Positions 1-32,000 of a DNA stretch of 32,000 nucleotides are shown here, in pieces (positions within the stretch are counted from its first letter, which is position 1; every line of letters begins with the position of its first letter). The notes under the pieces were generated by a model that was not told where the DNA came from, did not search any database, and saw only the letters and a program-made list of their open reading frames with translations. The DNA comes from Candidatus Saccharimonadota bacterium. GTDB lineage: Bacteria > Patescibacteriota > Saccharimonadia > Saccharimonadales > UBA4665. The stretch is taken from the NCBI GenBank assembly GCA_963718045.1, contig OY970350.1:720001-752000 (forward strand), written 5' to 3'. Position numbers and translations under genes: made by a program.

Positions 1-18
1 AAAAGTCAAGTTAGTAAT

Positions 19-525
19 TTACTCTTTAGACTTGGCGTGTCTATGATGTCTAGCTAAAGGATTAAATTTAGAGCGCTGCATAACTAAAAAGATTAAGGCA
101 ACAAGAGCACTTATAGCTACTACCGTTCCCTGATATTTAGTCAGATCCTGCCATAAACTGCCAGACATAATATTGACGGCTGTGTTTGTCGGCAGTAACG
201 GCACAACTGTTAGGGCCATTAGCAGCCCGCTGGCTATAGCTGGGACCAGATTAATATGTTTATGAGCCGATGCCGTCTTAATGTTAAAAAGAAGTATTAG
301 GACAGCCGGCAGCAGGAGCAGTATTAATCTAGCATTATTAGAGCCATAGAAGTGTTCCAGGGTTCTTGAGCTGGCTAGTTTAGTGACTAGTTTATTAGTG
401 CTATCAAACTGACTGACTACATAGCCCATACAAATACCTAAGAATACATACGCCCCATTAACCCTAAGCAAAATTGTTAATAGGATTGGTATGACAAAGA
501 TAACTATTAGCCATATATCAGCCAT
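19..525 (-). CDS. hypothetical multi-pass membrane protein
   Basis: 168-aa ORF made of several long hydrophobic segments with a basic C-terminal tail (RHHRHAKSKE). Lies 32 nt downstream of rimK on the same strand. No family recognised. Confidence 0.6.
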   Translation of the reverse strand: MADIWLIVIFVIPILLTILLRVNGAYVFLGICMGYVVSQFDSTNKLVTKLASSRTLEHFYGSNNARLILLLLPAVLILLFNIKTASAHKHINLVPAIASGLLMALTVVPLLPTNTAVNIMSGSLWQDLTKYQGTVVAISALVALIFLVMQRSKFNPLARHHRHAKSKE

Positions 526-557
526 GCTTAAGCTTAATAATAGCCGAGAGTTAGGCT

Positions 558-1460
558 TTATGCACCAATTTTGTCTTTTTTGTGTCTGGCTTTGGCGTTT
601 TGTTCGATGTAATCAATTATTGAACTGGCGACATCCCGTCCGGTGACCTTCTCTATGCCAAAGCCGGGGCTGCAGTTTACTTCAAGAATTAATGGGCCTT
701 GATGTGACCTCATCATGTCTACACCGCATATAGTCAGACCCATGGCTTTAGCAGCTCGGAGCGCCATTCTTCTTTCGTCTTCGGATAGTCTAACAGGGAT
801 GCCATTACCGCCTTGGTGCAGGTTTGATCTAAAGTCGCCGTCTAGACTTTGCCTTAACATGCTGGCAATTACCTTGCCGTTAACAACAAAAGCCCTGATA
901 TCTTCACCGGCACTTTCACTTATATATTCTTGGACTAAAAAGCTAACTCCTTCAACATTGAAGGCCTGCATTACAGCCAGTCCGGCTTTTCGGGTTTCGG
1001 CTAATACTACTCCGTTGCCGTGTGTACCGCGGGCAATTTTAATAACTACTGGCGGTCCACCAACTTGATCAAGGACATCTTCAAAGTCAGCGGTTTCGCG
1101 GGCAAAGACTGTTTTTGGTATACCAACTGCGGCTTTAGACAGAATCTGGAGTGATCTTAACTTGTCTCTTGAGCGGACAATAGAGATCGAGCTAGTAGTT
1201 GTAAAGACGTTTTGCATTTCAAATTGACGGACAATAGAAGCACCGTATTTAGTAAGGCTGGAAGCAATTCTTGGGATTATTACGTCAAAATTAGTCAGTT
1301 CTTCGCCTTTATAATTAACAACCGGGCGGCCGCTTTCTAGGGCTACATAACACTTGGCATAATTAATCACACTGACGCTGTGACCACGTTTTCTAGCCTC
1401 TTCCACTAACCTTTTAGTGGAATAGTTGCCAGGACCTTTAGATAAAATTGCTATATTCAT
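558..1460 (-). CDS. rimK: RimK-family ATP-grasp ligase (alpha-L-glutamate ligase / ribosomal protein S6 modification type)
   Basis: 300 aa. N-terminus MNIAILS..STKRLVEEARKRGH plus ATP-grasp core strings IARGTHGNGVVLAE, LVQEYISESAGEDIRAFVV and LILEVNCSPGFG are typical of RimK. Confidence 0.85.
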   Translation of the reverse strand: MNIAILSKGPGNYSTKRLVEEARKRGHSVSVINYAKCYVALESGRPVVNYKGEELTNFDVIIPRIASSLTKYGASIVRQFEMQNVFTTTSSISIVRSRDKLRSLQILSKAAVGIPKTVFARETADFEDVLDQVGGPPVVIKIARGTHGNGVVLAETRKAGLAVMQAFNVEGVSFLVQEYISESAGEDIRAFVVNGKVIASMLRQSLDGDFRSNLHQGGNGIPVRLSEDERRMALRAAKAMGLTICGVDMMRSHQGPLILEVNCSPGFGIEKVTGRDVASSIIDYIEQNAKARHKKDKIGA

Positions 1461-1489
1461 AACTAACTCCTACTGGTTAATCTTAAAGC

Positions 1490-1897
1490 TTATGGGATTT
1501 TGGAAATATCTATAACGAATCTTTTATTCAGTAGTCTTCGTCCAACTAGCGCAGGATACGACTTTAATTTACGATTAGCAAGTGAAAACTTGGCACTTAC
1601 TCTTCGGCCTTCAATCAAGACGGATATTTTTACTCTGTACCGGTGTTCAGTGTCTCCAAATGAGTTCTTAATTTTAACTCTTTCATAATCCGTGCTACTA
1701 ATAACTTTGCCGGTATACTTATCTGAAGAAGGGCCGAGTAAACAATACTCAAGCTTACTGCCTTTCTCTTTGATATTGGTCGCCCAAATAGAAGATCCGT
1801 CAGCACCGGTATCTATCTTCGCTGGTAAATCATAAATATCACCAGCTGGTATGCTGATTTTTACGACACTGCCTATAATCTGGGGTTCTTTAATCAT
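1490..1897 (-). CDS. retropepsin-like protein of the RimK-associated family usually annotated as putative ATP-dependent zinc protease
   Basis: 135 aa with KIDTGADGSSIWA (a DTG aspartic-protease-like motif). Immediately upstream of rimK on the same strand, which is the usual pairing for this family. Confidence 0.7.
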   Translation of the reverse strand: MIKEPQIIGSVVKISIPAGDIYDLPAKIDTGADGSSIWATNIKEKGSKLEYCLLGPSSDKYTGKVISSTDYERVKIKNSFGDTEHRYRVKISVLIEGRRVSAKFSLANRKLKSYPALVGRRLLNKRFVIDISKIP

Positions 1898-1939
1898 TTA
1901 GGGGGCATATTGTAGCATATTTCTATATCCTTGGCAAGG

Positions 1940-2053
1940 CTATTTAGCATGCAGGATGCGGGTATATATCAGCCAGATTAAGAGAGCAACAATCAGTATT
2001 ATGGTTATGAGAAGAGGTATAAAGCCGCTATTATCCTGCTTAAGTTTAGGCAT
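1940..2053 (-). CDS. possible 37-aa single-TM micro-protein
   Basis: My translation: ATG..TAG gives MPKLKQDNSGFIPLLITIILIVALLIWLIYTRILHAK, with one clear hydrophobic helix. It fills the otherwise empty dnaJ/retropepsin spacer. No obvious SD. Confidence 0.3.
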   Translation of the reverse strand: MPKLKQDNSGFIPLLITIILIVALLIWLIYTRILHAK

Positions 2054-2094
2054 TTAAAGTAAATTATCTAACTGACAGGTGTTAATAGCAAGAT

Positions 2095-3201
2095 CTAATT
2101 AAAGATATGGAATTTACTGCCAGCCGGAGACTGCTTAAATTGCTCTAACAGTCTAACCTGTTCTTTTGATAGTTTGGTTGGTGTATCAACTATTATGGTG
2201 ACAATATGGGCACCGCGGCTGCCGCCCTTTATATGAGGTACGCCGTGACCGGAAAGCTTAAAGTCTGTACCGGACTGAGTACCAGGAGGTACTTTCATTA
2301 ATACCTTACCGTCGACTGTATCAATATCTACTTCACAGCCTATGGCAGCATCAACCATGCCGATATGTTCTTCGCTTAAGATAATCTCCCCTTCACGGGT
2401 GAATTTCTTATGAGCTTTAACCCTGACATTAACGTATAGATCGCCTTTAGGGCCGTTTGCGATGGCTTCACCGTGTTCTCTTAGGCGGATAGTCGATCCA
2501 TCATCTATGCCAGCCGGTATTTTAAGATTTATTTGCTGTCTTGACTCGACTGTGCCTTTGCCGTGACAGACGGTGCATAACTTCTCAGGCACCTTACCCC
2601 TGCCTTTGCATGTCTGACAAATAGTAGCCTGCTGGATATTGCCAAAAATGGTCCTGGTAACGCTTACTACCTGCCCTTTACCGTTACAGGTTGGACAAGT
2701 CTTAAGTTCATAGCCTGGCTCGGCTGTTGTTCCTTTACAGTGACTACATGTATCTTCAACTGTTAAATTAAGGGGTACTTCAGTGCCAAAGACAGCATCT
2801 TCAAAAGATATCTCGACCCTGGCTTCGACATCTCTGCCCCTATTTTGTCTTCTGGAACCGGTCTGTCCATTACCAAAAAAGGTGCTGAATATATCGCCAA
2901 GACCAAGATCACCAAAATCAAAGTTAATGTTTTGACCCTGCCCGCCAAAGCCACCAAAGCCTTCAAAGCCACTAGGACCGCTACCACCTACGCCAGCATG
3001 GCCAAACTGGTCATATCTCTTTCTCTTTTCAGGGTCACCAAGAACTTCATATGCTTCGTTTATTTCTTTAAACTTAGTTTCATCGCCACCGCGGTCAGGG
3101 TGATGTTCAATGGCGGCTCTTCTAAAGGCTTTTTTTACCTCATCAGCAGAAGCATCTTTGCTTATACCTAAGGTTTCATAGTAGTCTCGTTTTGTAGCCA
3201 T
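2095..3201 (-). CDS. dnaJ: chaperone DnaJ (Hsp40)
   Basis: 368 aa. J-domain with HPD (IEHHPDRGG), a G/F-rich linker and four CxxCxGxG zinc-finger repeats (CSHCKGTT, CPTCNGKG, CQTCKGRG, CTVCHGKG). Confidence 0.97.
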   Translation of the reverse strand: MATKRDYYETLGISKDASADEVKKAFRRAAIEHHPDRGGDETKFKEINEAYEVLGDPEKRKRYDQFGHAGVGGSGPSGFEGFGGFGGQGQNINFDFGDLGLGDIFSTFFGNGQTGSRRQNRGRDVEARVEISFEDAVFGTEVPLNLTVEDTCSHCKGTTAEPGYELKTCPTCNGKGQVVSVTRTIFGNIQQATICQTCKGRGKVPEKLCTVCHGKGTVESRQQINLKIPAGIDDGSTIRLREHGEAIANGPKGDLYVNVRVKAHKKFTREGEIILSEEHIGMVDAAIGCEVDIDTVDGKVLMKVPPGTQSGTDFKLSGHGVPHIKGGSRGAHIVTIIVDTPTKLSKEQVRLLEQFKQSPAGSKFHIFN

Positions 3202-3262
3202 ATTTTAACTTACGGGGCATTTTACCCTTTAACTAACATTAATATTACCAAGAATGGGCTCT

Positions 3263-5161
3263 TTATTTGTCGGTCTTTTCTTCGTCGACTACTTCGCCTT
3301 CGATGGAATCGTCTTTAGTCTCAGTTTTTTCTGAGCCAGCTTCTTTTGACGCATTTTCGTACATCTTAGCGCCAATGGGCATGATCTTATCGTTTAACTC
3401 CTGGGCTGCTTTTTCTAGATCTTCTTTAGAAGCCTTTTCATCCGCTACTACCTTTTTAGCGGCTTCTACGGCTTCTTCTAGTGTTTTCTTGTCTTCATCA
3501 GACAACTTGTCTTTATTGTCGCGAGAGAGCTTCTCCGCCTGGTAGACAGCACTATCTAGCAGGTTTTCAGCTTCAACCTGGTCTTTTCGCTTCTTGTCTT
3601 CATCGGCATGAGCTTCAGCTTCTTTAGCCATCTTTTCAACGTCATCTTTACTTAAGTTGCCTGATCCGGAGATGGTTATGCTCTGCTCTTTAGAAGTACC
3701 CTTGTCTTTAGCGGTAACATTTAAGATACCGTTCGCATCAATATTAAAGGTTACTTCAATCTGGGGGATACCTCTTGGAGCAGGCGGGATACCGTCAAGG
3801 ATAAAGCGGCCCAAAGACTTATTGCCGTCAATCATTTCTCTTTCACCTTGGGCAACATGTATTTCTACCTGTGGCTGGTTATCTGCGGCCGTGGAGAATA
3901 CTTCGGACTTAGAAGTTGGAATGGTGGTATTCCTTTCAATCAGCCTGGTCATGACTCCACCCATAGTCTCTATACCTAGAGATAGCGGTGTTACATCAAG
4001 CAGCAATACGTCTTTAACATCACCTTGCAGGACACCGCCCTGGATGGCCGCACCAATGGCCACTACCTCATCAGGGTTAACACCCTTCATTGGTTCTTTA
4101 GAAAAGATCTTTTTAACCTTTTCTTGTACAGCCGGCATTCTGGTCATGCCACCGACAAGGACAATAGCGTTAATGTCGCTGGTCTTTAATTTAGCGTCTT
4201 TAAGAGCTTTCTCGCATGGTTCGGCTGTCTTTTCTATTAGGTCAGCTACCAGACTTTCAAGCTTAGCTCTGGTTAGTTTGTGCTCGAAGTGCTTCGGACC
4301 ATCTGAGTCAGCAGTTAGAAATGGCAGGTTAACATTTACTTCCTGGGCGGTTGAGAGCTCAATTTTGGCCTTCTCGGCTTCATCACGCAGCCTTTGCATA
4401 GCAGCTTTGTCATCCGTTATGTCAATGCCCTGTTCTTTCTTGAATTCATCGGCAAAATAGTTAACTATAACACGGTCAAAGTCAGCACCACCAAGATGGG
4501 TATCACCGTTAGTTGATTTAACTTCAAAGACACCGTCACCTAGTTCCAGGATAGAGATATCGAAAGTACCGCCGCCTAGGTCATATACAGCTATCTTCTC
4601 ATCCTTTTTATCATTTTTATCTAGCCCATAAGCTAGAGCTGCGGCAGTTGGTTCGTTGATTATTCTTTTTACTTCCAGGCCAGCTATTTTTCCGGCATCC
4701 TTAGTTGCCTGTCTTTGGCTGTCGTCAAAGTAGGCGGGCACAGTAATGACAGCTTCGCTGACCGGTTCGCCTAGGAAAGCTTCAGCATCAGCCTTCAATT
4801 TACCGAGGATCATGGCGCTTATTTCTTCTGGGCTATATTCTTTATCGGCCATCTTAACTTTTACGCCGTTACCGCTTTTAACTATTTCGTAGCCCATTAA
4901 TTTAAGGTCACGCTGAACTTCCTGGTCACTCCAGTTTCGTCCTATAAGTCTTTTTACTTCATAAATTGTGTTTTTAGAGTTAGTTACCTGTTGTCTTCTG
5001 GCAACCTGACCGATTAGTCTTTCGCCGTTCTTATTGACAGCCACTACTGAAGGAGTTGTTCTAGCGCCTTCGCTGTTGGCAATAATCTCTGGTTTACCAG
5101 ATTGCATAACAGCCATGGCTGAGTTGGTTGTGCCAAGGTCGATGCCAATTATCTTACTCAT
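3263..5161 (-). CDS. dnaK: chaperone DnaK (Hsp70)
   Basis: 632 aa with [22 protein letters not shown] and [10 protein letters not shown] signatures. SD GGAGA lies upstream of the ATG. Confidence 0.98.
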
Positions 5162-5196
5162 TTTATGATCTCCATTTACGTTAACTATTATATTAA

Positions 5197-5223
5197 TTAG
5201 CAGTCACAAGAAGTGATTGCTAG
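5197..5223. promoter_or_regulatory. degenerate second CIRCE-like inverted repeat upstream of dnaK
   Basis: TTAGCAgTC-N9-GAtTGCTAg, same 9-N9-9 geometry as consensus CIRCE. Sits 19 nt (5224-5242) from the perfect copy. Confidence 0.5.
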
Positions 5224-5242
5224 ATATATCCAGAATAAATAA

Positions 5243-5269
5243 TTAGCACTCATAAGTCAAGAGTGCTAA
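5243..5269. promoter_or_regulatory. CIRCE operator (HrcA binding site) upstream of dnaK
   Basis: TTAGCACTC-ataagtcaa-GAGTGCTAA, a perfect match to the CIRCE consensus TTAGCACTC-N9-GAGTGCTAA. About 80 nt upstream of the dnaK start. Confidence 0.9.
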
Positions 5270-5316
5270 TGAATGTATTTTACAACAATATAGTAAATAT
5301 ATCTTGGGTAATAAGC

Positions 5317-5345
5317 TTGACCGTTTTAACATAATGTGCTATATT
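5317..5345 (+). promoter_or_regulatory. sigma70-like promoter for the 5353 gene (predicts leaderless mRNA)
   Basis: TTGACC (5317-5322), 17-nt spacer, TATATT (5340-5345). The ATG at 5353 is 7-8 nt after the -10 and has no SD. Confidence 0.45.
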
Positions 5346-5352
5346 ATGTGCC

Positions 5353-5901
5353 ATGACAAAATCACATGAACATCGCCATGAACATCGCTACGGACCAGCT
5401 AATTTGCCTAGGCGTAGAGCAATCCAGGCTGGAGCAGCAGTACTTTTAACTACCGGTGGCTTCGTTGGAGGGTTCCTAGCAAATAGCAATAAGTCTCCTG
5501 AACCCATCAAGGTTGATGCTAGAGTAGCGGTTGCTCAACGCATTCGAGAAGATGTTGGCCACAGAATTAATATCCTAGGTGGTTTAGTAAGTTCTAACTT
5601 TACACATAACGGCATAACAGAAATGCGTGCAGCGGATTCCCAGTTATTGATTGAGGTCGACGGTACTGAATATTCAGTTTATGCTCCGGATACATTTGAC
5701 TTTGCAAGCGATACTGTTCCCCTATCAGATGAATTAATAATTAATGAGGTTACAGATCCTAACTCTATACCGAAAAGTAACATTCAGCACGCTGTCCTAG
5801 AAGCAAACGGTACTTTTGTAGACGCTAAGACTGGTAAGATGCTTGAAGGCGTTGCCCAAGCTCACTTAGTAACTCAAGAACCAGTACCTCCTACCAGCTA
5901 A
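5353..5901 (+). CDS. hypothetical exported/membrane-anchored protein with His-rich N-terminus and twin-arginine-like signal
   Basis: 182 aa. The N-terminus is MTKSHEHRHEHRYGPANLPRRRAIQAGAAVLLTTGGFVGGFLA (RRR followed by a hydrophobic h-region). The remainder has no recognised family. Confidence 0.6.
   Translation: MTKSHEHRHEHRYGPANLPRRRAIQAGAAVLLTTGGFVGGFLANSNKSPEPIKVDARVAVAQRIREDVGHRINILGGLVSSNFTHNGITEMRAADSQLLIEVDGTEYSVYAPDTFDFASDTVPLSDELIINEVTDPNSIPKSNIQHAVLEANGTFVDAKTGKMLEGVAQAHLVTQEPVPPTS
5365..5388 (+). repeat. perfect 2 x 12-bp tandem repeat (catgaacatcgc) encoding HEHR-HEHR
   Basis: Read directly: catgaacatcgc at 5365-5376 and again at 5377-5388, in frame in the 5353 ORF. Confidence 0.9.
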
Positions 5902-5909
5902 AGTTAAGA

Positions 5910-6404
5910 TTATTTCATTGATACTTTGACCATAGCGTGACGGATTACTTCCCCGTCCAAAGTATAGCCAGGCATAAATTCTTCGGTAATTATCTCTTTA
6001 GTGCCTTCACTATTTGGATCCATTTGGACTGCTTCATGGTAGCGCGGATCAAAGACCTCATTTATTGTCTTTATTTTTTCAACGCCTAAAGATTCTAGCG
6101 CTTGCCAAAGTTGTTTGTTGACACCACCAAGACCTTTATGCCACTCCATCATGGTTCTATCTGTGGCTTTTGGTGTATGATTTAAGGCTCTTTCAAAATT
6201 ATCTATAAATGGCAGCAGATCTTTAATAACTGTTGCCTTAAAGAAGCTGGCCATTTTAAAACGGTCTTCTTCTGCTCTTCTACGGACATTAATGGCATCC
6301 GCCCGTTCTCTTTGAAGAGCCTCAGTTAGTTCTAAAACTTGTCTTTCAAGTTCTTCTATTTCTGGACGATTATGTGTTTGTGTTTTCTTATGATGATCGG
6401 CCAT
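5910..6404 (-). CDS. grpE: nucleotide exchange factor GrpE
   Basis: 164 aa. N-terminal coiled coil, LLPFIDNFERAL motif and C-terminal beta domain (GYTLDGEVIRHAMVKV). Confidence 0.93.
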   Translation of the reverse strand: MADHHKKTQTHNRPEIEELERQVLELTEALQRERADAINVRRRAEEDRFKMASFFKATVIKDLLPFIDNFERALNHTPKATDRTMMEWHKGLGGVNKQLWQALESLGVEKIKTINEVFDPRYHEAVQMDPNSEGTKEIITEEFMPGYTLDGEVIRHAMVKVSMK

Positions 6405-6414
6405 TAACTCATCC

Positions 6415-7122
6415 CTATATAATTAATAATTCTTCCAGTTCCTGGCCAGCTTGGCTGACAAGGTTCATTACTTCTCTGTAGCTCTGTCTGGTTGGGCCTA
6501 ATGTCCCAATGTAGCTGCGGTCACTAAACGGACCACGGAATCGGCTTATTACTAACGTGCAGCCAGCTGAACGGCCAATCGGATTTTCCTGACCGATATA
6601 GACACTTAAGGCTTCATTGGGAGCGGCTTCTTTAAGCCATGGCTCAAGGTTATCCAGTAGCCTTGCTACTTGCTGTACCTGATACGTATCTAAAAACTCA
6701 GGCTGGTCAAAGAGATTGCTAAGGCCGCTAATATATAGCTGGTTGCCGATAGTAGCCAGTCCCAGATTATGTGTCAGCTCGACTAAAGTATCGACAGCAT
6801 TTCTAATCATTCTCTCGGGTGCACCGCCATGCTGGACACGCGAAGACAGTGCTCTGGCTGCCCTTCTTTCAATACTAGTGTCGATGTGATTTTCCGGCAG
6901 GCTGTTAACGTAAAATCTATATCCCATGTCTGTTGGTACACGGCCGGCACTGGTATGAGGTTGGCTAATAAAGCCAAGCCGTTCCAGTTCAGCCATTTCT
7001 GCCCTAATAGTAGCTGAAGATACCTTAAAAGCTTTAGCCAGCAGACTGCTGCCGACAGGGCTAGCCACTTCAGCGTATTGCTCAACTATGGCATTTAAGA
7101 TTCGTTTCTGACGATCAGTCAT
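6415..7122 (-). CDS. hrcA: heat-inducible transcription repressor HrcA (short form)
   Basis: N-terminal winged helix: RQKRILNAIVEQY..PVGSSLLAK..VSSATIRAEMAELERLGFISQPHTSAGRVPTDMGYRFYV. Only 235 aa. A CIRCE lies just upstream. Confidence 0.9.
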   Translation of the reverse strand: MTDRQKRILNAIVEQYAEVASPVGSSLLAKAFKVSSATIRAEMAELERLGFISQPHTSAGRVPTDMGYRFYVNSLPENHIDTSIERRAARALSSRVQHGGAPERMIRNAVDTLVELTHNLGLATIGNQLYISGLSNLFDQPEFLDTYQVQQVARLLDNLEPWLKEAAPNEALSVYIGQENPIGRSAGCTLVISRFRGPFSDRSYIGTLGPTRQSYREVMNLVSQAGQELEELLII

Positions 7123-7165
7123 ATTAATAATTAACCTAGTTTAAATTAGGCTAATTATATCTCTA

Positions 7166-7192
7166 TTAGCACTCTATCGTCAAGAGTGCTAG
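7166..7192. promoter_or_regulatory. CIRCE operator upstream of hrcA
   Basis: TTAGCACTC-tatcgtcaa-GAGTGCTAg, with one mismatch at the last base. 44 nt upstream of the hrcA start. Confidence 0.85.
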
Positions 7193-7203
7193 GGACATGT
7201 TTG

Positions 7204-7923
7204 TTATCTAACTTTAACTAAATAATTACTTATGCCTTCTATGAGTTGGTTGGTAAGTGCTATAACTGCTGGATTAGTTTTAGGTTTATGTCTACCTGTT
7301 ACAATCTTTTCGACGGCCTTAGTAGTTTCACCGATGTCATCGTTTATTAAGACGTAGTAATAATCTGTCTTAGTTAGTTCGTTTAGTTCATCTAGAGCCG
7401 TAACTAAACGTGTTTTAATATCTGATTGGTCATGGGTCTTGCCATAGCGGGCAATGAGTCGGCTTATTAACGCCTCAAAGTTTGGTGGTAATAAATAAAC
7501 AGCTATGACTTTATCAGATAATTTACGATAGGAACGGACACCTTTAATATCAAGAGCGGTAACGGCAATCTTGGACTCATTGATAGTTTTTTGTATTTCT
7601 TTCGTGGCAGTGCCATACATATAGCCATGGATTATAGTGGCTTCAATAAGCTGATGGTTCTGAAGCAGCTTGAGAGCCCGGCCATTATCTATAAAATGGT
7701 AATCGATACCATCCTTTTCTATCACTCCGTGGTTAATCCGAGGTGGCCTGGTGGTGTGAGAAACTATTGCCCGATACTTATCAGTTTTAATAAGCTCATG
7801 GGCGATTGTTTCTTTACCAGCACCAGTAGGCCCGACTAAAAATAGAATTCTAGATCTACTTACTACATCTTTGGCAATTTCTGGTGGCTGATAATTGACT
7901 ATTGCCTTCTTAAAATCGTCCAT
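7204..7923 (-). CDS. gmk: guanylate kinase family protein with N- and C-terminal extensions
   Basis: 239 aa. P-loop GPTGAGKET, SHTTRPPR, IEATIIHGYMYGT and LLPPNFEALISRL follow the Gmk pattern. Confidence 0.8.
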   Translation of the reverse strand: MDDFKKAIVNYQPPEIAKDVVSRSRILFLVGPTGAGKETIAHELIKTDKYRAIVSHTTRPPRINHGVIEKDGIDYHFIDNGRALKLLQNHQLIEATIIHGYMYGTATKEIQKTINESKIAVTALDIKGVRSYRKLSDKVIAVYLLPPNFEALISRLIARYGKTHDQSDIKTRLVTALDELNELTKTDYYYVLINDDIGETTKAVEKIVTGRHKPKTNPAVIALTNQLIEGISNYLVKVR

Positions 7924-8005
7924 ATCTTATTGTATAACGAAGCTAATGCGTGGACGCAAATTAGATTTTAATCAAAGTTCGGTCGGTCTTAAGCATAAGT
8001 CAGCA

Positions 8006-9784
8006 CTAATCTTTCTGGAGCATAACTGAAAAGGCTTCAGCCGGGATGTCTACTTTACCAAATCGTTTCATTCTGCTCTTACCTTTCTTTTGTTTAGCCA
8101 GCACTTTCTTCTTTCTGGTTACATCGCCGCCGTACAGTCCGACTGTCACATCTTTCCGGTAGGCACTTATGTCTTCGCGGGCAATAATGCGGGCGCCAAT
8201 AGCCGCCTGAATAGCTACTTTGAAGTTTTGTCTGGGGATTATGTCTTTTAGTTTTTTGACAGTCGTTTTAGCTTGTGATTCAGCCTCGTGGCGATGAACT
8301 ATCTGAGATAAAGAGTCCACCTTATTACCTGCAATCAGGTAATCTAATTTAACCAGGTCTTCTGCCCTATAGCCGTCAAGGTCATAGCTGTACGTTGCGA
8401 AACCGCTGGTTATACTTTTTAACAAATCATAGAAATCCGTCAGCAGATTGGCAAGCGGCGCTTCAAAGCCAATTAGGGCCCTGGTATCAATATAGCTAAT
8501 GCTGGTCTTTCTGCCGCGTTTAGATACAATCAGGTTAATAACACTGCCGATGAAGTCACTAGGGGTAATGACTTCACCTTTTATCCAAGGCTCTTTTATT
8601 TCACTAATAAGTGAAGCGTCAGGCATTTCTGAGGCGCTTTTTATGTCAATTACAGTGCCGTTTGTCAGCTTCACGATGTAATCAGTTGATGGGCTGCTAA
8701 TAACCAGCTCCTGGTTATATTCCCTTTCTAACCTCTCTCTGACTATGTCCATATGTAAAAGGCCTAAGAAACCGATTCTCAGACCGAAGCCTAAGACTGG
8801 TGAATTTTCATAGCTAAACTGCAGACTTGAATCACTGAGTGACAGTTTTTCTATGGCTTCTTTAAGCTCCTCATAATGTTCGTTAGAGGTTGGGAAGAAA
8901 CCAGCATAAACAAATGGTTTTACTTCTAGGTATCCAGGCAGCGGTTCAGCCGCTGGGTTACTAGCTAGTGTTACCGTGTCGCCGACTTTAGCATCGTGGG
9001 TAGATTTTAGATTAGTAACAATATAACCTATTTCACCGCTCGTTAGTTTATCCGTCGGTGTATTGTCTGGTCTTAAGATACCAACTTCAAGTGCTTGTCC
9101 TTTAACTTTTGTAGCCATCATCTCGATCTGGTCATTCTTATTTATGTGGCCATCAAATATGCGGATATACAGAATAACGCCGCGGTAATCGTCATAGTAT
9201 GAATCAAAGATTAAGCCCCGGGTTTTGTTAGCTGATGTATTTTTAGGAGGCGGCACTCTTTTAATTATTTCTTCAAGCAGGCTAGGAACTCCCTGGCCGC
9301 TTTTAGCCGAGATTAAACAGATGTCTTCTTTAGCCCCGCCAAGCAAAGATAATATTTCTTGGGTTGTTTTAGGTATGTCTGCCGCTGGCAGGTCTATCTT
9401 ATTAATAACCGGGATAATAACCAGGCCGGCGTTTATTGCCAGATAGACATTGGCAAGTGTTTGAGCCTGTATCCCCTGAGTTGCATCAACCACTAAGACT
9501 GCTCCCTCACAGGCATTAAGACTCCTAGAAACTTCATAGCTAAAATCAACATGTCCCGGAGTATCAATAAGGTTCAGCTCATGCCCGTTATATTCCATTC
9601 GGACTGGTGCCAGTTTAATGGTAATTCCTTTTTCCCGTTCCAGATCCATCTTATCTAGAAGCTGGTCTTTCATGTTTCTTTTGTCGACAGTACCAGTTAT
9701 TTCCATTAAACGGTCGGCCAGAGTCGACTTGCCGTGATCAATATGGGCAATTATTGAAAAGTTACGAATTAAGTTAGTGTCCAT
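8006..9784 (-). CDS. lepA: elongation factor 4 (LepA)
   Basis: 592 aa with IRNFSIIAHIDHGKSTLADRL, DTPGHVDF and NKIDL. The LepA-type C-terminal domain ends in a basic tail. Confidence 0.97.
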   Translation of the reverse strand: MDTNLIRNFSIIAHIDHGKSTLADRLMEITGTVDKRNMKDQLLDKMDLEREKGITIKLAPVRMEYNGHELNLIDTPGHVDFSYEVSRSLNACEGAVLVVDATQGIQAQTLANVYLAINAGLVIIPVINKIDLPAADIPKTTQEILSLLGGAKEDICLISAKSGQGVPSLLEEIIKRVPPPKNTSANKTRGLIFDSYYDDYRGVILYIRIFDGHINKNDQIEMMATKVKGQALEVGILRPDNTPTDKLTSGEIGYIVTNLKSTHDAKVGDTVTLASNPAAEPLPGYLEVKPFVYAGFFPTSNEHYEELKEAIEKLSLSDSSLQFSYENSPVLGFGLRIGFLGLLHMDIVRERLEREYNQELVISSPSTDYIVKLTNGTVIDIKSASEMPDASLISEIKEPWIKGEVITPSDFIGSVINLIVSKRGRKTSISYIDTRALIGFEAPLANLLTDFYDLLKSITSGFATYSYDLDGYRAEDLVKLDYLIAGNKVDSLSQIVHRHEAESQAKTTVKKLKDIIPRQNFKVAIQAAIGARIIAREDISAYRKDVTVGLYGGDVTRKKKVLAKQKKGKSRMKRFGKVDIPAEAFSVMLQKD

Positions 9785-9800
9785 AGGGAGAAGTATTATC

Positions 9801-11399
9801 TCATACTTGCCATTTAACAGGTCGTAGTATTAACCGTTTTAGACGGCTAAGGACCGGTTTAACTTCGTCAAGATCAAACAATGAAGATACGCCGATATGA
9901 ACAGCAAGTGTGACTAAGGCAATTAAAGCTACCTTGCTGCCTAGCTCAAAGAAGCCTTTGTTTTTAATTTCAAGCGGATAAATGGAGATCATAATAAAGC
10001 CGGCTACAACGGTAAAGCCGGTAACTGAAGCTATCCGGACAAGGCCTCTTATAAACTCGAGGTCAAACAATTTTTTGTCTCTTTTAACCATGATGACAGT
10101 CAGTATAGCTACTTCAGTGGCCGCTACAATGGACTGAGCTAAAGCCAGTCCGACTACTCCGTAAAGTGACCGCCTAGATAGTGTGTAAGCCAAAATTATG
10201 TTAAGACCAACGGTAAAGACCGATACAAAGAGAGGCGTCTTAGTGTCTTTATGGGAATAGAACCAGCGGGAAATAATGGAATACATAATGCCGAAGAATA
10301 TAGCGCCAATCATGAAGCCAAAGATTAAAGCAATTTGGGAGTTGCCTCTTGTATAGATAAGACGGGCTAAATATCCCCGGCAGTAAAAGCCAATAACAAC
10401 GACCGGTGCCGCCAGCCAAACCATTATTCTAATTATTTTAAGAAAGTCTTTACGGAACAGATCAGGTCTCCCCTGGGCCAGACGGTGGTTTAGTCTCGGA
10501 AAGACAGCCGTAGATATGGCTGTACCCAGCAGCATAATTGGTGCCGTACTTAATACATAGGCGTTGTTGAAGTTTGTAATTGAACCTGAACCCAGACCAC
10601 TAGCCAGGTGTGTTTCAATAATATCTTCCACCTGGTCCATTCCCTGGTCTAATGATCTTGGCGGCAAGTTCCGAAGAACAGTATGGAAGTCTTTGCTGTG
10701 CCACATAATCTTGGGGCTCCAATGGAAGTTAGAGTTCAGGGCACCAACACCAATTATTAGCAGCTGAAGAACTGCGCCAATTAAGGCACCGAGGCCCAAG
10801 CCGATTAAACCGATATTATTTTTAAAGACAAATATGGAGATAATAATAGACAGGTTGTATGAAAGAGGAGCTATAGCATAAAAGAAGAAGCGGCCGAAGG
10901 TTTGCTGGACTGAAGATAAAATACCGGAGACAGTAAATATGAAAGGGTTAAAGGCCAGCAGACGCATTATGGCGGCAGCAGTATTAGTTTCAACTGGAGA
11001 CAAACCTGGAGCTACAACATGGTGAATCAGCCATTTAGCAAAAACTAGGATAATTATAGCTACAATGAACATAACTACAGCCAGCAGGTTAAGCAGCGAG
11101 TTAGATAAATCCCATACTTCTTTAACGCCATCCTTAGCATACCTGTCGGCTAGAACCGGTATTAAAGCTACACCTAGGGCACCGGCAGATAGAGTGAAGT
11201 AAAAGAAATCTGGGACGTTAAAGGCAGCAAAGTAGGCATCCGTACTATGTGCTCCAACTAATGGGAAGTTAGCGTTTACTAGTTTAGTTCTTAAAAAGCC
11301 AAGTACCTGGGTAGCAAGCGTTGAGGCCATAAGAAGAGCAGCAACATTAGTAATGCTGACCCGGTGTAAAGTATGGCCGGTTTCTTTTGGACTATTCAT
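9801..11399 (-). CDS. murJ: lipid II flippase MurJ/MviN family
   Basis: 532 aa, roughly 14 hydrophobic helices. The N-terminal region (ATQVLGFLRTKLVNANF) and overall layout are typical of MviN/MurJ. Confidence 0.85.
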   Translation of the reverse strand: MNSPKETGHTLHRVSITNVAALLMASTLATQVLGFLRTKLVNANFPLVGAHSTDAYFAAFNVPDFFYFTLSAGALGVALIPVLADRYAKDGVKEVWDLSNSLLNLLAVVMFIVAIIILVFAKWLIHHVVAPGLSPVETNTAAAIMRLLAFNPFIFTVSGILSSVQQTFGRFFFYAIAPLSYNLSIIISIFVFKNNIGLIGLGLGALIGAVLQLLIIGVGALNSNFHWSPKIMWHSKDFHTVLRNLPPRSLDQGMDQVEDIIETHLASGLGSGSITNFNNAYVLSTAPIMLLGTAISTAVFPRLNHRLAQGRPDLFRKDFLKIIRIMVWLAAPVVVIGFYCRGYLARLIYTRGNSQIALIFGFMIGAIFFGIMYSIISRWFYSHKDTKTPLFVSVFTVGLNIILAYTLSRRSLYGVVGLALAQSIVAATEVAILTVIMVKRDKKLFDLEFIRGLVRIASVTGFTVVAGFIMISIYPLEIKNKGFFELGSKVALIALVTLAVHIGVSSLFDLDEVKPVLSRLKRLILRPVKWQV

Positions 11400-11459
11400 A
11401 AACTACTGAACAGTATAAAAGTTTAAGGGTATCTTTGGTAGATGATTTTTAATGTCTTT

Positions 11460-13328
11460 TTAGTAAAGAGTGGCGGCACTAGGCATTTTGGCGCCTTTTA
11501 GAATTTCGTCGACCTCAGCCGCATCAACCGTCTCTTTTTCCAGTAACCGGTCTTTAAGTTTTTCCAGGAAAGACAAATTAGCCTTAATTACTATACGGGC
11601 TCTATTACCTGCCTCGGTAATTAAGTTCTCGACTTCATCATCAATAACTTTAGCTGTTTCATCTGAGTAGTCCCGTTCATGGACCAATCGGTCCAGCATC
11701 ATGCCGTCATCCAGTTTAAATACTTGGTCGCGCAGTTTCTTACCCATACCCTGGTTGACAACCATATCCCGGGCAAGTTCGGCAGCACTTTGTAGGTCAT
11801 TACTAGCGCCAGTTGTTATCTTATCCCGGCCTAAGATTACTTCTTCAGCCACACGGCCGCCCATACCGCGGGCAAGCATGTCTTTAAACTGGACTAGAGA
11901 AACAAACATTCTGTCTTCCGGCGGAATAAACCAAGTCACGCCACCAGTACCGCCTCTAGGAATAATGGTTACCTTGTGGACTGGGTCGCTGTCCGGCAGT
12001 ACATGACCGACTAAAGCATGTCCAGCTTCATGATAGGCAGTGGTCATCTTGTCTAATTCGGTCATTACTTTGCTCTTTCTTTCCGGTCCAATAGCGACAC
12101 GTTCAAAGGCCTCAGTAACGTCTGTTTGTAAAATTTGCGAATGCCCGTTTCTGGCAGCAATAATGGCTGATTCGTTAGCAATGTTAGCTAGATCAGCACC
12201 AGATGAGCCGGCCGTTTTGGCAGCCAGAGCGTCAAGATCGACATCTTTGTTTAGTGGCTTTTTAGCAAAATGAACTTTAAGAATTGCTTCACGGTCTTTA
12301 CGGTCTGGCAGACCTATATTTACCCGGCGGTCGAATCGGCCTGGTCTTAAGAGGGCCGGGTCAAGAACGTCGGCTCGGTTAGTAGCCGCCAGAACAATAA
12401 CATTTTGGCCTTGCTCAAAACCGTCCATCTCGACCAGTATTTGATTTAAGGTCTGCTCTCTTTCATCATGGCCGCCGCCCATACCGCTGCCGCGTCTTCG
12501 GCCAACGGCATCAATCTCATCAATAAAGATTATGCAGGGAGCATTCTTCTTAGCTTTGGCAAAAAGATCTCTAACACGGCTGGCACCGACACCAACAAAC
12601 ATTTCCACAAATTCTGATCCGGAAATACTAAAGAATGGCACGTTAGCTTCACCGGCTACAGCTCTAGCTAACATTGTTTTACCCGTACCGGGCGGACCAA
12701 TTAAAAGGACGCCTTTGGGAATGCGGGCACCGACACTGGCAAACTTTTTGGGATACTTCAAGAATTCAACGACTTCTTGAAGGTCTTGTTTTGCTTCGTC
12801 TGAACCGGCAACATCTGTAAAGTTAATCTTGTCTTTCTCGTTGCCGTATAGACGGGCCCTGCTTTTGCCAAAACTTAAAGCCTGGTTGCCTTGGCCCTGG
12901 GCACTTTTCATCATAATGTACAGAATTACGCCAATAGCAACTACGGGGCCAACAGTTTCCAGAATGCCTAGCCAAGTTGAAGAGCTACTGCTTTCAGCAT
13001 TGGCAGAAATAGTAACTTTTGAATAATTAAGACCTTCAGTCTTTAAGTTAGCATTAGGTTCTTCATAAGTTTTAAGGGTTGCTTTTGATTTCCCCTTGGG
13101 AGTTATCTGTATTTCATTACCGCTAATTTGAAACTTATTATAGTCACCGGCATTGGCATTTTTAATGGCTGTCGTAATTGGGATTGTCTTTAATGTGCTT
13201 GGCTGATTAAAGGCGGAATAAACAACTAAAAGCAGTAAAACTATTAAGGCTATAAAGCCGGCATTTCTCATCCCATAACGACTGTTAGGGTTCTTCTGTT
13301 TATTCGGTTGCAAGCTGTTCCTATCCAT
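11460..13328 (-). CDS. ftsH: ATP-dependent zinc metalloprotease FtsH
   Basis: 622 aa. N-terminal TM pair, Walker [12 protein letters not shown] region [20 protein letters not shown] and zinc motif HEAGHAL. Confidence 0.97.
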
Positions 13329-13363
13329 AACGGAATTATTATACCGCCTTATATATTTTTTAC

Positions 13364-14257
13364 CTAGCGCTCTAGATGCTCGAGTGCCAAATTGTCTTTT
13401 GAAGAAGTTATTACCCAGGAATTATAGACATCCACTTTATGTTTTGGACCAATAGTTTTAAGCTGCACGTTAAGTCTTTCAATGGTCATACGGTCAAACT
13501 CGCTTAAGCCATTTTGCCGCAGCCAACTAGCTAGAAGTTCTTTGCCTAGTGAATAATCTAGGCTGTTTAAAAATAGTCTGGGCAGCTGGTTGTGACTTAA
13601 ATTAGCTTTTAAAATTTCAGCTAAATCCTTATCGATTTGCTCATTTAAGGCTTGCTGTTTGTTAATAATATCTAGCAGTCTAGTCCGGCTTTTATTATCT
13701 AATTTAGGAACAATTTGGCGGCGGATATAATTCCTTAAATACTTGACGTCTTGGTTGGTGGGATCTTCATGCCAAGTTAAATTATGTTTTAAAGCATAGT
13801 TTGTAATATCCTTTTTAGAATAAACGAGAAGTGGCCGAAGAATTGTTTTGTTTGAAGAAAGTGAGCTTAAACCTTTCCTGCCCGTCCCGCGGATAATATT
13901 AATGATGGCTGTTTCAATTTGGTCATCCTGGTGGTGAGCAGTTATTAAACCGTCTGCTTTTTCTTTTTTAACTACTTCGTTTAAAAAGGCATACCGGGCA
14001 TTTCTGGCTTCTTCTTCACTAGCCTTTTGACCTAAATGGCCTTCGCCGTAGTAGAACTTAAAACCATAGTTTTTGGCTAATTGTTCGACAAACAACCGAT
14101 CTTTTTTAGAATCGTTTCTAATACCGTGGTCGAAGTGGGCAACAACCAACTCTAAATTGTCTTTTGGCAGATCAGTTAACAAACTTAGCAGAACGACAGA
14201 ATCAACCCCGCCGCTAACTGCAACAACGTATTTACCTTTTATCTTCTCAAGCCTCAT
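13364..14257 (-). CDS. tilS: tRNA(Ile)-lysidine synthase TilS
   Basis: 297 aa. PP-loop VAVSGGVDSVVL, AHHQDDQIET motif, and the conserved tilS-ftsH adjacency. Confidence 0.9.
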   Translation of the reverse strand: MRLEKIKGKYVVAVSGGVDSVVLLSLLTDLPKDNLELVVAHFDHGIRNDSKKDRLFVEQLAKNYGFKFYYGEGHLGQKASEEEARNARYAFLNEVVKKEKADGLITAHHQDDQIETAIINIIRGTGRKGLSSLSSNKTILRPLLVYSKKDITNYALKHNLTWHEDPTNQDVKYLRNYIRRQIVPKLDNKSRTRLLDIINKQQALNEQIDKDLAEILKANLSHNQLPRLFLNSLDYSLGKELLASWLRQNGLSEFDRMTIERLNVQLKTIGPKHKVDVYNSWVITSSKDNLALEHLER

Positions 14258-14324
14258 AATATAAGTGTACTAGAACTGTTACGGTTTTGGATTAATCTAT
14301 TACTTTAATATAATCATGTTGCAA

Positions 14325-14401
14325 GGCGGCGTAGCTCAGCTGGTTAGAGCACAGGACTCATAAGCCTGGGGTCAGTGGTTCAAGTCCACTCGCCGCTACC
14401 A
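14325..14401 (+). tRNA. tRNA with CAT anticodon, elongator tRNA-Met-like
   Basis: My fold gives a cloverleaf: acceptor GGCGGCG/CGCCGCT, D arm GCTC/GAGC, loop CT-CAT-AA, variable GGGTC, T arm AGTGG-TTCAAGT-CCACT, encoded CCA. It resembles E. coli elongator tRNA-Met as I recall it and lacks initiator features. It has a G1-U72 wobble and an A31/G39 mismatch. Confidence 0.85.
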
Positions 14402-14420
14402 TGACGGTTGGTTATTTGTA

Positions 14421-14449
14421 TTGACATTAATTAACACTGGATATACAAT
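14421..14449 (+). promoter_or_regulatory. near-consensus sigma70 promoter of the TA operon
   Basis: TTGACA (14421-14426), 17-nt spacer, TACAAT (14444-14449). The spacer starts with the palindrome TTAATTAA. The ATG at 14459 is about 10 nt after the -10 with no SD, so near-leaderless. Confidence 0.55.
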
Positions 14450-14458
14450 GTAATTACT

Positions 14459-14695
14459 ATGAATACTACCATTATTAGCATAGGTAATTCACGAGGTGTG
14501 CGTATCCCAAAGCCTCTCTTAGAGGAAAGTGAGTTGGATAATAACGTTGTTATTACGGCTAAAAGAGGCGAGATACGTATAACTGCTGCTAAAAAACCGA
14601 GGGTTATTTCTGAAACTATGCTGTTATCTGAAGAGGCATTAGCAAAAGATTGGTTAAGGCCTGAGGAAGATAAAGCATGGGCACATTTACAGTAG
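14459..14695 (+). CDS. mazE: AbrB/SpoVT-domain antitoxin (MazE family)
   Basis: 78 aa. TIISIGNSRGVRIPKPLLEES is the typical swapped-hairpin AbrB/MazE N-terminus. Overlaps the downstream toxin ORF by 19 nt. Confidence 0.8.
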   Translation: MNTTIISIGNSRGVRIPKPLLEESELDNNVVITAKRGEIRITAAKKPRVISETMLLSEEALAKDWLRPEEDKAWAHLQ

Positions 14696-15006
14696 GACGG
14701 GTTGTATCTAGTAGCTTCCCCTTCTCTGATTTATCAACATCCAAAAGACGTCCGGCAATTATTGTTGCGTTGGTCGATTTTGATAATTTAATCTTATGCC
14801 AAATTACATCAAAACCTTATTCTAGCACTCGAGCGATAGCTTTAAGTACAACGGATTTCGAGTCAGGTAGTTTGTCTCGAGATAGTTTTATTAGACCTGA
14901 TAAATTGTTTACAGCTGATGAAACCGTAGTTAATAACGTTCACGGGATACTTAAGGAAGAAAAAACTCAAGAGATTTTAGAGGCTTTGCGCGGTCTTTTC
15001 AGTTAG
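14677..15006 (+). CDS. mazF: PemK/MazF-family endoribonuclease toxin
   Basis: 109 aa. GRVVSSSFPFSDLSTSKRRPAIIVA...LILCQITSK...SFIRPDKLFTAD follows the MazF/PemK pattern. Translationally coupled to the antitoxin. Confidence 0.85.
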   Translation: MGTFTVGRVVSSSFPFSDLSTSKRRPAIIVALVDFDNLILCQITSKPYSSTRAIALSTTDFESGSLSRDSFIRPDKLFTADETVVNNVHGILKEEKTQEILEALRGLFS

Positions 15007-15191
15007 CATACTGTATGGGTTCAATAACTCACGCTTAGACTGCAACAGCAGTCTCTCCCCTAAGGTTTTAACTATATTCCATATCTCTATCAATTCATGT
15101 TTAACTTGGTTCCATTTCGTCCATGTCATGCCTACTAATACTTCTATGGTTAGCAGTTTACCCTGATTCAATATAAAATAATGAATAATCT

Positions 15192-15422
15192 ATGAAAGTA
15201 GTTTTATCTCGCGCTAACATTATTATGGCCATAGTTGTTATCGTTGCTTTAATAATAGGTTTTGCAGTTGGATTCCTCTATAAGGACAAGTGGTTAAATG
15301 ATTCTTCTAATAAGAGTCCCATCACAGGAAGTTATATGCTATGCAACTGTCCTAATGAGCCAGTAGGCGGTACGGTGACGGGTTACGGTCCTGGTCCGTG
15401 TCATTGTCCGACATATAAATAA
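15192..15422 (+). CDS. small single-TM protein with C-terminal CxC-x16-CxC motif
   Basis: 76 aa. N-terminal TM helix (IIMAIVVIVALIIGFAVGFL), then Cys51-x-Cys53 and Cys70-x-Cys72. No family recognised. Confidence 0.5.
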   Translation: MKVVLSRANIIMAIVVIVALIIGFAVGFLYKDKWLNDSSNKSPITGSYMLCNCPNEPVGGTVTGYGPGPCHCPTYK

Positions 15423-15449
15423 TAGGGTCTTAAGTTATAATCCATAAAA

Positions 15450-15989
15450 ATGAATGCTGTATTTAAAGAGTTTTTGGATGCTGGATACGAATATAATTTT
15501 GGCAATGGGCCTGACGTTATTAGAACAGAGTCTCAAGCAAAACAATTGGGGCTTAACTGTGTTACCCTTACGCATTTATTAATACCACGCCTTTTTGATA
15601 TTGAACTGCCTGGCAACATGAGGGGTTGGGAAATGTACTGCATTAATCCCTTTTTTGGCGATGTAGCTAGAGCAGAAGATATGGATCTGGGGGATGTTTT
15701 GTTTTTTGGCAGACCTACTCTACCTGAATATGCCTTGCAGTATTCTCCCGTATATGACGAGTACAAAGAGCTGACAAACGAAGAGATTGGCAACAATCTA
15801 ATTGGCCAAAAATATTCTGGAGTTCATTTAGCAATGAATACTGGAGAAGCAGATGATACAGAAAATCCTTTACTAATCCATGCCAGTAAGATGGAGGGGA
15901 CTGTAGTTATATGGTCGCTTGCCAAGTTCCTTGACTTAAAACAGTACTCAACAATCCATGCAATCAAGAGAACAATAAGGCAAGTTTAG
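15450..15989 (+). CDS. NlpC/P60-like papain-fold protein without signal peptide
   Basis: 179 aa. GLNC(37)VTL..IELPGN..LGDVLFFGRP..GVH(126)LAMNTG..LLIH(144)AS..GTVVIWSL aligns by eye to the MepS/Spr pattern GxDCSG..ELPR..GDLVFF..HVGIY..HAS. About 35 aa are inserted between the GDxxFF and His segments. Confidence 0.55.
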   Translation: MNAVFKEFLDAGYEYNFGNGPDVIRTESQAKQLGLNCVTLTHLLIPRLFDIELPGNMRGWEMYCINPFFGDVARAEDMDLGDVLFFGRPTLPEYALQYSPVYDEYKELTNEEIGNNLIGQKYSGVHLAMNTGEADDTENPLLIHASKMEGTVVIWSLAKFLDLKQYSTIHAIKRTIRQV

Positions 15990-16060
15990 ATTGTAATAGT
16001 AGTTTCTCCCTAATCTGTTAGGCTTATTTATCTATCCGTATATTGATATACTTTTTGCGT

Positions 16061-16606
16061 ATGAAAAGGCTGTATTTCGTAAGACATGGCGAGACTGAGA
16101 TGAATGTCGGCGGGTATTATTCAGGACGAATCGAAACACCGTTAACATCTACGGGGGTTTCGCAAGCCAAAGCAACAGGTAAAAATCTCAAGCAAAAAAA
16201 CTTAAGAATCGACTTAATTGTCAGCTCGCCACTTTCTAGAGCACACCACACAGCAGAGCTAATTGCAAAAGAGCTAGGTTATCCAAAAGATAAAATCCAG
16301 TTTAACAAACTGTTTGTTGAAAGGTCATTTGGAGACATGGAGGGGGTATCTTGGGCAAAATTCATGGAGAAAGATATGGATAATGTAAAAAACGTTGAAA
16401 CTGTTGCCGAACTTCATAATAGAGCAATGAATGCTCTTAAGTATCTAAATTCATTAAAAGAAGACAATGTACTTGTAGTCAGTCATGGAAGTTTCGGTAG
16501 AGCTTTATATCGAGTAGTAAATAAACTGCCACACCACCTGGAACATGACGATAAACACAGAAATAGTTTTAGAATTGGCAATGCTGAGATAGTCGAACTT
16601 ATATAG
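16061..16606 (+). CDS. histidine phosphatase superfamily (phosphoglycerate-mutase-like) protein
   Basis: LYFVRHGETEMN (RHG catalytic motif), SSPLSRAHHTAE, ERSFGDMEG and VVSHGSFGRAL. I prefer the ATG at 16061 over the TTG at 16043 given in the track. Confidence 0.85.
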   Translation: MKRLYFVRHGETEMNVGGYYSGRIETPLTSTGVSQAKATGKNLKQKNLRIDLIVSSPLSRAHHTAELIAKELGYPKDKIQFNKLFVERSFGDMEGVSWAKFMEKDMDNVKNVETVAELHNRAMNALKYLNSLKEDNVLVVSHGSFGRALYRVVNKLPHHLEHDDKHRNSFRIGNAEIVELI

Positions 16607-16872
16607 TCCTAATTAATGCATGGCCCGTATGCTACGAATAATTTATGCCTCAATTACTTTCCGGACAACTCAATACTTGAGCTGCTTGGTCTTCCTCTTA
16701 AAGCTTAGTGAGTATCTTGTCTATGTCTCGTATGCCTTGGTCAGTACTAGTTACTAACTCAAAACCTATTTGTGATTGGGTTTTCATATCTTTCCCTTTT
16801 TTTGTTTTTTGTTGATTAGATTTAATCTAATTAGCAATCATAGGGCTTATGATTAGCTTTGGCAAGAGTTTT

Positions 16873-17187
16873 TTAAAGATTTTTGGAAGATTTTTTAGAA
16901 GAGATAAAAATATAGACGGATACAAAGATAGCAACGAGTACTAAAATGGCTATCGGAATGAAGGCAGAGACGTTATATTGGGCAGTAGTTTTGCTTTCTG
17001 GCAAGTTTAGGGATGATGTTTTAAGTGAAGTAGTCGAGCTTAGTGGTATAGGTGAACCGGAAGACTGGGTATTTATTGAGCTTAAACCGGTAGAGCTTTG
17101 AGGGTTTTGTTGGTTACCTGTTGAAAGTGAATTAGAGCCCGTACTTTGAGGGTTGCTTGTAGTTATACCGATGTTATTATCCATCAC
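16873..17187 (-). CDS. Ser/Thr/Gln-rich low-complexity protein with C-terminal TM anchor
   Basis: 104 aa. About 75 aa of S/T/Q/N-rich sequence, then the hydrophobic helix FIPIAILVLVAIFVSVYIFI and a basic tail. Confidence 0.5.
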   Translation of the reverse strand: MMDNNIGITTSNPQSTGSNSLSTGNQQNPQSSTGLSSINTQSSGSPIPLSSTTSLKTSSLNLPESKTTAQYNVSAFIPIAILVLVAIFVSVYIFISSKKSSKNL

Positions 17188-17261
17188 TCTATTGTAGGCT
17201 ATAGGTTAAGTATTTTATATATAAAGCAGTCTCTTATATGAAAATGATGCATGCTATAAAC

Positions 17262-17285
17262 AAAAACTCTGCATTAATAACAGAG
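17262..17285 (-). terminator. possible intrinsic terminator after initiator tRNA
   Basis: On the minus strand: CTCTG-ttattaatg-CAGAG followed by TTTTTGTTT, starting 12 nt after the tRNA 3' end. The stem is only 5 bp. Confidence 0.35.
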
Positions 17286-17297
17286 GTGAAAGTCTTA

Positions 17298-17372
17298 TGG
17301 TTGCGGGGGCAGGACTCGAACCTGCGACCTATTGGTTATGAGCCAATCGAGCTGCCGCTGCTCCACCCCGCG
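17298..17372 (-). tRNA. initiator tRNA-fMet (CAT)
   Basis: Reverse complement is CGCGGGGTGGAGCAGCGGCAGCTCGATTGGCTCATAACCAATAGGTCGCAGGTTCGAGTCCTGCCCCCGCAACCA. It has the C1xA72 mismatch and is near-identical in acceptor and D regions to E. coli tRNA-fMet as I recall it. CCA is encoded. Confidence 0.92.
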
Positions 17373-17432
17373 ATATACTTATTTGACATGTTATTCTAGC
17401 ATAATATCTTGATCTGGCCAAGAGGTGGAGGT

Positions 17433-17891
17433 TCAGGACTGAGTGTTTCTGTGAAGGAAAAAGTTAATCCAAGCTTCGTAGTTTAGTTCATTGCTGTTAT
17501 TAGTTGTCGCTGCTGATGAACTTGATGGCACATTCTTGGTATAGCTTAGAGCTACACTTGATGGCACTATAAGCTCAGTTTCACCAGGTGCAGCAAGTCC
17601 AAAGTTTTGGCGGGCAGATAATTCTAAGTATTGGTTAGATTTATAGTAGTTATTTTGGAGTGCAATAGTTGAATTTTGTAACTCGGAAACCTGGTTTTGT
17701 TGTTTAAGCTCAGTGACTTGCTTTTGAAGGCCGTAGTTAGACTGAATTGCTTTTGCTCCACTCCAGAATATTAGAAGTACTATGGCCATAAAGATTAATT
17801 GACCAGTAAATCTAATGTCACCAAATTTGGTTAGTTGGTGGGTTAGTTTTTGGGGGTAGTCTTTAAATTTTGATTTCATAGCAATTAACAC
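17433..17891 (-). CDS. FtsB/DivIC-like septum formation initiator
   Basis: Single TM (LIFMAIVLLIFWSG), a coiled coil (LQKQVTELKQQNQVSELQN), then YLELSARQNFGLAAPGETELIVP, typical of the FtsB/DivIC family. The track start is GTG; an alternative ATG lies at 17879. Confidence 0.65.
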   Translation of the reverse strand: MLIAMKSKFKDYPQKLTHQLTKFGDIRFTGQLIFMAIVLLIFWSGAKAIQSNYGLQKQVTELKQQNQVSELQNSTIALQNNYYKSNQYLELSARQNFGLAAPGETELIVPSSVALSYTKNVPSSSSAATTNNSNELNYEAWINFFLHRNTQS

Positions 17892-17953
17892 TTTATATTA
17901 TATAACTTTAGCTAAGTTCTGTTATACTTTTTATCTGTTAGGTAGCTAACAAT

Positions 17954-18232
17954 GGGGGCGTAGCTCATCGGTTAGAGCAGGCGGCTCAATAGGGCTGCTT
18001 ACATGGGTAACCAGTAAGTATATCCTGCCAAATTCGGGGAAACCTTATACTTTCAAGTATTGGTAATCCCGAGCCAAGTCCTGTGTTAAACGGGAAAGGT
18101 GTAGAGACTGTACGGTAGGCATCCTTATGGATGAAGAGACAGTCCGGACCACAAACTCTTTACGAGGCAACGAAAGTTGTAGTGGCGTGCATAACCGCTT
18201 GGTGGTAGGTTCGATTCCTACCGCCCCCACCA
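17954..18232 (+). tRNA. intron-containing tRNA(CAT), tRNA-Ile2 (lysidine)-like; exons 17954-17986 and 18190-18232
   Basis: The joined exons give a 76-nt cloverleaf. Elements: acceptor GGGGGCG/CGCCCCC, D arm GCTC/GAGC, anticodon stem GGCGG/CCGCT, loop CT-CAT-AA, variable TGGTG, T arm GTAGG-TTCGATT-CCTAC, discriminator A, CCA. The anticodon arm and variable region closely match E. coli ileX as I recall it (GGCGA-CUCAUAA-UCGCU-UGGUC). Confidence 0.85.
17987..18189 (+). ncRNA. group I intron (small IC3-like, no ORF) in the tRNA anticodon loop
   Basis: 203 nt. P1: exon CGGCU (17982-17986) pairs with intron GGCUG (17993-17997), with a U33-G wobble at the splice site. P2 hairpin 17998-18018 has a GUAA tetraloop. 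Core strings CCAAATTCGGGGAAACC (18028-18044), CCCGAGCCAAG (18068-18078) and AAGGTGTAGAGACT (18096-18109) parallel the Azoarcus tRNA-Ile intron from memory. It ends in G (18189). Confidence 0.85.
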
Positions 18233-18284
18233 TTTCAATAAAATATGTCGTAACCTCTTTAAATTTCAGTTCTGACATCCATCA

Positions 18285-19277
18285 TTAAGCTACAACTCTT
18301 AATGCCTGCCTGCCAATATGCCTATCTCTATTTTTTTGAGTTAACTCAGTTGCTATTTGGTCCAGTTCGGGGACAGGAAAGGGCGGTGTGTTTCCGTCTC
18401 TAACGGCAGTGTCATTTAAGTGATTGAGTAGATCGTCATCTCGACGAAGAGGCGAGACGAAACCACCATAAGGGTTTAAACGCAATGATCCATGGCCAGT
18501 AGGTATGGTAGAAAATTCAGTGACTCCGAATAAGCTGTCTGGGATGTCTTCTTGAGGTTCATCAGGATTTTTACTGTCAGGTTCTAATTCAGATTTTGGC
18601 GGTCTTTGCTTTTGATTTCTATATATCCACGGTATGCCTTGTCTTAGTGCGTCTTTGGCAACCAAGTGATTGGCGGTAACCATCATCATCTGAACACTAT
18701 ATGGTGCTATATTTGTAGGAGGAGCTTTTAGACTGGCACCAATGTGCGGGCCAAGAAGTTTAGCAACTGTTGCAATTCTAACGGCACGATCGTCTTCACT
18801 ACGTATTAAGTTGTCAAATTCACTGTAGTCAGTAGTTAAGTAATCGGTCAACCTTGTACGCTGTAGACTATAGTTAAAGATTCCATCATTTTCTGGATCG
18901 AAGTCAAAACCGACTGTTACCGTTGGAATACCTGGACCATAAGGGTCAGCACCTAAGTTTAATAGCCCTCTATATAAACTTTGGGGTAACATAGCACCAT
19001 TATCTTCGCTACGACTTTGAGCCGTTTTACTATATCTGCTCCAACCTCTTCGTCGGGCATTTTGAACTGCTAAAGATTCTGGATCGATTATTCCACAGTC
19101 GACGATGTGAATTCCAACTTCCCAGAATCCATCATAATTCCAGTCTGCTCTTATAAAATCATCAATTTCTTGGGGTTTAGGTGAGTCAATCGCAATACCG
19201 GTTTCTGGAGGGCGATCTAATAGTTCTTTCTGAGAAAAATGCCAAGTGCCTTCGATGCATTCAGCTGAGACCGACAT
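18285..19277 (-). CDS. RNB-domain-only RNase II/R-family exoribonuclease homologue
   Basis: 330 aa. Motif I is IAID(31)SPKPQE(37)ID(39)D(40)F followed by GIHIVDCG. It also has ARRRGWSRY...MLPQSL, MMMVTANHLVAKDALRQGIPWIYRNQ and HGSLRLNPYGGFVSPLRRDDDLLNH (compare SPIRRYxDLxxH). No CSD or S1 domains. Confidence 0.7.
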   Translation of the reverse strand: MSVSAECIEGTWHFSQKELLDRPPETGIAIDSPKPQEIDDFIRADWNYDGFWEVGIHIVDCGIIDPESLAVQNARRRGWSRYSKTAQSRSEDNGAMLPQSLYRGLLNLGADPYGPGIPTVTVGFDFDPENDGIFNYSLQRTRLTDYLTTDYSEFDNLIRSEDDRAVRIATVAKLLGPHIGASLKAPPTNIAPYSVQMMMVTANHLVAKDALRQGIPWIYRNQKQRPPKSELEPDSKNPDEPQEDIPDSLFGVTEFSTIPTGHGSLRLNPYGGFVSPLRRDDDLLNHLNDTAVRDGNTPPFPVPELDQIATELTQKNRDRHIGRQALRVVA

Positions 19278-19402
19278 GGATCCTTCTCAGTATCATAGCT
19301 TTATATAAGCATAAGTTTATTAATATGTTAATACTAAAACTTGGGGATTAAACTGTTAATGTTTGGAGAGCCATCAGGGGCTTGAACTTTCTGGGTATCA
19401 AA

Positions 19403-19423
19403 ATGGTTCTAGTTTGGTTCGGT
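19403..19423. repeat. 21-bp direct repeat copy A (downstream of HD gene)
   Basis: atggttctaGTttggttcggt matches 20073-20093 at 19 of 21 positions, same orientation. Confidence 0.55.
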
Positions 19424-19437
19424 GCGCCATATCAGAT

Positions 19438-20064
19438 CTAAGGTTGAGGGAAAAGGTGTAGATTTTTCTCCAAAATACTGTATAGCTCATGATAATACTC
19501 TGCTATTTCAGGTGACGTTGGGATTTTCTTCTCTTTTTCTTCTGTAAATTTAGCAAATGTAATACCCAGCTTATGCCAAATACGTCCTTCATTAAGATAG
19601 TCCATGATTGCTGGCTGTAATTTATCTAAAGCATAAACAAACTTAGCTTCCTCACTCTGGCCTTTTTCGTACTCCGTAATAGCATCAGTCAAGTCCGGGA
19701 AATCTGCCCAGTTTCTTTTTAGCTTGACTATGGCCTTTCGTTCTCGATCTTTTTGGTCTCTAATAGCCTCTTTATCATAGGAAAAAGTATCACCCGCATA
19801 GATTTCAACTATATCGTGAGCTAGACTAAGCTTAATCAACTTGCCGACATCTAGGTGGGGAAAAGAGGGTGCCAAAAACCACGCAATTATCGCCAGCGAG
19901 AAGCTATGGTCTATATCGTTCTCTGCTGTATCGACTGTAGGCGGTATACAGACCTTACGTTCTATTGAACCAAAAACCAATAACATACTCTGTAAATCAA
20001 TAATCCGTTTAACGGTAGGCTTGCTGATGGGTGCTGACTTGTCCATTAGTTTAAAATTATACAT
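19438..20064 (-). CDS. HD-domain phosphohydrolase (YfbR-like 5'-nucleotidase family)
   Basis: 208 aa. H..HSFSLAIIAWFL, then LSLAHDIVEIYAGDTF (HD...D metal ligands), in the YfbR/HD_3-like arrangement. Confidence 0.7.
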   Translation of the reverse strand: MYNFKLMDKSAPISKPTVKRIIDLQSMLLVFGSIERKVCIPPTVDTAENDIDHSFSLAIIAWFLAPSFPHLDVGKLIKLSLAHDIVEIYAGDTFSYDKEAIRDQKDRERKAIVKLKRNWADFPDLTDAITEYEKGQSEEAKFVYALDKLQPAIMDYLNEGRIWHKLGITFAKFTEEKEKKIPTSPEIAEYYHELYSILEKNLHLFPQP

Positions 20065-20072
20065 CTACTAAG

Positions 20073-20093
20073 ATGGTTCTAACTTGGTTCGGT
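20073..20093. repeat. 21-bp direct repeat copy B (overlaps last codons and stop of dus)
   Basis: atggttctaACttggttcggt. On the minus strand it reads ACC GAA CCA AGT TAG AACCAT, which is TEPS-stop of dus plus 6 nt. Confidence 0.55.
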
Positions 20094-21062
20094 ATACTTC
20101 ACCGCTTGTTCGTCTATTAGACTTAGAAGTTCATCAAAATCTTTAGCGGCCATTAACTTTTCTCGTATTTCACTTGCCCCTTCAAAGTTATTTATGTAAA
20201 CCTTACAAAACTTATTAAGTATCTTGACTGGCCTGGTTGATCCCCATGTCTTATGAAACAACTCTACATGATACTTAAACAGTCCTAGTTTTTGTTCTTT
20301 GGTCATATCTTGCCAAGGACTATTTTTAGAAAAAATATACGGGTCATTAAATATCCCCCGGCCAATCATGATACCGTCTAATTTATACTCTTTAGCTAAT
20401 TTTTCAGCCTGTTCTCTGCTTAATACATCGCCGTTACCAACGATTAGAGTATTAGGAGATACTTTGTCTCTAAGCTTCCCGATTTCACCTATAACCTGCC
20501 AGTTGGCTGGTACTTTGCTCATTTCTGTCCGTGTTCGTCCGTGAATAATCAGCATGTCTAGGTCTTGATTTAATAAGAACTCATGCCAGCTTAGGTCAAT
20601 TTCATAAAAGCCTAGTCTTGTTTTAACGCTAATGGGCAGTTTGCCTTTTGCGCCTTTCTTGGTAGCCTGGATAATTTCTTGTGCTAAAGGCCGGTTATTC
20701 ATCAGGCCGCTGCAGGCCCCATTAGAAACGACATCTTTAACAGGACAGCCCATGTTTACGTCTATGCCAGCAAAATCACCATATACTCCAGCAACTATTT
20801 CTTTAGCGCACAACATATAATTCTCAGGTTTTAAGCCCCATACTTGGGCTATCAGAGGTTGATCAATATCTGTATGGTTTAGCTTAATCCTTACTTTATC
20901 TCTACCTTTACTCTGAAGACCATCGACGTTAACAAATTCACTGAAAAATAGATCTGGTTTAGCACATTTGGCTACTATCTGTCTAAAAACAGTGTCAGTG
21001 ACTTCGTCCATTGGCGCAAGTATAAAGAAGGGTTTTGCTAAACTGCTCAGTTTATTACTCAT
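20079..21062 (-). CDS. dus: tRNA-dihydrouridine synthase (Dus family)
   Basis: 327 aa with FILAPMDEVTDTVFRQIV, catalytic NMGCPV and IIHGRTR, plus a C-terminal helical domain. Confidence 0.9.
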   Translation of the reverse strand: MSNKLSSLAKPFFILAPMDEVTDTVFRQIVAKCAKPDLFFSEFVNVDGLQSKGRDKVRIKLNHTDIDQPLIAQVWGLKPENYMLCAKEIVAGVYGDFAGIDVNMGCPVKDVVSNGACSGLMNNRPLAQEIIQATKKGAKGKLPISVKTRLGFYEIDLSWHEFLLNQDLDMLIIHGRTRTEMSKVPANWQVIGEIGKLRDKVSPNTLIVGNGDVLSREQAEKLAKEYKLDGIMIGRGIFNDPYIFSKNSPWQDMTKEQKLGLFKYHVELFHKTWGSTRPVKILNKFCKVYINNFEGASEIREKLMAAKDFDELLSLIDEQAVKYTEPS

Positions 21063-21071
21063 CTACGTATA

Positions 21072-22397
21072 CTAGCTTGTAACATCTAGTCCAAGAATAC
21101 TTATCGAGGCATCGCTAGATGCTCTCAGTTCTCGCCTTAGTTTAGCAGGAGTGCCGGCTGGGAGAACAGCAAATTTTGACAAGATTAGCCTTAGATAACT
21201 TTCTCTTCGCATCTGGTCTTGGACAGCGAGGTTAATAACCTTTCGAGCGTCACCAACGTTTAGATTTTTAACAGCTTCAGTGATACGATCTGCAACATCA
21301 GGGGTTGTAAAGTGAGGATTATATATATCGCCTACCATCTTACGCTTAAGATTGTTCGTAACAGGTTTTTCACTATCCAAGCGGTCAGTTTTTGTAGCTA
21401 GGGGATTTGCCATTACTACACCACTACCGGTCTTAAGAAAAGTCTGAATATCTAGGTAACGAATAAGAGCTGGATAACCTGGGTGATCAAGACTTATAAC
21501 ATCAGTTTCTTCGCCAAGCGTTATTCTTTGGTTTACACATTCTTGGAGTAATATTTCTAAGTCTTGAAGGGCTTCTCTAGATCTTACTGCATCCTCATAA
21601 TAATCTCCTGTCTCATAGACAATACTAACTGGGCCACGCTTAGGATTAAGCTGGCTGTTACCAGGAAGACGCCTGATAGATTGGCTGAAGTTATAGACTC
21701 CAATGAAATGATTGGTTAATCTTAGCGGATACTTAGGATTATCTAAATAATCTAGGTAGGTAATGAGCTGATTTTTCTCTTGATTTGTAGTTGGGGAGAA
21801 ACCAGCTCGTGGATCATCGAGTAATGCCTGGAGCCTAGCTGGGGTATCCAGTGTCTCGGTAACCTCAGCTACGCCTTGTTCTTTATGATCAGATGTTTTA
21901 TGTGGTCTAAGATTATGCATCCTGTTAGACTCAGACTGTAACAACATCATCTGATCAATCTGGGCAATTAGGTCTAGCATATATTCTTGGGGACTCTTTG
22001 TTTGATGACTTCGCGAGAAGTATTCTTTCCAAAAAGATGTGAAAAGCTGTTGTCCTGTAGCACCTACTGTTCGCATTTCTCTAAGACTAAAATCCTCGCT
22101 CACCTCCAGTCTATCTGAACCACTAGACTGTATGAACATCGTCTGGGCATCATATTTAAGTCGCCCTGCTTTGGCTCTAGAATTTCGTACAATAGGTGAT
22201 AGACCAGCAACTCTATCCAGAAACTGAGCTTGTTGCAGATTAGCAATTGTATTCTGTAGAAGAATGGAGCGCTCAACAATATTAACTTTTACGCCATCAA
22301 CAGATTCTTGTGTATCAAACCGTGAGTCTGGGCTAGTTTGCCCTGTGATTGATGATATTACAAAAAATTCAGCTTGTTCTGGTTTAGTTGGCTTCAT
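21072..22397 (-). CDS. hypothetical soluble protein, no recognisable domain
   Basis: 441-aa uninterrupted ORF with no TM segments. Its stop is 9 nt from the dus start, so it is probably co-transcribed. Confidence 0.7.
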   Translation of the reverse strand: MKPTKPEQAEFFVISSITGQTSPDSRFDTQESVDGVKVNIVERSILLQNTIANLQQAQFLDRVAGLSPIVRNSRAKAGRLKYDAQTMFIQSSGSDRLEVSEDFSLREMRTVGATGQQLFTSFWKEYFSRSHQTKSPQEYMLDLIAQIDQMMLLQSESNRMHNLRPHKTSDHKEQGVAEVTETLDTPARLQALLDDPRAGFSPTTNQEKNQLITYLDYLDNPKYPLRLTNHFIGVYNFSQSIRRLPGNSQLNPKRGPVSIVYETGDYYEDAVRSREALQDLEILLQECVNQRITLGEETDVISLDHPGYPALIRYLDIQTFLKTGSGVVMANPLATKTDRLDSEKPVTNNLKRKMVGDIYNPHFTTPDVADRITEAVKNLNVGDARKVINLAVQDQMRRESYLRLILSKFAVLPAGTPAKLRRELRASSDASISILGLDVTS

Positions 22398-22474
22398 ATA
22401 AAATAACTCTAGTCATAACCTTCCCGCTAAAACCAAATAGCTTAATCTAAATCAGGACTAATTTCCCCGATTAT

Positions 22475-22804
22475 TTAACCAAGTATATCTTTTCGATTAT
22501 TCAAATAGCGACGAGTGGCACCTTTATATGGATTATACGGGTCATGTGGCACTCTAGGTAATCGTTTTCGCAGGTCAGCACGAATCTGTTCGACATCGAC
22601 CTCTTCGGCATCTATTCCCTTAGTATCGGCTGGAGTTTGCGTGCCCGTTTCGGTATCAGTTACTGGGAATTCAGGATGTGTTTCTTCAAGTTGTCGTAGA
22701 TTCTCTGCTTGAGAATCATTAGAATAAACTGGGGCATTAGGTCCAGTATAAGAAGGTAGAACTTCACCTTCATGTTCTTTCCAATTGGGGCTAGCTTCTG
22801 TCAT
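22475..22804 (-). CDS. hypothetical acidic, probably disordered protein with basic C-terminal tail
   Basis: 109 aa. Rich in E/D/T/P (PEFPVTDTETGTQTPADTKGIDAEEVDVEQ), then RKRLPRVPHDPYNPYKGATRRYLNNRK. No SD seen. Confidence 0.5.
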   Translation of the reverse strand: MTEASPNWKEHEGEVLPSYTGPNAPVYSNDSQAENLRQLEETHPEFPVTDTETGTQTPADTKGIDAEEVDVEQIRADLRKRLPRVPHDPYNPYKGATRRYLNNRKDILG

Positions 22805-22837
22805 AGTATATACTATATCACACTTACGCTTAGTTGT

Positions 22838-24079
22838 CTATTCCCACTTGAAGACTCTAAAGGCTATAACGTAGATAACTACTAGCCAGAGAGCAACAAG
22901 GCCTAATTGAGGCCCTATTTGAACTAGGCTCTTGCCTTCTGTTGTCAGCATTCTAAGACCATCAATAACTGGAGTGAGGGGCAGATAATTAGTTATTTTT
23001 TGCAGCCAACCGGGCATTAGGTATCTAGGGAAGAAAGTACCGGATAGAAATAGCATTGGGAAGACAATAATATTAGATAGTGGAGCCGCCTGTCTTTCGT
23101 TCTTGGCCCAGCCACCAATTGCTAGTCCGATACCTAAGATCATAAAGATTGACAGAATTACGAATAATAATATTTCAAAATAGTTACCATCTATCTTTAG
23201 GTGAAAGACTGCAATAGCAACCATAAATTGGACGAGGACGGCTACAGAGCCGGTTATGGCCTGACTAAACATAGTTGCCATGAAATACTGCCAAACTCTT
23301 ATAGGGGTAGTGTGGAGACGCCTTAAAATGCCTTGTTTCTTAAGTTCCGGGAAGACATTAACCGGCCCGAATATGCCTATACCGGCAATAGTGAAACCGA
23401 GAAGTCCTGAAAAGGTATAGTCAAAATTGGTTAAACTCTTTTGACTTAACTGGTCGCCGATCGCCTTAAAAGGAATGACAACGGGTACAAAATGGGCGTT
23501 AAATGGTTCTAGATTTGACTGTAACAGCGAAGTTAATGTTTGGCCGGCAGACTGTTCATTTTCAGTATAAACAACCTGTAGAGTTCCAGTTGGTTGGCCG
23601 TTCTTATTTGTCTGGCCAAAGCTGGATGGAATAACAATGGCTCCGTCTAGTTGGTTTTTATCCATGGTTGATTCTGCTACAGATATACTATTTATGCTGT
23701 GGTTAATCTTATAGGTTTTATTTAACTCGATACTCTTGATTAGTTCATCAGCATAGCTGGTCTTAGATTGGTTAATGATGGCAATAGAAAATGAGACTTT
23801 ATTGTTGCTAGCTGTTAGAGAACCGAAAACAAATAGGAAGATTAAGGGGAATAATATGCCAAAGAATAGAGCTAAGCGGTCCCTGAAGAATCTTTTAGTT
23901 GAAAGTTTAGTGAATACTCCTACGGTATACAGTTTCTGCTTCCACCCGGTTAGAGGAGGTTTATTTTGACTAGGCCCGTTTGCCTTTACCTGCTTAGTCT
24001 TATTCTTAAACCGTTTGTTATATACCCTAATACTAAAGACAATGACTGCAGCCGCGATTAATATGTAGTCAACTGTCAT
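22838..24079 (-). CDS. ABC-2 type transporter permease
   Basis: 413 aa. N-terminal TM, a large extracytoplasmic loop, then about 5 C-terminal TMs. Its start overlaps the ATPase stop (TAATG). Confidence 0.85.
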   Translation of the reverse strand: MTVDYILIAAAVIVFSIRVYNKRFKNKTKQVKANGPSQNKPPLTGWKQKLYTVGVFTKLSTKRFFRDRLALFFGILFPLIFLFVFGSLTASNNKVSFSIAIINQSKTSYADELIKSIELNKTYKINHSINSISVAESTMDKNQLDGAIVIPSSFGQTNKNGQPTGTLQVVYTENEQSAGQTLTSLLQSNLEPFNAHFVPVVIPFKAIGDQLSQKSLTNFDYTFSGLLGFTIAGIGIFGPVNVFPELKKQGILRRLHTTPIRVWQYFMATMFSQAITGSVAVLVQFMVAIAVFHLKIDGNYFEILLFVILSIFMILGIGLAIGGWAKNERQAAPLSNIIVFPMLFLSGTFFPRYLMPGWLQKITNYLPLTPVIDGLRMLTTEGKSLVQIGPQLGLVALWLVVIYVIAFRVFKWE

Positions 24080-24837
24080 TAGTCTCTCAGCGCCTTTCCA
24101 GTTAGATCTATAAAGACATCATCAAGGTTAGCCTGTTCAACCCGCTGGGTTTTTTTAAAGCCTCGGCTAAGTAGCTGCTTTATTAGATTGCGCGGTGTGT
24201 CCAGGGCAATGATTTTACCATTGTCCATAATAGCTACCCGGTTACAAAGAAGTTCTGCTTCATCCAGATAATGGGTAGTTAAAATAACGGTCACTCCCCT
24301 GTCTCTGACCATCCTGACAAGGTCCCAAAGGTTACGTCTGGCTTGAGGATCCAGCCCGGTTGTTGGTTCGTCTAGGAAGAACACTTTAGGGCTATGAACC
24401 AGAGCGGCTGCTATGGACAACCTTTGTCTTTGACCGCCAGATAGCTGTTCAGCGTAACTATTGGCCTTTTCACCAAGCTGGACTTCGTCTAGGAAGGTCT
24501 GAACATTAGTTCTTTCACCGTAAGCGGCAGCGAACATTTCAATAATCTCAAACAGTTTTTGTTTGTCTTGGAAGGCCGGGCTTTGCGGCTGGACGCCGAT
24601 TATCCTCTTAACTTCTTGCGGCTGAGTTGCCACATCTAGTCCGGTAATGGTTATTTTGCCCTTATCTATGGAGCGCATGGTCTCAATCATCTCGAGAGTC
24701 GTAGTCTTACCAGCACCATTAGGCCCTAAGATGCCAAAAATCTCATCTTTAAAAACATCAAAAGAAATGTCATCGACAGCAGGCTTGCCGTCATAACTTT
24801 TCGACAGGTTACGGACTTTAAGAATTATATCGGCCAT
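24079..24837 (-). CDS. ABC transporter ATP-binding protein (ABC-2/drug-exporter subfamily)
   Basis: Walker A GPNGAGKTT, signature LSGGQRQRL, Walker B FFLDEPTTGLD, and H-loop TTHYLDEAE. Confidence 0.95.
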   Translation of the reverse strand: MADIILKVRNLSKSYDGKPAVDDISFDVFKDEIFGILGPNGAGKTTTLEMIETMRSIDKGKITITGLDVATQPQEVKRIIGVQPQSPAFQDKQKLFEIIEMFAAAYGERTNVQTFLDEVQLGEKANSYAEQLSGGQRQRLSIAAALVHSPKVFFLDEPTTGLDPQARRNLWDLVRMVRDRGVTVILTTHYLDEAELLCNRVAIMDNGKIIALDTPRNLIKQLLSRGFKKTQRVEQANLDDVFIDLTGKALRD

Positions 24838-24861
24838 GGAGTTAGATTATATTAGGAAACT

Positions 24862-24892
24862 AAAAAAGAGCCTAAAATTTTAGGCTCTTTTT
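24862..24892. terminator. bidirectional intrinsic terminator
   Basis: Perfect palindrome aaaaagagcctaaaa|ttttaggctcttttt, with a GC-containing stem flanked by A- and T-runs. Lies 18 nt after the stop of the 24910 gene. Confidence 0.75.
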
Positions 24893-24909
24893 CATTCTAT
24901 TTAAGCTTA

Positions 24910-25104
24910 TTATTTGCGCTTAACTGTTAGAAAACCGTTTCTCGGGTTTTCATTTACTTCGTAACCAGATGGTAAGCCAGTACCTTCAGGCCTTTCATCC
25001 TTAGAAAAGTAGTAAATTGTTTGTCTCTTGCCACCGCGCAATGTAACTTCCTTGGAATTCAAGAAGTAAGTTACCCCTTTAGAGTTAGTGTGCTGATAAG
25101 CCAT
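24910..25104 (-). CDS. small basic hypothetical protein (64 aa)
   Basis: MAYQHTNSKGVTYFLNSKEVTLRGGKRQTIYYFSKDERPEG..., preceded by a strong SD AAGGGGAGAG 7 nt upstream. The track's longer 83-aa form lacks an SD. Confidence 0.6.
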   Translation of the reverse strand: MAYQHTNSKGVTYFLNSKEVTLRGGKRQTIYYFSKDERPEGTGLPSGYEVNENPRNGFLTVKRK

Positions 25105-25292
25105 TCTTTGCTCTCCCCTTATATTAAGTAGTATCAATAAAATACTCTGGCGAGTTTTCACTTGTCAACCCCTTTTCTTATAGAGTAGCTAAAAAGACCT
25201 CTTTTTTAGCCTTCTTTTTGGCTTGCTTACTCTACGCAGGTGTAATAAACTAGCAAAGTAAACATAATAATAAAGGGTGGAAGGTAATATCT

Positions 25293-25928
25293 ATGGATTT
25301 CTCTAACCGCGGACCTCAACTCAATATGAGTGGCCAGGGTAATAACCAAGACCAAGATGAGGTTAACCAAAGTCGACCAGCGAGTCATTTAAATCAAACT
25401 AAAAATAAAAAACAGGGTGATTGGTCACGCAGTAAATTATCTAGAATAGTTCAGGCGTTATTAACTCTCTGTATCGTAGTAGTCATTGTTGGCTTACTTG
25501 TCTTTTTAGCTATTAGCAATAACACTAATAATTCTGAAAGCAGTTATGTCCAAACTAACAGACTGCAGGCTGTATTCTTAAGCACTGGCCAGGTATATTT
25601 CGGGACAGTTAAATCCCTTAATAACAACTTCCTAGTTTTAACAAATATCTTCTACCTGCAAACTAACGGTGGCAGTTCAACTAGTTCAGCAAGTACTAGC
25701 AACACCAAAGTTACTTTAGTCAAGTTAGGCTGTGAAATACATGCACCACTAGATCAGATGATCATTAACCGCTCATCGGTTACCTTTTGGGAAAACCTGT
25801 CACCAAGCGGTCAAGTAGCTCAGGCTGTCAACACATGGGAGAAACAAAATCCAAATGGTCAAAAGTGTAGTGACCAAAGTACCGCCGGCACATCCGGTCA
25901 AACGACTCCTCAAAACACTACAAAGTAG
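25293..25928 (+). CDS. hypothetical bitopic membrane protein
   Basis: 211 aa. Q/N-rich N-terminus, TM (ALLTLCIVVVIVGLLVFLAI), an extracytoplasmic domain (QAVFLSTGQVYFGTVKSL...) and an S/T-rich tail. SD GGTGGAAGG. Confidence 0.65.
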   Translation: MDFSNRGPQLNMSGQGNNQDQDEVNQSRPASHLNQTKNKKQGDWSRSKLSRIVQALLTLCIVVVIVGLLVFLAISNNTNNSESSYVQTNRLQAVFLSTGQVYFGTVKSLNNNFLVLTNIFYLQTNGGSSTSSASTSNTKVTLVKLGCEIHAPLDQMIINRSSVTFWENLSPSGQVAQAVNTWEKQNPNGQKCSDQSTAGTSGQTTPQNTTK

Positions 25929-25937
25929 GTCTTTTAA

Positions 25938-26162
25938 ATGGCCGAAGCAAATAAGCCTTGGTTCAAACCCCTAAGACATAGCTACATAGCCTGCAGTTAT
26001 AAAGGCGCCTTGACCTATATACCTTACGTTACCTACCTCGTCTTTAGTCTGCTAGTCCCCTTCAACTACTTAAGCCATAAAGTTTTAGCCGTCTTGATTG
26101 TCATACCCAACTGGATCATCGCTAGTCAGGTAATGACTTGGCTAGCTAAAAGTAAGTCTTAA
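25938..26162 (+). CDS. small two-TM hypothetical membrane protein
   Basis: 74 aa with two hydrophobic segments. Starts 9 nt after the previous stop. Confidence 0.45.
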   Translation: MAEANKPWFKPLRHSYIACSYKGALTYIPYVTYLVFSLLVPFNYLSHKVLAVLIVIPNWIIASQVMTWLAKSKS

Positions 26163-26187
26163 ATAGGGGGATAAGGAACATATCTTA

Positions 26188-26439
26188 ATGCAACCAGCCA
26201 AAGCCAATATTGATGGTGTAAACCGCACACCTCCCTTGCCGCTTAGTCCGGCTGTTGAAAGAAAACCGGTAGATAACCAACCGCCGCCTCCGCCATCTGC
26301 CAGAAATATAAATAAAAGTTCGCCCAAAGTTAAAACTTCTGCTATGCAGACTAGCCATGTAGCTGTTATTGCACTCACCCTGGTTATTATGGTTGTTCTA
26401 ATAGCTTTGGCTTATTTAGCCTATACCAAGAGTAAGTAA
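26188..26439 (+). CDS. Pro-rich protein with C-terminal TM anchor
   Basis: 83 aa. PPLPLSP...QPPPPPS, then VAVIALTLVIMVVLIALAYLAY. SD-like AGGGGGATAAGGAAC lies upstream. Preferred over the overlapping minus-strand ORF. Confidence 0.5.
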   Translation: MQPAKANIDGVNRTPPLPLSPAVERKPVDNQPPPPPSARNINKSSPKVKTSAMQTSHVAVIALTLVIMVVLIALAYLAYTKSK

Positions 26440-26456
26440 GATATTTTTGTCTAAAA

Positions 26457-27752
26457 TTAAGAAGGCTTAAAGTTATCTCTTAGCCATTCATCCAGACTGC
26501 CGCCGCCACCACCGGCCATAGCGACGACCATATTTCCTCTTCCTAATTGTTGCCTGATTACGTTTAGTAGCCCCTCGTCTCTTTGGGCTGGCTCAACAAT
26601 TTCAGGACTAGTTAAGTGGCTAATAAGCTGCTCAGGGCTTAAGATCGGGTCTTTAGGATCTTCACGGGCCAAATAGCTTGGCAGCCAATAAACTTTAATA
26701 GCGCCATTAAAACAGTCTTTATAGTCGTCTATCATATGTATCTGCCGTCTGTTTGTCAGCGGTTCATAGATAACCACTAGTTTCTGACCATTTTCCTCTG
26801 CCATTTCACTAGCCGCACTGATGGCTCCTTTGATCTTTTCTGGTGTATGGGCATAGTCGGTATATAAACCGGGGTAGATCTCTTCCATGCGCCTAGATAG
26901 ACCTTTAAATTGGTTAATGTGTGAAATTAACTCAGTTATTGGGACATCAATTAGTTCATGAACAGCCGCTACCGCCAACCAGGCATCCCGCCGGTTATAT
27001 AGCCCTTTAAGCTTAATGTCATTTATCTCGAGCGTATCATCATCCTGGACTATTAGGTTATCGCCGTCAGCATTTAAATATTCGGCATCGGACTGCCAGA
27101 TAATTGTTTTCCGGCTTTGGTTAATAAAGTCGTTAAAGGCAGAGATATATTCTTCCCTGGTTGGGTATATTTCGTGGTGGTCCCAGGACACACCGCTAAT
27201 TAGGCTTAAATATGGCTCAAAAGACAAAAACTTACGGTCATATTCATCAGCCTCATAGATAAAGTACTCGCTTGCTTTTGTTAACTGGCCCATTTCACCA
27301 AAATTAACCTTTGCTGGGATTAAATAGCTTTGTGGTTTGTTTAAAGCGACAAACAGCCAGGCAACCATGGCTGTGGTTGTTGTTTTACCGTGCGTACCGG
27401 CAACGGCTACCATCTTTAGGTTGCTCCGTTCCACTATTTCACGAACGAACTCATCGGTCCTGGTGACTTTAATGCCTAGGCTTTTAGCATATTCTAGCTG
27501 CTCCTTACCCAGACTTTCAGTTTCCAGAGCCGGGCTATATACCAGCCAATCGATTGGCTTATTGCTATGTGTCTTCTCTATTAAATCTGACGACTGACCA
27601 ATTTCTATGTCGGTAATACCATGCGTTTTTAAGTAGTCAGTGTAGCTTGAGTTTTGCTTGTCTGAACCACTTACATCGAAGCCTGCTTGAGCGGCAATTT
27701 CAGCCAGTGGTCCGGTGCCGGCGCCGCCAATTCCTAGAAAATATACATGCAT
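26457..27752 (-). CDS. murC: Mur ligase family, UDP-N-acetylmuramate--L-alanine ligase (MurC)-like
   Basis: 431 aa. N-terminal Rossmann YFLGIGGAGTGPLAEIA and ATP site VAGTHGKTTTTAM. MurC versus Mpl cannot be distinguished by eye. Confidence 0.8.
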   Translation of the reverse strand: MHVYFLGIGGAGTGPLAEIAAQAGFDVSGSDKQNSSYTDYLKTHGITDIEIGQSSDLIEKTHSNKPIDWLVYSPALETESLGKEQLEYAKSLGIKVTRTDEFVREIVERSNLKMVAVAGTHGKTTTTAMVAWLFVALNKPQSYLIPAKVNFGEMGQLTKASEYFIYEADEYDRKFLSFEPYLSLISGVSWDHHEIYPTREEYISAFNDFINQSRKTIIWQSDAEYLNADGDNLIVQDDDTLEINDIKLKGLYNRRDAWLAVAAVHELIDVPITELISHINQFKGLSRRMEEIYPGLYTDYAHTPEKIKGAISAASEMAEENGQKLVVIYEPLTNRRQIHMIDDYKDCFNGAIKVYWLPSYLAREDPKDPILSPEQLISHLTSPEIVEPAQRDEGLLNVIRQQLGRGNMVVAMAGGGGGSLDEWLRDNFKPS

Positions 27753-27828
27753 TATCTTAAGTATTATTAACGATACCGCTCATATAAGGCAATATGTAGT
27801 GTCGATCCGGTATATAATTCTATCTGTA

Positions 27829-28440
27829 ATGAAACTGTCACTAAAACAAATTAAATCAAGTTTTGGCAGTATTAAACCCTGGTATTTGCTGGCGTTAACC
27901 GCTATTTCAGCAATTGTTTGTCTAAGCGCCCTAAGAGCTAATAACGACCATATGAATTACCTTAGAAACCAGGTTTATGCGGCAGATAAAAGCGGTGTCA
28001 ATATTGAACCGTCACTAGAAAATTTGGCCAGATATGTTACTTCCAACATGAATACGAATTTAAGTTCTGGGACAAATAGTATCTATCCGCCCATCCAGCT
28101 AACGAATACCTATAACCGGGTAACTTCAAGCCAGACCGCTGCCATTGAACAGCAGAACTCATCCCTTTATACCGAAGCAGAAGACTATTGCCAGCAAGCA
28201 GTACCAGAAGGGTTTTCAGGAAGATACAGGATTCCCTGCATTGAGCAGTATGTGACCACTCATGGTCTTAAGGGTGCTAATATTCCTGTTTCTTTATATG
28301 AATTTGATTTTATTTCACCTACTTGGTCACCAGATCTGGCAGGCTGGAGCATGCTGGCGGCAATAGTTCTAGCAGTTCTGACAGTTATTAGCTCCGTCTT
28401 CCACTATAGACATAGACGAGACAATAAAAAGCCTTTATAA
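27829..28440 (+). CDS. hypothetical membrane protein (N- and C-terminal TM)
   Basis: 203 aa from the ATG at 27829 (MKLSLKQIKS...). TM near the N-terminus and another near the C-terminus. The track's 27715 start would overlap murC. Confidence 0.6.
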   Translation: MKLSLKQIKSSFGSIKPWYLLALTAISAIVCLSALRANNDHMNYLRNQVYAADKSGVNIEPSLENLARYVTSNMNTNLSSGTNSIYPPIQLTNTYNRVTSSQTAAIEQQNSSLYTEAEDYCQQAVPEGFSGRYRIPCIEQYVTTHGLKGANIPVSLYEFDFISPTWSPDLAGWSMLAAIVLAVLTVISSVFHYRHRRDNKKPL

Positions 28441-28442
28441 GG

Positions 28443-30290
28443 TTAAAATAAGTTGGCAACAAACTGTGGTGAGTTAGTTCCTGAGACTGGAGCTATATAC
28501 ATACTGCCGTCTTTGGTTAGCAGAATGTACTGACTGTTGTACCAGCCGTATGACGAGTAGGCTACCGGCAGGGATATTCTCTTTTGATCCTGATCTGAAC
28601 TGTTGGCAGTATACGTTTCATTGCTGCCGTTTTCATTGGCCGTCCAAAGATATTCACTGCCTGACGGAGATAGATAATATGTTGGGTTGGTAGACGTAAA
28701 AGTGGCTGACGTAATCGTTGAACTAGTTAGGTTAGAGTTAGAAAAGGTGTAATAGCTAGTCTGATTGGTTGAACTGTCTGAGACAGATAGGTAAAGACTG
28801 GTAGGCTGGTAACGAGCAATGCTCATGGTGGTAGTTGTGGCAGCTGGGAAGGTTTGGTAGTCTTTCTTGCCAAGCCCGTTCGGGTTAACGCTTCTTAAGG
28901 TATCATTCGAGCTTGTCAAATCGTATGAGTTCGTGGGTGTCCAGCTAGTTGTATAGACAACTTGGTTAGGCAGCAGTTCATAATTTGCGAAACTTTGATA
29001 GGCATAGGACGGCGAACTGCCTTCAACCTGGTCTTCGTCTAAAACATTTAATTGGCCGCTTTGAGCGTTATAGCTCTTTAATTGTTCCAGGCCAACAGTG
29101 GTAGTAGGCTCAGAAGTATTAGTGGCATCGTAGATAAACATATCGCCGCTCCAGCCAATTAGATTAAAACTAGATGAACTGGAATCAAACTCGGTTAATG
29201 ACTCGTTATTAGTGTCGATAACGTAGAGTTCTGGCTGACTGCCAGTTCGCCGAGCTTCAAAAACTAGATAGTTGTTATCCGGTGAAGCCGTTAGAGTGGT
29301 TGAGGCGGTTTCATTACCAGTACCGGCTAGTACGGTAGTGGGATTACTGCCGTCAAGATTGGCTCGCATGACATTGATAGTGCCGGTAACGTTGCTTAAA
29401 TAATATATGTAGCCGGTTGGCACAAGCTTAATAAGGTTAGCATTCTCATCGGTGGTTACATTTATTGGCAAACTTAGATTATTAAAGCCTGAGACCGATA
29501 TGCTGGCTTCATAGAAAGACTTTTTGGTAGGTAAAACTATCTGGGCCTTGCCGGAAGAGTTGGTAGTGGCATTGGTATTTAAAACGCTAATTTTAGCGCC
29601 GCTTATTGGCTGGCCAGTTAGTTTATTAAGAATTTTTATTTCTACCTGTCTGCCAGTTGCACTTAGATAGACTATGTCACCAGTTGATTTTCTAAAACCA
29701 ACAAATATCTGCCCCGAGCTTATCGCATAATATTGCTTGGCTATTCCAAATTGTCTTTTGCCTAAGTCAGCTTTAACAACCGCCTGGCCATAAGCGTTGG
29801 TGTCGGCTTTATTTGCGCCAATAGTGACCACTGCTCCGCTGACCGGCTTATCTGTTACGCTGTCTATTACCGTAAACTTGTAGGTGCTAGACATAAATTG
29901 TCCGAGGATAAAGTACCTGGTCAAAGGTACGCTAAAAATAATAACTATGACAGCGCAAATAGAGATGTAAAACCACTTGTTTTTTACAAGCTTCTTTAGT
30001 TTATCCAGCTTAGTTTTTTTAGGAGCTAGGCCTGAAGCCCTATATGTATCTTCTACAGCCAGCAGTTCACTGCTGTCAGAAACAGCGATATCATCGACTG
30101 CCTTATTGATAACGGGATCGTCAAGAACCGGATCAGTTGGATCAGGCTCAGGTTCAGTTTCTTTAGCTGCCTCTTCTTTATCTTCTCTGCTGACTGGCGC
30201 TGCTGTTTTCCTGTTAACTTTAATATTAAAGCCGACTGAATCAGAGCTCAGCTTAATGTGTTTAGCAGGCCGGTCCTTTTCATCTTCCAT
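28443..30290 (-). CDS. large bitopic surface protein: acidic N-tail, TM, two beta-sandwich (CarboxypepD_reg-like) repeats, TolB/PD40-like propeller region, S/T-rich C-terminus
   Basis: 615 aa with TM WFYISICAVIVIIFSV. Repeats FTVIDSVTDKPVSGAVVTIG..TNAYGQAVV and IKILNKLTGQPISGAKISVL..NSSGKAQIVL. YIYYLSNVTGTINVMRANLDGSNPTTVL is typical of PD40-like blades. Confidence 0.7.
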   Translation of the reverse strand: MEDEKDRPAKHIKLSSDSVGFNIKVNRKTAAPVSREDKEEAAKETEPEPDPTDPVLDDPVINKAVDDIAVSDSSELLAVEDTYRASGLAPKKTKLDKLKKLVKNKWFYISICAVIVIIFSVPLTRYFILGQFMSSTYKFTVIDSVTDKPVSGAVVTIGANKADTNAYGQAVVKADLGKRQFGIAKQYYAISSGQIFVGFRKSTGDIVYLSATGRQVEIKILNKLTGQPISGAKISVLNTNATTNSSGKAQIVLPTKKSFYEASISVSGFNNLSLPINVTTDENANLIKLVPTGYIYYLSNVTGTINVMRANLDGSNPTTVLAGTGNETASTTLTASPDNNYLVFEARRTGSQPELYVIDTNNESLTEFDSSSSSFNLIGWSGDMFIYDATNTSEPTTTVGLEQLKSYNAQSGQLNVLDEDQVEGSSPSYAYQSFANYELLPNQVVYTTSWTPTNSYDLTSSNDTLRSVNPNGLGKKDYQTFPAATTTTMSIARYQPTSLYLSVSDSSTNQTSYYTFSNSNLTSSTITSATFTSTNPTYYLSPSGSEYLWTANENGSNETYTANSSDQDQKRISLPVAYSSYGWYNSQYILLTKDGSMYIAPVSGTNSPQFVANLF

Positions 30291-30556
30291 GACCCCTCTT
30301 TTTGAGATAAGTTTATTTTAAACCTTAAGACCATAAAGGCCTTACGATCCCTCAATCATATTTTAGCAAAAGTCTAAAGATAAATAGAGCTAGTAGCGTT
30401 TTTAAATTAGAGCCTAAAGAGATGCAGTGCCCAAACTTGAAGTAATTTTTTAGCGTGAATATGCATAGTTAGTCCTTAAGGGATATCGTAGTTTTTATTT
30501 TAAACCACTAGTATTATTCTCTCTCCGGTTAGCCTAATAAGTCAAATGAATTGCTT

Positions 30557-31363
30557 TCAAGAAAATTGGAATGATTTGATTATGTCTAAGATAGGCGTCT
30601 CAAAGGACGAACTTGACCACATATTTGACGATATGGTGAGCGGCAGCAGACTCGTGCAGGCGGTGGTTTGACACTGCATAAAGCTGACTATAACTAACGG
30701 GCTTACCTTATTAATATCCGATGGCGGGATAGTCTGACCCTTCAGGTAGCCGCTATTGCCGGATACATAGATAGCATCAAGACCACCCTTAGTAACGGTT
30801 GCCGGGTACTGGACAAAACTAATGTAAGTCTGCGCTGCCTGGGAAGATGTTGGGCTGGTGAAAGTGATGTCTAAAGAATTTAAGACTGCTACAGAGGTGG
30901 TACCAAAGGCAGTTGGTATTTGGCCTTGGTTTAAGACCGTTAGGACTGTTTTGCCGCTGACTGTTTTGCCGCTGTCCGCTACCAGACTCATTATTGGTGA
31001 TGTAATGGTCATAGAAGTATTTCCGTTACTGGCTACCGTCCAAGTTGTTGGATAGTTAACAGTCAAATTAAATGGCGTCGATGTGTAGCTGGTTAGCTGG
31101 GTAGCTGGTGCGGCCGGCTTTGAGACAGCTGCTTTTTGAGAGCTGGCAGTATGAGACGTCTTTACTGGTGACTTGGTTTTTGTATGCTGGCCATAGAAAT
31201 AAGCACCAGCAGCGAGAATAATTAGAATAATCACCCCTGACACTATCAGCCATAGTTTATAATCTGTCTTCTTTGGCAATTTGTCTTTGGTATTAATATA
31301 GCTGAAGTCTTTAACCGGGATTTCTTTGTAGGGATCCTTTATCGGACGGTCTGGCAGCTCCAT
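30557..31363 (-). CDS. hypothetical bitopic membrane protein
   Basis: 268 aa. N-terminal cytoplasmic tail, TM (LWLIVSGVIILIILAAGAYFY), an S/T/A/P linker and an extracytoplasmic domain (FNLTVNYPTTWTV...). Confidence 0.65.
   Translation of the reverse strand: MELPDRPIKDPYKEIPVKDFSYINTKDKLPKKTDYKLWLIVSGVIILIILAAGAYFYGQHTKTKSPVKTSHTASSQKAAVSKPAAPATQLTSYTSTPFNLTVNYPTTWTVASNGNTSMTITSPIMSLVADSGKTVSGKTVLTVLNQGQIPTAFGTTSVAVLNSLDITFTSPTSSQAAQTYISFVQYPATVTKGGLDAIYVSGNSGYLKGQTIPPSDINKVSPLVIVSFMQCQTTACTSLLPLTISSNMWSSSSFETPILDIIKSFQFS
30945..30974. repeat. perfect 2 x 15-bp tandem duplication inside the 268-aa gene
   Basis: actgttttgccgctg at 30945-30959 and again at 30960-30974. It is in frame and encodes SGKTV-SGKTV. 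Confidence 0.9.
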
Positions 31364-31402
31364 AATTCATATTTTACGCTTACAGCTAAAAAATAGCTTA
31401 AG

Positions 31403-32000
31403 TTAAGGTGATAATCTGTTAATATCTCTTGGGAAAAGAGTAGCTTCCTTGACATTGTGCAGTCCAAGGAGCTTTTCGGTTAATCTTTCTAGTCCCATAC
31501 CAAAGCCGCCGTGAGCAGGCATACCGGCCTGCATAGCCATTAATAGAGGTTTAAAGCCCGGATCATTAGGATCACCGTTAACTTTATCCTTAAGCTGTCC
31601 TAAAATCTTTTGGTAATCGTTCTCTCTTAGCGAACCGGTAACAATTTCTACTCCCCGGAACAAAAGGTCGATTCTGTCGGCCAGATCAGGATTATTGTCC
31701 TGTGTTTTATGGTAAAACTTCATTTCGCTGGCCGGCCAGTCGGTTACAAAAACCGCTTCTGAGTCGAAATGCTCTTTGGCATATTCACAGGCCCACTTTT
31801 CTTCGTCCGGTCTTAGATCCTTTTCAGTTTCGGTGTTCTGGCCGCTACTACTGGAATATCCTTTATGGATCTCGGCCATAGACATGCTTGGTATTGTCGC
31901 TGGCAGTTTTGGTTTTTCGGCCTTCAAAAGCTCAAGTTCTGGCCGGCATTTACTAAACACAAAGTCAACTACAAAGTGCATAACTTCACTTAAGACATTT
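31403..32000 (-). CDS. aspS: aspartyl-tRNA synthetase, C-terminal part (partial, continues beyond window)
   Basis: Class II motif 3 region PAHGGFGMGLERLTEKLLGL..ATLFPRDINRLSP, the archaeal/type-2 AspRS ending. The frame stays open upstream of the listed Met to position 32000. Confidence 0.88.
   Translation of the reverse strand, partial: NVLSEVMHFVVDFVFSKCRPELELLKAEKPKLPATIPSMSMAEIHKGYSSSSGQNTETEKDLRPDEEKWACEYAKEHFDSEAVFVTDWPASEMKFYHKTQDNNPDLADRIDLLFRGVEIVTGSLRENDYQKILGQLKDKVNGDPNDPGFKPLLMAMQAGMPAHGGFGMGLERLTEKLLGLHNVKEATLFPRDINRLSP

Follow-up and report, generated by a model that had tools for sequence, protein, structure and literature searches.

The split tRNA gene and its surroundings

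The window analysed here is a 32-kb stretch that covers about 4% of a genome of about 0.83 Mb. It holds three tRNA genes with anticodon CAU, two of them uninterrupted and the third split by an intron in the anticodon loop, between positions 33 and 34 (Table 1). Both uninterrupted CAU tRNAs and tilS lie within 5 kb of the split gene. A hint at the taxon comes from FtsH, which is about 52% identical in two MAGs labelled 'Patescibacteria group', where the gene order TilS-FtsH(-MurJ) is also kept.

ARAGORN at default settings found two of the three CAU tRNAs in the window and did not call the split gene, as had been anticipated for tRNA finders in the original prediction. With introns allowed, it reported a tRNA(CAU) at 17954-18232 with a 203-nt intron, i(34,203), after position 33. 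The joined exons form a perfect cloverleaf of 76 nt with anticodon CAU, which ARAGORN accepts. The Rfam group I intron model (RF00028, Intron_gpI) matched 17975-18166 over its full length (model positions 1-253; 67.6 bits, the gathering score being 50 bits; E = 2.6e-15). The GC content of the intron is 47%. No homing-endonuclease ORF was found inside the 203 nt; the sole ORF is antisense, overruns the intron and had no match in a Pfam search. The 279-nt split allele was identical in three independent assemblies. We consider it highly probable that this is a tRNA(CAU) gene interrupted at U33/C34 by a group I intron that contains no ORF and is of IC3-like type, the tRNA being most likely Ile2 and the intron being removed by splicing, as we infer below.

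Table 1. Features of the split tRNA(CAU) gene, its intron and the neighbouring genes (coordinates in the window).
Feature	Coordinates	Strand	Evidence
tilS, tRNA lysidine(34) synthetase, short 297-aa form	13364..14257	-	TIGR02432, 192 bits (cut-off 93.6); Pfam PP-loop
Uninterrupted tRNA(CAU), elongator-Met-type arm (C27-G43, A28-U42, G44)	14325..14401	+	ARAGORN, Rfam
Uninterrupted tRNA(CAU), C1xA72 mismatch, initiator-like	17298..17372	-	ARAGORN, Rfam
5' exon, tRNA positions 1-33; universal U33 is U-1 of the intron	17954..17986	+	ARAGORN; identical to 5' half of L043 allele
P1	17979..18000	+	Rfam alignment; 9/9 pairs canonical
Intron, 203 nt, ORF-less group I, IC3-like tRNA type	17987..18189	+	RF00028; gap in L043; covariation across 26 homologues
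P2, 5 bp with bulged A18003 and GNRA loop GUAA (18007-18010)	18001..18015	+	Rfam alignment, hand mapping
P3 5' strand, pairs with 18114-18119	18024..18029	+	100% of cells paired; 5/6 pairs covary
J3/4 (AAA), P4, J4/5 GAAA, P5/P5a hairpin (18043-18063), J5/4 UAAU	18030..18073	+	Homologue alignment
P6 (18074-75 with 18098-99) and P6a hairpin (18079-18083 with 18091-18095)	18074..18099	+	Covariation
P7 5' strand, bulged A18105, presumed guanosine-binding helix	18104..18110	+	98.7% paired
P3 3' strand	18114..18119	+	Same helix as 18024-18029
P8 hairpin, 5 bp, loop UUAU	18120..18133	+	97.6% paired; 5/5 pairs covary
P7 3' strand CAGUCC	18140..18145	+	Covariation
P9 three-way domain: P9, P9a, P9b	18149..18185	+	Hand mapping and homologues
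Omega-G, last intron nucleotide	18189	+	G before CATAA invariant in 26-sequence alignment, partly by construction (homologue solver demanded a G ahead of the 3' exon)
3' exon, 43 nt, tRNA positions 34-76, anticodon CAU first, encoded CCA last	18190..18232	+	ARAGORN, L043 allele
77-aa ORF, spurious, spans 3' exon and 3' 145 nt of intron	18045..18278	-	ORF list

Structure of the intron

Helices P1 to P9 were mapped by hand and all 61 of the 61 pairs are canonical. The window intron was then aligned with 25 homologues using MAFFT, which is not structure-aware at distal P1 and P2. Across these 26 introns 88.7% of cells were paired, compared with 31-52% in slid controls, and 36 pairs showed changes on both sides. 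The count was poor at distal P1 (71%) and at P2 (39-67%), the latter being poorly resolved by MAFFT. Some homologues carry large insertions in P1, and the P2 loop looked GNAA-type in most of them, judged by eye and uncounted.

The 5' strand of P1 (17979-17987) is made up of A26, the 5' strand of the anticodon stem, C32, U33 and the first intron nucleotide. It is joined through an AAUA loop to the internal guide sequence (17992-18000), and the 5' splice site lies at a U17986.G17993 wobble. The inner P1 pairs (C-G, U.G, C-G) are invariant in 26/26 homologues. P4 (18033-18038 with 18068-18073) is 100% paired and nearly invariant, and the CC/GG base of P5 is invariant in the same set. P6 is paired in 98% and P6a in 89% of cells, with all five P6a pairs covarying. 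The 5' strand of P7 pairs with 18140-18145 to form a pseudoknot with P3, and its last pair covaries between U-A, A-U and G-C; by homology, P7 would be the helix that binds guanosine. The P9 domain consists of P9 (18149-52/18182-85), P9a (18156-58/18164-66) and P9b (18168-71/18176-79, with a GAAA tetraloop at 18172-18175), which are paired in 95%, 94% and 99% of cells; 9 of the 11 pairs covary. The Rfam model ends at 18166, and the 3' part of P9 rests on hand mapping and homologues. P10 has at most one base pair (C18190-G17992).

The P3-P8 core, whose failure to fold had been named as grounds for abandoning the original prediction, can be drawn in full, and the hallmarks it listed (the U17986.G17993 wobble, the GUAA loop, the terminal G18189) are all in place. 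The three core strings that it quoted lie at 18028-18044, 18068-18078 and 18096-18109. GNRA loops on P2 and P9, the absence of P5abc and conserved AAAUUCGGGGAAACC, AAUCCCGAGCCAAG and GGUGUAGAGACU are features that the window intron shares with tRNA introns of the IC3 subgroup, an assignment made here from seed identity and mapped helices.

An uninterrupted allele in a close relative

A syntenic JGI contig (L043), 94-95% identical in the flanks, contains the same tRNA without interruption. This tRNA is identical to the product spliced in silico, so that the two alleles differ by a clean 203-bp indel at U33/C34. It scored 67.7 bits on the Rfam tRNA model (gathering score 29), and Rfam returned no group I match in L043. 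Only one placement of the 203-bp indel allows both a U at position -1 and a G at omega. The exon boundaries proposed from the letters alone, and the 76-nt cloverleaf with encoded CCA that they produce, are thereby matched by a natural copy as well as by ARAGORN. The L043 allele establishes the junction, not the splicing chemistry. Because a genome with flanks about 95% identical has the gene uninterrupted, the intron was gained, or precisely lost, recently; it is optional.

Homologues and known introns

The same site is occupied in 25 other genomes from at least five phyla, and the contig scan placed these in Patescibacteria, Omnitrophota, Chloroflexota, Acidobacteria and cyanobacteria. Identity to the window intron is 68% for L015 and L025, the two from cyanobacteria. 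Homologues were delimited with a solver that required U-1, omega-G and a valid cloverleaf together; 7 of 33 loci received no CAU position-2 call (five without a solution, two with other calls). For the window itself the solver also offered a 181-nt 'Arg' solution, which is spurious and ruled out by L043. The intron option of ARAGORN often misplaced the splice site in homologues, giving 'Leu caa' or 'Val cac'.

Introns of this kind have been catalogued. The survey by Williams (bioRxiv 10.1101/2020.01.27.920355) counts 5292 bacterial tRNAs as split and sorts them into 21 classes, fMet.2Ug, Met.2Ug and Ile2.2Ug among them; MAGs of unnamed phyla rank second in frequency, with 0.49 such tRNAs per genome. 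Insertion at U33/C34 of a CAU tRNA (fMet.2Ug) belongs to the four classical cases in bacteria, and group I introns in CPR tRNAs were noted by a paper on complete CPR genomes. The original prediction overstated the novelty of the intron.

Among the published seeds compared (Williams 2020), the window intron is closest to Tpc1.fMet.2Ug (73%), with values of 65% for Sba135.Met.2Ug, 50% for the Azoarcus type and 47% for Gba28.Ile2.2Ug; identity to the Leu.3Ug, Arg.3Ug, Met.2Ug and fMet.2Ug seeds as a group is 63-73%. The cyanobacterial tRNA-fMet intron (fMet.2Ug) shares the U33/C34 site, the local GCU/CAUAA sequence and an IC3-type core. Its host is the initiator, whereas the split gene in the window specifies an Ile2-like tRNA that is not an initiator, and the initiator tRNA found in the window has no intron. 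The Synechocystis tRNA-fMet intron carries a homing-endonuclease ORF, which the window intron lacks.

The Azoarcus tRNA-Ile(CAU) intron (Ile2.5Ug), to which the original prediction drew its parallel, would have the same host isotype if the Ile2 call is right. At about 205 nt it is near the window's 203 nt, it has GNRA loops on P2 and P9 in the same way, and the J3/4-P4-J4/5, P4'-P6 and J6/7-P7 strings are held in common. The parallel stands for these core strings. It does not extend to overall identity (50%, against 73% for the fMet type) or to the insertion site, as the Azoarcus intron sits at 36/37, past the anticodon, and the window intron at 33/34, ahead of it. The P9 architectures also differ, and P5 of Azoarcus contains the canonical 11-nt tetraloop receptor that P5 of the window intron lacks.

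The window intron would be filed under Met.2Ug or Ile2.2Ug, classes of the Williams catalogue which share its site, U-1/omega-G and non-initiator CAU hosts, mostly in MAGs. The core of the Ile2.2Ug seed differs from that of the window intron. Given identities of 65% (Met.2Ug seed) and 47% (Ile2.2Ug seed), the window appears to present an fMet/Met-type core in an Ile2-like tRNA. Introns in CPR rRNA genes (PMC11270868; PMC8172020) are likewise group I ribozymes in structural RNA genes of small genomes. However, they reside in 16S and 23S genes, are much larger and contain LAGLIDADG homing-endonuclease genes, unlike the ORF-less 203-nt intron described here.

Identity of the host tRNA

The original prediction left the isotype open; the evidence favours tRNA-Ile2 over tRNA-Met. 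The anticodon arm of the split tRNA has G27.U43, G28-C42, C29-G41, G30-C40 and U44, and its D loop is shorter. These features separate tRNA-Ile2 from tRNA-Met in E. coli (PMC2500205). On these criteria, which come from E. coli and are carried over to a distantly related organism, the split tRNA is most likely tRNA-Ile2, dependent on lysidine and reading AUA. AUA occurs 24 times per 1000 codons and accounts for a third of those for Ile. The window is about 4% of the genome, and the remainder may contain another copy of tRNA-Ile2 that is intact.

The assignments could be the other way round, with the split gene encoding elongator tRNA-Met (Met.2Ug) and the tRNA at 14325-14401 being tRNA-Ile2. 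ARAGORN labels the split tRNA as tRNA-Met, although from the anticodon alone; the intron is nearer to the Met.2Ug than to the Ile2.2Ug seed; and it is the tRNA at 14325-14401 that directly adjoins tilS. The split tRNA moreover has G4-C69 and G5-C68, so that the acceptor-stem determinants of E. coli TilS, C4-G69 and C5-G68, are missing. Such determinants vary among species and are read by the CTD2 domain (PMC11947777). Their absence weighs little here, because the 297-aa TilS probably lacks CTD2. Against the exchange, the closest E. coli tRNA to the split tRNA is tRNA-Ile(CAT), whereas the closest full-length match of the tRNA at 14325-14401 is elongator tRNA-Met. All five arm features and the D-loop length of the split tRNA are Ile2-like, and three of the corresponding features in the other tRNA (C27-G43, A28-U42, G44) are Met-like. 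Furthermore, G27.U43 recurs in 9 of 11 non-initiator hosts of this intron type in the set; a U27/C43 mismatch was seen in the non-initiator hosts L014, L027 and L038. We therefore regard the exchanged assignment as unlikely and retain tRNA-Ile2 as the host.

A proposed model for splicing

From the anatomy, and from the known behaviour of introns of this kind, we infer splicing, its catalysis and the order of events. The split gene would be transcribed as a pre-tRNA. P1 would arise as the guide (17992-18000) pairs with the 8 nucleotides that end the 5' exon, so that the U17986.G17993 wobble comes to lie at the splice site there, and the P3-P9 core would fold, including the P3/P7 pseudoknot. Exogenous guanosine bound in P7 would then cut after U33. 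G18189 would next fill the same site, and the 3'-OH of U33 would attack behind it, joining U33 to C34 and freeing the intron. Because its 5' strand is held in P1, the anticodon stem would form only after splicing. TilS, whose gene lies 4 kb away, would turn C34, which directly follows the junction, into lysidine; it is proposed that the tRNA would therefore be charged with Ile and read the frequent AUA codons. The insertion point adjoins C34, the TilS target.

The intron might depend for splicing on a protein, supplied by the host or acting in trans, and so not be truly autocatalytic in vivo and in vitro. The short P2 and the P5 without a canonical receptor make the peripheral contacts look weaker than those of Azoarcus, and the GC content is moderate (47%). 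Yet the intron encodes no maturase, and self-splicing in vitro is known for the IC3 introns of tRNA genes studied to date (Anabaena Leu, Azoarcus Ile, Agrobacterium Arg, cyanobacterial fMet). We judge such a requirement to be quite improbable.

It is very improbable that the intron is a decayed, non-splicing relic in a tRNA pseudogene, with another copy serving the cell: the minimal P10, the short P2 and the small part of the genome covered would fit, but the core helices are all intact, every position invariant in the 26 homologues is retained (U-1.G, P4, P7 and omega-G included), the exons are undecayed and match the intron-less copy in the relative at every position, the same allele occurs in three assemblies, AUA is heavily used, and small genomes rarely keep duplicate tRNAs. 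Chance resemblance or an assembly chimera was rejected on the RF00028 match, the covariation and the recurrence of the allele in three assemblies.

Distribution and possible mobility

In a neighbour-joining tree of the introns, the nearest relatives of the window intron are in initiator tRNAs of Patescibacteria and not in other Ile2-like tRNAs, although the tree is rough, with long branches and no support values, and is a hint only. A search of IMG/VR with a CAU-specific intron pattern gave 0 matches; a generic core pattern did match viral contigs, more than 120 of them, but the matches lie in other tRNAs and reach about 77% identity at most. The GCU/CAUAA target common to both could allow a switch of host between tRNA-fMet and tRNA-Ile2, with reverse splicing or recombination as conceivable routes. 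That the intron, though it has no ORF, is mobile at present in this lineage of small genomes, probably one of Patescibacteria, and that it passes between the genes for tRNA-fMet and tRNA-Ile2 with no homing endonuclease involved, is a tentative suggestion that we hold to be rather doubtful.

Implications

Class, site and wide phyletic spread are already on record, and the intron opens no new question. [quoted passage not shown] If the proposed order of events holds, there would be a neat dependency, in which the anticodon stem and the C34 needed by TilS become accessible only once the intron is spliced out.

The practical value lies in annotation. As was foreseen in the original prediction, the spurious 77-aa antisense ORF has been called: it is annotated as a gene in a public assembly (L002), even though it is impossible in the intron-less relative. 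A false protein antisense to a ribozyme is thus already in at least one public gene catalogue. Default tRNA finders, for their part, overlook the split gene, and with it overlooked a genome of about 0.83 Mb seemingly has no decoder for AUA, a third of its Ile codons.

Detection of a split tRNA(CAU) gene

A single group I match was found across the 32-kb window, to Rfam Intron_gpI (RF00028) at 17975-18166 (+), which covers the full model and scores 67.6 bits (E = 2.6e-15) against a gathering score of 50. Inspection of 17800-18400 showed the two exon segments exactly where the original prediction had placed them, 203 nt apart. Spliced in silico and submitted to ARAGORN, they give a 76-mer that folds into a perfect cloverleaf and ends in an encoded CCA. 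Default ARAGORN calls only the other two CAU tRNAs of the window and overlooks the split gene, as had been expected of a tRNA finder blind to such introns, whereas with introns allowed it recovers tRNA(cat) (17954-18232; intron i(34,203)). A spurious 77-aa antisense ORF had also been anticipated as gene-caller output. This ORF is present at 18045-18278, has no Pfam match, and is called as a gene in one assembly (L002 7000-7233, a public assembly with the intron-containing allele). The analysis as a whole confirms what the original prediction observed and supports its interpretation.

Natural alleles with and without the intron

JGI metagenome contigs were scanned with a 38-nt pattern across the predicted exon junction, giving one match only, on a 253,567-bp contig (L043). 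L043 and the window share the gene order ABC transporter pair, 441-aa ORF, Dus, RNB-domain protein, tRNA(CAU), DivIC and initiator tRNA, with 94-95% nucleotide identity in the flanks. The tRNA(CAU) of L043 is uninterrupted and has the same sequence as the spliced window tRNA, leaving a clean 203-bp gap in the pairwise alignment. Three placements of the gap are possible owing to a CA/CA repeat, and only 17987-18189 gives both U at -1 and G at omega. No group I match to Rfam was found in L043, and its tRNA(CAU) scores 67.7 bits on the Rfam tRNA model, the highest of the contig's three tRNAs. This natural intron-less allele is the decisive evidence. Three independent assemblies, made from different samples, carry the intron-containing allele at 100% identity, and two more contain part of it; an assembly artefact is therefore ruled out.

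Intron anatomy and covariation

Guided by the Rfam alignment and a published bacterial tRNA-intron alignment, 61 base pairs were mapped by hand, and all 61 are canonical in the window. The hallmarks read earlier from the sequence were each mapped, namely the splice-site wobble in P1 (U17986.G17993), the GUAA-capped P2 and the terminal G, and the three core strings match J3/4-P4-J4/5-P5, P4'-P6 and J6/7-P7 as claimed. P10 comprises one pair at most, and the intron is too small for any protein gene.

Features of the split gene, its intron and the other CAU tRNA genes (window coordinates)
Feature	Position	Strand	Remarks
tRNA(CAU)	14325-14401	+	default ARAGORN
tRNA(CAU)	17298-17372	-	default ARAGORN
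5' exon	17954-17986	+	GGGGGCGTAGCTCATCGGTTAGAGCAGGCGGCT
Intron	17987-18189	+	203 nt between exons; starts CAATAGGG, ends GGCGTG
3' exon	18190-18232	+	CATAACCGCTTGGTGGTAGGTTCGATTCCTACCGCCCCCACCA
P1	17979-17987 with 17992-18000	+	takes in A26, entire anticodon-stem 5' strand, C32 and U33
P2	18001-18015	+	5 bp, bulged A, GUAA loop
P3	18024-18029 with 18114-18119	+	
P4	18033-18038 with 18068-18073	+	
P5/P5a	18043-18063	+	
P6/P6a	18074-18099	+	
P7	18104-18110 with 18140-18145	+	A18105 bulged; pseudoknot with P3
P8	18120-18133	+	
P9 three-way domain	18149-18185	+	GAAA loop on P9b
omega-G	G18189	+	

One genome per GTDB species was scanned with a pattern joining GCU|CA with the strings of P4 and P4'/P6. 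The resulting 33 loci came from Patescibacteria (including Saccharibacteria, Andersenbacteria and Uhrbacteria), Omnitrophota, Chloroflexota/Anaerolineae, Acidobacteria (Pyrinomonadaceae), cyanobacteria, Nitrospinaceae and Latescibacteria. Splice sites were assigned by a solver demanding U-1, omega-G and a valid cloverleaf, which placed the split at exactly the window's position in a CAU tRNA in 25/33 loci (window not counted), around half of these hosts being initiator-like and half Ile2-like. The homologous introns are just 58-71% identical to that of the window, and a close relative is therefore absent among the species representatives.

When the window structure was imposed on a MAFFT alignment of 26 introns, 88.7% of cells were paired, compared with 31-52% when partners were slid by 1-3 columns, and 36 pairs showed two-sided changes. 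Pairing was highest in P3 and P4 (both 100%), P9b (99%), P7 (98.7%) and P8 (97.6%), and the P1 centre (C-G / U.G / C-G) is invariant. Scores were poor for distal P1 and P2, a consequence of the alignment taking no account of structure there. In six of the homologous loci (L012, L015, L016, L023, L025, L029), which belong to Pyrinomonadaceae, cyanobacteria and one Anaerolineae genome, the P1 loop is enlarged by an insertion of 30-60 nt that the window intron lacks (columns 14-77 of the 26-intron alignment).

Comparison with known tRNA introns

Williams (bioRxiv 2020) located 5292 tRNA genes split by group I introns in ~80,000 genomes, adding 17 new classes to the four classical ones (Leu.3Ug, Arg.5Ug, fMet.2Ug and Ile2.5Ug, all IC3); the second-highest frequency of split tRNAs, 0.49 per genome, was that of MAGs from unnamed phyla. 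Two seeds of that study, Sba135.Met.2Ug and Gba28.Ile2.2Ug, share the insertion site of the window intron. The original prediction had placed the documented insertions of reduced, CPR-like genomes mainly in rRNA genes. That impression is understandable, since CPR-focused papers otherwise treat rRNA insertions, but incomplete: split-tRNA classes had already been catalogued (Williams 2020), and a study of complete CPR genomes mentions tRNA-borne group I introns as well. Identity of the window intron to the seeds was 73% for fMet.2Ug, 68% for Arg.3Ug, 65% for Met.2Ug, 63% for Leu.3Ug, 50% for the Azoarcus-type Ile2.5Ug and 47% for Ile2.2Ug. In a rough NJ tree with no support values it forms a long branch beside Patescibacteria initiator-tRNA introns, and Ile2-hosted introns are non-monophyletic; this topology hints that introns may switch between CAU tRNAs.

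The generic core was found in at least 120 predicted viral contigs of IMG/VR, the closest ~77% identical to the window intron among the matches listed; the CAU-specific pattern had no viral match in IMG/VR. In raw ARAGORN output the interrupted genes are different tRNAs from that of the window, with Arg(UCU), Leu(UAA), Phe and Ser among the matches listed. Several of the anticodons (Tyr 'ata', His 'atg') are probably splice-position artefacts, and some contigs may be proviruses including host tRNA genes.

The window intron, IC3-like and situated at U33|C34 in a CAU tRNA, is of a kind already known, its host here most likely being tRNA-Ile2. To the specialist it would be no surprise; the value lies in a clean natural intron-plus/intron-minus pair and a concrete annotation lesson.

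Genomic neighbourhood

The window is ordinary bacterial chromosome (~41% GC) encoding DnaK, DnaJ, HrcA, Gmk, LepA, MurJ, FtsH, TilS, DivIC, an RNB-domain protein, an HD hydrolase, Dus, ABC transporters and a Mur ligase. FtsH is ~52% identical (amino acids) to those of two 'Patescibacteria group' MAGs, the closest among the named loci compared, and both share the TilS-FtsH(-MurJ) order; this may point to a CPR lineage.

Two presence/absence differences separate the window from L043. Directly after tRNA-Met (14325-14401) lies a toxin-antitoxin pair (14459-15006, +; MazE-like, weak, and PemK/MazF-like, 33.7 bits). The same spot in L043 (9785-10947), a contig elsewhere ~95% identical, holds an unrelated ORF of 330 aa that lacks a Pfam match, making this a small variable islet adjoining a tRNA gene. 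The second is an HD_3 phosphohydrolase gene (19438-20064, region 19342-20106) that is missing from L043; between its Dus and RNB genes, L043 has 418 bases (6338-6756) that do not align. The RNB-domain protein beside the split tRNA (18285-19277, -) is only 330 aa and covers only the first ~140 of 326 RNB-profile positions; a JGI cluster-mate is named 'exoribonuclease R', yet the window protein falls far under the NCBIfam cut-offs. Four sizeable ORFs have no Pfam match: 21072-22397 (-, 441 aa), 15450-15989 (+, 179 aa), 25293-25928 (+, 211 aa) and 30557-31363 (-, 268 aa). The first two have no NCBIfam match either, and the 441-aa ORF is kept in L043 at ~85% nucleotide identity, below its neighbouring genes.

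Identity of the split tRNA

The three CAU tRNAs lie within 4 kb. The minus-strand tRNA (17372-17298) has a C1xA72 mismatch, as in bacterial initiators. Among 5,426 E. coli genomes, the best match of the spliced tRNA is a tRNA-Ile whose gene has anticodon CAT, and elongator tRNA-Met is the best full-length match of the 14325 tRNA. E. coli tRNA-Ile2 has G27.U43, G28-C42, C29-G41, G30-C40 and U44 and lacks U16, while tRNA-Met has C27-G43, A28-U42, U29-A41, C30-G40 and G44 (PMC2500205). The split tRNA carries all of these Ile2 features, its 8-nt D loop included. C27-G43, A28-U42 and G44 are found in the 14325 tRNA, whose D loop has 9 nt. The split tRNA lacks C4-G69 and C5-G68, the acceptor-stem determinants of E. 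coli. TilS acceptor-stem determinants differ by species, and the domain that reads them, the C-terminal one, is missing from short 'type II' TilS (PMC11947777); the window TilS is only 297 aa (TIGR02432, 192 bits). AUA accounts for 24 per 1000 codons, one third of Ile codons, and is used in DnaK, LepA and FtsH too. On this evidence we consider it probable that the split gene is tRNA-Ile2, the rival being elongator tRNA-Met.

tilS and the three CAU tRNAs (elongator Met, initiator and split Ile2-like) fall within 5 kb (13364-18232), so that parts for AUG/AUA decoding are clustered, and the cluster is kept in L043. The initiator-like tRNA has two G-C pairs by the anticodon loop (AUUGG/CCAAU) where three are usual. 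Two are also found in the split initiator tRNAs at several loci from Patescibacteria and Omnitrophota (L010, L011, L013, L018, L032), and three in those of cyanobacteria.

Predicted splicing and its consequences

From the anatomy and established group I chemistry we infer the following course. On folding of the pre-tRNA, the guide sequence would keep the 5' exon in P1, and an exogenous G in P7 would cleave after U33. Omega-G would then take over the site, with U33 attacking after G18189, and joining of the exons would free the anticodon stem to form. Since a strand of the anticodon stem is held in P1 and C34 comes directly after the junction, TilS should be able to form lysidine only once splicing has occurred. 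Ile charging and AUA decoding, which follow from lysidine formation, should likewise hang on prior splicing.
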